Below the pieces are notes generated by a model that saw nothing but the letters and a program-made list of their open reading frames with translations, did not search any database and was not told the origin of the DNA. Positions 1 through 64,000 of a stretch of 64,000 bases of DNA are shown here, one piece after another. A program made the translations under genes and the position numbers. Numbering within the stretch: position 1 is the first letter of the stretch; the number at the start of each line of letters is the position of its first letter. The DNA comes from Bacteroidia bacterium (GTDB lineage: Bacteria > Bacteroidota > Bacteroidia > JADZBD01): assembly GCA_020054095.1 (NCBI GenBank), contig JAGVMA010000068.1, forward strand, positions 10,913-74,912. The letters are read 5' to 3'.

Positions 1-621
1 TTGTATGTAACATCTAACTACAGTAATTTTATTCATAAAATAGATGTGTCTGATCCGCTTAACCCACAAATTGAAGATCAATCACTTGATTTAAACCCTC
101 CTACTTTAGGCAATTCGCTTGATCCGCACGAAGTAATTACATCGCCCACGCACGATAAAATATACGTTGCCTGCATGCGCTCTAACGAAGTTCGTGTTTT
201 AAAAATAAAACCATTTCCACAAGACGATAGTTTGCTTGCCGTAGTTCCTACGGGCATTACACCTTTAGAAATGGCATACTCAATACAGAGAAATTTATTG
301 TTTGTAACTTGCATGGAAGATACTGTTTTGTTTTACACCGGGCGCGGGTGCGTAACCGTGATAGATATGAATACCAATACAGTTGTGAAAAATATTAACG
401 TGGGTTATCAGCCACACGGCCTTGCGGTGGATGATTATAACGGAGTGGTTTACGTAGCCAGTCGAAACTATAGTTCAACGGGGCCGGCACCTCACCACAG
501 TTCATCGTGTGGTGGGCGCAATGGATTTGTTACCACTATTGATATAAATACGCTCGAACTTAAATCGGTGCGCAAGCAAGAAGTGGCTGTTGACCCATAC
601 GGAATGGCAATAAAACAATGA
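1..621 (+). CDS. YVTN-family beta-propeller repeat protein (C-terminal part; the gene continues upstream of the window)
   Basis: Frame is open from base 1 with no in-window start. Repeated ~40-aa units resemble YVTN/NHL beta-propeller repeats (VYVA...S..V.VID). Confidence 0.5.
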   Translation: MYVTSNYSNFIHKIDVSDPLNPQIEDQSLDLNPPTLGNSLDPHEVITSPTHDKIYVACMRSNEVRVLKIKPFPQDDSLLAVVPTGITPLEMAYSIQRNLLFVTCMEDTVLFYTGRGCVTVIDMNTNTVVKNINVGYQPHGLAVDDYNGVVYVASRNYSSTGPAPHHSSSCGGRNGFVTTIDINTLELKSVRKQEVAVDPYGMAIKQ

Positions 622-732
622 TTTTTTTATAGACCAACTACTAATAGTGTTAGAATAATTAGATTATTTCGGTAGTTTTCTTTTCCTACTTTAGCACTAA
701 ACAAATAATTAACCACTAAATACTCTAACCAA

Positions 733-2898
733 ATGAAGAAAAATCTACTCCTCGCTTTAGGGTTATCGGTTTTTACACTAACCGGTTTTTCGCAAGCAAA
801 CAACAAAAAACCTCAACACGAGTGCAACGAAAAATGTGGCGTAATGCACCACGAGCAGTATTTGCAGCAAATTAACCCTAATCGTAAAACTCAGCGTGAG
901 CAATACGAGCAGCAATTGCAAGAATACATGGCTGCCAATAAAATTAACCCGCAAACAATGTCAGCGGTGGTTACGGTTCCGGTGGTGGTGCATGTAGTTT
1001 ACCAAAATAATGCTGAAAATATTAGCGACCCACAGGTGTTATCTCAAATAACGGTTTTAAATCAAGATTTTGGCCGCACTAATACTGATGCCAATCAAAC
1101 GCCATCTGCATTTGCGGGGGTAGCGGCAAATTGCTCAATACAATTCTGCATGGCCCAGCGCGATCCTCAAGGAAATCCTACCAATGGTATTACGCGCACG
1201 CAAACTACGCTTAGTTCTTTTTCCACTAACGATGCTGTAAAATTTACATCGCAAGGAGGTAGAGATGCTTGGCCAACTACACAGTATATTAATATTTGGG
1301 TATGTGATTTATCCGGTGGCATACTTGGTTATGGTGAGTTTCCAACAGGAAGCCCAAGCAATACCTTTGGTTTAGTGTGTGATTACGCTTATTTTGGGAC
1401 TACCGGAAATGTAAGCCCTCCATTCAATTTAGGTCGCACAGCAACACACGAAATAGGTCACTGCTTTAATCTGTTTCATATTTGGGGAGACGATGGCACT
1501 TCATGTAGCGGTTCTGACCAATGTGCCGATACTCCCAACCAAGCTGATGAAAATTATGGCTGCCCAACTTTTCCTAATGTATCATGTACAAATGGCCCTA
1601 ATGGTGATATGCACATGAACTATATGGATTATACCGATGATGCTTGTATGAATATGTTTACACAAGGTCAATCAACGAGAATGAATGCCGTATTGAGTAC
1701 TACACCTTATAATGCACTTACAACTTCAAACGGTTGTCAACCGGTTAACCAAGTAGGTTTAGATGCAGGCATATTTGGTATTATTTCGCCATCGGGCAAT
1801 TTATGCAGCACCACATTTACTCCGCAAGTTACGCTTCGTAATTTCGGAACAACCGCTTTAACATCGTGTGTTATAAATTACCGCATAGATAATAATACTA
1901 ACCAAACATTTAACTGGACGGGTAATTTGGCAACAAACACAACTACCAACGTTACGTTACCACCAATGACCACAACCGGTGGCGCGCATACATTTACCGC
2001 ATTTACCACTAATCCTAATAACGGAACAGATGGTCAATCATCTAACGACCAAATGGTAGGAAGCTTTAACGTATTCTCTTCGGGGCAAAACCTGCCATTT
2101 ATTGAAGGTTTTGAGGGTACAGCATTTGTTCCACCTAACTGGACATTGAATAACCCTGATGCTTCTACAACTTGGATACGTACTACAACGGCCGCCAAAA
2201 CAGGCGTTGCCTCTGCAAGTATTGATAACTATAATTACAATGCCAGTGGTGAGCGCGATGAAATGGTTACTCCGCCAATTAACCTATCATCAATGCAAAG
2301 TCCGCAATTAACATTCCAAGTGGCATATCGGATGTACACCGATCCGGCAAGTAATCCTAATTTCTCTGATTCATTGCGCGTATTAGTATCTACTGATTGT
2401 GGCGTAACTTATACCAGCATCTATTTCAAATTTGGAACACAGTTAACCACCATTACTCCTACATTCAGCAACACACAATTTGTGCCTACTCAAAACCAAT
2501 GGAGAATGGAAACTGTGAGTTTAACTTCTTACGCATCGTCTCAAAATGCAATTTTCAAATTCCGTAACATTACGCAATACGAAAACATGCTTTACATTGA
2601 TGATATAAATATTAATGGTGTTACCAGCATAAACGAAAACATATTGAACGCTAACATTAATGTTTTCCCTAACCCTGCTAATACCGAAGTGTTTGTTGAT
2701 ATAGCTAACATTACTGAAACCGATCTTACAATTAAGGTTTATGATGTGGTAGGGCAGTTGGTAGATGCAGTAATGGTACAAAACACCGTAGGTGGCACTT
2801 ACCGTTTTAACATGGCTGATAAACAAAATGGAGTTTATTTCATTGAAGTATCAACAAATGGTGGCACAGTTACCAAAAAACTATTGCTAACTCATTAA
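733..2898 (+). CDS. M43-family zinc metalloprotease (cytophagalysin/pappalysin-like) with a T9SS C-terminal sorting domain
   Basis: N-terminal signal peptide. Zinc-binding motif HEIGHCFNLFH (an HExxHxxGxxH variant with N in place of G). C-terminal ~80 aa has the Por/T9SS tail pattern (NPANTEVFVDI...GVYFIEV). Confidence 0.8.
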   Translation: MKKNLLLALGLSVFTLTGFSQANNKKPQHECNEKCGVMHHEQYLQQINPNRKTQREQYEQQLQEYMAANKINPQTMSAVVTVPVVVHVVYQNNAENISDPQVLSQITVLNQDFGRTNTDANQTPSAFAGVAANCSIQFCMAQRDPQGNPTNGITRTQTTLSSFSTNDAVKFTSQGGRDAWPTTQYINIWVCDLSGGILGYGEFPTGSPSNTFGLVCDYAYFGTTGNVSPPFNLGRTATHEIGHCFNLFHIWGDDGTSCSGSDQCADTPNQADENYGCPTFPNVSCTNGPNGDMHMNYMDYTDDACMNMFTQGQSTRMNAVLSTTPYNALTTSNGCQPVNQVGLDAGIFGIISPSGNLCSTTFTPQVTLRNFGTTALTSCVINYRIDNNTNQTFNWTGNLATNTTTNVTLPPMTTTGGAHTFTAFTTNPNNGTDGQSSNDQMVGSFNVFSSGQNLPFIEGFEGTAFVPPNWTLNNPDASTTWIRTTTAAKTGVASASIDNYNYNASGERDEMVTPPINLSSMQSPQLTFQVAYRMYTDPASNPNFSDSLRVLVSTDCGVTYTSIYFKFGTQLTTITPTFSNTQFVPTQNQWRMETVSLTSYASSQNAIFKFRNITQYENMLYIDDININGVTSINENILNANINVFPNPANTEVFVDIANITETDLTIKVYDVVGQLVDAVMVQNTVGGTYRFNMADKQNGVYFIEVSTNGGTVTKKLLLTH

Positions 2899-2920
2899 TT
2901 CAATTTCTAATTTCTGATTT

Positions 2921-2956
2921 AAAAAAACCTCTCGAATGCATTCGAGAGGTTTTTTG
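2921..2956. terminator. Rho-independent terminator, bidirectional hairpin
   Basis: A7 run, then a perfect 9-bp stem (cctctcgaa / ttcgagagg, 2928-2936 and 2941-2949) with loop tgca, then T6. Confidence 0.8.
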
Positions 2957-3013
2957 CTTTTTACAATTATATATCTACATTAGCAATCAGAAACCTTCAA
3001 GCTAAACGAAATC

Positions 3014-4285
3014 ATGAAAAAAACCTTACTAACTTTTGCATCGGCAGCTTTGTTATCATTGCCGCTAATTGCCCAAAATGGCCGCACATGCGGTACAGCA
3101 CCCATGCCCCAAGATTGCGACTGGATTACTAAAAAAATATTAGAAGACGCTGCCAATAAATTATCACCGGATGATGCTCAGGCAGTATACAATATACCCG
3201 TAATTGTTCACGTTATACACAATGGCGAAAACGTGGGAACGGGAACAAATGTCAGCCAAGCTCAAATTAATTCACAATTTGATGTTCTCAACGAAGACTT
3301 TAATAAATTAAATGCCGATTTCACTACCGTGTGCCCATCCGTATTTCAACCAGTGGCAGCTGACTGTGATATTAACTGGTGCAAAGCATTGCGTGACCCA
3401 CAAGGTAACACACTTACTGAGCCTGGAATAGACCGCATTAACAGAAATACAATGGGATGGACTGCACCTCCATATAGCACGTCTTATATTAATGGTACAA
3501 TAAAACCTAATACAATATGGGATGTGAACAATTACTGTAATATATGGATTATGAATTTAGGAGGTGGGCTTTTGGGCTATGCTACTTTCCCTGCCGGATC
3601 TACTCTTACTTGTCTATCCACCCCATTTGGCAATACTACCAACGATGGTGTTGTTTGTCTTTATAATGCTTTTGGGCGTGTAGGTAACGTAGCAGCACCA
3701 TTCAACAAAGGTCGTACTGCAACACACGAATTAGGTCATTGGTTAGGTTTGCGTCACATTTGGGGCGATGCCAACTGCGGTTCAGATTGTGTTACTGATA
3801 CTCCTGCACAACAAACATATAACTTCGGCTGCCCCACTTTCCCTTCAGTTACATGCAACAATGGCCCTAATGGCGATATGTTTGTGAATTATATGGATTA
3901 TGTGGATGATGCTTGTATGGTAATGTTTACTACCGGCCAGCGCACACGTGTACAAACCTGTATGGCTAATGGAACATATCGTGTGCCACTTAATAACTCT
4001 ACAGTTTGTTCGCTATCTACATCAGTTAATGATATTGATAACAAGAACAAATTTAACCTATACCCTAATCCTACATCCGGTATAGTTACCATTGAGCCAT
4101 TGGATAATTCAACTAATGTGAACTTGTTGATAACCAACGCAGTTGGCGAAATAGTATTTTCGCAACAATACACTACTATGCAAAAAACCAATGTTGATTT
4201 AACAAGTTTTGGTGCGGGAGTTTATTTTGTAGAAATAAGCAATGCAATCGGTAAGTCAACTCAAAAACTTGTTTTATCTAAATAA
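3014..4285 (+). CDS. M43-family zinc metalloprotease, paralog of the upstream gene, with a T9SS C-terminal sorting domain
   Basis: Canonical HELGHWLGLRH (HExxHxxGxxH). Signal peptide. T9SS tail (LYPNPTSGIVTIE...GVYFVEI). Clearly similar along its length to the 733..2898 protein. Confidence 0.8.
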   Translation: MKKTLLTFASAALLSLPLIAQNGRTCGTAPMPQDCDWITKKILEDAANKLSPDDAQAVYNIPVIVHVIHNGENVGTGTNVSQAQINSQFDVLNEDFNKLNADFTTVCPSVFQPVAADCDINWCKALRDPQGNTLTEPGIDRINRNTMGWTAPPYSTSYINGTIKPNTIWDVNNYCNIWIMNLGGGLLGYATFPAGSTLTCLSTPFGNTTNDGVVCLYNAFGRVGNVAAPFNKGRTATHELGHWLGLRHIWGDANCGSDCVTDTPAQQTYNFGCPTFPSVTCNNGPNGDMFVNYMDYVDDACMVMFTTGQRTRVQTCMANGTYRVPLNNSTVCSLSTSVNDIDNKNKFNLYPNPTSGIVTIEPLDNSTNVNLLITNAVGEIVFSQQYTTMQKTNVDLTSFGAGVYFVEISNAIGKSTQKLVLSK

Positions 4286-4308
4286 TTTTTAATTTTTTTT
4301 ATGCAAAG

Positions 4309-4340
4309 CGCTCCGCCCAAAGGCGGAGCGTTTTCTGTTT
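4309..4340 (+). terminator. Rho-independent terminator of the M43 protease gene
   Basis: Perfect 9-bp stem (cgctccgcc / ggcggagcg) with loop caaa, followed by ttttctgttt. Confidence 0.75.
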
Positions 4341-4360
4341 CAATACGTATCTTTGCGCAC

Positions 4361-5509
4361 ATGGAACAAGTTTTTAACCTTACTACTGATAAAAAATTAA
4401 AAGCAATTGCCGAAAAAGTAATAGCAACTGAGCGAATTAATAACGAAGAAGGGCTGATGCTTTATCAGGCAGACCTTGCTTTTGTAGGTGCATTGGCAAA
4501 TTACATCCGTGAAGAAAAACACGATAGCAATACCTATTTCAATAGAAACTTCCACATTGAACCAACAAATATTTGCGTTTTCGATTGTAAGTTTTGTTCC
4601 TATTCGCGCTTATTGAAACAAAAGGATGGGCAATGGGAATTAACTGCCGACCAAATGTTCGATATTGTAAAATCGTATGATGGGCAGCCTGTAACTGAGG
4701 TTCATATTGTGGGCGGAGTACATCCTAAAATGGGCCTTCAGTTTTTTGCCGATATTTTAAAGCGGATAAAAAAACATCGCCCCGATTTACATATAAAAGC
4801 ATTTACTGCCGTAGAATTAGAATATATGTTCCGAAAGGCTAAGTTGAGTTTTGCCGATGGATTAAAATTGCTGAAAGAACATGGTTTAGACTCTTTGCCC
4901 GGTGGAGGTGCTGAGATTTTTGATGAATCTATTCGTAATCAAATAGCCGAAGATAAATGCACATCGGAACAGTGGCTCGAAATACACGAAACTGCACACC
5001 AACTTGGAATACCATCAAATGCTACAATGCTTTACGGCCATCTGGAAAATTACGAACACCGCATTAATCACATGCATCGTTTGCGCGATGTGCAAGACAG
5101 AACAAACGGGTTTAATACTTTTATCCCACTTAAGTTCAGAAACAAAGACAATCAGATGTCGCACATTGCGGAGGTGAGTGTGATAGAAGATTTAAAAAAT
5201 TACGCAGTATCGCGTATTTACTTGGATAACTTTTCGCACATAAAAGCTTATTGGCCAATGATTGGGCGCACTACGACACAGCTTTCGCTTTCTTTTGGAG
5301 TAGATGATATTGATGGCACTATTGACGATAGTACAAAAATTTACACCATGGCCGGTTCTGAAGAACAAATTCCAAAACTTACCACACAACAATTAGTAGA
5401 GCTAATAAAAAATGTAAAACGCACGCCTATTGAGCGCGACACGCTTTATAATATTGTGAAAAATTATATGGATTACGATTTTGCTTCAGAAAAAACAACA
5501 CTCGCTTAG
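4361..5509 (+). CDS. Radical SAM enzyme of the futalosine menaquinone pathway, MqnC/MqnE (CofH-like) family
   Basis: CxxxCxxC cluster (CVFDCKFC) ~75 aa from the start. ~380-aa length and overall pattern are typical of MqnC/MqnE. The start is moved to the internal ATG at 4361 because the 4301 start contains the upstream terminator hairpin. I cannot tell MqnC from MqnE by eye. Confidence 0.65.
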   Translation: MEQVFNLTTDKKLKAIAEKVIATERINNEEGLMLYQADLAFVGALANYIREEKHDSNTYFNRNFHIEPTNICVFDCKFCSYSRLLKQKDGQWELTADQMFDIVKSYDGQPVTEVHIVGGVHPKMGLQFFADILKRIKKHRPDLHIKAFTAVELEYMFRKAKLSFADGLKLLKEHGLDSLPGGGAEIFDESIRNQIAEDKCTSEQWLEIHETAHQLGIPSNATMLYGHLENYEHRINHMHRLRDVQDRTNGFNTFIPLKFRNKDNQMSHIAEVSVIEDLKNYAVSRIYLDNFSHIKAYWPMIGRTTTQLSLSFGVDDIDGTIDDSTKIYTMAGSEEQIPKLTTQQLVELIKNVKRTPIERDTLYNIVKNYMDYDFASEKTTLA

Positions 5510-7473
5510 CTCCCGAGTTTTTTTATTGCTTTAAATATTATTGTTAAATCATTCCAAGCACGGTAGTCTTTGGCGTAAAGCATGTTGATTCTATCAGCAG
5601 TTTCTTGATTAATGTTTTTATTTCCAGATGCTGTGGATGGAAGAATAATCCCCGGCTTTATAAAAGTAAGTTTTTTGTTCTGTATTGTTTTATCCTCGAT
5701 ACCCACCCAAGTTTTTAATCCCAGCCCTACAGTAAAAATATTTCCTAAAAATCGGAAAGGATTTTTTACAATAAAAAACAAAATAGGTAACAGCAGTAAT
5801 AACAAAGTGCTTACGGTTATATCTATAATACGTTTGTTTCGTTTATTTATTGGTTTTGATATTGAGTTAATATCAATTGTATATAAATCGCCCGAAGTAT
5901 CAATGGAATTGCTGCCAATAACAGATAGACTTTCGGGAGGAGCAATTTTATAATCAACCGGATTGTCGCCAGATTTCAGCATGTTATCAATAATGATTTG
6001 CGCTGCTACATCTTTCGCACAAAAAATTACTTCATCTATTTTGTAAATATCAATCGCTTCTTGTAGTTGACTTATGTTGCCAAGTGTAACCTCTGTTTTT
6101 TTATTTTCTGTATTTTCTGATACAAGAATTTGCCCTACAAAAGATGTTTTTAAGTGCGTTTGTTTTAGCAAATTATTCACTCTTTTAAATTCATCGGCAT
6201 CGCCTACAATGGCAATTCGTTTATTCTCGTTTGCATTCAGCAAATGGTTTTTTATTCCCAATAAGTGTAATGTAATTCTTAGAAAGGTAATTATTGCTGC
6301 TGCCCAAGCCGCACCAATCAATATAAGTGCTCGTGAAAATCGTAACGATTCGGGTAACAACGCATAAATTACCAAAATACCAATAGTGCCAACTACAATG
6401 CCTCTAACAATTTTCGAAATTTTCAGGGATTTATCGTAGCCGCCACTTAAATAGGTCGTACATAGCCAAACAAAAATATAGGTTGGTACCACATATAGCA
6501 TGTATTCGGGTGGATAGAAACCACTTTCTTCTGATTTTATTTCATGTTCATAGTAATTTTTTATGAAATAAAATCCACAATATATTAATAGGGAATCAAC
6601 AAGCGGTAAAAATATTTTTTTTATAAAACGCGAAACAATGGCCGCAGCTGCTCTCAAATAGATAGCAAGTTTTATAAAAAAAGAAAAAAGTTTTGCGTTG
6701 CCTTGAGAGAAGTGCTTACGTGCAAAAATTATCATTGCGTTGTAAAACACAAACACATAGTTCACACTCGATTTTTTTGTGCTTTCGCCCTTATAGTGAA
6801 TAATGCGTGTGCCTGAGTAATAATAGTTTTTATATCCCGCTTTTATAATTCTGTATGATAAGTCCACATCTTCTCCATACATAAAAAAATCTTCATCAAG
6901 CAAACCCACTTTGTCTAAAACAGTTTTTCGCATCATCATATATGCGCCCGATAAAATTTCGATGCTGTGATTTTCATCTCTGTTTAAAAATCCTAAATGA
7001 TATTTCCCGAAAATTTTAGATGATGGAAATACGCGCGCAAAACCAAAGATTTTAAAGAACGCAACTGCCGGTGTTGGTAATCCCCTTTTTGATTCGGGTA
7101 AAAAGTTTCCTTTCCCATCTATCATCTTCACCCCAAGTCCGCCTGCATCAGCGCGCTCATCCATGAATTTTGCGCATTTTACAAATGTGTCTTCTTCTAC
7201 AATGGTATCAGGGTTTAACAATAAAATATATTCACCGGTTGCTATTTTAATTGCTTGGTTATTAGCAAACGAAAAACCGGTGTTTGTTTTATTTTCAATT
7301 AGTTTTATTTCCGGAAATTTTTGTTTTATCATCGCAACCGATCCATCTACCGAGTTATTATCAACCACAAAAACTTCGGCCAACATATTTTTAGTAGCCT
7401 TGCGCACCGAGTGGAGGCATTGTTCTAAAAAATGCTCAACATTATAGTTTACTATTATTACCGATAGTTTCAT
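5506..7473 (-). CDS. Fusion protein: N-terminal family-2 glycosyltransferase joined to a polytopic membrane region, a Rossmann-like region and a short sugar-transferase (PGT)-like C-terminus
   Basis: N-terminus VIIVNYNVEHFLEQCL...VVDNNSVDGS with the DxD region, typical of GT2. C-terminal half has 5 predicted TM helices, then a KRIIDITVSTLLLLLLPILFFI helix, then KPGIILPSTASGNKNI...AKDYRAWNDLTII, which resembles the PGT motifs (PGITGxWQVxGR ... YxxNWSxxLDxKIL). Confidence 0.6.
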   Translation of the reverse strand: MKLSVIIVNYNVEHFLEQCLHSVRKATKNMLAEVFVVDNNSVDGSVAMIKQKFPEIKLIENKTNTGFSFANNQAIKIATGEYILLLNPDTIVEEDTFVKCAKFMDERADAGGLGVKMIDGKGNFLPESKRGLPTPAVAFFKIFGFARVFPSSKIFGKYHLGFLNRDENHSIEILSGAYMMMRKTVLDKVGLLDEDFFMYGEDVDLSYRIIKAGYKNYYYSGTRIIHYKGESTKKSSVNYVFVFYNAMIIFARKHFSQGNAKLFSFFIKLAIYLRAAAAIVSRFIKKIFLPLVDSLLIYCGFYFIKNYYEHEIKSEESGFYPPEYMLYVVPTYIFVWLCTTYLSGGYDKSLKISKIVRGIVVGTIGILVIYALLPESLRFSRALILIGAAWAAAIITFLRITLHLLGIKNHLLNANENKRIAIVGDADEFKRVNNLLKQTHLKTSFVGQILVSENTENKKTEVTLGNISQLQEAIDIYKIDEVIFCAKDVAAQIIIDNMLKSGDNPVDYKIAPPESLSVIGSNSIDTSGDLYTIDINSISKPINKRNKRIIDITVSTLLLLLLPILFFIVKNPFRFLGNIFTVGLGLKTWVGIEDKTIQNKKLTFIKPGIILPSTASGNKNINQETADRINMLYAKDYRAWNDLTIIFKAIKKLGS

Positions 7474-7474
7474 T

Positions 7475-8089
7475 TTAAAATGCTCGTTCGTATGGAACCC
7501 TGTTTACTATTGAACGCCCAAGTGTTATTTCATCAGCATACTCAAGTTCATCACCGATAGATACACCGCGAGCGATGGTGGTAATATTTATGCTGGCAAA
7601 ATCTTTCATGCGCTTGTAAATATAAAAGTTAGTGGTATCGCCTTCCATAGTGGTGCTTAGTGCCATTATTATTTCTTTTATCTCGTTTCGTTTTGCCTTT
7701 TCTACTAACGATTCAATCGTTAAATTGGATGGCCCAATTCCTTCCATAGGAGAAATTAATCCACCTAAAACGTGATATACACCTTTATATTGTTGTGTAT
7801 TTTCAATGGCCATCACATCGCGCACATCTTCAACCACACAAACGGTTTCCATGTCTCTTTTTGGCGATGCACATATCTCACATATTTCGTAATCAGAAAT
7901 GTTATGACAGTTTTTACAAAACCTTATTTCATCTTTAAGTCGTAAAAATGTGGTGCCGAATAAATCAATCTCGCTCTTTTCTTGTTTCAGCAAATGAAGC
8001 ACAAAGCGCAATGCCGTTTTTTTACCCACACCCGGTAAACTCGAAAATCGGTTAACTGCTTCTTCAATCAGTTTCGAAGAAAAATTCAT
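7475..8089 (-). CDS. recR: Recombination protein RecR
   Basis: HhH region ([13 protein letters not shown]), C4 zinc finger (CKNCHN...CEIC) and Toprim region. The start is set at the internal Met ([10 protein letters not shown]), giving ~205 aa, rather than the 272-aa ORF-track call. Confidence 0.85.
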
Positions 8090-8144
8090 GCTATAAAAAT
8101 AGCAATAAATTACCCTTTCCATGTTTTTAATAACTTTGGTTGTC

Positions 8145-9713
8145 ATGAAAAAATTGAAAACATACTGTTTTATTTTCATACAGTTTTTTTGTGCTGTCAT
8201 TTTTGCAAATGCTGGCGATACTTTTTTTTCTGCATCTATTGTGCATGATATAAATGTGATTTTTTCGCAACCCGCTTTTTGGGATTCGCTCACAAGCTAC
8301 AAGGCAATTAATGACATAAACCCGCAAGCGCCTGCTCTGTTTTTAAAAGGAAATGTAATTATTGATGGAGTTCCACTTAATTTGGTGGGAGTAAGACTAA
8401 AAGGAAATTCGAGTTACGCACATCCGGGACAGAAGAAACCGCTTAAAATTTCGTTTGATGAATTTGTAAGCGGGCAAGAATATGATGGGTTGAAATCTTT
8501 TCATTTAAATAACAGTTCATTTGACCCCACGATGATAAGAGAAAAAATGTTTTTGGATATTCTAAATAAACATCAGTTGGCGGCACCGCGTTGCGCATTT
8601 GCACGCTTAAGTTACAATGGTAATTACGTTGGACTTTATAAAGTTATTGAAACAGTTGATAAAACTTTTTTAAGAGATAGATTTAATGATAACGATGGTA
8701 ATTTATTTAAAGGTGATCCGATTACGCCATTGAAATGGGAAGGCACAAGCCAATCTGCCTATTACGATAACTTTGAGTTAAAAACAAACGAAATACTAAA
8801 TGACTGGTCGGATTTGGTTCAGCTTATTAATGTTATTAATAATAGTGGTTCAAGCTTTAAAACGCTCATTGAACAAAATTTCGATGTACATACCTATTTA
8901 AAAATTTGGGCTGCAAATAATTTGTTCGTGAATTTTGATACCTACTTTATAAATCCACATAATTTTTATTTGTATAACGATTCAGCAGCAAACAAATTTA
9001 GGTGGATATCTTGGGACATTGGACTTGCATTTGGTGTCTACCCTTCTTTCTGGAACAGATCTCCGGCAGAAACAGATATACTATACTTGCCCGGTAATCC
9101 GAACGATTTACCATTGAGCAAAAATTTATATGAAGTAGAAGAATACAAAAACGAATATTTGGCCTATGTGTGTGAATTTATGTATGATGATTTTGTGCCG
9201 GCAAAGCTTTATAAAATTATTGACAGTTTGGCAATCGTAACTCGCCCTCATATATATGCCGAGCCCGATTCAAATCAAATGTATAACGAATCGCAGTTCG
9301 AGGGCAATTTGAATTTTTCAAGTACTCAATTGTTTTTTGGCAGCCAAGTACCCGGCATAAAAACTTTTATTGCCGAGCGATGGAGTAAAGTAGCGCAGCA
9401 ACTTTGCGAATACAATTGGAGTTGTATTTTGGGCGGATATTACGAAGTAACAGACGAGAATTACTCAATCTTATTCCCCAATCCGGCCACCGATAAATTA
9501 AATGTTAGTTTTTCTTTCCCTGAATACAATGCTGCTTTTGAATATAAAATTGTTGACATGGCAGGTAATGTTTTGCTGCACGAAAACAAATCACTTGTAA
9601 GAGGCACAACCACACAAATAATAAACATTGCTAATTTAGCTGCCGGAGTTTATGCGTTATATATAAATGCCGGTTGCAGAGATGTTCGCAATAAATTTGT
9701 AGTTATAAAATGA
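8145..9713 (+). CDS. CotH kinase-family protein with a T9SS C-terminal sorting domain
   Basis: CotH-like blocks (VRLKGNSS...[11 protein letters not shown]; [19 protein letters not shown]...DGNLFKG; [11 protein letters not shown]). Signal peptide after Met at 8145. C-terminal T9SS tail ([15 protein letters not shown]...GVYALYI). Confidence 0.65.
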
Positions 9714-11611
9714 GTAAAAAAAATAATATAGCCGGCACGAAAAATAAAAAGCAGCAAAAAAACGACAGCTCCACTTATTATTTGCTGGTAATTATACTGG
9801 TTACGTTCATCGCTTTTTCCGAAATATTAAAAAACGATTTTGTGAATTTTGACGATCCACAATACGTTACCGAAAACCCTATTGTACAAGATTTAAACGC
9901 AGCTAACTTTAAATTGTTTTTTACTCAGCAATTTGTAGGCAACTACCAGCCGCTAACAATGCTTTTTTATGCTATTCAATTTAAATTTTTTGGAGCAACA
10001 GCAGGTAGTTTTCATTTTGTGAGTTTGCTTTTTCACATTTTTAACGCATTACTACTTTTCAAAATTGTAGAACATCTTTTTAAGAGCGATAGAACAGCGT
10101 TTATTGTAGCCATTCTCTTTGGCATCCATCCGTTACATGTGGAGTCAGTTGCGTGGATAGCTTCGCAAAAAGATGTGTTTTACACTTTATTTTTCTTACT
10201 TTCTATTTGGTACTATTTGCATTACAGAGCAAATAGGATAAGCAAGTATCTGATTTTTTCAGCACTGTTTTTTATTTGTTCCATTTTATGTAAAGCACAG
10301 GCAGTGGTTCTGCCCGTAGTTCTATTATTGCTCGATTATTTGCTTGAAGAAAAAATTATGCTTACACACTTGAAAAATAAATTGCTGTTTTTTTTATTGG
10401 CATTTGTGTTCGGGTTAATAGCAGTTAAAGCGCAAGGCCAAGCTGGTGCTATGCAAGATTTCACTTATTTCCGGTTTCATGAGCGCGTGTTGTTTGCATC
10501 TTATGCATTTGCAAATTATTTATATCAAACTATTTTGCCAGTTAAGCTTTCGGTTTTTTATCCCTACCCCGAAACCAATGGCGATATAAATAACAGTATG
10601 GTTTATCTCTCCGGCATTCTTGTTTTGGTGGTTCTTTTTTTAGTTTGGTATTTCCGCAAAGAAAAAATGATTGTATTTGGTTTTTTGTTTTTTTGCATAA
10701 CCATCGCACTGTTATTGCAGCTTATACCTGTGGGTGATGCAATTCATGCCGACCGCTACTCTTATCTTTCACTCATCGGATTGTTTGTTATTATCGGATG
10801 TTATCTTAACCGCTACATTGAAAAAAATGGAAACATTAAATATGTTGCAATGGCAGTTGGCGTTTTGCTTTTAGCGAAAACTTATTCGCAAACCGCAGTA
10901 TGGAATAATAATTTAGCACTTTATACAAATGCAATTAATATTGAACCAGCCGCCATCACATTAAGTAATCGTGGTGCCGAGTATTATAAGCAGGGTATGT
11001 TTACCGAAGCCCTTGCTGACTTTACTGAAGTGGTAAACTCTAAACCAAATTTTCCAAATATTTTTACAAATCGTGCGCTCACTTATCAGCAATTAGGAAA
11101 ACACACCGAAGCAATAGCTGATTTTTCATCCTCAATAAAAATTTATCCCACTAATTTTACGCTTTATGCTTCAAGAGCAATTTCTTACAAAGCGCTAAAA
11201 GAAACTCTAAAAGCAATTGACGATTATTCTCAGATTATTAAAATAAATGCCGGTGTAGTAGATGCTTGGTATGCGCGTGCCGAATTATACGGGCAGCAAA
11301 ACAAACTTAACGAAGCACTTGCCGATTTAACGGAAAGTATAAAGCTGAAACCTAACTTTTTTGAAGCATATAACAATCGCGCTATAGTTTATAGCATGAT
11401 GGGGAACCTAAACATGGCAATTGCCGACTACTCAAAAGCAATAGAAATTAATCCGAAGTTTTTTAATGCCTATGTAAACCGAGGCATTCTCTATAAAAAT
11501 GCAGGTGCATTTAAAGAAGCATTGGCCGATATTAATTTTGCAAAAGCGAATGGCTACCCGATTGACGAAAAGTTTTTGAATGAAATAGTTCAGTTGGCTG
11601 CCGGACAATAG
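9710..11611 (+). CDS. Polytopic membrane protein with C-terminal TPR repeats, likely a TMTC/PMT-like (DUF1736-type) glycosyltransferase
   Basis: N-terminal ~400 aa has many TM helices, including HFVSLLFH...HPLHVESVAWIASQKDV. C-terminal ~230 aa has about six TPR units. The ATGA overlaps the stop of the upstream gene. Confidence 0.55.
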   Translation: MSKKNNIAGTKNKKQQKNDSSTYYLLVIILVTFIAFSEILKNDFVNFDDPQYVTENPIVQDLNAANFKLFFTQQFVGNYQPLTMLFYAIQFKFFGATAGSFHFVSLLFHIFNALLLFKIVEHLFKSDRTAFIVAILFGIHPLHVESVAWIASQKDVFYTLFFLLSIWYYLHYRANRISKYLIFSALFFICSILCKAQAVVLPVVLLLLDYLLEEKIMLTHLKNKLLFFLLAFVFGLIAVKAQGQAGAMQDFTYFRFHERVLFASYAFANYLYQTILPVKLSVFYPYPETNGDINNSMVYLSGILVLVVLFLVWYFRKEKMIVFGFLFFCITIALLLQLIPVGDAIHADRYSYLSLIGLFVIIGCYLNRYIEKNGNIKYVAMAVGVLLLAKTYSQTAVWNNNLALYTNAINIEPAAITLSNRGAEYYKQGMFTEALADFTEVVNSKPNFPNIFTNRALTYQQLGKHTEAIADFSSSIKIYPTNFTLYASRAISYKALKETLKAIDDYSQIIKINAGVVDAWYARAELYGQQNKLNEALADLTESIKLKPNFFEAYNNRAIVYSMMGNLNMAIADYSKAIEINPKFFNAYVNRGILYKNAGAFKEALADINFAKANGYPIDEKFLNEIVQLAAGQ

Positions 11612-11661
11612 CAGTGGCCGAAATGTTTAGTGCGAAAATAAATTCTTCATTTGTTTAGAAA

Positions 11662-11694
11662 AAAATAAGCTGCTTTTAAGGCAGCTTATTTTCG
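11662..11694. terminator. Bidirectional rho-independent terminator between convergent genes
   Basis: A-run, then an 8-bp stem (taagctgc / gcagctta) with loop ttttaag, then TTTTCG. Confidence 0.7.
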
Positions 11695-11709
11695 TAGTTA
11701 AGGCAACTG

Positions 11710-13650
11710 TTAATTAATAATAATTTGTTTTTGAACTGTTGAGCCATCTGTGATAACTCTTAATGAATAAACGCCTTGCGCTAAATTGCTAATTGCAATT
11801 TTGTTGTTCACTACACGCCCGGTGTAAACCACTTTACCTAAAGCATCCACAATTTCTAATACAGCATTAGAAATATTTGGCAATTCAATAAAGAAATTAC
11901 CATTGCTTGGGTTAGGATAAACAGATAAGTTTTCGGCAGTTAATTCTTCGGTTACCGATGTTGGGAAAGAAACAGCAACCGTGTTAGTTGTTGAGCATCC
12001 AATAGCATCAGTAATTACTACCGTGTAGATGCCTGGCATTAAACCGGTAGCAGTTTGTGTAGTTTGTCCGTTGCTCCATGAATATGTGTAAGGGCCAATT
12101 CCGCCAACAGGTGTTGCAGTTGCGTTTCCATCGGTACAATTGCCACAAGAGGCATCCACAAAACTTGTATCAGATGCAATTGGTGAATTAGCACAAGTAG
12201 CAAAGTTTGGTCTTATAACATAAGATTTTGCAAAGTTACTCCCGAAATCTTCCGGATTTGACCAGCCGCCATTAGGGTTAGTAGGCCAGTTTACCCAACC
12301 TCTGTTATTGGTAAAGCGGTTGTTTGTTTGTCCAAGTTGAATGGTACTGTCAGCCGGAAATTCTACCATTGTAACTGCATATCGGCCGGTATTTAGCATC
12401 ATTGCATTGTTACGAATGTCTAATGTGTAGAAACGCGCAGAATCATCAGGATACAAAATTGTATCAGTACCGCCAATAATACTGTTAGGCATTCCGTTCA
12501 CCATGTCCCAAATTACGATTGCACACCTTCTGCCTGTGTAACCGCGGGTAACATAAGCTGATACTGATGATACATAAGCAGGATTTACAATAATAAAATC
12601 TTGACCAACATAACCTCCATTGCCGGCACCAATTCCTAAGCCCCCCACCACAGTAGCATCATCGCGTCCGTAAACGCTATCGGTAATATCCACATAGTTT
12701 GATACCGTCATCGAATCGTTGCCCATGATTTGGTCAGCTTCATTTATCAGTACTTTATATTTAATAGAGTACACATCAACAACACTTGGTGCAAAACCCG
12801 GAACAGTTAATACCGATGTTGCATTAGGTGCTAAAGTAGGTACAGCGTTGCTTGTAGAGGTATAAACTAATGTGTTAGTGCTGTTCATCACATCCACTTT
12901 TAAACGAACATTAGTTACATTTTGTAAACCATTGTTACGTACTGTAGCTGTTAAATCAAGTGGTTGTGTTTCTACTAATGGAATTAAAGTATATTCAGTA
13001 GCAGTATCGGCCATGAGTACCGATGCATCGTAATTGGTTTGTTGTTCCACCACCACATCATCTATTAACAATAAAAATTTATCGTTAGAGTTATTGCGGA
13101 ATGCGATACGAACTGTTTGCCCGGTGTAGGCAGATAAGCTAAGTTGGCGAGCAGTCCAAGTTGTGTTTTCGGCAGCTATGGTGAATAATTGCGTTGATGC
13201 CGAAACCATGTTGCCAAGGTTTCCGGTAGTGCCCGTAGGTACGTTTGGCGATACCATTATTCTTATTTCATAACCATCAGGGTAAGAAGCATCGTAAGTA
13301 ACTGCATTCCATTTAAAAACACAATTAGGTGTGATGTTAATTGGAGGCGTCCACATCCAATCATCTGCTGCACCGGCAGGTGCGTACCACGATGTGCTAA
13401 ATGCGCACGAGTCAGCTACGTTAAACGAAAAATCTTCGCGTCTTTCCCACGCATCATTAACATAAGCTACAGAGGCAGCCGGTGTGCGGTTATCTACGTT
13501 TACCAGCATCCAGCCAGCCGGAAATTGGTAAGTACCAGCGCCACCACTTGTGGGGCCTCCTACAAAATCAAAATCTTCTTGAAATATAATTTGACCATTA
13601 ACGGTACCAATTAATAAAATGCCAGAAACAATTAGTAATAGTTTTTTCAT
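11710..13650 (-). CDS. T9SS-secreted surface protein with a choice-of-anchor-J-like N-domain and a SprB repeat
   Basis: Signal peptide. N-domain FQEDFDF...AGWMLVNVDN...DDWMWTP. SprB-type repeat (CGNCTDGNATATPVGGIGPYTYSWSNGQT...ITDAIGC). C-terminal T9SS tail (LSVYPNPSNGNFFIEL...GVYSLRV). Confidence 0.7.
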   Translation of the reverse strand: MKKLLLIVSGILLIGTVNGQIIFQEDFDFVGGPTSGGAGTYQFPAGWMLVNVDNRTPAASVAYVNDAWERREDFSFNVADSCAFSTSWYAPAGAADDWMWTPPINITPNCVFKWNAVTYDASYPDGYEIRIMVSPNVPTGTTGNLGNMVSASTQLFTIAAENTTWTARQLSLSAYTGQTVRIAFRNNSNDKFLLLIDDVVVEQQTNYDASVLMADTATEYTLIPLVETQPLDLTATVRNNGLQNVTNVRLKVDVMNSTNTLVYTSTSNAVPTLAPNATSVLTVPGFAPSVVDVYSIKYKVLINEADQIMGNDSMTVSNYVDITDSVYGRDDATVVGGLGIGAGNGGYVGQDFIIVNPAYVSSVSAYVTRGYTGRRCAIVIWDMVNGMPNSIIGGTDTILYPDDSARFYTLDIRNNAMMLNTGRYAVTMVEFPADSTIQLGQTNNRFTNNRGWVNWPTNPNGGWSNPEDFGSNFAKSYVIRPNFATCANSPIASDTSFVDASCGNCTDGNATATPVGGIGPYTYSWSNGQTTQTATGLMPGIYTVVITDAIGCSTTNTVAVSFPTSVTEELTAENLSVYPNPSNGNFFIELPNISNAVLEIVDALGKVVYTGRVVNNKIAISNLAQGVYSLRVITDGSTVQKQIIIN

Positions 13651-13729
13651 GTATTTGAATGTTTTTTAGTTTGGGCGCAAAAGTATTGTAAATGCCCAAC
13701 TACGCAATAATTAGTAGATATAATGTTAA

Positions 13730-14014
13730 TTATTTTTTTACAATCACAAAAATATCCTCGTTGTCTTTTTTCATGAGGTATTTTTCGCGGGCAAATTTTT
13801 CTAAGTTCCCTTTGTTGGTTTGCAACTCCATCATTTCGCGCTTGTTTTGTTCGGTTTCGGTTTTGTAGTAATCGCGCTCGGTTTCTAATTTTTTTAATTT
13901 GCTGGTGAGTTCATATTGCGAAAACAAATCGTTTTTATCAAAAAAGGTAACCCACACCGCTAAAAACAGAAGTGTGATGATGTATTTGTTTTTGAAAAGT
14001 TTTAAAATTCGCAT
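13730..14014 (-). CDS. Septum formation initiator (FtsB/DivIC-like) protein
   Basis: 94 aa: one TM helix, then a coiled coil (LETERDYYKTETEQNKREMMELQ), then a KFAREKYLMKKDNEDIFVI tail, as in Bacteroidota FtsB-like proteins. Confidence 0.55.
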   Translation of the reverse strand: MRILKLFKNKYIITLLFLAVWVTFFDKNDLFSQYELTSKLKKLETERDYYKTETEQNKREMMELQTNKGNLEKFAREKYLMKKDNEDIFVIVKK

Positions 14015-14102
14015 GGCACAAATTTATTTCGCATTTTTATACTGTGAAAATGTATCCTTTTCAGGTTTTATGCGTTAAACAGCAGTTCTCAATTCATAGA
14101 TA

Positions 14103-14855
14103 ATGATAAAAAATACCCTAATTATGTCAGCAGTTAGTTTTGCAATAATATTGCCCAGTTCTTTTATTGACGAAAGCTTTAAGGCATCGCAGCAAAAAAA
14201 TACAAGGGTTAAAACGGCCTACACCGATAAGGAAAAAACAGTTGCCGATTTGCTGAAAGCTAAAAATATCAACATTTTATCGGTTAATATCTTCATCCGA
14301 GTATTTAAGCAAGACGGAATATTGGAACTGTGGGCGAAAAATAAATCGGATGTATCTTATCAGTTACTTAACGCATATCCTATATGTGCTATGAGCGGAA
14401 CCATTGGCCCCAAACGGAAAATGGGCGATATGCAAACGCCCGAGGGCTTTTATCATATTGACAGATTTAACCCCGCAAGCAATTTTTTTCTATCACTTGG
14501 CATAAATTATCCTAATAGCTCAGATAAAATATTTAGCAAAGGACACAACCCGGGTGGCGATATTTTTATTCACGGTAATTGCGTTTCTATCGGCTGCATG
14601 GCAATTACCGATGATTTGATAAAAGAGGTTTACATTTTGGCAGTAGAAGCTAAAAACAATGGTCAGCAAAAAATTCCGGTGCACATTTTTCCATTTAAAC
14701 TAACAGATGATAATATCGCCAAACAAAAAAAAGGAGTTGAACAATCAACCATTGATTTATGGAATAACCTAAAAGCAGGTTTTAATTTTTTTGAAGAAAA
14801 AAAAACCTTGCCAAAAATCGCTGTTTCTACTACCGGAAAATACATTTTTAGCTAA
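14103..14855 (+). CDS. L,D-transpeptidase (YkuD)-family protein
   Basis: Catalytic-type motif IHGNCVSIGCMAITDD (H...G.S.GC). Confidence 0.5.
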   Translation: MIKNTLIMSAVSFAIILPSSFIDESFKASQQKNTRVKTAYTDKEKTVADLLKAKNINILSVNIFIRVFKQDGILELWAKNKSDVSYQLLNAYPICAMSGTIGPKRKMGDMQTPEGFYHIDRFNPASNFFLSLGINYPNSSDKIFSKGHNPGGDIFIHGNCVSIGCMAITDDLIKEVYILAVEAKNNGQQKIPVHIFPFKLTDDNIAKQKKGVEQSTIDLWNNLKAGFNFFEEKKTLPKIAVSTTGKYIFS

Positions 14856-14908
14856 CTGAGTATTTCATATTTATTTACCTTGTAACCCTATAAGTTTTAC
14901 AAATCAAC

Positions 14909-17900
14909 ATGAGCAAGAAACTCTATTTTACAGCCGTACTCTCACTTATTTTTTCAGCGATTTTATTTTCACAAGGAAGAATAAAGCCATTAGTAAAATC
15001 ATCAGAAGTTATTAATGAAGGTATAAAGCTACACGATGCCGAAAAGTACGATGATGCAATTGCAAAATACAAATCAATAAACCGAAACGATAGTAATTAT
15101 GTGTATGCAATGGCAGAATTGTCGTACTCCTATTTTTCGAATAAACAGCACAACGCTGCGGTTGATTTATGTAAAGAAATGCTAAAGAAAGCAAAAACAT
15201 ATCGCTACATGTTTTACAACTCGCTTGGAAATTCGTTAGATGAACTTAACCGAACAGAAGAAGGTATTGCGGCATATAAGCAAGGCTTGGCCGAATTTAG
15301 GCACCAATATTTGTTAGCATTTAACTTGGGAGTAGCTTACAATAAAATTGAAAATGCCGATTCGGCATTACACTACTTGCAAAAAGCAGTTATCATAAAT
15401 CCTTACCACGCATCAAGCCATTTACTAATTGGCAATATTGCTTTAAAGCAGGGCCGAGTTCCGCATGCATTTATGGCCTATAGTTTTTTTCTTACTATGG
15501 AACCTGAATCTGAGCGCGCCCGCGAAATAGTTTTGAAAATGGATAAAGTAGCATCTGACGATTATGAATTTGATAAAACCAAACTTGTTGACCCATCAAA
15601 ATTCAAGAACGATAATTTTGATGACATAGCAGATTTAATGAAAACCAAAATTGCGTTAGCTAAAAAATACAAATCGGTTTCTAAATTAGAATTTCCTATT
15701 ACAAAGCAAATGCAGCTGATGCTCGAAAAACTAAAGTATAACGAAAATGATAAAGGATTTTTCATGCAATTCTACGTGCCTTATTACACCGAGCTATGGA
15801 AAAAAGGTCAGTTTAAAGCTTATGCCTATTATCAGTTAGCAAGCGTAGGTATTGAGAAAGTGCAAGATTGGTTAAAAGGCAACAAAAGTAAAACTGGTGC
15901 ATTTGAAAAATGGGCTGTTGATTATATCAAAAAGCAGCAGAAGCAAATGCCGGAGGTGGTGAACGGTAAAGAGCAAAAACTAACTCGCTGGTATTATCAA
16001 GATCATTTGCTTGAAGCATTGGGCGATAAAACGCTTGATGGGAAATACAAAGGCGATTGGGTGTTCTTTTATTATGGCGGAATAAAATCTGCCGAAGGTT
16101 CATTTGATGCAAAAGGCGAAAAAACAGGCGAATGGAAATGGTATTACAAAGATGGTACGCTGCAAGAAAAATCAATATTTGTTAATGGTCAGCGCGATGG
16201 CATACTCGAACTTTATCACGAAAACGGAGTTATAATGCGCTCCACCACATTTAAAAATGGAAAGCGAAACGGGTCGTTAAAGGAATACTATTCTACAGGC
16301 GAATTAAAATCAGAAGGAAACATTGTGAACGAAAAAACAGAAGGATTGGTGAAATATTATTTCCCGAACGGCAAGCTGAGATATGAAATAAATTATAAAG
16401 CTGATGAATTGGATGGCAGTTTTGTGATGTATCACAACAATGGCAAAATAGATACGAAAGCAAATTTTGTAAACGGCAAAAAACAAGGCAAAGCCGAATA
16501 TTTTTTCGCTGACGGACAATTAGAGCAAGAAGGCGGATTTAAAGACGATAAACAATTTGGCGATTGGAAATTTTATTTTGATGAGGGCAAGCTAAAGCGC
16601 GTTTCAAAGTTTAATGAAAAAGGACAATACGCAGGCGAGTACAAAGAGTATTACCGAAACGGAAAAGTAAAATCGGAAGCAAATTATACTTCTAATGGAA
16701 AGCCCGATGGTCCTTACAAAGAATACATGAAAGACGGAACTTTGTGGAGCGAGTTGGTATACAAAGGCGAGCAATTACAATCTTATAAATACTTCGATAA
16801 AGCAGGCACAGTAATTTCGCAAGGCGAAAAATCAGGCAAGAAAATTAAAGTGCTTGCAAAATATCAAAACGGAAATAATAAAGCTGAAGGAGAATATTTG
16901 GGAACTGAAAAAGATGGCGAGTGGAAATTTTATGATGTTTATGGAAACTTGTCGTCAGTTGAAAACTACAAAGATGGAAAATTAGAGGGCTCCGTAAAAA
17001 ATTATTTTGATAACGGTAACTTGCGAATAGAGCGAGAATACATTGATGATACGGAAGATGGTTACGCGAAATTTTATTACAGAAATGGAGTTTTAAAATC
17101 CGAAGGATGGTACAAAGGCGGAACCGAGCAAGGTGAATGGACTACTTATTTCTTGAATGGAAGAGTGAAAGAGCGGAGCTATTTTGAATCGGGCGAGGAA
17201 AGCGGCTACCAAATGTTTTATACACCACAAGGGTTTTTAAAATACGAGATGCTTTACAAATATGGCTTTTTAAACTCAGCTTGTTATTACGACTCTACAG
17301 GGAAAATTACTGACGAAATAAAACTAAACAATGGCGATGGCGATTATATTATTCACTTCCCAAACGGAAAAGAGTATGCAAAAATTAATTACAAAAATGG
17401 ATTGGCCGAAGGCAATTCAATATTTTACACTCCATCAGGAAAAATAATTGAAGAAGGTAATTATACAAACGATAAGCGCATTGGATTATGGAAGGGAAAT
17501 TACGACAACGGCAATCCTGAATTTGAACACAATTATTTTGATGGTTATTTACAAGGCAATGCAAAATGGTATCACGAAGACGGCAACCTTTCATCCGAAT
17601 CGGAATACAGTGCAGGGGATTTTCATGGTCCGCGAAAAAACTATTACAGCAATAAGCAATTAGAAAAAGATGCAAATTATGAAGATGATAAAGCCGAAGG
17701 CATTTTTAGCTACTATTCTCCAGATGGCGCGCTTATGAACAAACGAATGTTCGAGAGCGATGTGATGCTGTGGTACACATATCTGGGTAAAGATGGAAAA
17801 CAATTGGCAAGTATTTCGATGGTGAACGAAACGGGCAAGATGATTACCTATTTCCAAAACGGAAATAAATCACAAGAGCAAGAATATAGAAAAGGATACT

Positions 17901-18211
17901 TAGTAAATAATCGTGTGTTATATTACTCTACTGGAAAAATATTTAAAGAAGAGTTTTATAAAGATGGTTACCAAGAAGGCATAACTAAAGAATTTTATGC
18001 AAGCGGCACGTTAAAAAAAGAAGAGAATTACTTTGTGGATATGCTGCATGGATATTCAAAGCAATATCACGATAACGGAAAGCCAAGCCAAAATGGAGAA
18101 TATGTGTACGGAGAAAAACATGGTGAGTGGAAAATTTTTGATAAAACAGGTAAACTTATTTTAACCAAGTATTATAATAATGGTGTTTTGTATGATGAAA
18201 AAAACAATTAG
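14909..18211 (+). CDS. Large secreted repeat protein: N-terminal TPR region followed by ~35 MORN-variant (YwqK-like) repeats
   Basis: Signal peptide. TPR-like helices at aa 30-200. After that, ~23-aa repeats of the form G(E/K)W..YY.NGKLK.EG.Y.NGK..G (MORN variant). Confidence 0.7.
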   Translation: MSKKLYFTAVLSLIFSAILFSQGRIKPLVKSSEVINEGIKLHDAEKYDDAIAKYKSINRNDSNYVYAMAELSYSYFSNKQHNAAVDLCKEMLKKAKTYRYMFYNSLGNSLDELNRTEEGIAAYKQGLAEFRHQYLLAFNLGVAYNKIENADSALHYLQKAVIINPYHASSHLLIGNIALKQGRVPHAFMAYSFFLTMEPESERAREIVLKMDKVASDDYEFDKTKLVDPSKFKNDNFDDIADLMKTKIALAKKYKSVSKLEFPITKQMQLMLEKLKYNENDKGFFMQFYVPYYTELWKKGQFKAYAYYQLASVGIEKVQDWLKGNKSKTGAFEKWAVDYIKKQQKQMPEVVNGKEQKLTRWYYQDHLLEALGDKTLDGKYKGDWVFFYYGGIKSAEGSFDAKGEKTGEWKWYYKDGTLQEKSIFVNGQRDGILELYHENGVIMRSTTFKNGKRNGSLKEYYSTGELKSEGNIVNEKTEGLVKYYFPNGKLRYEINYKADELDGSFVMYHNNGKIDTKANFVNGKKQGKAEYFFADGQLEQEGGFKDDKQFGDWKFYFDEGKLKRVSKFNEKGQYAGEYKEYYRNGKVKSEANYTSNGKPDGPYKEYMKDGTLWSELVYKGEQLQSYKYFDKAGTVISQGEKSGKKIKVLAKYQNGNNKAEGEYLGTEKDGEWKFYDVYGNLSSVENYKDGKLEGSVKNYFDNGNLRIEREYIDDTEDGYAKFYYRNGVLKSEGWYKGGTEQGEWTTYFLNGRVKERSYFESGEESGYQMFYTPQGFLKYEMLYKYGFLNSACYYDSTGKITDEIKLNNGDGDYIIHFPNGKEYAKINYKNGLAEGNSIFYTPSGKIIEEGNYTNDKRIGLWKGNYDNGNPEFEHNYFDGYLQGNAKWYHEDGNLSSESEYSAGDFHGPRKNYYSNKQLEKDANYEDDKAEGIFSYYSPDGALMNKRMFESDVMLWYTYLGKDGKQLASISMVNETGKMITYFQNGNKSQEQEYRKGYLVNNRVLYYSTGKIFKEEFYKDGYQEGITKEFYASGTLKKEENYFVDMLHGYSKQYHDNGKPSQNGEYVYGEKHGEWKIFDKTGKLILTKYYNNGVLYDEKNN

Positions 18212-20129
18212 TTCGGTATTCATTTTTGCTTTTTTAACGGCATCTGTTTTTGCGCAATCAGAAGAAGACTTGGCTGCTATTAAAGAAACGTATAAAAAAG
18301 AAAATGCCGTTTATCTTACCCGAAAAGAAAGTTCGGTGATAAAAGTTGAAGCTGATGGTATAAAAATTTACACCAGCCATCAAGAGGAAATGCTCATGCT
18401 AACAACAAGTGCATCGCTTTATTCCGAGCGCTCTATTTCATCATCACATTTTGAAAAATTGGATAAAATAGACGCAAAAACCCTGGTGCCAAATGAAAAC
18501 GGAAAAGGTTATAGAACATATACGGTTTCTAATTTTAAAACCGAGAGCGATATTAGCAGCGGTGTTTTTTACGATGATTATAAAAATACTTCGTTTTATT
18601 TTCCTGGAATGCAAAAGGGGGCACGTGCAATTTTAAATTACAAAGATGTTTTATCCGAGCCGCGTTTTTTTGGCGCATTCTTTTTTAGCTCGTATGTGCC
18701 TGTGCATAAAACTGAGTTTTCCGTAATCGTTCCATCATCAGTAAAAATAAACTACAAGCTTTTTAACCTGAATGAACAAGATGTAAATTTTACTCGAACA
18801 AAATCGGGAAGCAATACCATTTACTCTTGGAAAATGACCGGAGTTAAAAAATTTAGTTTTGAAGACGATGCCCCAAACATTCGCTATTATGCGCCACACG
18901 TTGTTGTGCAGATAGATAGTTACACAATAAAGGGCAATACAATAAAGCTACTGTCAGATGTTTCTGCACTTTACAGTTGGTATTCATCAATGGTAAAAGA
19001 TGTGAATAAAGAAGACGATTCGCAGTTAAAAAACATAACCGATTCGCTTGTTAAAGACCAACAAAACGAATTAGATAAAGTGAAAAAAATATTTTATTGG
19101 GTACAAGACAATATAAAATATGTAGCTTTTGAAGATGGCATGGGCGGCTTTATTCCGCGCGAAGCATCAAAAATATGTGAGCGCAGATATGGCGATTGCA
19201 AAGACATGGCAAGCATTATCACAACAATGTTAAAGTATGCGGGTATCAAAGCTTATCTCACTTGGATAGGCACACGCGATATTCCATACACTTATGCGCA
19301 AGTGCCCGCACCTTTTTCAGATAACCACATGATTGCAACTTATATTTCGCCCGATGGCAAATATTATTTTTTGGATGGAACAGGTAAAAATGCCGCTATT
19401 GATATGCCTACTTCTATGATACAGGGCAAAGAAGCGCTGATAGGAAAAACCGAAAAAGATTTTGAAGTAGTTAAAGTCCCTGAAATGCCTAAGGAAACCA
19501 ATTTGTATGCCGACACAGCCAATTTATTTATCATTGATAATACACTTAAAGGGCATGGCAGCGCAAGCTGCACTGGTTACGATAAAATCAGAGTATCGTA
19601 TCAGATGCAAAACTATACCGAAGAAGACAAACTGAAGATTATAAAAGGATATGTGCAAAAGGGCAGTAATAAGTTTTCTGTTGATTCAATAAAGTATTCA
19701 AATTTATTTGAAAGAGAAAAGCTGCTTTTGCTCAATTACAAATTCAAATTGCCCGATTATTTAAAAATTAATGGCAACGAAATGTATTTGAACATGAACC
19801 TCGATAAATCCTGGCAAGGTGATTTGATTGATATTGCGGAGCGAACATCGCCCAGAGAGATGGATCATAAGTTTATTAACAAGCACGTTACAGTTATTGA
19901 AATTCCTGCAGGATATACTGTTACTTATATTCCTGAATCAACTAAATACGAGAATATAGAATTTGGTTACGAAATGAAATATTTTCAAATGGGGAACAAA
20001 TTATACTTACAAAAACAATTATACATTGATGTGCTTGTAATCGAATTGTCTGATTTTGAGGAATGGAACAAAATGATAAAACAACTAAACAAGGCCTATA
20101 ACGAAAGCATAATAATTAAAAAGAAATAA
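18192..20129 (+). CDS. DUF3857/DUF3858-type protein with a transglutaminase-like core
   Basis: Signal peptide (MKKTISSVFIFAFLTASVFAQ). Transglutaminase-like Cys motif (RYGDCKDMASIITTMLKYAGIKAY). Confidence 0.6.
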   Translation: MMKKTISSVFIFAFLTASVFAQSEEDLAAIKETYKKENAVYLTRKESSVIKVEADGIKIYTSHQEEMLMLTTSASLYSERSISSSHFEKLDKIDAKTLVPNENGKGYRTYTVSNFKTESDISSGVFYDDYKNTSFYFPGMQKGARAILNYKDVLSEPRFFGAFFFSSYVPVHKTEFSVIVPSSVKINYKLFNLNEQDVNFTRTKSGSNTIYSWKMTGVKKFSFEDDAPNIRYYAPHVVVQIDSYTIKGNTIKLLSDVSALYSWYSSMVKDVNKEDDSQLKNITDSLVKDQQNELDKVKKIFYWVQDNIKYVAFEDGMGGFIPREASKICERRYGDCKDMASIITTMLKYAGIKAYLTWIGTRDIPYTYAQVPAPFSDNHMIATYISPDGKYYFLDGTGKNAAIDMPTSMIQGKEALIGKTEKDFEVVKVPEMPKETNLYADTANLFIIDNTLKGHGSASCTGYDKIRVSYQMQNYTEEDKLKIIKGYVQKGSNKFSVDSIKYSNLFEREKLLLLNYKFKLPDYLKINGNEMYLNMNLDKSWQGDLIDIAERTSPREMDHKFINKHVTVIEIPAGYTVTYIPESTKYENIEFGYEMKYFQMGNKLYLQKQLYIDVLVIELSDFEEWNKMIKQLNKAYNESIIIKKK

Positions 20130-20137
20130 ATGAGATT

Positions 20138-22105
20138 ATGATAAAACACAGTTTTTTTACTTTACTACTTTTTGTTGCCACTGCTGCCACACCGCAGCGC
20201 ATTAGCCACGAGTATTTAAAATACGATTGGGATACCGACCCCAAACTTCACGAACTAAGAGGCAATGAAACTAAAGAGGGAACAGTCATACTTCGTGATA
20301 AACGCATGCACGAGTTTTTTTACGATATACAAGGCAATTTGCTTTTATATACCACACACCACCGCACTATAAAAGTAAATTCTGATAAGTCAATCGAGGA
20401 AAATAATAAGGTGTATATATCGGCATCAAATGTTTTGGAATTTGTGGAAGTAAAAGCGCGCTCACTGTCAAAAGATGGAAAGGTAACCGTGCTTAACAAA
20501 ACGAATATTAAAGATGTTGACAATTTGGAGAACTCCGGTCCATATAAAATTTTTGCATTCGAAGGAGTAGAAGTTGGCAGCGAAATAGAGTATTTGTATA
20601 CTACAAAAAAATATCCTAATTCGTATGTTGGTGGTGGCGAGTTTGTTCAATCGGATGAAATAAGACACGAAGTGGAAATATCACTCATCTGCCCCGATAA
20701 TTTAAAATTTGAATTGAAAAGCTATAACGGATTCTCCGAATTTAAAGATTCGCGCTTGGATGGCGACCGCAGAATATATACTGCAAAAATGGATACGATT
20801 CCGCTTCTAAAAAGTGAAAAATATGCTGCTTATCAGGCAAATCTTATGCGTGTGGAATACCGCCTTGCATCTAACGATGATAAAAAATTATTTTCATACA
20901 GCATTGCTGCCGACCGCTATTATTCTGTTATAACCGGCTTAGAGAAAAATCACAAAAAAGATGTAGCTAAGCTGCTTAAAAAAATTAAACTGGATAAAAA
21001 AGCATCAACCGAAATTCAGATTAAACAAATTGAAAGTTATGTGAAACAAAATTTTTTAGTTTTTGACTTAGGCGGCTCCGATTTATTTTCGGATGTATCG
21101 CAAGTTATAAAAGGAAAAATTGGTAGCGAAGTAGCAATGCTTAAAATATATGTTGAACTTTTTAGGCAAGCAAAATTAGATGCCGAAGTGGTTTTTACAA
21201 CCGAGAGAGGCTACAAAAGATTCGATGCCAACTTTGAATCGTGGGCTTATTTAGATAAAATTTTACTTTATTTTCCTGCCATTGACCAATTTATGGCTCC
21301 GGGCGAAAAATACACACGCACCGGTTTTGTACCGCAAGATTGGACCGAGAATGACGGACTTTTTGTTAAACCCGTGGAAGCCGGTGGTGTGGTAATGGGA
21401 GTAGGAAAAGTAAAAAAAATAAAAACACCCGGCTACAAACTTAGCTACGATAATATTTATGCCGATATAAAATTCGACAACGACTTTACTGAAACAACTA
21501 TTCACTTAAAGCGCACTTTTACCGGCTATAGCTCAGCCGGAATTCAACCGCTTTACACTGCTTTGCCTGATGATCAACGAAAAGGATTAGTAAACGATTT
21601 GATGAAAATTATTGCCGAAGATTCTAAAATATCGGATACGGTTGTGAGCAATTACGATGAGCAGTCGCTTTTTATAAAACCATTTACCATTGAAGGAAAT
21701 GTTAAAACACAATCAATGTTCGAAAAAGCAGGCGATAAATATTTGTTTAAAATAGGTAACGTAATAGGCCCGCAAGCCGAGTTATATCAGGAAGAAAAAA
21801 GAAAAACAGATGTAGAGAATGAATTTAACCGTGGCTATTACCGCGAAATTACATTCACAATTCCTGATGGATATAAAATTACCAACCTCAGTGCCTTGAA
21901 CTTTAATGTGGCTTGCGGTGATGCTTCCAATCCGGAAGCAGAATTTAAATCGAGCTACACTATTAATGGCAATAAAGTTAAAATTGTAATAGATGAAAAT
22001 TACCGCCAGCTAATATTGCCCATCACTAAGTTTGAAGATTTTAGAAAAGTAATTAATGCTGCTGCCGATTTTAATAAAGTAGTTCTCTTTTTAGAAAAAA
22101 AATAA
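20138..22105 (+). CDS. DUF3857-family protein, paralog of the upstream gene
   Basis: Similar size and architecture to 18192..20129, with a signal peptide, and in tandem with it. No transglutaminase Cys motif seen. Confidence 0.5.
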   Translation: MIKHSFFTLLLFVATAATPQRISHEYLKYDWDTDPKLHELRGNETKEGTVILRDKRMHEFFYDIQGNLLLYTTHHRTIKVNSDKSIEENNKVYISASNVLEFVEVKARSLSKDGKVTVLNKTNIKDVDNLENSGPYKIFAFEGVEVGSEIEYLYTTKKYPNSYVGGGEFVQSDEIRHEVEISLICPDNLKFELKSYNGFSEFKDSRLDGDRRIYTAKMDTIPLLKSEKYAAYQANLMRVEYRLASNDDKKLFSYSIAADRYYSVITGLEKNHKKDVAKLLKKIKLDKKASTEIQIKQIESYVKQNFLVFDLGGSDLFSDVSQVIKGKIGSEVAMLKIYVELFRQAKLDAEVVFTTERGYKRFDANFESWAYLDKILLYFPAIDQFMAPGEKYTRTGFVPQDWTENDGLFVKPVEAGGVVMGVGKVKKIKTPGYKLSYDNIYADIKFDNDFTETTIHLKRTFTGYSSAGIQPLYTALPDDQRKGLVNDLMKIIAEDSKISDTVVSNYDEQSLFIKPFTIEGNVKTQSMFEKAGDKYLFKIGNVIGPQAELYQEEKRKTDVENEFNRGYYREITFTIPDGYKITNLSALNFNVACGDASNPEAEFKSSYTINGNKVKIVIDENYRQLILPITKFEDFRKVINAAADFNKVVLFLEKK

Positions 22106-22117
22106 AAACACATAACC

Positions 22118-23278
22118 ATGCCACGTATATTAATTGTTGACGATGAAAAAAGTATCCGCAAAGCTTTACGCGAAATTTTGGAGTACGAAGATTTTAAAGT
22201 AGATGAAGCTGCCGATGGCGCAGAAGGATTAGCGGCTCTGCAAAAAGAAAAGTTTGATATTGTGCTTTGCGATATTAAGATGCCTAAAGTGGATGGCATG
22301 GAAGTATTAGACAAAGCGCTCGATGCCGATACCGATACCCCTATTATTATGATTTCAGGACACGGAACAATTGAAACAGCAGTAGAAGCAGTAAAAAAAG
22401 GAGCTTACGATTTTATTGCCAAGCCGCTTGATTTAAACAGGCTGCTCGTTACCATTCGCAATGCGATGGACAAATCTAAATTAGTAACCGAAACCAAAGT
22501 GCTAAAGCGCAAGGTTACTAAAACCTATGATATGATAGGCGACAGCAAACCAATTTTACAAATAAAAGAAATGGTGGACAGAGTTGCGCCTACCGAAGCT
22601 CGTGTGCTCATTACCGGAAGCAACGGAACAGGCAAAGAATTGGTTGCACGTTGGCTACACGAAAAAAGCAACCGAGCAGGCGCACCCATGGTTGAAGTAA
22701 ACTGTGCCGCTATTCCGTCAGAATTAATTGAAAGCGAACTTTTTGGGCACGAAAAAGGTGCATTCACATCTGCTGTTGCACAGCGCAAAGGTAAATTTGA
22801 AGTAGCCGAGGGCGGAACCATTTTCTTAGATGAAATTGGCGATATGAGCTTATCGGCACAAGCAAAAGTATTGCGAGCACTGCAAGAAAATAAAATTACA
22901 CGCGTAGGTGGCGATAAAGAATTTAAAGTGAACGTGCGGGTGATAGCGGCTACTAATAAAGATTTGCAAAATGAAATAAAAGAAAACCGTTTTCGCGAAG
23001 ATTTATATCACCGCCTCAGCGTTATTTTAATTCATGTGCCGGCACTTAACGATAGAAAAGAAGACATTCCATTGCTGGTTGAGCATTTTGCTAAGTTGAT
23101 TTCTGATGAACAAGGGCTTCCGCAAAAAACATTCAGCAAAGAATCGCTTAAAGAATTGCAAAAAATTAACTGGACCGGAAACATTCGAGAACTTCGCAAC
23201 GTAGTAGAACGCCTGCTTATATTGTGCGATAAAACAATCACTGATAAAGATGTGGCGGCTTATGCAAGGCCTAAGTAA
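22118..23278 (+). CDS. Sigma-54-dependent response regulator (receiver plus AAA+ sigma-54 activator domains, no C-terminal HTH)
   Basis: Receiver Asp region (FDIVLCDIKMP). Walker A GSNGTGKE, the GAFTSA sigma-54 contact loop, and ESELFGHEKGAFT. The protein ends at aa 386 right after the AAA+ domain with no Fis-type HTH. Confidence 0.8.
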   Translation: MPRILIVDDEKSIRKALREILEYEDFKVDEAADGAEGLAALQKEKFDIVLCDIKMPKVDGMEVLDKALDADTDTPIIMISGHGTIETAVEAVKKGAYDFIAKPLDLNRLLVTIRNAMDKSKLVTETKVLKRKVTKTYDMIGDSKPILQIKEMVDRVAPTEARVLITGSNGTGKELVARWLHEKSNRAGAPMVEVNCAAIPSELIESELFGHEKGAFTSAVAQRKGKFEVAEGGTIFLDEIGDMSLSAQAKVLRALQENKITRVGGDKEFKVNVRVIAATNKDLQNEIKENRFREDLYHRLSVILIHVPALNDRKEDIPLLVEHFAKLISDEQGLPQKTFSKESLKELQKINWTGNIRELRNVVERLLILCDKTITDKDVAAYARPK

Positions 23279-23291
23279 GTGTTGAGAAAAA

Positions 23292-23918
23292 CTAATCGTA
23301 AACTACTTTGTAAATTTTAAGCATTGCATCGCACGATGTGTAGCTAACCACATACACTTCTGTGCGCTTGTTTTTGTTCACGTCAAATTCAAAAACTTTA
23401 ATATTGTTTAACCCAATAAATTGCACACTACTTTTTTTAGTGCTCACTTTTACTTTGTTTTTGCGAGTATCAATGCAGCGCTGCTCACGCTGCGTAATCA
23501 CATAAGGGCTGTTAGCAGTTGTAAAATCGGTTAAATCAAAATCAATAACTATAGCCACTTTATATGGATTAGGTTCTCCATCGGCAGTAAATTCAACCGG
23601 ACTGTATTTTAATTCTACATCAGCAAGTTTAACTGTGGGCGTAATTCCGTTTTTATCTAACTGCAAATTATAGGTAGAGGCGTAAGACGAAAAAACCAAA
23701 GTGGTGCTGTCTTTATAAACAAAACAAACTTTAAATCCTTTGTGAAAATGGCTGCCGTATTTGCCGTTATACAATTCGTAAACCTTTGCTTTGCCTGTTA
23801 TTACTATTAAACTGTCGGTTTTGGCTATTTGCTTTTGCGGAATAAATTTTGGTAAATTTTGGGCTATAACACTATAAAACATAGTGGTGAACAATATGTA
23901 AATAAGATGGGGGCGCAT
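23292..23918 (-). CDS. Hypothetical secreted protein
   Basis: 208-aa ORF with an N-terminal hydrophobic signal-like segment. No recognisable motif. Confidence 0.4.
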   Translation of the reverse strand: MRPHLIYILFTTMFYSVIAQNLPKFIPQKQIAKTDSLIVITGKAKVYELYNGKYGSHFHKGFKVCFVYKDSTTLVFSSYASTYNLQLDKNGITPTVKLADVELKYSPVEFTADGEPNPYKVAIVIDFDLTDFTTANSPYVITQREQRCIDTRKNKVKVSTKKSSVQFIGLNNIKVFEFDVNKNKRTEVYVVSYTSCDAMLKIYKVVYD

Positions 23919-23943
23919 TTCGAGATAAATGTATAAATATTTC

Positions 23944-23951
23944 TACTTTTG
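23944..23951 (+). promoter_or_regulatory. Candidate Bacteroidota sigma-A -7 element (TAnnTTTG) upstream of eno
   Basis: TACTTTTG lies 50 bp upstream of the eno ATG. Pattern match only. Confidence 0.25.
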
Positions 23952-23983
23952 CTCACCAAATAATTTTTTAACACAAAATTTAA

Positions 23984-25288
<1,305 letters not shown>

Positions 25289-25302
25289 TCTATTTTTCAG
25301 AG

Positions 25303-26115
25303 TTAAATTTCTTTTACTACATCGTAGCCATAACGCATTATCATTATTGCTACGATAAAGAGAAAGATGATGCGCACAAAAGCGTTTCCTTTTTTTAGTG
25401 CAATTTTACTGCCTATTACACTGCCTGCAATATTGCAGATGGCCATTAGCATTGCAATATCAAGCAAATAATTGCCCTGCTTTATAAAAACTATTAATGC
25501 CGAAATATTGGTAAAGCAATTTATTATTTTAGCGTAAGCCGAAGCGGCAACAAATTCAAATCCTAAAATAACAACAAAGCCAAGCACAAAAAAACTGCCC
25601 GTTCCGGGCCCGAAAAATCCATCGTAAAAACCTACTATCACTGCTATTAAAGCACCTAACCACATTTGCCTTTTGGCAGATAATGTTTTGCTTTGCACCG
25701 CACCCAAATCTTTTTTAATAAAAGTGTAAATGGCAATTAAAACAAGTACCACCAAAATTGCGGGCTTTAGCGTGGTTACATTTATGTATGTTACGGCTTT
25801 TGCCCCACAATAAGACGCAGCAAATGAAAAAACCGAAACAACAAACAATAATTTAAAATTAAATTTTATGCGCCTTGCATATTGGTAAGCAGCCACTGTG
25901 GTGCCGGCAAGTGCCGCTATTTTATTAGTGCCAAACAAATTGGGCAGGGCAGTAGCGGGCAAGTTAATAAGCAAGGCAGGCAATTGAATAAGTCCGCCAC
26001 CGCCCACCACGGCATCAATAAAGCCGGCCACAAATGCTAAAACCCCAAGCGTTATTATTGTTAAAACGGTGTAATTGGCAAAAAAATCAATAATTAATAT
26101 ACAAACACAAGTCAT
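25303..26115 (-). CDS. Sulfite exporter TauE/SafE-family (DUF81) membrane protein
   Basis: ~270-aa polytopic membrane protein with two halves of Gly-rich helices (GGGGLI...P.L; GFFGPGTGSF). Confidence 0.7.
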   Translation of the reverse strand: MTCVCILIIDFFANYTVLTIITLGVLAFVAGFIDAVVGGGGLIQLPALLINLPATALPNLFGTNKIAALAGTTVAAYQYARRIKFNFKLLFVVSVFSFAASYCGAKAVTYINVTTLKPAILVVLVLIAIYTFIKKDLGAVQSKTLSAKRQMWLGALIAVIVGFYDGFFGPGTGSFFVLGFVVILGFEFVAASAYAKIINCFTNISALIVFIKQGNYLLDIAMLMAICNIAGSVIGSKIALKKGNAFVRIIFLFIVAIMIMRYGYDVVKEI

Positions 26116-26169
26116 TGCATCACAATAGTAATGTTTTTTGCTTTATTTATTTTCATACCCATTGCATGT

Positions 26170-26210
26170 TTCAATTAAAGCATGGAGGTACTCAATTAAA
26201 GCATGGAGGT
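26170..26210. repeat. Tandem direct repeat (19-bp unit x2, 21-bp period) in the TauE promoter region
   Basis: tcaattaaagcatggaggt at 26171-26189, the 2-bp spacer ac, then the same 19 bp again at 26192-26210. Confidence 0.8.
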
Positions 26211-26244
26211 GCTTTAACAAGCCGAAAAATACAATAAAAGCTAA

Positions 26245-26883
26245 CTACTTTTTCTCTTTCACCTCGCCCAAAAAGCTAATTACGCAAGTGCTTTTAGCAG
26301 TTTTATGGCTGCGGATAGCGATGCCGGCAAATTTAAAATTAGCGTTTAAAATATTTTTTCGGTGGCCGCTGTCGCCCACACCTTCATCTATAATAAGTGT
26401 GCACACCGTTTTTAACGCATTACCTAATCCATAGTAACAGTTTTCGCCCACCCAGCCGCTGTATTTTTTCTTCACCTCTTTTGTGTAGCGCTCTTCAAAT
26501 CCCTGATGACCTTTGCTTCCGCTTTTGCCGCTTTTTTCGGCATAGTCGGCAGCAATTTTAGTTACTTCATCGCTCGGCAAAAGCACACCCATTTTTGATG
26601 TGGAGTTTAAATCATCTTGCGCTTTTTTTAAATACGCGCTGCCTTTGTAATTAACCGAATCGGTATAAAATTTAAGTATAGTGGCTTCAAATAATGGCGG
26701 ATTAATTCGTGCCAAATTCATGTAAAACAACACCGCTTTTTCTTCTGCCGATAGCGATACATCATCTTTTCCGGTATTAGCTTTTTCTAAATCTTTTTTA
26801 TCCCATTGTGCAAATTTATCGGTGCTTGCCGGAGCAAATGATAGAAAAATAACTGCTACTGATAACATAAATAGTTTGTACAT
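26245..26883 (-). CDS. CAP/SCP-family (cysteine-rich secretory protein-like) secreted protein
   Basis: Signal peptide. CAP motifs (GHQGF..., GENCYYG, GHRKNIL). Confidence 0.7.
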   Translation of the reverse strand: MYKLFMLSVAVIFLSFAPASTDKFAQWDKKDLEKANTGKDDVSLSAEEKAVLFYMNLARINPPLFEATILKFYTDSVNYKGSAYLKKAQDDLNSTSKMGVLLPSDEVTKIAADYAEKSGKSGSKGHQGFEERYTKEVKKKYSGWVGENCYYGLGNALKTVCTLIIDEGVGDSGHRKNILNANFKFAGIAIRSHKTAKSTCVISFLGEVKEKK

Positions 26884-26958
26884 AAATTTGTTTTTTGTTT
26901 TGATAAAAATAAAAAATACAGCTAAAAATTGTTGCTATTTTTATGAGCAATTATCAGC

Positions 26959-28614
26959 ATGCTAAAAAGTATTACCATAAATAATTATGCCCTTATTGAT
27001 GAGCTAAACATTAATCTCGATAGCGGCTTAACCATTATAACTGGCGAAACAGGAGCCGGAAAATCTATCTTACTTGGTGCACTTGCACTTGTTTTGGGCG
27101 ATAGAGCTGATTCATCGGCATTACAGGAGAAAACCAAAAAATGTGTTGTGGAGGGAGTGTTCGATTTATCAAAACAAAAGCTAAAAAGTTTTTTTGCCGA
27201 TAACGATTTAGATTACGAAACACTTTGCACCATTCGCAGAGAAATTAGTGCTGAGGGCAAATCAAGAGCATTTATTAATGATACACCAGTTACGTTACAA
27301 GTTTTAAAAACTTTGGGTGAATCGTTAATTGATGTCCATTCGCAACACCAAACGCTTATCCTTAATAAAGCTAATTTTCAGTTGGCCGTGGTAGATGCTT
27401 TTGCTGAACATGTAAAAGATGTGGATGCTTACACTACTGATTACGCTGCATATAAAAAACGTAGCGAGCAATTAATTGTTTTAGAAAACGAGGAAGCGCA
27501 ATCAAAAAAAGATGTAGATTATTTTCAGTTTCAGTTTACAGAATTAGAACAAGCAGATTTAGATGCAATTGATTTGCCGGCAATGGAAAGTGAATTGCAA
27601 ACACTGATGAATGCAGAAGACATAAAAGCTAACTTGTTGCGTATAACTAATTCCTTAACGGGTGGCGATGTAAATTTACTTTCATCATTAAGCGAAGTGA
27701 AACAAGTATTGACGCAATTGGCTAAATTCAATAAAGAAATAGCAGCACTAAGCGAACGTACAAATGCATCGCTGATTGAGTTAAAAGATATTGCCCGCGA
27801 AATAGAATCGGTGGAAGAAGATGTTGTTTACAATCCTAAACGGATGGAGGAGTTGTCGGCAAAAACAGATGAGCTAAACCGCTTGTTGCTGAAACATCGT
27901 GTGCAAAACACGGCAGATTTAATTGCAATACGTAACACCTTAGCCGATAAATTGCAAGGCATTTCATCGCTCGATATTCAAATAGAAAAACTAAAAAAAG
28001 AAATGGCACTTGCCGAGAAAAATTTATTTTCTAAAGCACAAAAACTTTCAAAGGCAAGGCAAGCGGCTATGCCACAAATAGAAAAAGAGATAAGCAAAAC
28101 GCTTACACAGCTTGGTATGCCCAATGCTCAACTAATTGTGAAAAGCGATGTAACAGATAAACTAACTGCAACCGGAATTGATTCTGTTGGTTTTCTTTTT
28201 TCGGCTAATAAAGGCAGCAATGCTAAGGAACTAAACAAAGTGGCATCGGGTGGCGAATTGTCTCGCTTAATGCTGAGCATAAAAGCATTGGTGGCAAAGT
28301 TAACACAATTGCCATCTATCATTTTTGATGAAATAGATACAGGAGTTTCGGGCGATGTGGCAAATAAAGTGGGCGAAATTATGAGCAAAATGGGTGTAAG
28401 CATGCAAGTAATTGCAATTACACATTTGCCTCAAATTGCAGGAAAAGGCGCTGCACACTTGTTCGTTTTCAAAGAAATAAAAAACGGAAAAACTTTCACA
28501 AGAATTAAAGAACTTAATAAGGAGGAGCGCATTTATGAAATTGCCCGCATGTTAAGTACCGATAAACCTACTGATGCAGCCATAAAAAATGCCAAAGAAT
28601 TGTTAAAAGTTTAA
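26959..28614 (+). CDS. recN: DNA repair protein RecN
   Basis: N-terminal Walker A (GETGAGKS), long coiled coil, C-terminal SMC signature and Walker B (LSGGELSRLMLS...IFDEIDTG). Confidence 0.9.
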   Translation: MLKSITINNYALIDELNINLDSGLTIITGETGAGKSILLGALALVLGDRADSSALQEKTKKCVVEGVFDLSKQKLKSFFADNDLDYETLCTIRREISAEGKSRAFINDTPVTLQVLKTLGESLIDVHSQHQTLILNKANFQLAVVDAFAEHVKDVDAYTTDYAAYKKRSEQLIVLENEEAQSKKDVDYFQFQFTELEQADLDAIDLPAMESELQTLMNAEDIKANLLRITNSLTGGDVNLLSSLSEVKQVLTQLAKFNKEIAALSERTNASLIELKDIAREIESVEEDVVYNPKRMEELSAKTDELNRLLLKHRVQNTADLIAIRNTLADKLQGISSLDIQIEKLKKEMALAEKNLFSKAQKLSKARQAAMPQIEKEISKTLTQLGMPNAQLIVKSDVTDKLTATGIDSVGFLFSANKGSNAKELNKVASGGELSRLMLSIKALVAKLTQLPSIIFDEIDTGVSGDVANKVGEIMSKMGVSMQVIAITHLPQIAGKGAAHLFVFKEIKNGKTFTRIKELNKEERIYEIARMLSTDKPTDAAIKNAKELLKV

Positions 28615-28617
28615 AGC

Positions 28618-28625
28618 TATATTTG
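28618..28625 (+). promoter_or_regulatory. Candidate Bacteroidota -7 promoter element (TATATTTG) upstream of fabI
   Basis: TAnnTTTG match 24 bp upstream of the fabI ATG. Pattern match only. Confidence 0.2.
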
Positions 28626-28648
28626 TTAATCTCAAAAAAAGAAAAATT

Positions 28649-29452
28649 ATGTTAGGAATATTAGCAGGAAAAAAAGGAATTATATCAGGCGCATTGGATG
28701 CAAATTCAATAGCATGGAAAGTAGCCGAAACAGCTCACAAGCAAGGCGCTAAAATAGTTTTAACCAATGCGCCTATCGCCATGCGAATGGGCGAAATAAA
28801 AAAATTAGCCGAGCAAACCGGTTCAGAAATTATACCGGCTGACGCAACTTCTGTTGAAGAGTTAACTAATTTGTTTGCCAAATCGCAAGAGGCACTTGGC
28901 GGAAAAATTGATTTTGTGCTGCATTCAATTGGGATGTCGCCAAACATTCGAAAGAACATTCCTTACACCGAATTGAATTACGATTTCTACAATAAAAGTA
29001 TTGATGTGTCGGCTTTATCGTTGCATAAAATGCTTAGCGTAGCTTATAAAATGGACGCAATAAATGAATGGGGAAGCGTGGTTGCTTTATCATACATAGC
29101 AGCTCAACGCGTGTTTCCGTTTTATACTGACATGGCCGAAGCAAAAGCCGTGCTCGAATCAATTGTTCGTAGTTTTGGTTACCATTACGGAAAAGCAAAA
29201 AAAGTTCGTGTAAATAGTATTTCACAATCGCCAACAAAAACCACTGCCGGTGCCGGTATAAAAGGATTTGAGTCGTTTTACGATTTTGCAGAACAAATGT
29301 CGCCACTTGGTAATGCAAGCGCACAAGCATGCGCTGATTATTGTGTAGCCATGTTTAGTGATTATACTAAAATGGTAACGATGCAAAATCTTTTCCACGA
29401 TGGCGGATACTCAAATACCGGCATAAGTGGTGAGTTAATGCAAAAGTTGTAA
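28649..29452 (+). CDS. fabI: Enoyl-[acyl-carrier-protein] reductase (NADH), FabI
   Basis: Typical FabI N-terminus (GKKGIISGALDANSIAWKVAE...GAKIVLT). ~267 aa with the SDR fold pattern. Confidence 0.85.
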   Translation: MLGILAGKKGIISGALDANSIAWKVAETAHKQGAKIVLTNAPIAMRMGEIKKLAEQTGSEIIPADATSVEELTNLFAKSQEALGGKIDFVLHSIGMSPNIRKNIPYTELNYDFYNKSIDVSALSLHKMLSVAYKMDAINEWGSVVALSYIAAQRVFPFYTDMAEAKAVLESIVRSFGYHYGKAKKVRVNSISQSPTKTTAGAGIKGFESFYDFAEQMSPLGNASAQACADYCVAMFSDYTKMVTMQNLFHDGGYSNTGISGELMQKL

Positions 29453-29488
29453 AATATTTTTCGACAAACTTCGTTATACCGAAACCAA

Positions 29489-30151
29489 TTGAATAGAAAA
29501 CATTTCATATCAGCTATTTTAGTTTTGCTAAATTTTTTTGGTTATTCGCAAGATGCAGCACCTGATGATACCAAAGGGACTATTCGTTTTACGTTTATGG
29601 TTCCACAGCCCACCGGCAACAAAGGGTTTAAGAAAAGTTTTACCGGCATTGCAGATTGTGGTTTAGAAATAAATTATAACATTAAAAATTTTGTACTTGG
29701 AGCTTATGGCAGGTATCGTTTTTTTCAGGCACGTGGCAGCCGAGCAAATAAACTGATTACTACAAATCAGGTTTCGGTGGGTGGTGGCTTAACTCTAGGA
29801 TTTGATTATCGTAAATCAAAAAATACAATCATCACACCATACATCAATGTGGGGTATAATTTTATTGAATACACTCGCGTTTCTTATTTAAACAATCCTC
29901 CTATTAATACAAGCGCATCTGGCATTAATATTGAGCCCGGTTTTAGAATTAACTGGCTAATTGAAGACGGATTTGGAATAGGCGTGTGCGCAAGTTATAA
30001 TTTACTTACTTATCAATTTAATCCTTACGATGTCTCGTTGAACGAATATTATTCTTACGATGCAAAAGATACAGAGGGAATTACACAATTTTTTAGTTTC
30101 GGATTTTGTGCATTTTGGGATTGGTCTAAACGGGCATCATCGGATTATTAA
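29489..30151 (+). CDS. Outer-membrane beta-barrel (porin-family) protein
   Basis: Signal peptide. Alternating hydrophobic beta-strand pattern. Aromatic C-terminus. Confidence 0.45.
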   Translation: MNRKHFISAILVLLNFFGYSQDAAPDDTKGTIRFTFMVPQPTGNKGFKKSFTGIADCGLEINYNIKNFVLGAYGRYRFFQARGSRANKLITTNQVSVGGGLTLGFDYRKSKNTIITPYINVGYNFIEYTRVSYLNNPPINTSASGINIEPGFRINWLIEDGFGIGVCASYNLLTYQFNPYDVSLNEYYSYDAKDTEGITQFFSFGFCAFWDWSKRASSDY

Positions 30152-30153
30152 TT

Positions 30154-30588
30154 ATGGATTGTGATACAGCATCGTGCTCTGCACAAGCAATAGGAAACAG
30201 CAATATTCACTTCATATTGCAAGTTTTAGTTTCATTTTTTTTGGCCATTACTTTTCTTCAATCAGGATGGGATAAATTAGATAACCGCACAGATAATCTT
30301 AATTGGCTTAAATCTCATTTTTCAAAATCAGTATTTAAAAATGTAGTTCCACTACTACTTATATTAATTACAGTTTTAGAAATTGCTGCGGGCACACTAA
30401 GTGCTGCTGGCATACTAGTATTGCTGTTTACGCAATGCGATTATTGGATGTTTTGGGGTAATTTATTATCAGCGGTCTCATTAATGTGTTTGTTTTTAGG
30501 CCAGCGCATCGCAAAAGATTATGCCGGAGCACAATCGTTAATTGCCTATTTCTTAATCACTCTTTTCGGTTTATGGCTTAACGGATAA
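30154..30588 (+). CDS. DoxX-family membrane protein
   Basis: Small 3-4 TM protein with a DoxX-like LQSGWDKL motif. The true start may be further downstream. Confidence 0.45.
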   Translation: MDCDTASCSAQAIGNSNIHFILQVLVSFFLAITFLQSGWDKLDNRTDNLNWLKSHFSKSVFKNVVPLLLILITVLEIAAGTLSAAGILVLLFTQCDYWMFWGNLLSAVSLMCLFLGQRIAKDYAGAQSLIAYFLITLFGLWLNG

Positions 30589-30630
30589 TAGCGGTTAAGT
30601 CAATTTTATTACTGAAATTTAGCACTGCTT

Positions 30631-31920
30631 ATGTCAACGCTTTCGGATAAAGACAAAAATTTTATTTGGCATCCATATACTCAAATGAAAGATGCAACTG
30701 CTGCTATTGTTATAAGAAAAGCGGAGGGAGTTTATCTGTTTGATGAAAACAATGAATCATACATTGATGCTTGTGGCTCTTGGTGGACAAATTTGCACGG
30801 TCATTCGCATCCATATATAACAAAGAAAATTGCTGAACAAGCCAGTCGCCTTGAGCATGTAATTTTTGGCGGATTTACACACGAACCGGCAATAAGACTG
30901 GCCGAGCGCCTACTCAAAATTTTACCTGCTAATCAACAAAAAGTTTTTTATTCTGATAATGGTTCAACAGCAGTGGAAGTTGCAATTAAAATGTGCTTGC
31001 AGTATTGGCAAAATAATAATCAAAACCGGACAAAAATTAGTGCATTTAAAAACTCATACCATGGCGATACTTTTGGAGCTATGTCGGTGAGCGCACGTAA
31101 CGTGTTCACTAAAGCATTTGAAAATTTATTGTTTGATGTTATTTCTGTTGATGTACCGTTTTTGTTTAATGAGACAGAAGCGCTAAATGGTTTCGAGAAA
31201 ATTGTTACTGAAAATAAATCAGAGCTCGCTTGTTTTATTTTTGAACCTATTGTGCAAGGTGTTGCGGGTATGACTATATATAGTGCCGATGCACTGGATA
31301 AGATGATTGCAATTTGTAACAAACATAACATACTTACAATTGCTGATGAAGTGATGACCGGATTTGGGAGAACAGGTAAATTTTTCGCATCAGATTACCT
31401 TCGTAATTCCCCTGATGCATTTTGTTTATCGAAAGGTCTTACCGGTGGTGCTTTGCCTTTAGGAGTTACTACATGTACTCAGTCAATATATGATGCATTT
31501 CTCTCTTCCGATAAAACAAAAACTTTTTTTCACGGACACACTTATACCGCTAATCCGCTTTGCTGCGAAGCTGCAAATGCTTCACTCGATTTGTTTGAAG
31601 CGAATAATTCATTCGAAAAAATTAAATCTATTTCCAACTTACATCACGAATTTGTTTCTAACAATCAAGATAAATTTCCAATTCATAAGTTCAGGACAAT
31701 AGGTGTCATTTTGGCCATTGAAATTAGTGCAGGCGAAACTCACTACTTAAACTCAATTGCTGATAAAGCATATAGTTTTTTTATTGAAAGAGGAATTTTA
31801 ATGCGTCCGCTTGGTAATGTAATTTATATTGTCCCGCCTTATTGTATAACAATTGAACAGTTACATTTAATTTATAATACTATTGTTGAATTTTTAAATC
31901 AATTACAAAATGATGTTTAA
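30631..31920 (+). CDS. bioA: Adenosylmethionine-8-amino-7-oxononanoate aminotransferase (BioA)
   Basis: Class-III aminotransferase with BioA N-terminal pattern (IWHPYTQM...GSWWTNLHGH) and PLP-Lys region (FCLSKGLTGG). Confidence 0.85.
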   Translation: MSTLSDKDKNFIWHPYTQMKDATAAIVIRKAEGVYLFDENNESYIDACGSWWTNLHGHSHPYITKKIAEQASRLEHVIFGGFTHEPAIRLAERLLKILPANQQKVFYSDNGSTAVEVAIKMCLQYWQNNNQNRTKISAFKNSYHGDTFGAMSVSARNVFTKAFENLLFDVISVDVPFLFNETEALNGFEKIVTENKSELACFIFEPIVQGVAGMTIYSADALDKMIAICNKHNILTIADEVMTGFGRTGKFFASDYLRNSPDAFCLSKGLTGGALPLGVTTCTQSIYDAFLSSDKTKTFFHGHTYTANPLCCEAANASLDLFEANNSFEKIKSISNLHHEFVSNNQDKFPIHKFRTIGVILAIEISAGETHYLNSIADKAYSFFIERGILMRPLGNVIYIVPPYCITIEQLHLIYNTIVEFLNQLQNDV

Positions 31921-32629
31921 CGACAAACGAAATTTTCTACTTTTTGTTCTTTGGGGATTTTTTATCACCAATGCAATGATAGCCGAAGTTATTGGCGTAA
32001 AAGTAATTGACCTTGGTACAGATTTTATACCCGATTTTTTTCTTATGAGCGTAGGTATTTTGCCATGGCCAATCGTTTTTTTAACTACTGATATTATCAA
32101 CGAGTTTTACGGGAAAGCCGTTGTTCGCAGATTATCTCTCATCACAGCATGTTTAATTGCTTATGCTTTTTTAATAATTTATTGCGCCATTTCTATTCCT
32201 GCTGATGATAAAATAGGGGTAAGAGACGAGTCGTTTAACGAGATTTTTGGGCAGAGTGGCTGGATAATATTGGGCAGCATCGTTGCCTTCCTTTCATCAC
32301 AGTTAATTGATGCATTTGTTTTTTGGATGGTAAGAGAAAAAACAGGTGGCAAAATGATTTGGCTAAGAGCCACTGGCTCTACTGCTGTTTCTCAACTCAT
32401 AGATACTTTTGTTGTGTTGTACATTGGTTTTGTTATTCCTGGTAAAATGAGTTTCGGTGTATATCTTAATGCAGCACTAACGGGCTACTCTGTAAAATTA
32501 TTAATTGCAGTTATGCTTACTCCATTAATCTATGTCGGACATAAAATGGTAAAGTCGTATTTGGGTGATAAACTTTCTGACGAAATTAAAAATGAAACTG
32601 CAAAAGAAACACTGCACCATAATAATTGA
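31910..32629 (+). CDS. Queuosine-precursor transporter (YhhQ/DUF165 family)
   Basis: ~240-aa polytopic membrane protein with the YhhQ-family pattern. Overlaps the bioA stop. Confidence 0.65.
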   Translation: MMFNDKRNFLLFVLWGFFITNAMIAEVIGVKVIDLGTDFIPDFFLMSVGILPWPIVFLTTDIINEFYGKAVVRRLSLITACLIAYAFLIIYCAISIPADDKIGVRDESFNEIFGQSGWIILGSIVAFLSSQLIDAFVFWMVREKTGGKMIWLRATGSTAVSQLIDTFVVLYIGFVIPGKMSFGVYLNAALTGYSVKLLIAVMLTPLIYVGHKMVKSYLGDKLSDEIKNETAKETLHHNN

Positions 32630-32632
32630 TTA

Positions 32633-33991
32633 GTGCTCTATAGGTTTTTAAGAATATTGTTTAAAATATCGAGCCGCGCTTTTTTTAATAAGCTCGAAGT
32701 AAAGGGTTTGGAAAATATTCCATTATCGGGTCCAGTTATCTTGTTGGCAAATCATCCTTCTACTTTTATGGATCCTATTGTGATAGGCGCTACTACTCGC
32801 AGAAAAATATTTTTTTTAGCCAAAGCCGAAGTCTTTAAATCTGCTTTTACAAAATGGTTGTTGCCAAAGTTTAACATGATTCCTATTTATCGTGCACAAG
32901 ATGACCCTACGCAGATGCATAAAAATAAAGAAACATTTCAAAAATGTTTCGATCATTTTAGAACAGGCGGTGCCATGCTTATTTTTCCGGAAGGAATTAG
33001 TTTAACTGAGCGGAAGTTAAAAAAAATAAAAACCGGTGCAGCCCGTATTGCATTGGGAGCAGAGGCAGATAACGATTTTGCATTAAACCTTCAAATTGTT
33101 TGTGTAGGGCTTAATTACAGTAATCCACATCGTTTTCAAAGTGATTTGCTTATTAATATTGACGCACCTATTTCAGTAAAAAACTATCAACAAGAATATC
33201 TTACGGACGGAATTGCCGCATCAAATAAATTAACAGATGAAATAAAACAGAAACTGGAGTCAATCATTGTTTCATTTGAAGATAACGATACCGATAAATT
33301 AGCTGCCGACATTGAAACGATTTATCGCTCAAAACTTTTAAAAGAATTTAATTTAACCACTAAGTATGTTGAAGACAAACACATTGCTAATAAAGCAATA
33401 GCCGAAAGTGTAAATTATTTTAAGCAAAACGACCCAACCCGTATTGCCGCTATTAAATTAAAACTCGATAAATATTTTAGTTTGTTAAATCAATTAAAGC
33501 TGAACGATAGGTGGATTAGCAAGCAAGCGAATGGACTCAATTCGTTTCTTCTCAATTCTGTTTTTTATACAATTGGTTTCTTGCTTGGCTTCCCTATTTT
33601 TTTATTTGGCTTGATAAATAATTACTTGCCTTACAAAATTCCATATTTGATAACAAAGAAAATAACCGACAAGCCCGAATACTACGGAGCATTTGCTTTA
33701 GTAATAGGCACATTTACATTTTTAATTTTTTATACAGCGCAGCTATGGTTGGTTCAATCGTGGTTGCATAATTTTTATATTACAATTACTTATTTATTTT
33801 TATTACCTATTAGTGGTTTTTTTGCTTTTTATTATGCCACGCAATTTAGAGATGTAACCGGAAGATGGATGCTCTTTAATTTGTTCTTGAAAAAATCATC
33901 ACTAATTGCAACTGCTATCACAATGCGCGAAAGCATCATAGATGATATTCAAAAAGGCCATAAAGATTACGTGGAAATAATTACACGCTAA
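32633..33991 (+). CDS. Lysophospholipid (1-acyl-sn-glycerol-3-phosphate) acyltransferase-family protein with a C-terminal membrane domain
   Basis: Acyltransferase blocks (LLANHPSTFMDP; FPEGIS). Four TM helices in the C-terminal 150 aa. Confidence 0.65.
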   Translation: MLYRFLRILFKISSRAFFNKLEVKGLENIPLSGPVILLANHPSTFMDPIVIGATTRRKIFFLAKAEVFKSAFTKWLLPKFNMIPIYRAQDDPTQMHKNKETFQKCFDHFRTGGAMLIFPEGISLTERKLKKIKTGAARIALGAEADNDFALNLQIVCVGLNYSNPHRFQSDLLINIDAPISVKNYQQEYLTDGIAASNKLTDEIKQKLESIIVSFEDNDTDKLAADIETIYRSKLLKEFNLTTKYVEDKHIANKAIAESVNYFKQNDPTRIAAIKLKLDKYFSLLNQLKLNDRWISKQANGLNSFLLNSVFYTIGFLLGFPIFLFGLINNYLPYKIPYLITKKITDKPEYYGAFALVIGTFTFLIFYTAQLWLVQSWLHNFYITITYLFLLPISGFFAFYYATQFRDVTGRWMLFNLFLKKSSLIATAITMRESIIDDIQKGHKDYVEIITR

Positions 33992-34559
33992 GTGTTTCGT
34001 GTATTTTTAAAACTTGAGGAATAAGTAAATTTTCTTCATCATTGTTTATAATGAAATCAGATTTTCTTATTCGCTCTTCGTCCGTCCACTGTGCTTTTAT
34101 GCGCTTCTCTAATTCTGCTGAACTTACTTTATCTCTAAGCATTACTCGTTTTATTCTTTTTTCTATTGGGGCAATTACTGTAATTGTTTTTTCTAACTGT
34201 TTGTATGCTCCTGATTCAAATAATATTGCTGCTTCTTTTAAAACGTATTTTTTGTTGCCTTGTGTTTCAATCCACATCGCAAATTTTTCTGCTACTGCAG
34301 GATGAATAATTTTATTTAACCCTTGTAGTTTTTCTTTATCGGCAAACACAATTTTAGCCACCTTGTTATAAATCAGTTGGTCATTTTCGTACACATCTGC
34401 ACCAAGTAAAGTAATGACTTGGTGCATTATTTCAGATTCTGAATATAGTTTTTTCGCCACATCATCGGTATAAAATACAGGAACGTTAAGCGTTTCAAAT
34501 ACTTTGCAGGCGGTGGTTTTGCCGCTTCCTATGCCACCTGTAATGCCAACTTTTATCAT
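33981..34559 (-). CDS. coaE: Dephospho-CoA kinase
   Basis: P-loop at the N-terminus (IGITGGIGSGKTT). ~190 aa. Confidence 0.9.
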   Translation of the reverse strand: MIKVGITGGIGSGKTTACKVFETLNVPVFYTDDVAKKLYSESEIMHQVITLLGADVYENDQLIYNKVAKIVFADKEKLQGLNKIIHPAVAEKFAMWIETQGNKKYVLKEAAILFESGAYKQLEKTITVIAPIEKRIKRVMLRDKVSSAELEKRIKAQWTDEERIRKSDFIINNDEENLLIPQVLKIHETLSV

Positions 34560-35527
34560 TTTTTTCTAATAATAAATTCTACTTTATCCGGAATTACTTT
34601 CACCGAATTAACTATTGCAGGAACTTTAGTTAGTTCTAATTTTATTTTATTACTGTTTTCAGTTGATGTATTGTAATCGGCAGTTACAGTAAATAAATCA
34701 GGAACTATTTTATCAATATTTGATACTGCCACTTTATATTTTACTTTCACTATTTCCGGAAAAATGCGGATACTGTATCCATCCGGAATACTCATTGGGC
34801 TTACCGTAACATCCATCTCTTCTTCCGTAAATTTATCAACTGGGATAGTAATTGTAACCGAGTCGGCTGAGTATCCAACACCTCTGTTATCTATTACGAA
34901 TGGAAGCTTAACCGTTACCGTTTTGTTGATATTATTCAGCACCAGATATTGTGTGGATGCGTGTTCCGTATTTTTAATAAAATCTGCTGCACCAAATACG
35001 TCAACAAAAGCGGGTGAAACAGTTATGCTATCAGATAATTGATATTGGTTATCCAACGAATAACTAATATTAATTTTTACAGGAACACGCTTTTTGCTTT
35101 TAGTGCTAAAATTGAAAAAAAATGTATCGGGTAGTAGTTTATTTATTGTGTAGTTTTTTCCAATTTGCCTATTGATGTTTGCCAGTTGCGATGCAGAACT
35201 TAATGCATAAATACTATCGGCAACGGCAGTTAACCGCTCACAATTGATGTTTATTGATTGATGCCTTCCAAAGATTGAATTTTTCAACAGCGTGTATCCA
35301 TCAGTGCTTATGCTAATATCAATAGTATCGGGCAATTGGTTTATAAGTGCTTTTGAAGCAGGTAAATTTGTGTAGTTGATTTTAAATCGCAGAGTTCCAT
35401 CGTAAGGCCTCGATAATACAATTAAAAACCAACAGAACGATGCAATTGCAATACAAACCAAAAAGGCATAAACATTTTTATTTAAAATAATGTATCGCCC
35501 GGCACTCTTTTTTTTGTTTTCGTTCAC
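34556..35527 (-). CDS. YbbR-like (CdaR-family) domain protein
   Basis: N-terminal TM anchor, then repeated YbbR-type beta domains. Lies between yajC and coaE, the gene order conserved in Bacteroidota. Confidence 0.55.
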   Translation of the reverse strand: MNENKKKSAGRYIILNKNVYAFLVCIAIASFCWFLIVLSRPYDGTLRFKINYTNLPASKALINQLPDTIDISISTDGYTLLKNSIFGRHQSININCERLTAVADSIYALSSASQLANINRQIGKNYTINKLLPDTFFFNFSTKSKKRVPVKINISYSLDNQYQLSDSITVSPAFVDVFGAADFIKNTEHASTQYLVLNNINKTVTVKLPFVIDNRGVGYSADSVTITIPVDKFTEEEMDVTVSPMSIPDGYSIRIFPEIVKVKYKVAVSNIDKIVPDLFTVTADYNTSTENSNKIKLELTKVPAIVNSVKVIPDKVEFIIRKK

Positions 35528-35541
35528 GAGCGATTTTTATC

Positions 35542-35862
35542 TTATGCTTTGTTTGCTTCGGCTTGCAAGGTGGCAGTAAATTGCATTGATACTGCTTGTT
35601 TCTCAATATACATGCGTGTGCCGCTTTCCACTTCTATTAAAAATGTACGGTCATTAATATCTACGATTTTAGCGTGTATACCACCAATGGTAACAATTTT
35701 ATCGCCTTTCTTTATTTCCTCACGGTATTTTTTTTCTTCTTTGGTCTTTTTTAATTGTGGACGAATCATAAAAAAGTAAAATACTACTATGATAAGTACC
35801 AATGGTAAAAATGACATAAGTCCGCCACTGCCTTGCGCTGCTTGTAATAAAATGTGATTCAT
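35542..35862 (-). CDS. yajC: Preprotein translocase subunit YajC
   Basis: 106 aa with one TM (LPLVLIIVVFYFFMIRPQ) and the YajC core (KKGDKIVTIGGIHAKIVDI). Confidence 0.85.
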   Translation of the reverse strand: MNHILLQAAQGSGGLMSFLPLVLIIVVFYFFMIRPQLKKTKEEKKYREEIKKGDKIVTIGGIHAKIVDINDRTFLIEVESGTRMYIEKQAVSMQFTATLQAEANKA

Positions 35863-35873
35863 GTTTGTTTTGT

Positions 35874-36341
35874 TTATTTGTTTTCTTTTGTTTTTTCGTC
35901 AGCCACATCCACGTTCACGGTAATGCTTATTACTTTGGTATTTGGTTGGGCATTGGTTATTACTGTAACATCTTTTTTGTTGTAACCTTGTTTTCCGCTG
36001 CTGTTAAATGTTACGGTAATTTTTCCTTCATCATTTGGTTTCACCGGCTTGTCAGAAAATTCAGGAACGGTGCAGCCACAACTTCCTTTTGCTGATGATA
36101 TAATTAAATCGGAGCCGCCTGTGTTTTTAAATTTAAATGTGTACGATACTGATTCGCCTTCCACGATAGTGCCAAAATCATGTGTTTCCTCAGCAAAGGT
36201 TATTGCTGGTAAACTGCCCGGTTCATTATTTCCGTTTGGGATGTTTACCAAATCGGTGGTTACTTTATTGTCATCTGCCGATGATGAACAAGATGATAAT
36301 AAGCTAAGGGATAGACTAATAATTAATAGGTGTTTTATCAT
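35874..36341 (-). CDS. DUF1573-domain lipoprotein
   Basis: Lipoprotein signal (LLSSCSS). DUF1573 pattern (FGTIVEGESVSYTFKFKNTGGSDLII...CGCT). Confidence 0.7.
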   Translation of the reverse strand: MIKHLLIISLSLSLLSSCSSSADDNKVTTDLVNIPNGNNEPGSLPAITFAEETHDFGTIVEGESVSYTFKFKNTGGSDLIISSAKGSCGCTVPEFSDKPVKPNDEGKITVTFNSSGKQGYNKKDVTVITNAQPNTKVISITVNVDVADEKTKENK

Positions 36342-36427
36342 TTTTTTATTTTATGCAAATGTAACAAAGAGTTTTTATTATTGATTTCAATTTTAGAACT
36401 GCTTTTACTATTTTAGTCAAAAAACAA

Positions 36428-37426
36428 ATGAATAAACTTTTACTTTTTGCCACTTTATTTGTCTTTGGCTCCTTTATTGGTACCCATTCTTTTGACAAAA
36501 CTCAACATCCGCCCGCGCCCGAATATTCAAAAGAAAATTGCTGGATTGCTTTGCCCTGGCGAAAAGATATTGCTGATACTATCCCGAATGGGTGTTCTAC
36601 GCCTGACGCACAGCTGAATGCGAAAGCAGATGTTTTTTATATTCATCCTACAGTTTATTTGGTGGGCAATAATTACAATGGCGATGTGTATAATGATAAA
36701 TTGAATAAGAAATGTGATAAATGTGTTTTAATACAAGGAACAATTTTTAATGCATCGGGTCGTGTTTTTGCTCCTCGATATAGACAAGCACATATAAAAG
36801 CATTTTCGGGCGATTCTATAGAAGGTGAAAAGGCGCTGAAATTTGCTTACGCTGATGTGAAAGCGGCATTTGAGCATTATTTGAAAAATTGGAATAAAGG
36901 GCGACCAATCATAATAGTAGGCCACAGCCAAGGTGCGAGGCACGCTGCTCAATTAGTAAAAGATTTTTTTGATGGTACAGAATTGCAAAAACTTTTAATT
37001 GCTGCGTACCCAATTGGAATGCCAATCCCCAAAAATTATTTTAAGAACATACCTTTAACTAATGGCCCTAAGGAAACCTGCTGCTGGGCTACCTGGAATA
37101 CTAATTCGTGGGGTACTGAGTTAAAAGGAAAGATGCTGAAAAAATATGGTAACAGTGCTTGTGTTAACCCTCTTTCGTGGAAACAAAATGATGAGCACGT
37201 TTTATCAAACAAAAACTTGGGCGGTGTTTCTATTAAATTTGATGCAGTAGATATTAATGTTTGCGATGCAAAAGTGAACAAAGCAATTTTATGGATTCAC
37301 CCTGTAAGTGGTAAGCGCTATAACCACATTGGTTCCTGGTATCATGGCAGCGATATGAATTTGTTTTACATGAACCTAAGGCAAAATGCTATTGATAGAG
37401 TAGATGCTTATTTCAATAAAAAATAA
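36428..37426 (+). CDS. Secreted alpha/beta hydrolase (DUF3089-like lipase/esterase)
   Basis: Signal peptide. GHSQG nucleophile elbow (IIVGHSQGARH). Confidence 0.6.
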   Translation: MNKLLLFATLFVFGSFIGTHSFDKTQHPPAPEYSKENCWIALPWRKDIADTIPNGCSTPDAQLNAKADVFYIHPTVYLVGNNYNGDVYNDKLNKKCDKCVLIQGTIFNASGRVFAPRYRQAHIKAFSGDSIEGEKALKFAYADVKAAFEHYLKNWNKGRPIIIVGHSQGARHAAQLVKDFFDGTELQKLLIAAYPIGMPIPKNYFKNIPLTNGPKETCCWATWNTNSWGTELKGKMLKKYGNSACVNPLSWKQNDEHVLSNKNLGGVSIKFDAVDINVCDAKVNKAILWIHPVSGKRYNHIGSWYHGSDMNLFYMNLRQNAIDRVDAYFNKK

Positions 37427-37458
37427 AATGCCTCGCTATTGCGAGGCATTTATAAACG
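37426..37458. terminator. Bidirectional terminator hairpin between convergent genes
   Basis: 11-bp stem (aaatgcctcgc / gcgaggcattt) with loop tatt. The minus-strand reading has a T-rich tract after it. Confidence 0.7.
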
Positions 37459-37474
37459 GAAAATATTTAATTAG

Positions 37475-38686
37475 CTATTGATAGTTTTTTATGTATTCAT
37501 CAAGTTCGTCAATGCTTGATTCAAAACTAAATGCATCGTTTACTTTGTAAAAATTATTCCGGTCGGTTGTTTTTCCGTAGGCAAATTTTGCAAAATCGAG
37601 GCGACTTTCTTCAAAACTAAAAATGAGCATAATTTCTTTTACCTGTGCAGATGAAAGACAATTGCTGCCCAATATTTGCTTAGCCATTTTTAATTGCGAA
37701 TCTGAAAAAGATTTTGATTTAATGCTTTCTTTGGCGCTTTTAAAATCAGCATCGCTCATTGGGTAAACGCATTGTGTAGAATTATTGTTGCTGGTATTTG
37801 TGTTAGTACTTGTATTGGTATTAAGATTATTGTTTGTATTAGTTGAGGAATTTGTTTCCGTTACGGTAGTATTCACATTCATTCCGTTGCCCGATGTGTT
37901 TACGTTCATATTTACATTTCCGCCATTGGTATTAGTTCCGTTAGTGGTGGTAGTTGTACTTCCATTAGTTGTAGTCCCATTTACATTAGTACTTGTGCTA
38001 GTGGTTGTGGTGGTAGTGCTTGTAGAAGTTCCATTCATATTTGGGTCGGTAACATTCACATTCATGTTCACTCCGCTACCTCCCATATTCAGGCCAATAT
38101 TTACTCCAGTGTTTCCGTTTGTGTTGCCTGATGTGGTAGTGGTTGTAGTTGTGGTTGATGAGGAGTTATTAGTCCCGTTAGTATTCGTATTTACGTTTAC
38201 ATTTCCGGTGCCATTTGTAGTAGTATTTGAATTTGTGTTAGTTGTGGTATTTACATTGGTGTTTTCATATATTGGACTGGTTGGTCCGCTTGTACTGTAG
38301 TTATAAGTATGCTGGTCGCTCATTACAGGAGCAGTTTTAATAGATGTGTGGCTAACGTATTTTAACTTATAACCTTTTTTAGATTTAGAGATGCTATATA
38401 CCATTTCTATATCTTTCAAATCTTCGGCTGCCCACATAAATGCTATGTTCTGGTTGCAGTCAGGAATTCCTTTTTGCTCAAAAATTATTTTTGCTTTGTA
38501 TCCCGGTTGGTTTAGGCCGGTTACTTTCACATTTGTTTCGGCTACTGCATTTTGCTTTACACCATTTAATATGAGGTAAAACTTTTTTCCGTCATCGGAA
38601 AAAACAACCAAGTTGTTGGTTTGAGCAAATATGGATGCTGCAGTTGTAAATAAAATTACTGTTAGGAGTAGTAGATTCTTTTTCAT
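37475..38686 (-). CDS. Secreted protein with a C-terminal DUF4476 domain and a ~170-aa Thr/Asn/Ser/Gly-rich low-complexity linker
   Basis: Start is set at the Met preceding the signal peptide (MKKNLLLLTVILF). The linker region is dense in NxT/NxS. C-terminus matches DUF4476-like sequence (CVYPMSDADF...FAKFAYGKTTDRNNFY). Confidence 0.6.
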   Translation of the reverse strand: MKKNLLLLTVILFTTAASIFAQTNNLVVFSDDGKKFYLILNGVKQNAVAETNVKVTGLNQPGYKAKIIFEQKGIPDCNQNIAFMWAAEDLKDIEMVYSISKSKKGYKLKYVSHTSIKTAPVMSDQHTYNYSTSGPTSPIYENTNVNTTTNTNSNTTTNGTGNVNVNTNTNGTNNSSSTTTTTTTTSGNTNGNTGVNIGLNMGGSGVNMNVNVTDPNMNGTSTSTTTTTTSTSTNVNGTTTNGSTTTTTNGTNTNGGNVNMNVNTSGNGMNVNTTVTETNSSTNTNNNLNTNTSTNTNTSNNNSTQCVYPMSDADFKSAKESIKSKSFSDSQLKMAKQILGSNCLSSAQVKEIMLIFSFEESRLDFAKFAYGKTTDRNNFYKVNDAFSFESSIDELDEYIKNYQ

Positions 38687-38863
38687 AGGTTGATTGTTTA
38701 TGTTTGTCGGTTTAAATTTATAAATACTTGTTACAAGCTGATTCAAATAGTATTCCAAATTTAATTCGAAAGTCAATTCAAGTTGTGAACATTCTCTTAA
38801 TACCTCAAGCTTGTTAAGATATATCTCAATAAAAACAATGGATTTGACTCGTTTTTTATGAAC

Positions 38864-40327
38864 TCATATAATCATACTGTTTTTTAACATCCTATCTAAC
38901 CAGTTAATGTTTATTGCCGTCTGTGGTGACAATACTTTATACTTTACTTTATTTATTTTTCTTTTGACTATATCCAAATTGTCTTTTTTAGCAAATAATG
39001 ATTCAACAATATCGTAAATCATTATTGTTTCACAATACGTTTTTGCTTCAGTAGATTTTAAAATTGACAGTGCTTTTGAATACTCTTTGTTAAGAAAATG
39101 CATTTTTGCTTTTATATAAAATACCTCTCCTAACGAGGTTTGTACATTATTATTGTTTTTGATATTACGAATATATTCATCCGTTTTTTTTTGTAAAAAG
39201 TTCACATCGAGATTAAACGTGCGAGGGTACGATTCGCAGTATATAATTGCCCTAAGTGTATATGCGTATGCAATAGTACTTTGATTACTATTACCTTTTA
39301 AAAAATCAATGTAGGTGTCAATAGTTTGCATCGCTTCAGCATGCCTTTGGGTTCCGCGCTGAGCACTAAGCATATTAAAATATATTGAATCGGTTTTGAA
39401 GATTGCATAATCGGGGTTTTGATGCACATTATCCCACAAGTTTTTCATTTCAGTGTGTGCATTTTCAAATTCGCACCGGTTAAAATAATAGAACGTATTT
39501 ATTTGCCTGATATGGAATTGTTGATTGAGCAAATAGTTTTTTCTATAAGCAACCAATGGAATTAATGGTTGCTTTTCGTTAAGCGACTTAAATTGTTTGA
39601 AATGCCGGCTAATCACCTGCATGTCATTTACATAGTCTGTTGACCCTAACTTATAATACAGTGCAACATTGTGGTAGCACATGGCAAAGCGTGAGTAATC
39701 TTTGTATTTATTGGCAATTGCTTTCATTTCTGATAACTCACTTTTGGCATGCTTTATACCCTTTTTGTAGTTTATTTCGTAAATCAAACGGGCAAGCATA
39801 ATTACTCTATTTATTTCTGATTGCAGCAAAATAGCTTTTTCCAAACGTGGGTATAGCGACTCATTGCGTTCTAACTTATTAGTTGACTGGTTACAAAATA
39901 TCATTTGGTCTATAATGCCGGGTAGTAGTTCAAAAATGTTACGCTCCCAACAAACTGATTCGAGCTGTAATAGTTTTTTATAGGCCTGTTCTTTTTCATT
40001 TGCACTAAGCAACTGTTTACATTTTGCAAGTTCTACTTCTTCATCTGCTAAAATTTGGTTGTGGTCAGTTTGTTGCTCTAAGTATTCATCTATAAACTTT
40101 TTTCGGAGTTTAAAAAAACGATTTTCAAGTACATTGTATGGTGTATTTTCCAATTCATTTTTATAGATGTATTTAACAACGTCACGATTTTTTAAATTTC
40201 TGTTTTCGCATTTATCTAAAAATTCGAATAACAGTAGTCCTACGGGTGAGTCTTTTAGTTTAAATGTGATTTCGGATTTTGCCGTGTCGTTCAGTTTTTT
40301 AAACGAATCGTATAGCTGTTTGTTCAT
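38864..40327 (-). CDS. Hypothetical cytoplasmic protein, likely all-alpha, with no recognisable domain
   Basis: 487-aa ORF with good coding statistics. No signal peptide, no TM helix, and no motif I can assign. Confidence 0.5.
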   Translation of the reverse strand: MNKQLYDSFKKLNDTAKSEITFKLKDSPVGLLLFEFLDKCENRNLKNRDVVKYIYKNELENTPYNVLENRFFKLRKKFIDEYLEQQTDHNQILADEEVELAKCKQLLSANEKEQAYKKLLQLESVCWERNIFELLPGIIDQMIFCNQSTNKLERNESLYPRLEKAILLQSEINRVIMLARLIYEINYKKGIKHAKSELSEMKAIANKYKDYSRFAMCYHNVALYYKLGSTDYVNDMQVISRHFKQFKSLNEKQPLIPLVAYRKNYLLNQQFHIRQINTFYYFNRCEFENAHTEMKNLWDNVHQNPDYAIFKTDSIYFNMLSAQRGTQRHAEAMQTIDTYIDFLKGNSNQSTIAYAYTLRAIIYCESYPRTFNLDVNFLQKKTDEYIRNIKNNNNVQTSLGEVFYIKAKMHFLNKEYSKALSILKSTEAKTYCETIMIYDIVESLFAKKDNLDIVKRKINKVKYKVLSPQTAININWLDRMLKNSMII

Positions 40328-40453
40328 TTCATTGTTTTTATGAATTCACTATAATAACCTTTAAATCATTGTTTTTAGCTACATTCAGAAGGTATTTTGT
40401 TTTGTATTTCAAACTTATGCTAAGGTATAAAATTGCACGTATCTAATCCTATC

Positions 40454-40461
40454 TAAATTTG
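40454..40461 (+). promoter_or_regulatory. Candidate Bacteroidota -7 promoter element (TAAATTTG) upstream of the LamG adhesin gene
   Basis: TAnnTTTG match 28 bp upstream of the ATG at 40489, with a TTG 18 nt further upstream. Pattern match only. Confidence 0.25.
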
Positions 40462-40488
40462 TTGCATAATTATAAATAAAAAGTAAAA

Positions 40489-43400
40489 ATGAAAACGAAA
40501 ATTATTTTTTTACACTTATTGCTGAGCTATGCATTAGCAATAAATTTTACTCAGGCTCAAATATCTCAAGTCAATTTTACAAACGGACTTAAGGCCTATT
40601 ATCCTATGAATAATAGCCAGTTTTGGGCGGCAGGTGTGGATTATAATTCGCATCCTGAATTTACAAGCGCCACATTTACCATTGATCGTTATGGCAATGC
40701 CACTAATGCGGGTAACTTTAATGCCGGAGACCAGCGATTAAATATTGGTAACAGGCTGATTGCCGCTCAATCGGGCAATTTTACAATCGAAACTTGGTTC
40801 AGAAGCAGTGTAACTTCCGCTACACAGGTATTGTTTTGGGAAGGTGTTGTAGGTGGGTTTAATGTTTGGCTTCGTTTAGAGCCCACTTCAAATCGTATTA
40901 GGGGATTGGCTGGTTCAACTACCAGTTTTGTGGATGTTGTTACTACAAATTCATACTGCGATGGTAATTGGCATCACATTGCTTTTTCTGTTTCTAATAC
41001 TGCAACAGCAAATATCTATATTGATGGTGCGCTTTCGGCAACAAATACCAATGCTTTTACTCCGGGTCAATCGGTTTCCACTTCTATATCAAGAGTTGGT
41101 ATTCGAGATGATTTAACACAAGATATGCAGGGGCAAATTGATGAAATGCGAGTGTGGCAAAGGGTACTATCATTATCTGAAATTATCGCAATTTACAATA
41201 TGCCACGGATAGCAATTCAAACTGTTACACCATCTACATTTTGTGCCGGAAGTTCTATTAGCATTCCTTTTACGGTAACATCCGGTAGTATGGCATCAGG
41301 AAATATTTTTTATGCTCAATTATCAGATGCAAGTGGTAGTTTTATTGCACCTACCATCATTGGCTCAATAACCTCCACAACTTCGGGTACTATTAATACT
41401 ACCATTCCTCAAAATGTAACCACCGGCACCGGATACAGAATAAGGGTATTGGCAAGCAGGTTTCCACTTGTTTCGGAAAACATAACCCAAGCGCTAACAA
41501 TTAATAACCCCAAATCATTTACAAATTACGACATACATTCAAACTTATTAGTCCATTTTAAAATGGATGGCAATACTGTAGCTACTGATTATTCTAATTG
41601 GGGTAATGATGGGCAGATATCTGGTAGTATGTTAAATGATACCGGCTTCAATACAACAGCACCTAATACAGCTTTAAATTTTAATAATAGCGGCAAAATT
41701 TATATGGGACGAGATTATCCTATAGAAATATTAAACGGTACAACATCTTCATTTAGCATATCTACATGGGTATATCAGCGCAGCACACCTTCTACCTGGA
41801 GTTATTTGTGGGCATCATGGGATCCTAATATTCCTAACGGAGCTTTTTTGGGAACTACCAATGCAGGTAATATTCGGTTTAGAATTAATAGTAATACATC
41901 GGTGCAAGCGCCATTACCAAACAATCAGTGGGTGCATGTGGTGGCCACTTATAATGGTGCTACGGGAAGAATATACATGAACGGAGTTCAAGTAGCTTCA
42001 GCAGCGTTAAGCGGCAGCATTACCTTGTCAAACCCACCACAAATGGGCTGGGATCCAATTGCGAATGCTGCTTTTTTTAATGGAAGTTTAGATGAATTTA
42101 GAATGTATGGCAGAGCTCTTACATTACAAGAAGCCGAAATGTTATACCGCGATGGAGCTTTATGTTCAAGCAATAGCCCTGTGTGTAACAATGGTGTATT
42201 AAACTTATATGGACCAACATATTCAACATTATTGTATAACTGGTCGGGTCCTAATGGTTACAGTTCTACATCGGAGGATCCAATAATCAATAATTTTAAT
42301 CCGTTTTCTCAAGGTGGGTACTACTATGTAAATTATACACTTAATGGTTGTGTATCTTCTGCAGATAGCACATTGGTTTTATCAGGAGTACCTGCCGCAT
42401 CAAGTGTTACACACGATACCATTTGTGTAGGACAAACAGCAACTGTAACTGCAAGTGGCGCCAGTATGGGGCAACAATATTATTGGTACAGTGATGCTGC
42501 CGGTACTAATTTGGTGGCTTTAAATGTGGCGTCCTATTCATATTCTCCGGTTGTAACGGATACTGTTTATGTTGCAATCTATAATGGCTCTAATTGTTTC
42601 AGTAATTTGGTACCGGTTTATATTACAGTAAATCCTTTGCCAACAGTAACCGCAAGTGCTAATCCATCAAATGCAACAGTTTGTTTAGGACAACAAATTA
42701 CGTTGAATGGTGCCGGTGCAACAACATATTCGTGGAGTGGTGGTGTAGTAAACAATGTTGCATTTTCGCCAACCGCTACAACTACTTACACTGTTTATGG
42801 CACTAATTCAAATGGCTGTAGCAATACAAATACAATAACAGTAACAGTAAATCCTTTGCCAACAGTAACCGCAAGTGCTAATCCCTCAAATGCAACAGTT
42901 TGTTTAGGGCAGCAGATTACGTTGAATGGTGCCGGTGCAACAACATATTCGTGGAGTGGAGGAGTAGTAAACAATGTGGCATTTTCACCAACTGCTACAA
43001 CTACTTACACCGTTTATGGAACCAACTCAAATGGTTGCAGTAATACAAGTACAATGTTGGTAACAGTAAACCCATTACCAACATTGCCAATAACTGCAAA
43101 CCCGTTAAACGCAAGTGTATGTATTGGTCAACAAGTTACTCTTACAGCAAGCGGTGCAACAACTTATTCGTGGAGTGGTGGAGTGGTAAACAATGTTGCG
43201 TTTTCACCAACTACTACAACTACTTACACTGTTTACGGTACTAATTCAAATGGCTGTAGCAATACAAATACAATAACAGTAACAGTAAATCAAATTCCAT
43301 CTGTGATAGCTAATGCAACTAACATTACTGTTTGCGAAGGAGCAAACCCCGGCTTATCAGCATCAGGGGCAAACACTTATTTGTGGATGCCCGGAAACTT

Positions 43401-44028
43401 AACAGGTTCTAATCCTATTGTAAATCCAACTACAACTACTACTTACACAGTAACCGGAACATCAAGTAGCGGTTGCACTAACACAAGCACGGTAACAATT
43501 AATGTAAATCCCTTACCAGCTGTAACATATAACGAAACACAAACATTGCTATGTGTTAGTTGGGCTCCAATAACACTAACTGCGGGTACACCTGCAAACG
43601 GAACTTACAGTGGCACAGCAGTAACAGGCAATACTTTTGACCCATCGGTTGCCGGTCAAGGAACTTTTAATATTACCTACTCATATACCGATATTAATGG
43701 TTGTACAAACACTGATGTATCGCAAATCACGGTTGATTTATGTACGTCAACCGGAAATACACCGGAAGGTAATAGTGATTTTATAATATTCCCAAATCCG
43801 GTTAACGGCATTATGTATTTTAATTTTGAATTAAAAAATAGTTCTACAGTTTCGCTAAAACTATATGACTCAGCAGGAAGGTTGGTTTTTGTTTTACTGG
43901 AAGACCAGTTACAGCAAGGCGCTCATCAGTATGGTTTTAACACAACTGAATTTTCATCCGGATTATATTTTTATACTTTAAAAATTAATGAAGAAACAAT
44001 CACAAAGAAAATTGTAATTGAAAATTAA
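40489..44028 (+). CDS. T9SS-secreted adhesin-like protein with two LamG-like (concanavalin A-like) domains and at least five tandem Ig-like repeats
   Basis: Signal peptide. Two LamG_3-type endings (DEMRVWQRVLSLSEI; LDEFRMYGRALTLQEAEMLY). 73-aa repeats (VNPLPTVTASANPSNATVCLGQQITL...TYSWSGG...TTTYTVYGTNSNGCSNT). T9SS tail (IIFPNPVNGIMYFNF...GLYFYTL). Confidence 0.8.
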   Translation: MKTKIIFLHLLLSYALAINFTQAQISQVNFTNGLKAYYPMNNSQFWAAGVDYNSHPEFTSATFTIDRYGNATNAGNFNAGDQRLNIGNRLIAAQSGNFTIETWFRSSVTSATQVLFWEGVVGGFNVWLRLEPTSNRIRGLAGSTTSFVDVVTTNSYCDGNWHHIAFSVSNTATANIYIDGALSATNTNAFTPGQSVSTSISRVGIRDDLTQDMQGQIDEMRVWQRVLSLSEIIAIYNMPRIAIQTVTPSTFCAGSSISIPFTVTSGSMASGNIFYAQLSDASGSFIAPTIIGSITSTTSGTINTTIPQNVTTGTGYRIRVLASRFPLVSENITQALTINNPKSFTNYDIHSNLLVHFKMDGNTVATDYSNWGNDGQISGSMLNDTGFNTTAPNTALNFNNSGKIYMGRDYPIEILNGTTSSFSISTWVYQRSTPSTWSYLWASWDPNIPNGAFLGTTNAGNIRFRINSNTSVQAPLPNNQWVHVVATYNGATGRIYMNGVQVASAALSGSITLSNPPQMGWDPIANAAFFNGSLDEFRMYGRALTLQEAEMLYRDGALCSSNSPVCNNGVLNLYGPTYSTLLYNWSGPNGYSSTSEDPIINNFNPFSQGGYYYVNYTLNGCVSSADSTLVLSGVPAASSVTHDTICVGQTATVTASGASMGQQYYWYSDAAGTNLVALNVASYSYSPVVTDTVYVAIYNGSNCFSNLVPVYITVNPLPTVTASANPSNATVCLGQQITLNGAGATTYSWSGGVVNNVAFSPTATTTYTVYGTNSNGCSNTNTITVTVNPLPTVTASANPSNATVCLGQQITLNGAGATTYSWSGGVVNNVAFSPTATTTYTVYGTNSNGCSNTSTMLVTVNPLPTLPITANPLNASVCIGQQVTLTASGATTYSWSGGVVNNVAFSPTTTTTYTVYGTNSNGCSNTNTITVTVNQIPSVIANATNITVCEGANPGLSASGANTYLWMPGNLTGSNPIVNPTTTTTYTVTGTSSSGCTNTSTVTINVNPLPAVTYNETQTLLCVSWAPITLTAGTPANGTYSGTAVTGNTFDPSVAGQGTFNITYSYTDINGCTNTDVSQITVDLCTSTGNTPEGNSDFIIFPNPVNGIMYFNFELKNSSTVSLKLYDSAGRLVFVLLEDQLQQGAHQYGFNTTEFSSGLYFYTLKINEETITKKIVIEN
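42628..43284 (+). repeat. Three tandem 219-bp coding repeats (~90-97% identical at nucleotide level) inside the adhesin gene
   Basis: Copies begin at 42628, 42847 and 43066. Copies 1 and 2 differ at only a handful of bases. Two further diverged copies follow, up to ~43720. Confidence 0.85.
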
Positions 44029-44041
44029 ATTTTTTACAAAT

Positions 44042-44076
44042 AAAACTGCCACCTTTTGGGTGGCAGTTTTATTTTG
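44042..44076. terminator. Bidirectional rho-independent terminator
   Basis: 12-bp stem (aaaactgccacc / ggtggcagtttt) with loop ttttg, flanked by A- and T-runs. Lies between convergent genes. Confidence 0.8.
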
Positions 44077-44091
44077 ATTAGTTGTAATAAA

Positions 44092-46182
44092 TCAATAGCT
44101 TAAAATTTCGTCTATTGCTTTTGCAACCTTATCTGCATTAGGTAGCATTGCAGCTTCAAGTGTTGAGTTTAGTGGTATTGCAGGCATGTTCTCTGCACCA
44201 ATAAGTTTAACCGGTGCATCTAAATATTCAAAACATTTTTCTGATATCATGCCGGCAATGCCTTGTGCAAAACTTCCGCGCCAGCTTTCTTCGGTAAGCA
44301 CAATGCATCGGTTGTGTTTCTTTACCGATTCAAAAATAGTTTCTTCATCAATCGGGCTTAGTGTTCTTAAGTCAACAACTTCAATACGACCATTAAAATT
44401 TTTAGCTGCATTTTTTGCCCAGTAAACTCCCATGCCATAAGTAATTATGGTGAGCGAGGTTTGCTCTTTGCTTGTTTCGGCTGCCAAAGTAATTCTCGCT
44501 TTCCCGAAAGGAATAATATAATCCTCATCGGGCTCAATTGTTTTTGCTTCTTCGGTGCCTTTTATCTTGCTCCAGTATAATCCTTTGTGTTCGAGCATCA
44601 CCACCGGATTAGGATCATAATAGGCAGCTTTCATCAGCCCTTTTAAATCGGCACCGGTGCTTGGGTAAGCTACTTTTATACCTTTTATATTCGCAACAAT
44701 TGTTTCCACGCTCGATGAGTGATAGGGACCACCGCTGCCATAAGCGCCAATAGGAACACGCAATATCATACTCACCGGCCACTTGCCGTTAGTCAAATAA
44801 CACGAGCGACTAACTTCAGTAAACAATTGATTTAAGCCCGGCCAGATATAATCTGCAAATTGAACTTCTACAATTGGTTTTAAACCCACTGCGCTCATAC
44901 CAACTGTGGAGCCAATAATAAATGCTTCTTGAATTGGAGTATTAAAAACACGTTCAGTGCCAAACTGCTGGGCAAGTGTTGCAGCTTCTCTAAAAACTCC
45001 GCCTAAGCGCAACCCTACATCTTGTCCATAAAGCAAACATTCTTTGTGTTTAGCCATTAATTCGCGAATGGCGAAAAGTGCAGAGTCAACCATAACGGTT
45101 GGTTGCTTACCTTTTGGGGAGCGCTCACCTTTTTCTTCGGTTATAGGCGTGGGAGCAAAGTCGTGTGAAAATAAATCTTCGGGTTTTGGGTCTTCGGCTT
45201 TAAGTGCTTGTTCGTATTCTTCGGCTACTTTTTTTATTGCCGATGCCTCGATATTTTTTAATTCTTTCTCATCAAAACCTGCAGCAATTAATTGTAATCG
45301 CAATTTCGGAAACGGGTCGCGCTTGGCGACTTCTTCCAAATCATCGCGATACCACTCTTTGCGAACGCCCGATGTATGATGGTTTAGTAGAGGAACTTTA
45401 GCGTGAATTAAAAACGGCCTACGTTCTTTTCGCATGAGCGCAATCACTTCTTCAATTGTTTGATACGAGCGAGTAAAATCGGTGCCATCAATTGTTCTAA
45501 CTTCTAATCCTTTAAATCCTTTTGCATATTCAGTTGCATCCTGCACACGTATTTCTTTTGCATTTGCAGATATATCCCATTCGTTATCTTGAATAAAATA
45601 AAGAATTGGTAATTTTTTTAGCACTGCCATTTGAAATGCCTCAGCCACTTCGCCTTCTGTAATTGAAGCATCGCCAAGCGAACAAACGGCAATAGCTTTT
45701 TCTGGATTTTTTAAATCATCCAAGCCCACTTCTTCGCGGTATTTTATGCCCATTGCAATGCCTGTTGTGGGAATTGCCTGCATACCTGTAGCCGAAGACT
45801 GGTGCGGAATTTTTGGCATATCATCTCTGCGTAAACTTGGGTGTGCATAATAAGTTCGTCCGCCCGAAAACGGATCATCGCGCTTACCAAGCAATTGCAG
45901 CATCAGTTCATAAGGCTTTACGCCTATGCCTAATAAAATACTGTCATCGCGATAATAGGCAGATAAATAATCTTGCTTTTTTAGCTGAAGTCCCAATGCT
46001 AATTGAACGGCCTCATGTCCGCGCGATGTTGCGTGAACATATTTTGCCGTAATTTCTTTATTGGCTTCGTATAATTCTGTTAATGCTTTAGCAGTGCAAA
46101 TTAACTCCCATGCTCTCAGTAAAACAGTTTCAGGTAAAGGAGAATTTATTTTCTGTTTTTTTTCCATCGTTGATTGCTCCAT
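44092..46182 (-). CDS. Fused 2-oxoacid dehydrogenase E1 component (alpha plus beta subunits, TPP-dependent)
   Basis: N-terminal half carries the TPP-binding alpha-subunit pattern (GDASITEGE...FIQDNEWDIS). C-terminal half is transketolase-like beta-subunit sequence. 696 aa, as in the Bacteroidota fused E1. Confidence 0.8.
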   Translation of the reverse strand: MEQSTMEKKQKINSPLPETVLLRAWELICTAKALTELYEANKEITAKYVHATSRGHEAVQLALGLQLKKQDYLSAYYRDDSILLGIGVKPYELMLQLLGKRDDPFSGGRTYYAHPSLRRDDMPKIPHQSSATGMQAIPTTGIAMGIKYREEVGLDDLKNPEKAIAVCSLGDASITEGEVAEAFQMAVLKKLPILYFIQDNEWDISANAKEIRVQDATEYAKGFKGLEVRTIDGTDFTRSYQTIEEVIALMRKERRPFLIHAKVPLLNHHTSGVRKEWYRDDLEEVAKRDPFPKLRLQLIAAGFDEKELKNIEASAIKKVAEEYEQALKAEDPKPEDLFSHDFAPTPITEEKGERSPKGKQPTVMVDSALFAIRELMAKHKECLLYGQDVGLRLGGVFREAATLAQQFGTERVFNTPIQEAFIIGSTVGMSAVGLKPIVEVQFADYIWPGLNQLFTEVSRSCYLTNGKWPVSMILRVPIGAYGSGGPYHSSSVETIVANIKGIKVAYPSTGADLKGLMKAAYYDPNPVVMLEHKGLYWSKIKGTEEAKTIEPDEDYIIPFGKARITLAAETSKEQTSLTIITYGMGVYWAKNAAKNFNGRIEVVDLRTLSPIDEETIFESVKKHNRCIVLTEESWRGSFAQGIAGMISEKCFEYLDAPVKLIGAENMPAIPLNSTLEAAMLPNADKVAKAIDEILSY

Positions 46183-46303
46183 ATTTTAGGTGTTCAAAAA
46201 TAGCAAGGTTAAATATAAACTTTATTATTTTATTTTCTACAAAATCAGCTCTTTTGGGGGTATGTGTGGGGCTCAACAAATAAGCTACCTTCGCCCACTA
46301 TTT

Positions 46304-47614
46304 ATGATAAGCAAAGTATTAGCTAATTTAAAGATTGCTGCATTAAGCCCAATGCAAAATGCTGCAATTGCAGCATCCGAAAATTCGGATGATATGTTGT
46401 TGTTATCTCCAACAGGTTCGGGAAAAACATTGGCTTTTTTAATACTTGTTTTAAAGCGTTTGAATAAAACAAAGCAAGGTGTGCAGGCGTTGGTTTTAGT
46501 TCCTTCGCGCGAATTGGGATTGCAAATTGAGCAAGTATTTAAACAAATGTGCACAGGCTTCAAAGTAAATTGTTGTTATGGCGGACATGCAACTCGGGTA
46601 GAAAAAAGAAATTTAGAGCATCCTCCTGCCCTTTTGGTGGGTACTCCCGGCCGCATTGCTTATCACATTCGCAACCAAAATATTAATACTAATTCAATAT
46701 GCACGCTGGTTTTAGACGAGTTTGATAAATCATTAGAATTTGGTTTTCACGATGAAATGAAATTTATTATTTCTGACTTGAGGCATTTGAACAAGCGCAT
46801 TCTTACATCAGCAACTGTAATGGAAGATATTCCTGATTTTACGGGTGTAAAAAATTTGCAGGTGCTTAATTTTTTGAGCAACGATAATGCACCACCTATC
46901 GGATTAAAACTGAAAACTGTAAAAGCGGAAGGGAAAGATAAAATTGGTGCTTTGTTTTCACTACTTTGTACAATTAATAGTAACGCCACACTTGTTTTTT
47001 GTAATCATCGCGATGCGGTAGAACGCATTAGCGATTTACTTTTTGATAAAAATATTTTGCACGGTATTTTTCATGGCGGGATGGAGCAGGAAGACAGAGA
47101 GCGTACGTTAATAAAATTCAGAAACGGAAGCCACCGTATTTTAGTTTGTACTGATTTAGCATCGCGCGGTTTAGATATTCCTGAAATTGAAACAATTGTG
47201 CATTACCAATTACCCGTTACCGAAGAAGTTTTTACCCACCGTAACGGCCGCACTGCTCGTATGCACGCAAAAGGAATTGCTTATTTAATTTTGGGTGAAA
47301 ATGAATACGTGCCTGATTTTGTTAAAGATGAACCTGAAGAAGAAGTTTTGTATAGCGATGTATCACTACCAGCGCCATCAAAATGGAAAACACTTTACTT
47401 TGCCGCAGGCAGAAAAAATAAAATAAATAAAATTGACATTGTGGGCTTGTTATTGCAGAAAGGAAATTTGCAAAAAGAGGAATTAGGTTTAATTGAGGTG
47501 CTAGATTTTAGTGCTTACGCTGCTGTAAAAGCCGATAAGATTAATAAGGTGGTAGCTATTATGCGAAACGAAAAAATAAAAAATAAAAAAATTAAAATTG
47601 AAATTTCGGAGTAG
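46304..47614 (+). CDS. DEAD-box ATP-dependent RNA helicase with a DbpA-type C-terminal RNA-binding domain
   Basis: Q-motif region, motif I SPTGSGKT, motif II as a DEFD variant, SAT, HRNGRTAR, and a C-terminal DbpA-like domain. Start moved to the Met at 46304; the upstream extension looks non-coding. Confidence 0.8.
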   Translation: MISKVLANLKIAALSPMQNAAIAASENSDDMLLLSPTGSGKTLAFLILVLKRLNKTKQGVQALVLVPSRELGLQIEQVFKQMCTGFKVNCCYGGHATRVEKRNLEHPPALLVGTPGRIAYHIRNQNINTNSICTLVLDEFDKSLEFGFHDEMKFIISDLRHLNKRILTSATVMEDIPDFTGVKNLQVLNFLSNDNAPPIGLKLKTVKAEGKDKIGALFSLLCTINSNATLVFCNHRDAVERISDLLFDKNILHGIFHGGMEQEDRERTLIKFRNGSHRILVCTDLASRGLDIPEIETIVHYQLPVTEEVFTHRNGRTARMHAKGIAYLILGENEYVPDFVKDEPEEEVLYSDVSLPAPSKWKTLYFAAGRKNKINKIDIVGLLLQKGNLQKEELGLIEVLDFSAYAAVKADKINKVVAIMRNEKIKNKKIKIEISE

Positions 47615-47920
47615 TTATTTTTTTAGTACTCTGTCTAAATAAAATGTTCCGAAAGGAATGACTGAAAGTAAAAATCCTAAAAACACTTTTTTTATTTTCC
47701 AATTGAAATATTCTTTTGCATAATAAAGTACAACAAAAAATAATAAAAATAAAACACCATGTATTATGCCAATGTAGCGAACCGGTTCAGGTATATTCCA
47801 TAAATACTTTAGTGGCATGCAAATGAATACTAAAAGCAAAAAAGATATTCCCTCAATAAATCCAAGTTTTAATAGCAAGTTTAGCACGTTGTTATTTTTA
47901 GCTTCCATTTTAATCTTCAA
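47615..47920 (-). CDS. DUF3817-domain membrane protein
   Basis: 101 aa with two TM helices. DUF3817-like ([26 protein letters not shown]). Confidence 0.55.
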
Positions 47921-48650
47921 TCGTTTTTAGGTAAGATGCCTCTTCAGTTTTAATTGATGTGGCAACAAGTTCATTTATTTCGCTAATCTCTGTTTCGGTT
48001 AAGTAACGCCATTCCCCGGTTCTTATTCCATCCAGTTTTATATTCATAATGCGTGTGCGTTTTAATTTTATCACATTGTAGCCAAGCGCTTCGCACATTC
48101 TGCGTATTTGGCGGTTCAGCCCTTGTGTTAAAATTATTTTAAACCGATTTGGCGCTTGCTGCTCTACTACACATTTTTTGGTTACTGTATCCAGTATGTT
48201 TACGCCATTGCCCATTTTAAATACAAAATTATTGTCAATTGTTTTGTCAACGGTAACGATATATTCTTTCTCGTGGTTATTACCTGCACGTAAAATTTTA
48301 TTTACAATGTCGCCATCATTGGTCAAAAAAATTAAACCTTCTGATGGCTTATCTAACCTGCCTATTGGGAAAATTCTTTTCGGGTGATTAATACATTCAA
48401 TAATGTTATCGCAGTCTTTTAAGTCAGTAGTACTGGTTACGCCAATGGGTTTATTAAAGGCAATATAAATTGATTTTTGTTTTTCCTTAAGTAGCTTGCC
48501 GTTAATTCTTATTTCATCGTTATCAGTAACTTTTGTTCCAAGTTCCGGAAATTTTCCGTTCACTGTTACACGTTTTTGTTCAATAAGTTTATCGGCCTCA
48601 CGCCTCGAGCAAATGCCTGTAGAGCTGATGTATTTATTAAGTCGTTCCAA
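47910..48650 (-). CDS. RluF/RsuA-family rRNA pseudouridine synthase
   Basis: N-terminal S4 domain ([20 protein letters not shown]). Catalytic Asp region ([19 protein letters not shown]). Confidence 0.8.
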
Positions 48651-48665
48651 ATAAATTTAGCTTTC

Positions 48666-49421
48666 TTATTTTGTTTTGAAAGAGCTAATGGCATTAACTG
48701 TGAAATCGGATAGTACCAACTTACCGCTCACAGCCGCTCGTTCAATGAGGAGTGTTTCCCAATTTTCAGTGCCTTGCCACATTATTTTTTTCAGCATCAT
48801 CATCGCTTCGGGGTTAGATTTGCTGAGCCTGGTTGCCAATGTTGTGATGGCATTATCTAAATCAGAAACTGAGCTGTGTACTTCGGCATACATTCCTTTT
48901 TCTTTTGCCCAGTCAGCAGTTTGCCATTCGGTGGCATTTATAGTTAGCTGGCAAAATGCCGATGTTCCTACTTTTCTTTCAACTGCCGGCCCTACTACAA
49001 ACGGGCCAATGCCCACAGCAAGCTCTGATAATTTTACCGATGCGCTGTCAACAGCAAAAGTATAGTCTGCCGCACAGGCAATGCCCACACCGCCACCCAC
49101 AGTTTTGCCTTGCACCCGGGCAATAATAAATTTAGGTGCATTCCGCATTGCGTTTATCACCATAGCAAAGCCGCTGAAAAATGTTTTACCGGTTTCAAAA
49201 TCTTTGATAGAAATTAATTCATCGAATGATGCACCCGCACAAAATGCTTTTTCGCCTTCGCTTTTAAGTATAATTACTTTTACTTCATTGTCCTTTCCGG
49301 CTGCTTCTATTTCTTTTGCAAGTGTACGAAGCAGTATACCCGGCATGCTATTGCTTTGTGGGTGAAAGAATGTAATGGTTCCTATGCCATCTTTTTTCTC
49401 GGTTTTTACAAATCCTTCCAT
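48666..49421 (-). CDS. Enoyl-CoA hydratase/isomerase (crotonase)-family protein
   Basis: Crotonase-fold pattern (CAGASFDEL...GGGVGIACAADY). Confidence 0.7.
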   Translation of the reverse strand: MEGFVKTEKKDGIGTITFFHPQSNSMPGILLRTLAKEIEAAGKDNEVKVIILKSEGEKAFCAGASFDELISIKDFETGKTFFSGFAMVINAMRNAPKFIIARVQGKTVGGGVGIACAADYTFAVDSASVKLSELAVGIGPFVVGPAVERKVGTSAFCQLTINATEWQTADWAKEKGMYAEVHSSVSDLDNAITTLATRLSKSNPEAMMMLKKIMWQGTENWETLLIERAAVSGKLVLSDFTVNAISSFKTK

Positions 49422-49422
49422 A

Positions 49423-50889
49423 TTATTTTATTAAATCTTTTAATTTTCGTTGTATGTATTTTTCTGATGTGAGCAAGCTGGTTTGTATTCTTCTGGCATA
49501 TTTTATACTGTCAATTATCTCTTTTTGCTTTTCTTCTACTATTGTTTTTTGTATATTAATTAAATCTTTTTGTTTACGAGTAATTTTAAATCTATTAAAC
49601 ATGAAGATAGCAAAAATGGTGGCGATTATTAAACCTCCATAAAGAGAAAATTTTACAATTTTTTCTTGTTGTAATTTTACTTCAATAATTTTTTTTTCCT
49701 CCATTGCTCTCACACTGTCTGCTGCTGCCTTTTTTTCATATTCATGTTTTAATCCTACTCGTATTCCTGCTTTCTTGTTTTTTTCACTATTCATACTGTC
49801 TCTCGTAGTTATGTATGTTTCATACATTTGCAGTGCCTTATCACTTTTATTAGTTGCTTTATAAATCTTGTAAAGGAGCAACGAGGAGTTTTTTATCAAA
49901 TCGGGAAAACCGGTTTCTAAAGCAACTTTCTGCCCTCTTAAAGTGTATTTTAGCGACACATCGTATCTCCTCTGAGAAAAGTATACTTCTCCAATTTTTA
50001 CATTTGAATTTGAATAAACATCAACTTGATTATGTTTGTCAGCATACTTCACAGCTTCAAAAAAGTAGTACAATGCACTATCATGATTTCCTTTATGAAA
50101 AAAGGCTGTGCCTATGTTCTCGAGAGTAGGGCAAAGGTTATCTACGGCATTTACCCTTTTATATGTAATAATGCAACTGCGAAGTAAATTAATAGCAGTG
50201 TCATATTCTTTTTGCTCTGTTTTTAAAACAGCGATATTATTAATAATCGCTGAAGCCTCTACATCTAAACCGAGATTCTTAAAAATGGCCAACCCTTTTT
50301 CCATGTAAGCGATGCTGTTAGCAGTGTCGCCTTGCATACCAATGAGATGAGCTATGTTTTGATACGAAATTGCCTCTCCATATCTGTTGCCGACTTCCTG
50401 CTGTATTTTCAAACTGTTACTCATCAATTCGATCCCTTTTGTATAGTCGCCTTTTCTTGAGTATTGAAAACCAATGTTATTTAAGGTTTTAGCCATTCCT
50501 ACTTTATCAGATATTTCTTTATATATACTAAATGCTTCGCTATTTAACTTTATTGATGTTTCTGTAATTCCTCGATTACTCTCAATACTTGCAAAATTAG
50601 TGAGCGTATATGCAAGGTAATATTTGTATATTTTCTTTAGATATTCCGATTGATTTATAGTTAAATTTTTTTTTGCTACCGTATTTAGCCTTTGGTTGTA
50701 AATGGGCCAAATACTATCGTTAAGTTCTTCTTCCGTTAACAAATATAAAATCCGGCATAGACTTGTGTCGTTCTTAGCTCTTTGTAACTCATTTTTTAAT
50801 GAGTCGAGGTTAATTGCTTGTGCAATAGAAGTTACATTTATACTGCTGAGTAAAAAGAGTAGAAAAATGTATGATTTATATTTTGTCAA
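49423..50889 (-). CDS. TPR-repeat membrane-anchored sensor-like protein; looks like the N-terminal module of a SpoIIE/PP2C-type phosphatase with the phosphatase domain absent
   Basis: Signal peptide, ~8 TPR units, a TM helix (LYGGLIIATIFAIFMF), then a coiled coil ending ...EEKQKEIIDSIKYARRIQTSLLTSEKYIQRKLKDLIK followed by stop. The next gene starts 2 bp downstream. Confidence 0.6.
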   Translation of the reverse strand: MTKYKSYIFLLFLLSSINVTSIAQAINLDSLKNELQRAKNDTSLCRILYLLTEEELNDSIWPIYNQRLNTVAKKNLTINQSEYLKKIYKYYLAYTLTNFASIESNRGITETSIKLNSEAFSIYKEISDKVGMAKTLNNIGFQYSRKGDYTKGIELMSNSLKIQQEVGNRYGEAISYQNIAHLIGMQGDTANSIAYMEKGLAIFKNLGLDVEASAIINNIAVLKTEQKEYDTAINLLRSCIITYKRVNAVDNLCPTLENIGTAFFHKGNHDSALYYFFEAVKYADKHNQVDVYSNSNVKIGEVYFSQRRYDVSLKYTLRGQKVALETGFPDLIKNSSLLLYKIYKATNKSDKALQMYETYITTRDSMNSEKNKKAGIRVGLKHEYEKKAAADSVRAMEEKKIIEVKLQQEKIVKFSLYGGLIIATIFAIFMFNRFKITRKQKDLINIQKTIVEEKQKEIIDSIKYARRIQTSLLTSEKYIQRKLKDLIK

Positions 50890-50948
50890 TCGTGAGTTTT
50901 TTTTATTGCGTAAATTTATCTTTTATTTCATAATAGTATGTCAGTTTT

Positions 50949-51331
50949 ATGAATGAAGTGGAAGGTTATATTATGCTAACAGAAAACGATAATCAGCGCG
51001 AAATAATGCTGTTTTTTCATCAATTGTTTTCTATGTATCCTATGGTTAGTTCTAAAATCCGTTTTAAAGTTCCGTTTTACGACCAAAAAAATGGCTCTGT
51101 TATCTCAGTAAAATAAAAAATAACGGAGTAGAACTTGCTTTTATAAGAGGTAACGAGCTTAAAGATATGCACCATCTGCTAAATGCTAAAGGAAGGAAAC
51201 AGGTTTACGGCATTGATTTTTATTAATTAACTGACGAAAACATTGCTACCGCTACCGAAGTTTTTAATGCTGCACTCGATTTGGATAAAAAATTCAAATA
51301 CAAAGCAAAGCGGGTAAAAAAGAACAACTAA
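50949..51331 (+). pseudogene. Decayed DUF1801 (YdhG-like)-family gene: one frameshift in an A4TA6 tract and one in-frame TAA
   Basis: Three adjacent segments read ...RFKVPFYDQKNGSVISVK*, then (after a frame change) NNGVELAFIRGNELKDMHHLLNAKGRKQVYGIDFY*, then in-frame LTDENIATATEVFNAALDLDKKF... Together they reconstruct a ~125-aa DUF1801-like protein. Confidence 0.5.
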
Positions 51332-51336
51332 CTATT

Positions 51337-51358
51337 TCTTTGGCACACTTAATGCCAT
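51337..51358 (+). promoter_or_regulatory. Candidate sigma-54 (-24/-12) promoter upstream of the OmpA/TolB-like gene
   Basis: TGGCAC-ACTTAA-TGC at 51341-51355. GG and GC are spaced exactly as in the TGGCACG-N4-TTGC consensus. The GC lies 37 bp upstream of the ATG at 51392. Confidence 0.35.
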
Positions 51359-51391
51359 ATTTTGGTAAGTTTGTTAGTGTAATTTTATCTT

Positions 51392-53353
51392 ATGAAAGTA
51401 AAGACATTTTTCTCCTATCTACTTGTAATGCTCGTGGTTTCGTGCAAGGCGCAATCACAAGGAAATTATTCTAGCACCAATAAAAAAGCAATTAAACTTT
51501 ACGAAAAAGCATCTGAGTTTTATCAGAACAAGCAAAGTGCTAAGGCGCTCGATGAATTATCAAAATGCCTTAAAACCGATTCACTTTTTGCTGAAGCGCA
51601 TGCACTAATGGGTTACATTTTTATTGATATGAAGAAGGATAACGAAGCAATAAAATCGTTATCAAAAGCAGTTTATATAAGCCCGAATTTTTATCGAAAA
51701 CTTTTTTTTACACTCGGTAGATTAGAGATGACTAAGGGTATGTATGCCGAAGCCAAAATGCATCTTTCACAATATCTTAAATCACCTAAGCTCGATCCGT
51801 TTTACGCCAATTATGCTCAATTGGATATTTTAAATTGCGATTTTGCAATTCAAGCGATGAAAAACCCGGTGGCATTTAATCCTAAAAACATGGGAGCGGA
51901 AGTGAATACCGATGGCTACGAATATTTTCCGGCAATTACTGCCGATAATTCTCAGTTTATGTTCACGCGTAATGTGCGCCCTGATAAAAATGATCCTAAC
52001 TCGCATTGGCAGGAAGATTTTTTTATTTCAAAAAATGTGGATGGAAAATGGACTGCAGCAAAAGGCATTAGCAATAATATTAATACGCAGGCCAATGAAG
52101 GCGCACCCACACTTTCTGTTGATGGACAAATTTTATTTTTCGTGATATGTGCTCAGGAAGAAGGTTATGGTGGCGAACGAAAAGGATATGGCAGTTGCGA
52201 TATTTTTTATTCGCAGTTAATAGGAACCAAATGGACAAAGCCGCAAAATGTGGGCTCGCCCGTTAATTCTAAAAATTGGGAAACTCAACCTTCTTTTTCA
52301 TCCGATGGCAAAACACTTTATTTTATTAGAGGAACATTAAATGAAGAAGGAGTTCGCGATAGAGATATTTGGATGGCGCAAATTCAAGACGATGGCAGGT
52401 GGAGTAATCCGGTGAGATTGAGCGATAAAATTAATACACCCGGAAACGAGGAGTCGGTTTACATTCACCCGGATAATCAAACACTTTATTTTGCATCTAA
52501 CGGCCACATAGGAATGGGCGGTATGGATATTTTTATGTGCAAGCGCGATGCGAATGGTGAATGGGGTAACCCCATAAACTTGGGTTATCCGATTAATACT
52601 TGGAACGATGAAAATAGTTTGCTTGTTAATGCACAAGGCAATGTTGCTTATTTTTCTTCTGATAGGGCGGGAGGCTTTGGTGGCATGGATATTTATTATT
52701 TTGAATTAGATAAAAGTTTGCAGCCGCAAAAAGTTACTTATGTGAAAGGAAAAGTTTTTGATAAAGAAACCAAAGCTCCATTGGAAGCTCGCTTTGAATT
52801 GATTGATTTGGCAACAGGAAAACAAGTTATTGTTTCAGGTTCTAATCCCGGCACGGGCGAATTTTTGGTTTGCTTGCCTCCTAACAAAGATTATATGCTG
52901 AATGTATCAAAAGAAGGATACTTGTTTTATTCGCAAAATTTTTCGCTGAAAGAACAAGTTGGGGATAAGCCCTATCAGCTTGATGTGCCACTTAGCAAAC
53001 CTAATGTGGATGAAATTGTGCGATTAGACAATGTTTTTTTTGATACAGATAAATTTGATTTGAAACCAGAGTCGAAAGCGGAGTTAAATAAATTGGTTGA
53101 TTTTTTGAAGAAAAATGCAGCACTTAAAATAGAATTACGCGGACACACCGATAGTGATGGCAACGACAAATCAAACCTCGTTTTATCTGATAATAGGGCA
53201 AAAGCTGTTTATCAATATTTAATTGACAACGGAATCACAAAAGAGCGTTTGAGTTTTAAAGGATATGGCGAAACGCTTCCGATAGAAAAAAACGATACGC
53301 CAGAAGGCAGACAAAAAAACAGAAGGACTGAGTTTAAGATCATTGCAAAGTAG
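51392..53353 (+). CDS. OmpA-family protein with N-terminal TPR and TolB-like beta-propeller repeats
   Basis: Signal peptide plus lipobox-like SC. TPR at aa 25-150. WD40-like/TolB repeats in the middle. C-terminal OmpA domain (NVFFDTDKFDL...LRGHTDSDGN...NRRTEFKI). Confidence 0.85.
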   Translation: MKVKTFFSYLLVMLVVSCKAQSQGNYSSTNKKAIKLYEKASEFYQNKQSAKALDELSKCLKTDSLFAEAHALMGYIFIDMKKDNEAIKSLSKAVYISPNFYRKLFFTLGRLEMTKGMYAEAKMHLSQYLKSPKLDPFYANYAQLDILNCDFAIQAMKNPVAFNPKNMGAEVNTDGYEYFPAITADNSQFMFTRNVRPDKNDPNSHWQEDFFISKNVDGKWTAAKGISNNINTQANEGAPTLSVDGQILFFVICAQEEGYGGERKGYGSCDIFYSQLIGTKWTKPQNVGSPVNSKNWETQPSFSSDGKTLYFIRGTLNEEGVRDRDIWMAQIQDDGRWSNPVRLSDKINTPGNEESVYIHPDNQTLYFASNGHIGMGGMDIFMCKRDANGEWGNPINLGYPINTWNDENSLLVNAQGNVAYFSSDRAGGFGGMDIYYFELDKSLQPQKVTYVKGKVFDKETKAPLEARFELIDLATGKQVIVSGSNPGTGEFLVCLPPNKDYMLNVSKEGYLFYSQNFSLKEQVGDKPYQLDVPLSKPNVDEIVRLDNVFFDTDKFDLKPESKAELNKLVDFLKKNAALKIELRGHTDSDGNDKSNLVLSDNRAKAVYQYLIDNGITKERLSFKGYGETLPIEKNDTPEGRQKNRRTEFKIIAK

Positions 53354-54412
53354 ATGAAGCTGAACTATTTTTTAGCATTCATTTTTTTCATTTCAGTTAA
53401 TTTTTGTTTCGCACAACAAAATAATATTAAACACACTGTTTATTTAATTGGCGATGCAGGAGATGATGAAAAGTCGGGAGATGCACTGCTGCGTTTGCAG
53501 AATATAATTACTAATGATAGTAATAGCTCTGTCCTTTTTTTAGGCGACAATGTTTATCCGCAAGGATTAAATATCAAATCTCAGTCTTCAAAAAATAAAA
53601 TGCTATCGCAACTTAGAGTACTCAAGACCTATAAAGGCAATGCTTATTTTATTCCGGGCAACCATGATTGGAAGGCGCAAAAAATAAATGGCTATAAATA
53701 TATTATTGACCAACAAAAATTTATTGATGCTTACGCTATTGATAGTTTAAAGAAATTAAAAAATGTAAATGATGGAATTTTTTATCCTTTAAGTGCTGCA
53801 CCAGGGCCTAATAGCTTTTTAATAGCAGAAAAATTACGTCTTGTGATAATTGATTCGCAGTGGTTTTTGCAACAGATGCCTTTTCATAAAGTGGGAACAT
53901 TTACTGATAAGTCTAAAAAGGAAACAGCAAAAATTTTTTACCAAAAAATGGATAGCATCTTATCATTTAGTAAAAAAAATGGTGAGCAGGTTATTCTTGC
54001 AGCACATCATCCGCTATTTTCAAATGGAGAGCACGGAAAAGAAAAAAAGTTTTTTGTTGCCTTAATAAGATATACTCCGTTTCAGGTTTTTGGATTAATG
54101 GGTTTGAATAGACTTAATTCGCAAAACATGGCACATCCAAGATATAAGAATTGGAAAAATAATATTTTAAGTATAATCAATAAATACGATAATATTTTAT
54201 ATGTGTCTGGTCATGATCATAATTTACAGTATCTGCAAATTAATGGCGCTGATTACATTGTGAGCGGTGCAGGCAGCAAAGTGTCGAAAATTAAATCAAA
54301 AAAGCACAATGCAAAAGGCAGTTACGATAATGCAACCGCCTTTGTCAGAATTGAGTGCTATCAGGATAATACTTTCCGAGTATTTTTTGAAATAGATTTA
54401 TTCCAAAATTAA
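53354..54412 (+). CDS. Calcineurin-like metallophosphoesterase
   Basis: Signal peptide. Metal-binding blocks GDAGDD, GDNVY, GNHD, GHDHN. Confidence 0.75.
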   Translation: MKLNYFLAFIFFISVNFCFAQQNNIKHTVYLIGDAGDDEKSGDALLRLQNIITNDSNSSVLFLGDNVYPQGLNIKSQSSKNKMLSQLRVLKTYKGNAYFIPGNHDWKAQKINGYKYIIDQQKFIDAYAIDSLKKLKNVNDGIFYPLSAAPGPNSFLIAEKLRLVIIDSQWFLQQMPFHKVGTFTDKSKKETAKIFYQKMDSILSFSKKNGEQVILAAHHPLFSNGEHGKEKKFFVALIRYTPFQVFGLMGLNRLNSQNMAHPRYKNWKNNILSIINKYDNILYVSGHDHNLQYLQINGADYIVSGAGSKVSKIKSKKHNAKGSYDNATAFVRIECYQDNTFRVFFEIDLFQN

Positions 54413-54879
54413 TTTAAGCGCTCAAGCGTTTTTTTAATTTCATCAAAATTAGGGTACTCTCCAGCGTTGGCTAATACTTCGGCAAACTGAACCATACCCT
54501 CTTTGTCAATTACAAAAGATGCACGTTGCGCCACGCCTTTCAACCCTGCAATCCAATTTTCAATTTCGCAGCTATATGCCTTTATTGCTTCTTTGTTAAA
54601 GTCTGAAAGTAATGCGAAGTTCAGGTTTTGATCAGCTTTAAATTTTGCAAGCGAAAAAGGTAAATCAACTGAAATGCCGAATACCTGTGCATTCATGTTA
54701 TTGTAAAACGAAAGTTCATCGCGTGTTTGGCACATTTCTTTAGTGCACACGCCTGTGAATGCTGCCGGGAAAAATAAGAGTAAAACATTTTTCCCTTTTA
54801 GTGATGATAGAGCCACCATATTTTTATCCGAATCAGGTAAATTAAATTCGGGTGCTTTTTGTCCGATAGTGATTGCCAT
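54409..54879 (-). CDS. Peroxiredoxin (AhpC/TSA redoxin family)
   Basis: Redoxin-fold Cys pair FTGVCTKEMC. 156 aa. Confidence 0.65.
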   Translation of the reverse strand: MAITIGQKAPEFNLPDSDKNMVALSSLKGKNVLLLFFPAAFTGVCTKEMCQTRDELSFYNNMNAQVFGISVDLPFSLAKFKADQNLNFALLSDFNKEAIKAYSCEIENWIAGLKGVAQRASFVIDKEGMVQFAEVLANAGEYPNFDEIKKTLERLN

Positions 54880-54884
54880 AATTT

Positions 54885-56444
54885 TTAGTTTTTGTTTATT
54901 GCTTTAAATATTGTTACGTTTTTTGTTTTTTTCACTTCCTCTAAATTATAATTAGAAAACAAATTAAACAAAATTTTTTTTTGCGTAGGTAAGTAGAAAA
55001 ATCTATTCTCGGCAAATATATATAGATTATCAACAGTGCCTTTGTAATTGTAATGTGTCCACCCATATTTTACGCCCACCGAATAGGTTTCTAAACTAAC
55101 CATTTGTCGGTTATTTTTTATTGTATTGGCGGCTTCGGGGCTGGTTACGTAAAATAAATTATTACCGGTTTTTAGCGAATCATCTAATCGTTTTAATTCT
55201 GCTAAAGCATCTTTGTCGTAGTAGTTGTATGCGAATCCATCCGATTGGGCCAAGTTTTTATTTACTATTAGTTTTTTATATGAGAATGTAGCAATGCCAT
55301 AAGTGGCTATTAAAATAATTCCGGCAAATGCAATTGTTTTTTTTCGGTTAAATATTTCTTGAAATCCGATGCATAAAATGGGTATGAATAGTATGCTGTA
55401 AAATCTAAAATGCCTGTATGTGTAGTCCATCCAATTTTCTTTTATAGAAAATAAAAAATATGCTAATGCAAATACGGTGTAAAAACATACGAAAAGTAAA
55501 ACCAAATCGTGATGGTTTTTTAATTTGTTTTTTAATAATAGAAGAATTAAAACTACCGCTACGCTTATCAGAAAGAAGACAAATGGCTTCATGGCAAAAT
55601 ATGTTTCTCTTATTTTGCTTGGTATTGATTCGTCTTCTATGTCGGATAAATTGATGATGCTTGCAAGAGGTGCTGCAGAAGCAACAAAACTGTTTTCAAG
55701 TTTTGTATGTTTGTAAATGCCTCCTTTTAGTTGAGATGAGTCAACTCCTTTATTTTGAAATGTTATTTTAAATGCACCAAATGCAATTAAAAATGGTATT
55801 GCATATATACAAGCGACTGTAATTCTTTTTTCTTTAAACTTTTTGTAGGCAAAAAACAAAATTGTTGCAGCGCATGCTATCAGTAGAGATAATTTTATCA
55901 TTATCATCAAAAATGTGCATGCGGAAATTATTAAAACCGAAACAATTGTTATTCTCTCTAACCTAAACATAATTAATGCATACCAAGGTAACGAAGCAAA
56001 TGCAAGCATTTCGCCCATTCCTAAATTGTAAAAATTAGTATTAAAATTAGAGCGATTGGTAATAAGTAGCAGCAGGGTAAGCCACACATACAACTCAGGT
56101 ACATTAAATTTTCTCAATAATTTATACATACCTATTAGCCCAAACACAAGGCATATTATTACAACTATTAAATAGGAATTGCCAGCGGAGAATCCAATCT
56201 TGAAAAACAGATATGGAATTAAATAATGTGCAGGCGACCAGGTGGAAATAAATACTTCTTTATCTAATGCTATATTCTCACCCGTTGGTTGGCTAATGCA
56301 GTTAAACGCTCCGCCATTTTCAATATTTTTTATACACATAAGCCCAACTGCTGTATCCTCGCTCAGGGCAATTGGGCTTATAATGTTTACTATTGAATAG
56401 TAAAAACAAATAATAACTACCAGCCATTTTAATGTTTTTACCAT
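54885..56444 (-). CDS. Hypothetical polytopic membrane protein, possibly a glycosyltransferase-39-like or EPS-related membrane protein
   Basis: 519 aa with at least 10 predicted TM helices. No assignable motif. Confidence 0.45.
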   Translation of the reverse strand: MVKTLKWLVVIICFYYSIVNIISPIALSEDTAVGLMCIKNIENGGAFNCISQPTGENIALDKEVFISTWSPAHYLIPYLFFKIGFSAGNSYLIVVIICLVFGLIGMYKLLRKFNVPELYVWLTLLLLITNRSNFNTNFYNLGMGEMLAFASLPWYALIMFRLERITIVSVLIISACTFLMIMIKLSLLIACAATILFFAYKKFKEKRITVACIYAIPFLIAFGAFKITFQNKGVDSSQLKGGIYKHTKLENSFVASAAPLASIINLSDIEDESIPSKIRETYFAMKPFVFFLISVAVVLILLLLKNKLKNHHDLVLLFVCFYTVFALAYFLFSIKENWMDYTYRHFRFYSILFIPILCIGFQEIFNRKKTIAFAGIILIATYGIATFSYKKLIVNKNLAQSDGFAYNYYDKDALAELKRLDDSLKTGNNLFYVTSPEAANTIKNNRQMVSLETYSVGVKYGWTHYNYKGTVDNLYIFAENRFFYLPTQKKILFNLFSNYNLEEVKKTKNVTIFKAINKN

Positions 56445-56477
56445 TTTGTAAATAATTTGAAATAACTTACATCTTGC

Positions 56478-57749
56478 TTAAGCGAATAGCTTGTATTTTT
56501 TCATCATCACATTCACTTTTTTTCTGATGTCTTTCAATTTAGTGTCGTTAGCTCGGTTCATCAAGGCAGCGTCAAATAAATCAACAACTTTTATTATTTC
56601 TTTTTCTTTTAAACCGCGTGTAGTAATTGCAGCAGTGCCAACGCGCACACCTGATGTAACAAATGGTGATTTATCATCAAACGGAACCATGTTTTTATTT
56701 ACTGTTATATCCGCTTTTCCTAAAATAGCTTCCGCCTCTTTGCCTGTGATATTTTTTGTGCGTAGGTCAATCAGCATACAGTGGTTTTCTGTTCCGCCTG
56801 AAATTACATTGTAGCCCTTATCTATAAAACACTTAGCCATTACAGCTGCATTTTTTTTCACCTGCAGTGTATATTTCATAAAGCTGTTATCAAGTGCTTC
56901 GCCAAATGCAATTGCTTTTGCAGCAATTACATGCTCAAGCGGGCCGCCTTGTGTGCCGGGGAAAACAGCAGCATCAAGCAATGCCGACATCATTTTAATT
57001 TCTCCTTTTGGAGTTGTTAATCCCCATGGATTAGGAAAATCTTTTCCCATCATTATTACACCGCCTCGTGGGCCACGCAATGTTTTGTGTGTGGTGCTGG
57101 TAACAATGTGGCAATGTGGAAGCGGGTCGTTTAACAATCCTCTGGCAATTAAACCGGCCGGATGCGAAATATCTGCCATCAAGAGTGCATTTATTTTGTC
57201 GGCAATCTTGCGTAAGCGAACATAATCCCAATCGCGAGAATATGATGATGCGCCACAAATAATGAGTTTTGGTTTTTCTTTTAATGCAGTAGCTTCTACT
57301 TTATTGTAATCAATTTTCCCGGTTTCTTTTTCTACTCCATAAAAAGTTGGGCGGTAAAGTTTACCCGAAAAATTTACCGGTGAGCCATGTGTTAAGTGCC
57401 CTCCGTGCGATAAATCAAAACCTAAAATAGTATCGCCCGGTTTTAAAACAGCAAGCATAACTGCTGCGTTTGCTTGTGCGCCTGAATGTGGCTGCACATT
57501 TCCCCACTCGGCATTAAACAATGATTTTAATCTGTCAATAGCTAATTGTTCTACTTTATCCACCACTTCGCAACCGCCATAATATCTTTTTCCCGGTAAT
57601 CCTTCGGCATATTTATTTGTAAGTACCGAGCCCATTGCTTTCATCACTTGGTCGCTCACATAATTTTCTGATGCAATTAACTCGATGCCATATTTTTGGC
57701 GATGAGTTTCCTCTTTAATGTAGTCAAAAATCAATTTGTCTTTTTTCAT
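56478..57749 (-). CDS. glyA: Serine hydroxymethyltransferase
   Basis: PLP-Lys region ([15 protein letters not shown]) and full-length SHMT pattern. Confidence 0.95.
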
Positions 57750-57801
57750 GTTGCTTTATATTACGTGAGCAAAAGTATATTTTTATTAAATAGCAAACGG
57801 C

Positions 57802-58290
57802 TTATTCGTGGTTGTTTTTCGATGCGCTGTCGAGTTTGAAAAGTGGAATGAGGATAAACATCATAATGGGCGATTGCAGCCAGCCCATAAACCACCGTGG
57901 AAACTTATATGCCATTTCAATATTGCCAAATAGTTTAAGTACCCCGAACAATAGTAGTGCGAAAACGACAATTCCGCCATGTGCTATTAGTGTCCATTTC
58001 AGGTATTTAGAAGCAATAAATATGTGCTTTATAACCAAATAGGTGGCTGTAAAGTAAAGCAAGCAAAAAATGGCAGTAAGTACCCATTTTGAAATAAAAA
58101 GTGTTACGTAAGAGTAGTTTTCAATAAATTTTAAATCGGGTGAAATAACATAGTCAAATGTATTGTTGTAATATAACTGAGATAAACGGAAGTTAATATT
58201 GAGAAAAACATGGTCTCTGAAATAACCTAAAAGTATAATATAGGCAGCTATTATAAAAAAAAACAGGTATTTATTTTTTATTGTCGGCAT
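57802..58290 (-). CDS. Exosortase F system-associated membrane protein (XrtF partner, TIGR04127-like)
   Basis: 162-aa protein with four TM helices, overlapping the 3' end of the exosortase gene by 20 bp. The size, context and orientation match the XrtF-associated family. The assignment rests mainly on context. Confidence 0.5.
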   Translation of the reverse strand: MPTIKNKYLFFFIIAAYIILLGYFRDHVFLNINFRLSQLYYNNTFDYVISPDLKFIENYSYVTLFISKWVLTAIFCLLYFTATYLVIKHIFIASKYLKWTLIAHGGIVVFALLLFGVLKLFGNIEMAYKFPRWFMGWLQSPIMMFILIPLFKLDSASKNNHE

Positions 58291-58834
58291 CAGTATCTGC
58301 TTTTTTAGAGAATATTGATTTGGCGAATTTATTTACCCAAACCATCCAAAGAAAAAATATAAAGCCGTAAATTAAAATATAAAATGTGTAATTGTGATTA
58401 AACTCGAGGTATGCCGGTGCTTTTAAAACGATAATGCAAAGTATTGTAACACGAATAATATTTAAAATGTGGATGAGAAGTATGCCTAACGGGATAAACC
58501 ACAGTTTCTTCTTTATAGGTCCGGGAAATGCAACAACAAATATTGTAAACAGCGAAAAGAGTGCAATGCCGTTGCATGGATCGCCAATCCAAAGACCATG
58601 TGTGCCGTCTATTCCTACTGTTCTTATCGTGTCGCTCTTAGCAGTGAAGGGCTGGTATCCTAATAAATAGAGTAGGTGAGAGGTGAAATAAACGGTATTG
58701 TTAATTGCGATGCTGTCTAATTTGCCAGATGGATGCAACAAAAATTCATAAAGGAAGTACCAGCACAAATAAAGTATTGAGAAAAAAACTAAAAAACGCG
58801 GAATTGGGTTTTTAGGAATTATGCTAAATGACAT
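58271..58834 (-). CDS. xrtF: Exosortase family protein XrtF (short Bacteroidota exosortase)
   Basis: 187-aa polytopic membrane protein with the exosortase catalytic-type motif (WIGDPCNGIALFSLF, Cys in a CxG context) and the conserved Arg helix (NIIRVTIL). Its start abuts the stop of the small ORF upstream. Confidence 0.7.
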   Translation of the reverse strand: MSFSIIPKNPIPRFLVFFSILYLCWYFLYEFLLHPSGKLDSIAINNTVYFTSHLLYLLGYQPFTAKSDTIRTVGIDGTHGLWIGDPCNGIALFSLFTIFVVAFPGPIKKKLWFIPLGILLIHILNIIRVTILCIIVLKAPAYLEFNHNYTFYILIYGFIFFLWMVWVNKFAKSIFSKKADTDADNKK

Positions 58835-59077
58835 TTAAGCTGAAACTTCGCTTTCGTTCGATTTGTTTTTACGAGAATCGTATAATTTCTTACCACCGTA
58901 CGCTACACCGGCAGCAATAAGCAAACTCACACCTCCATCAATTGGAACACATGGCGGTGGCCAGCATGGCGGGCCCATTGGCGGACCCATTGGCGGACCC
59001 ATTGCGGCAAATGAGTTAATACTCGATAAAAGTATAAGCGATAGTGTAGTATATAAGTAAATAAGCCTATTGTTCAT
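58835..59077 (-). CDS. Small secreted Pro-rich protein (MGPP x3) with a PEP-CTERM-like C-terminal tail: candidate XrtF substrate
   Basis: Sequence: signal peptide (MNNRLIYLYTTLSLILLSSINSFA), then AMGPPMGPPMGPPCWPPPCVPIDGG, then a hydrophobic helix (VSLLIAAGVAYGG), then a basic cluster (KKLYDSRKNK). It is 11 bp downstream of the large T9SS gene and has zero gap to xrtF. Confidence 0.55.
   Translation of the reverse strand: MNNRLIYLYTTLSLILLSSINSFAAMGPPMGPPMGPPCWPPPCVPIDGGVSLLIAAGVAYGGKKLYDSRKNKSNESEVSA
58974..59009 (-). repeat. 12-bp x3 tandem repeat (cccattggcgga on the + strand) encoding (MGPP)3
   Basis: Three contiguous 12-mers at 58974-58985, 58986-58997 and 58998-59009. The third differs by 2 bases. 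Confidence 0.85.
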
Positions 59078-59088
59078 TATAAATTTTG

Positions 59089-62000
59089 TTATTTGTTTAT
59101 TACAATTTTGCGTGTTAAGGTACTATTGTTTACATTAATGTTTACAAAATAAACCCCCGCAGTTTCAATGTTGATATCCACCGCTTGTTTAAATGCGCTA
59201 ATGTTTTTTGTTGAGATTAACTCACCAATTGCATTGTAAACGGTGTAGCTAACATTGGTTAGCTCATCAAGATTAAACTGAATTTGCGGATTTGCAGAAC
59301 CATTGCTGTTTACACTTATCATGTTTTCGGAAACCGGCTTTTGTAGTTTTGAGGTTACATCAACACAGTTTGCGTTTTCGCTAATAAGGTGTAAAACAAA
59401 TCTATTTTGGTCGTCATCAACTTTTGCATCAAACGAATAAATTTGATTGTCTTTCAAGTTAACTCTAGTGCCCAATTGTAAATCCTCTAAAATTATACAC
59501 GAGTATTGTGCAGCATTTTCGATACCCGAAAGAGTTATGCTGTAATTACCATCAAAACCAATTTTAGTTTTAAGTGCTATTACATCGTGCTGTGTTGGAG
59601 CAAAGGTGTTGCGTGTGGTAAGAATGTTGTCAGCGCCTATCATACAGATGCTTGGGGCTAATTTTACGGGAGTTTTTACATAACGCGCATCAAGTCCTAA
59701 ATCATAATTCTTTGTCGCATTTTCATCAAAATTGATGCTTATTTCGTGCCAATAGTCTGTTCCTTTTCCGGTTAGTTTTAGTCTTAAACCATAAGTTGGT
59801 TGTACTATTCTATTGAACGCACTTGATGTGGATGTTGTTTTTGATGATTGTTCAAAATCAACAAAAGCACCAGCGCCCAGTGCATATACAAAAAAACCTT
59901 GCATTGGTGGGATGCTCACAGAACCGGTAAAGGAATTATAGTTGCCATTGTTATCAAGCATATAAAATGTTGGGTCAACATTAAATGTAGTAAGTAGGCT
60001 AAAATCAACATGTGAATGGAAAGGGTTACTGATAAGATTTGCGCCAGGATCAGCACTTGCAGAAAAAGTGAGGTTTGCGGTTTGTGTGCCGCTATTTGGT
60101 GTCCCTCTTGTATCTAGAGAACGCGTAGCAGTCCACGTAGTTAAATCATCACCCAAAAATATTTGATAGCCAACCGTAGGAGTTAAAGAAGTGCTTACGG
60201 ATGTAACTGCTACATAATCTGCCGCTGCTTCATCATAAGTAGTAACCGATTGAAAAGTAGGGCAGCAGGCATCACCATCCGGGCCACCCACACCGCTCAT
60301 GTACATTTCATTCGTAACTGATCCGTCCCAATCAGATAATGTTGAACTCGTTACTGCCGATCCGAAATCGTGCCAGTTAGCAGGTCGAGATGAAATGAAG
60401 CGCTGTAAAATAAATGTGCCGAAAAAAGTTCCGCTACCGCTGCCTATAATTGCAGTTTTAGTAGCATTTGATACCAAAGTAATTGTACCACCTGTATTTT
60501 GGAACATTCCTAAAGTTGGGGTTATTGAATTTGTAATAGTGTATGTTCCTGTAGTGGTTCTGATCCCAACTCCGGTGCAGTTTACGGTAAGATCGTAGAA
60601 TGTTGTGGCAACAGTAGCGGTTACTAATTGTAAGCCCGATGCTCTGTTAAAAGTAAAGTTTCCGCTTCTGGAATTTAAAGTAGCATTAAAAGCAGTATTT
60701 CCTGCAATAGTTACGGAATGGTTAGAAGTGCTCACATCAAACGTGCCGGCAGTTAAAGTAAATGTTCCGGTACATGTTATGGCTGAGCCAAGAGTAACCG
60801 AGCCACCAGCAGTTTTGTTCATTACAAAATTATTATATGTCTCACCACCGATTGCTGTAAGTGTACGAGTACCTGTATTAATCATATTCACTGTTCCGTT
60901 GCCTCCGGAGAATGTGCCCGCTGTACGAGACCAATTGCCATTGACAAAAATGGTTGATGAAGTTGATCCACCGTCAAGTGTACCCCCGGTAATTGTCATA
61001 TTGCCTGTCAGAGCGATGCTCGAATTTACAGTTGCAGTACCTGCATTCTGTTTTATAACATTGGCAAAAGTTTCAGGGGGGCTAGTTTTAGATATTGTTT
61101 GAGTACCGGATGTGGCTTGAAAAATAACAGTCCCATTTCGAGGCGTAAATGTGCCACCTGTATTATCCCAATTGCCAGAAATATATATCGCACGATTTGC
61201 GGTACTTGCGTCAAATGTCCCTGAGTTAATTGTGATACTCCCGGTTACCTGAATATTGCAACCCATCAAAACCGTACCTGATGAGGCGATAGTTAAATTT
61301 GTGAAATTCTCTTGTGCAGATTTGTTGATGTTTTGAGTGCTGCTACCATTAAATGTAACTGCCGCATTACTTGTGTTACCTATACCAACACCGTTCGTCC
61401 AATTGCCTGCAACAGACAAAAGAAAACCATTCCCATTGTATGAAGGTGAACCAGCAGCATTGATGGTGAAATTTCCATTTACTTGTGTATTTGCAAGTAG
61501 TGCCTTGGTGCCTGCATTGGAAAGCGATAAATGATGGTATGTGTTTCCGGCAGCAGCAAAAATACCTGCTGACGATGAGTAGGTTACTGTATTGGGATTA
61601 GCCGTTGCTGTAAGAGTTCCGCCCGAAGATGTAACACTTGTTGATAAAAGTAAAGACGCATTAGTATTATTTATGAAATTAGAACCGCTGGCTAATGTTA
61701 ATGAACCACCAACAAGATTTATAGTTCCGTTATTGGTTACAGTAACACCGGTATTAAGTATAATATTGCCCGCTTTAGTTATTGTGGTTGCGTTATTAAT
61801 AGTACCAGTACCGGCAAAAGTATAGTTGCCCGATGATGAAAACGCTCCACTTCCGCTTAACAAATGGCCTGTTCCGGAAAAAGAAATAGCGCCCGAACCA
61901 TTTAAAGTGCCTGCAACATTCAAAGTGCGCATTATGGTGATAGTGGTATTTAAACTTAATGTACCACCTACTTGTACATTTGCTGCTAAACATGAACCAC

Positions 62001-62184
62001 CATAAAAAAACATAGTATGTCCTGCTTGTATAACCACTGAGTCGGCTGCTGTAGGAACTTGTGCAGGGCTCCAAGCAGATGCAAAATGCCAAGTGCCTGA
62101 TGCTGCTACCGAAGTAAGTGTAACCGCAAACATATTTGAAGCAGACAGTACAGAAATAGCGAGGGAAATGTATAATTTTTTCAT
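59089..62184 (-). CDS. Large T9SS-secreted surface protein with Gly/Thr/Asn/Ser-rich beta-helix-like repeats (adhesin-like)
   Basis: Signal peptide. ~700 aa of degenerate G/T/N/S-rich repeats (...TGTxT..N.T...). C-terminal T9SS tail (NVSYTVYNAIGELI...GVYFVNI). Antisense ORFs on the + strand there are artefacts of the repeat composition. Confidence 0.75.
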   Translation of the reverse strand: MKKLYISLAISVLSASNMFAVTLTSVAASGTWHFASAWSPAQVPTAADSVVIQAGHTMFFYGGSCLAANVQVGGTLSLNTTITIMRTLNVAGTLNGSGAISFSGTGHLLSGSGAFSSSGNYTFAGTGTINNATTITKAGNIILNTGVTVTNNGTINLVGGSLTLASGSNFINNTNASLLLSTSVTSSGGTLTATANPNTVTYSSSAGIFAAAGNTYHHLSLSNAGTKALLANTQVNGNFTINAAGSPSYNGNGFLLSVAGNWTNGVGIGNTSNAAVTFNGSSTQNINKSAQENFTNLTIASSGTVLMGCNIQVTGSITINSGTFDASTANRAIYISGNWDNTGGTFTPRNGTVIFQATSGTQTISKTSPPETFANVIKQNAGTATVNSSIALTGNMTITGGTLDGGSTSSTIFVNGNWSRTAGTFSGGNGTVNMINTGTRTLTAIGGETYNNFVMNKTAGGSVTLGSAITCTGTFTLTAGTFDVSTSNHSVTIAGNTAFNATLNSRSGNFTFNRASGLQLVTATVATTFYDLTVNCTGVGIRTTTGTYTITNSITPTLGMFQNTGGTITLVSNATKTAIIGSGSGTFFGTFILQRFISSRPANWHDFGSAVTSSTLSDWDGSVTNEMYMSGVGGPDGDACCPTFQSVTTYDEAAADYVAVTSVSTSLTPTVGYQIFLGDDLTTWTATRSLDTRGTPNSGTQTANLTFSASADPGANLISNPFHSHVDFSLLTTFNVDPTFYMLDNNGNYNSFTGSVSIPPMQGFFVYALGAGAFVDFEQSSKTTSTSSAFNRIVQPTYGLRLKLTGKGTDYWHEISINFDENATKNYDLGLDARYVKTPVKLAPSICMIGADNILTTRNTFAPTQHDVIALKTKIGFDGNYSITLSGIENAAQYSCIILEDLQLGTRVNLKDNQIYSFDAKVDDDQNRFVLHLISENANCVDVTSKLQKPVSENMISVNSNGSANPQIQFNLDELTNVSYTVYNAIGELISTKNISAFKQAVDINIETAGVYFVNINVNNSTLTRKIVINK

Positions 62185-62384
62185 GCCTTTTTTTGTTTTT
62201 ATTTAGTACAAATAGGTAATAAAACTAACCTAAGGATATTCGCAATTCAGATTTATTTGGTTTCTTTGTAAAAGTAGAAAAAAATACAACACAGTAAAGC
62301 ATTCAACTTTAATTTTTTTAAACATATTCACCCTTGCAAGGCAACATAAAATCAAGTAATTCAATTGTTACGTTAGACGATTTG

Positions 62385-64000
62385 ATGTTTTTATGGCGCA
62401 TCGTCAAAAAAAACTGGTACATCGTTCTTATATGTGCAAGCTTGGCATACGTTATCGCCTACTTTTATGTTTTTAAATTAACTGATATTTATCAGGCAAA
62501 AACCGAGTTGCTTCTCAAAACCAATGAAGAATACAATCCCAGCAGTGTAATCTCCGAAAACTATGGTGGTTACTATTCATCATATATTGATAACTCAAAT
62601 GAAATAAGAATAATACAGTCATACGATTTGATAAAGCAGGCAATTAATTGCCTCAATATGAATGTGTCTTATTTTGTTGTAGGCAGAATAAGAACTACAG
62701 AAGTTTATGAAGGAATCCCATTTGAAGTGAAAATTGTGAATATTAATCCACAGTTTTACCAAGCGCCTTTTAAATTTAAAGTAATAAATACTAACGAATA
62801 TAAATTAGAATACCTCTCGAATGGCAAAGAGGTGGTGATCCAAAACCAGTTTAATAAAGAATTGGTTACCAACGATTTCATCTTTAATATCATCAAAAAA
62901 GAATCAATTAACGAGCGTACGATAAAAGATTTTGTGAAAATCGAATACCTTTTTACGGCTCATAGTGAAACTGCGCTTGTATATAAATTTATGTCAGGCA
63001 TAAAAGTAGAAAACCCTGACTATACAAACATACTTCGTATTACACTTGAGGATGTAATTCCACAAAGAGCAATTGTTTTTTTAGACACACTTGCGCAAGT
63101 TTATATGCGAAACAGTTTAAAATCCGAATTCGAAATAAACGAAAAAACGCTTACATATATTAATAAACAAATGGAAGAAATATCTTTTATGCTTGATAAC
63201 ATAGAAGATACTATGCAGAACTATAAAGAGATAAAAGACATTGTGGATTTTGGAATGCAAAAGAATGACTACTACTCTAAGTTCGCTAAGTACGACAACG
63301 AAAAATCAAATTTAATACTCGAGCAGCAGGCGCTTCTTGATTTAGAAGATTACATAATAAAGAATAAAGATCCTGAATTATTGCCACCATCGGTTTATAT
63401 TTCAACTAACGATATTTTTTTGGAAGGAAGAGTGGGCGAACTTTATGCACTCCAGCTTAGTAGAATTAGCGCATTGTCTTCTGCCACGCTTGAAAGCCCT
63501 GTTTTGAAGGAAATAGATGCAAAAATTACCAAACTTAAAGGTAATTTACTCACCTATATATCCAATCTTAAAGTAGCTCTCAGTAATAAAATGAATGACA
63601 TAAATGGTCGCATTGATAATTACATAGGCAATATAAAAACACTTCCACAAAAAGAACGAGACATTACAAATATTCAGAGAAAACTACAGGTGAATGAAAA
63701 CCTGTATTTATTTCTATTGCAAAAAAGAGCAAACACAACTATTGCAAAAGCCGGTATAATTCCTCAAATACGGGTTATAGAATTTGCCCGCTCAATGGGA
63801 GTAGTGAAACCCGACAGAAAAAAAATCACTAATAACTTTCTCATTTTTGGTGCTGTTTTAGGTTTGCTAATTGTTTTGATGCGTGTAATTTTCTTTGATA
63901 AAATAGAGAGTGTAGCCGAATTAAAACAGAAAACACATTTACCTGTTATTGGCGAAGTATTATTTGCGCCATCCATTAAAGAACTTGTGATAGCAGTTGA
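62385..64000 (+). CDS. Polysaccharide chain-length determinant / tyrosine autokinase (Wzc/GumC family), 3'-truncated by the window end
   Basis: Not in the ORF track because there is no stop in the window. ATG at 62385, then TM1 (WYIVLICASLAYVIAYFYV), a ~400-aa periplasmic coiled-coil Wzz domain, TM2 (FLIFGAVLGLLIVLMRVIFF), then the start of the kinase domain (LPVIGEV). Confidence 0.7.
   Translation, partial: MFLWRIVKKNWYIVLICASLAYVIAYFYVFKLTDIYQAKTELLLKTNEEYNPSSVISENYGGYYSSYIDNSNEIRIIQSYDLIKQAINCLNMNVSYFVVGRIRTTEVYEGIPFEVKIVNINPQFYQAPFKFKVINTNEYKLEYLSNGKEVVIQNQFNKELVTNDFIFNIIKKESINERTIKDFVKIEYLFTAHSETALVYKFMSGIKVENPDYTNILRITLEDVIPQRAIVFLDTLAQVYMRNSLKSEFEINEKTLTYINKQMEEISFMLDNIEDTMQNYKEIKDIVDFGMQKNDYYSKFAKYDNEKSNLILEQQALLDLEDYIIKNKDPELLPPSVYISTNDIFLEGRVGELYALQLSRISALSSATLESPVLKEIDAKITKLKGNLLTYISNLKVALSNKMNDINGRIDNYIGNIKTLPQKERDITNIQRKLQVNENLYLFLLQKRANTTIAKAGIIPQIRVIEFARSMGVVKPDRKKITNNFLIFGAVLGLLIVLMRVIFFDKIESVAELKQKTHLPVIGEVLFAPSIKELVIAV

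Follow-up and report, generated by a model that had tools for sequence, protein, structure and literature searches.

The exosortase family closest by HMM score to the enzyme described here, apart from its own family, is XrtF. Biofilm formation and surface colonisation both depend on XrtF and its partner (PMC10936215), and the targets of XrtF have been reported as unknown (bioRxiv 10.1101/2024.12.02.626408). Dedicated sorting systems, in which the enzyme and its target are encoded by consecutive genes, have also been described (Haft, bioRxiv 10.1101/2023.06.07.544157). The pairing of PID-CTERM with exosortase X (XrtX) is already known, being recorded in NCBIfam (NF046080, NF046081, and NF046082) and Pfam (PF28310), and NCBI names the homologues "PID-CTERM protein-sorting domain-containing protein" and "exosortase X". 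The literature that we searched yielded no paper on PID-CTERM, nothing relevant for XrtX or exosortase X, and no paper demonstrating the cleavage of any PID-CTERM protein. To our knowledge, neither a substrate nor a product has been demonstrated for any exosortase of the XrtF/XrtX/XrtY group.

The present locus lies in a stretch of 64,000 nucleotides (the window) from an uncultured Bacteroidota bacterium. The ORF list and the sequence placed three genes on the minus strand in the order of a PID-CTERM mini-protein of 80 aa, XrtX, and an XrtX-associated membrane protein. The TAA stop codon of the mini-protein gene is followed directly by the ATG of the exosortase gene, leaving 0 intergenic bases, and the membrane-protein gene and the exosortase gene share an overlap of 20 bp. 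The first-pass annotation had described this tandem with the same gap and overlap, and its coordinates and anatomy were correct. The three genes are co-directional and translationally coupled, and this arrangement is conserved in all related loci examined. Scanning for sigma-70 promoters and terminators gave counts equal to those of the shuffled background, with a consensus that is ill-suited to Bacteroidota.

The 187-aa enzyme (58271..58834, minus strand) was identified as XrtX by NF046081, TIGR04178, conservation, and an AF2 model. NF046081 was its best exosortase model, with 192.2 bits against a cut-off of 170, followed by the XrtF model TIGR04128 (99.9 bits) and XrtY (56.2 bits). The exosortase/archaeosortase signature TIGR04178 was matched with 53.7 bits against a cut-off of 23, in agreement with the earlier identification of the protein as an exosortase. 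That identification had also carried the name xrtF and the proposal that the small ORF is the long-sought XrtF substrate, an idea in line with the reported lack of known XrtF targets. The name represents older TIGRFAM-based naming, and JGI likewise calls the very same protein "exosortase family protein XrtF". The TIGR04128 score slightly exceeds the cut-off of 90 of that model, yet it lies 92 bits under the XrtX score, and seven other PID-CTERM-adjoining exosortases had 78–87 bits on TIGR04128, all under its cut-off. The XrtX cut-off, on the other hand, was passed by five of the six full-length PID-CTERM-adjoining exosortases, the seventh being a partial protein. The models of the XrtA type were not reached, with 15.6 bits against a cut-off of 105.55 for TIGR02602 (EpsH-type) and 21.6 against 25.7 for PF09721.

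Conservation pointed to Cys87 (58574-58576), Arg128 (58451-58453), and His147 (58394-58396), all on the minus strand, as putative catalytic residues of XrtX, a role that we presume from knowledge of the family. These three residues and N125 were invariant in 80/80 and 53/53 homologues, and XrtX retains the Cys, Arg, and His that are invariant among exosortases and archaeosortases. The AF2 model of XrtX had a pLDDT of 90.7; a PDB sequence search and a Foldseek search with this model returned no meaningful match, and tblastn of XrtX against plasmids returned no match.

The third gene (57802..58290, minus strand) encodes a polytopic membrane protein of 162 aa, which NF046082 indicated to be an XrtX-associated positional orthologue. 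The alignment with NF046082 was of full length (3-146 of 147, E 1.4e-13), and its score was 50.8 bits, under the cut-off of 75. Homology is clear all the same, and we filed the protein as a divergent homologue and positional orthologue; under the curated rule, it does not count as an equivalog. NF046082 was matched by 75 of the 76 positional orthologues with a best E-value of just 2e-20, and therefore most partners of the clade are probably under the cut-off as well. The model of the XrtF partner, TIGR04127, had no match to the 162-aa protein at E<=1 and a weak one (E 2e-4) in a single positional orthologue of the 76, so that the earlier label of an XrtF-associated protein was replaced. Thus, the HMM hierarchy already contradicts the assignment of this cassette to XrtF, which we consider extremely improbable, and the assignment to the PID-CTERM, XrtX, and partner families is nearly certain. 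As the enzyme is XrtX and not XrtF, what this locus provides is not the missing substrate of XrtF. A definition of the sorting signal exists as well, in the form of the curated PID-CTERM, and the earlier statement that none had been defined is untrue for the XrtX family. Because the pairing was already in curated databases, with NF046080, NF046081, NF046082, and PF28310 preceding the claim of novelty, the finding represents a rediscovery.

The mini-protein gene (58835..59077, minus strand) was supported by the ORF list, NF046080, homologues, and synteny. The encoded protein (MNNRLIYLYTTLSLILLSSINSFAA, MGPPMGPPMGPPCWPPPC, VPIDGGVSLLIAAGVAYGGKKLYDSRKNK, and SNESEVSA, in this order) is composed of a signal peptide, a Pro-rich CWPPPC core, and a PID-CTERM tail. 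NF046080 (PID_CTERM, NCBIfam) matched it with 48.9 bits against a cut-off of 26 (E 3.9e-13), residues 44-67 corresponding to model positions 1-24 of 25, whereas a search against local Pfam gave no match, PF28310 being found in precomputed annotations only. The predicted Sec signal peptide, which was called from the translation and hydropathy without a dedicated predictor, comprises residues 1-25 (59003..59077, minus strand), with MNNR, a hydrophobic core, and SFA|A; the n-h-c pattern with an A-x-A-like end recurs across the mini-protein homologues. No Cys stands behind the signal peptide, and the protein was for this reason rejected as a lipoprotein. Residues 26-43 (58949..59002, minus strand), which are predicted to make up nearly the whole mature peptide, contain (MGPP)3 followed by CWPPPC, a segment marked out by its conservation in homologues. 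At the DNA level, (MGPP)3 corresponds to a tandem repeat with a 12-bp unit present in 3.2 copies (58967..59004; Tandem Repeats Finder, period 12, 96% matches), and this repeat part differs in length between homologues.

Residues 44-72 (58862..58948, minus strand) represent the PID-CTERM sorting signal by NF046080, conservation, and hydropathy. The signal is tripartite, with the motif V-P-I-D-G-G, a Gly/Ala-rich transmembrane helix, and a basic cluster of the form KK...RKNK; in the sequence, VPIDGG is followed by GVSLLIAAGVAYGG and then KKLYDSRKNK. The hydropathy of the mini-protein peaks at residues 5-20 and 45-59, that is, in the signal peptide and the tail. An unusually long C-terminal extension of eight residues (SNESEVSA) stands after the basic cluster, and the mini-protein has 80 aa against a homologue median of 74.5 aa.

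Conservation was highest in the core and the tail. C38 and C43 were invariant in 121/121 homologues, W39 was present in 120/121, and the three prolines of CWPPPC were kept in 118–120 of 121. P45, D47, and G49 were also invariant among the 121 homologues, and L53, A56, G57, G61, G62, K63, and K64 were conserved in >=90% of them, giving a near-invariant motif C-W-P-P-P-C-[VI]-P-[ILV]-D-G-G. All 173 homologous clusters carry PF28310 (PID_CTERM) in precomputed Pfam annotation. For synteny, 80 XrtX loci were compared in all, of which 78 include upstream DNA: one mini-protein homologue was located directly 5' of XrtX in 78/78, with a distance from its stop to the XrtX start of -11 to +30 bp in 72/78 (median 5 bp), and the partner gene was located 3' of XrtX in 76/80. 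Mini-proteins of other subclasses likewise adjoin XrtX or XrtY-like genes; at least one PID-CTERM mini-protein gene, on a short contig of 1.4 kb, has no adjoining exosortase gene.

The small ORF is real. A chance or spurious ORF was ruled out by the homologues in 173 protein clusters and the 78/78 syntenic loci, and an antisense ORF of 65 aa (58863-59060) was ruled out because conservation tracks the minus-strand frame in all homologues. The exact 80-aa gene has been called in two Logan assemblies, and hundreds of homologues have been called in NCBI, JGI, and ENA, so that the ORF cannot be regarded, as it had been, as too short for standard gene calls. In a collection of 15 billion proteins, the exact 80-aa sequence was absent with any of six possible starts, and both of its neighbours were present, from a 143-kb NCBI/JGI contig; therefore, the gene may be unannotated in that record. 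Taken together, these data bear out part of the first-pass annotation, namely that the small ORF has a tripartite sorting tail and is the dedicated partner of the adjoining exosortase, whereas its XrtF label and its claims on novelty and on gene length did not hold. It is very likely that the small ORF is a dedicated partner or substrate of the adjoining membrane protease.

The extent of the cargo was evaluated with a tail-only profile, made of the 37-aa tail with three extra residues and hence slightly biased toward the Cys-containing subclass, in an exhaustive search of 1.84 billion representatives. It gave 1890 matches at E<=1e-3, and the best 150 of these were proteins of 36–117 aa that carry the tail C-terminally, except for four of 351–416 aa that lack PIDGG. 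No other PID-CTERM cargo class was present among these best 150 representatives, and therefore no alternative substrate is in sight. Only one PID-CTERM tail was found within the 64-kb window. Many of the PID-CTERM mini-proteins have no Cys pair and contain just linkers that are acidic or made of Pro/Gly and that vary in length. Because the search returned almost only mini-proteins, XrtX/PID-CTERM looks like a system of one enzyme and one target with almost no cargo, and we regard the present locus as probably a dedicated sorting cassette of this kind.

The analogy with PEP-CTERM/exosortase and PGF-CTERM/archaeosortase A suggests Sec export of the mini-protein, followed by cutting of its signal peptide after SFA. 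The C-terminal Gly/Ala-rich helix would hold the mini-protein in the inner membrane, where KK..RKNK would be cytoplasmic and P-I-D-G-G would lie on the periplasmic side. Cys87 of XrtX might then attack at or near the PID motif and take off the helix and tail, and the remaining Pro-rich CWPPPC peptide of ~21 residues would be released or passed to an acceptor, which might be a lipid, an exopolysaccharide, or some other component of the envelope. The membrane topology and the active-site geometry in this scheme are those that we infer. On the same analogy, we lean toward the view that the mini-protein is actually cleaved as an XrtX substrate, although a predicted cargo of just ~20 low-complexity residues, the partner score under its cut-off, and the mini-protein gene that lacks an adjoining exosortase gene on its 1.4-kb contig speak against this best explanation.

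The same tiny, low-complexity mature part would suit a mini-protein that stays uncleaved, as a stable single-pass subunit or regulator (a pseudo-substrate) of the complex of XrtX and its partner, with the real substrates being elsewhere or non-protein. The strict 1:1 gene dosage and the translational coupling are also in keeping with a subunit, as is the near-invariance of the helix and the juxtamembrane residues with their Gly/Ala packing pattern, AAGxAxGGKK; the unusual conservation of the transmembrane helix is accounted for equally well by a stable helix-helix partner and by a cleaved signal. Nevertheless, a signal peptide, a motif, a helix, and a basic cluster at the extreme C-terminus constitute the architecture that defines cleaved sorting signals, and the most invariant residues, P45, D47, and G49, are located at the predicted cleavage face. 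The curators class the tail as a sorting domain, and the absence of any further cargo class among the best 150 representatives leaves no alternative substrate in view. An uncleaved subunit thus appears unlikely, while still deserving consideration.

If the mini-protein is cleaved, its product could alternatively be a free small peptide, either a signal or RiPP-like, with XrtX serving as a maturation protease only. A predicted product of ~21 residues in which the two invariant Cys could form a CWPPPC loop would accord with this, and a precursor gene followed by a protease gene is an order typical of peptide maturation loci. The variable acidic or Pro/Gly linkers of the many mini-proteins without a Cys pair, however, make a specific bioactive product less plausible; the XrtX loci also show no conserved modifying enzymes or exporters, their conserved neighbours being instead envelope and EPS genes. 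We therefore consider a free peptide to be highly unlikely and retain cleavage within a dedicated sorting cassette as the preferred reading.

Genes for the cell surface recur beside XrtX cassettes, in the form of a RemA/RemZ-like T9SS protein and a Wzc-type gene. Here, the former is a T9SS type A substrate of 1031 aa (59089..62184, minus strand), recognised by TIGR04183 and a module profile, and its gene stops 11 bp before the 80-aa ORF. Its C-terminal Por_Secre_tail was matched by TIGR04183 (33.1 against a cut-off of 23) and PF18962 (28.2 against 27). A profile of its module at aa 520-960 matched RemA (E 6e-24) and RemZ (E 2e-19), Pfam found no family on the module, and a single-sequence structure model of it had a pLDDT of 31. 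The RemA-like module was present in 30/80 XrtX loci and stands directly 5' of mini-protein genes from several deeply diverged subclasses; in L081, L084, L086, and L093, a RemA-like homologue adjoins the mini-protein gene. On the plus strand, a divergent Wzc-type polysaccharide co-polymerase with Wzz and GNVR domains (PF02706 and PF13807; 62385..64000) runs past the end of the window. Its homologue was found upstream on the opposite strand in 67/80 loci, and the full-length orthologue in L003 also has an AAA_31 P-loop domain. The T9SS and Wzc-like neighbours noted at first pass are thus real and conserved. On the other side of the cassette, glyA (serine hydroxymethyltransferase; 56478..57749, minus strand; PF00464, 527 bits) is located downstream on the same strand in 51/80 loci, and is probably a conserved neighbour and not part of the system. 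In L084, glyA separates the exosortase gene from the partner gene.

The Wzc-type and RemA-like neighbours suggest that the output of the cassette serves the cell surface or matrix. A more specific possibility, which we consider improbable, is that a peptide adaptor or anchor couples the cassette to the adjoining RemA/RemZ-like T9SS adhesin and to the Wzc-type EPS machinery. In that case, transpeptidation by XrtX would put the ~20-residue peptide covalently on a lipid or polysaccharide, and the adhesin or matrix would need this peptide. If this were also true for the sister XrtF, it would explain the loss of biofilm formation and surface colonisation in F. johnsoniae XrtF mutants and would offer a concrete route to the target of XrtF. 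The linkage of a RemA-like gliding adhesin and a Wzc-type gene to the cassette represents a starting point for the examination of adhesion, gliding, and biofilm phenotypes.

In comparison with known systems, the cassette corresponds most closely to the curated PID-CTERM/XrtX system. All three genes match its models, the cassette shares its gene order and a Bacteroidota host with the 78 related loci, and nothing essential differs, the deviations being the partner score under the NF046082 cut-off and the long SNESEVSA extension. Reasoning from sequence only had recovered a real enzyme–substrate pairing, one already recorded in NCBIfam and Pfam. XrtF is, like XrtX, a small (~175–190 aa) Bacteroidota exosortase with a downstream polytopic membrane partner, but its partner is of the TIGR04127 type (F. 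johnsoniae Fjoh_1448/1449), to which the partner in the window does not belong, and it has no known target, whereas the XrtX family has an adjoining PID-CTERM target. The PEP-CTERM/XrtA (EpsH) system shares the tripartite signal logic, the superfamily with its Cys, Arg, and His, and the association with EPS genes; it differs in having a P-E-P motif in place of P-I-D-G-G, many larger cargo proteins in place of one tiny target per XrtX, and an enzyme much larger than XrtX. The JDVT-CTERM/myxosortase-like systems likewise have one target per strain, co-operonic beside the processing enzyme (bioRxiv 10.1101/2023.06.07.544157), and the present XrtX subclass parallels them in having an invariant Cys beside the signal. 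Their enzyme, however, is of the CPBP/myxosortase type, whereas it is an exosortase here, and the target has almost no mature domain. Such a one-to-one system with a target of ~20 residues would represent an unusually simple model for the attachment chemistry of exosortases.

The three-gene cassette was confirmed on the minus strand of the window from the ORF list and the sequence. It consists of an 80-aa mini-protein ORF (58835-59077), a 187-aa exosortase-family gene (58271-58834), which begins at the base following the TAA of the mini-protein, and a 162-aa membrane-protein gene (57802-58290), which shares 20 bp with the exosortase gene. The exact coordinates, the 0-bp junction and the 20-bp overlap described in the first-pass annotation were hence borne out, as was its T9SS protein, which is 1031 aa long, carries a C-terminal domain of T9SS type A and is encoded at 59089-62184 (minus strand), ending 11 bp upstream of the mini-protein ORF.

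The enzyme had been presented as exosortase F (XrtF) and, when compared with exosortase models, proved to be a member of its sister family, exosortase X (XrtX). The exosortase X model, NF046081 (NCBIfam release 20), matched the 187-aa protein with 192.2 bits (cut-off, 170), so that it passed the proposed check against exosortase HMMs, whereas the XrtF model (TIGR04128) gave 99.9 bits and the XrtY model 56.2 bits. The general exosortase/archaeosortase signature, TIGR04178, scored 53.7 bits. The 162-aa protein was not matched by TIGR04127, the XrtF partner model, and was matched over its full length by NF046082, "XrtX-associated membrane protein", at 50.8 bits, below the cut-off of 75. Because the XrtX model outscores that of XrtF by 92 bits and the partner is not TIGR04127, the window enzyme is not XrtF. 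Other exosortases linked to PID-CTERM genes score under the XrtF cut-off. The XrtF label coincides with the older TIGRFAM-based naming at JGI, where the exact window enzyme is called "exosortase family protein XrtF".

The 80-aa ORF was matched by the "PID-CTERM protein-sorting domain" model, NF046080 (48.9 bits; cut-off, 26; NCBIfam release 20). No model in the Pfam copy scanned matched it, and PF28310 (PID_CTERM) was present in the precomputed annotations of every mini-protein homologue. As for its linkage to XrtX, we compared 80 loci around XrtX homologues of 45-69% identity from species-representative genomes. In 78 of them, exactly one member of the mini-protein family immediately preceded XrtX on its strand, the other two being cut at the contig edge, so that the conserved short ORF anticipated there was present in all 78 loci with upstream DNA. 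In all but six of the 78 (72 loci), between -11 and +30 bp separated the mini-protein stop from the start of XrtX (median, 5 bp), and the partner gene followed XrtX in 76/80 loci, with 75 of these 76 positional partners matching NF046082. The small ORF is real and linked to the exosortase, and the first-pass interpretation was partly supported: its substrate logic was right, and the enzyme family, the premise that no signal had been defined and the claim of novelty were wrong, since the sorting domain and its pairing with XrtX are already curated and NCBI names the homologues "PID-CTERM protein-sorting domain-containing protein" and "exosortase X" accordingly. Databases already curate the PID-CTERM/XrtX system, of which the cassette is an unremarkable member, and the finding as originally stated is pre-empted by this curation.

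The mini-protein has a signal peptide, read from the translation as MNNRLIYLYTTLSLILLSSINSFA with A as the following residue, a core of MGPPMGPPMGPPCWPPPC, a tail of VPIDGG-VSLLIAAGVAYGG-KKLYDSRKNK and, after the tail, the extension SNESEVSA; such a PID tail occurs only once in the 64-kb window. A search with the ORF gave 173 homologue clusters, 63-102 aa in length and sharing its architecture, and C38, C43, P45, D47 and G49 were invariant in 121/121 sequences, with W39 in 120. The (MGPP)3 segment is encoded by an in-frame 12-bp tandem repeat of 3.2 copies (58967-59004); the number of xGPP units differs among homologues, and repeat slippage may therefore change the length of the mature peptide. 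The ORF had been thought too short for gene callers, but the gene calls of two Logan assemblies include exactly this gene, and the NCBI, JGI and ENA pipelines all call homologues. The exact 80-aa sequence was absent from a 15-billion protein collection, with six possible starts tried, yet the collection does contain both downstream neighbours, which derive from a 143-kb NCBI/JGI contig; it may therefore be that the gene is uncalled in that record. In a sub-clade of XrtX-linked mini-proteins, from nine loci (L006, L008, L010, L012, L013, L016, L020, L035 and L051), P-V-N-G-G or P-V-D-N-G replaces P-I-D-G-G and the tail end GAYALIKSLRxR replaces GGKKLYD, which could be used to seek co-variation with XrtX residues.

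In XrtX, C87 (within WIGDPCNG), N125, R128 and H147 are invariant among homologues. The AF2 model is confident (pLDDT, 90.7) and shows five long helices plus a small sheet of three strands that immediately precedes Cys87; neither a PDB sequence search nor Foldseek with this model found a similar solved structure. The positive-inside rule would put the C-terminal tail and the PGPIKKKLW loop in the cytoplasm. Cys87 and His147 would then face the periplasm, with Arg128 within helix 4, in its outer half, and the P-I-D-G-G of a C-terminally anchored substrate would sit in this same region. If the established PEP-CTERM/exosortase and PGF-CTERM/archaeosortase A families are taken as a guide, the mini-protein would most likely be exported by Sec, lose its signal peptide after SFA, be kept in the inner membrane by its C-terminal helix and be cut by XrtX at the PID motif, so that a peptide of ~21 residues, AMGPPMGPPMGPPCWPPPCV(P..), would be released or transferred to an acceptor. 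In the leading alternative, the mini-protein would act as a small, stable subunit and never be cleaved, and the unusual conservation of the helix itself fits this reading.

A tail-only profile (PPC, PID motif, helix and basic cluster) run on all 1.84 billion representative proteins gave 1890 matches (cut-off, E<=1e-3). Of the 150 best, all except four were 36-117 aa long with the tail at the extreme C-terminus. The exceptions (P0270, P0317, P0343 and P0375; 351-416 aa) each contain, in triplicate, a segment of the form AGAAYGGKKLYD(R/K)..., similar to the helix/basic portion of the PID-CTERM tail, and have neither the PIDGG motif nor the C-terminal position. The CWPPPC box is missing from many mini-proteins, in which only short linkers of acidic or Pro/Gly type stand in its place, and such mini-proteins likewise tend to adjoin small exosortases. 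The adjacent enzyme is XrtX in L086, L088 and L094 and XrtY-like in L081, the gene order is rearranged with the partner first in L084 and L093, and an adjacent exosortase is absent from the 1.4-kb contig of L087.

With respect to the neighbourhood, the 1031-aa protein is more than generic T9SS cargo. A profile of its conserved module (aa 520-960, ~430 aa), for which there is no Pfam family, matched the parts of F. johnsoniae RemA (E 6e-24) and RemZ (E 2e-19) that precede the C-terminal domains. RemA is the mobile adhesin of gliding, and RemZ is homologous to it (PMC10994853). The module was present in 30/80 XrtX loci. RemA-like homologues also adjoin the mini-protein gene across different subclasses and gene orders, in L084 (3-3959, E 3e-57), L086 (1-2217, E 2e-60), L093 (7-1449, E 1e-44) and the XrtY-like L081 (254-3853, E 1e-9), so that the module lies directly 5' of PID-CTERM mini-protein genes even in deeply diverged loci. 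This recurrent adjacency is absent from the curated models inspected and, of the whole locus, it alone may add something new. The divergent Wzc-like gene of the first-pass annotation was found as a Wzz+GNVR ORF running from 62385 past the window end (62385-64000, plus strand); "Wzc-like" is fair because a P-loop kinase-type domain is likewise present in its full-length orthologue from a related locus. A Wzc-type gene is divergent and upstream in 67/80 XrtX loci, and glyA (56478-57749, minus strand, in the window) is downstream in 51/80, without an obvious functional reason for its linkage; in L084, glyA lies between the partner and exosortase genes. A polytopic membrane protein of 519 aa (54885-56444, minus strand), encoded between glyA and a gene for an AhpC/TSA peroxiredoxin, had no Pfam match, and none of the 80 related loci contained a homologue.

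As a minimal model for exosortase chemistry, the XrtX/PID-CTERM system is attractive. In F. johnsoniae, biofilm formation and surface colonisation both depend on XrtF and its partner (PMC10936215), and XrtF targets are reported as still unknown (10.1101/2024.12.02.626408); a plasmid search aimed at XrtF loci gave no match. In "dedicated" sorting systems, one target is encoded beside its enzyme (Haft, bioRxiv 10.1101/2023.06.07.544157), and XrtX/PID-CTERM fits this pattern, the odd point being that the presumed target here is almost without a mature domain.
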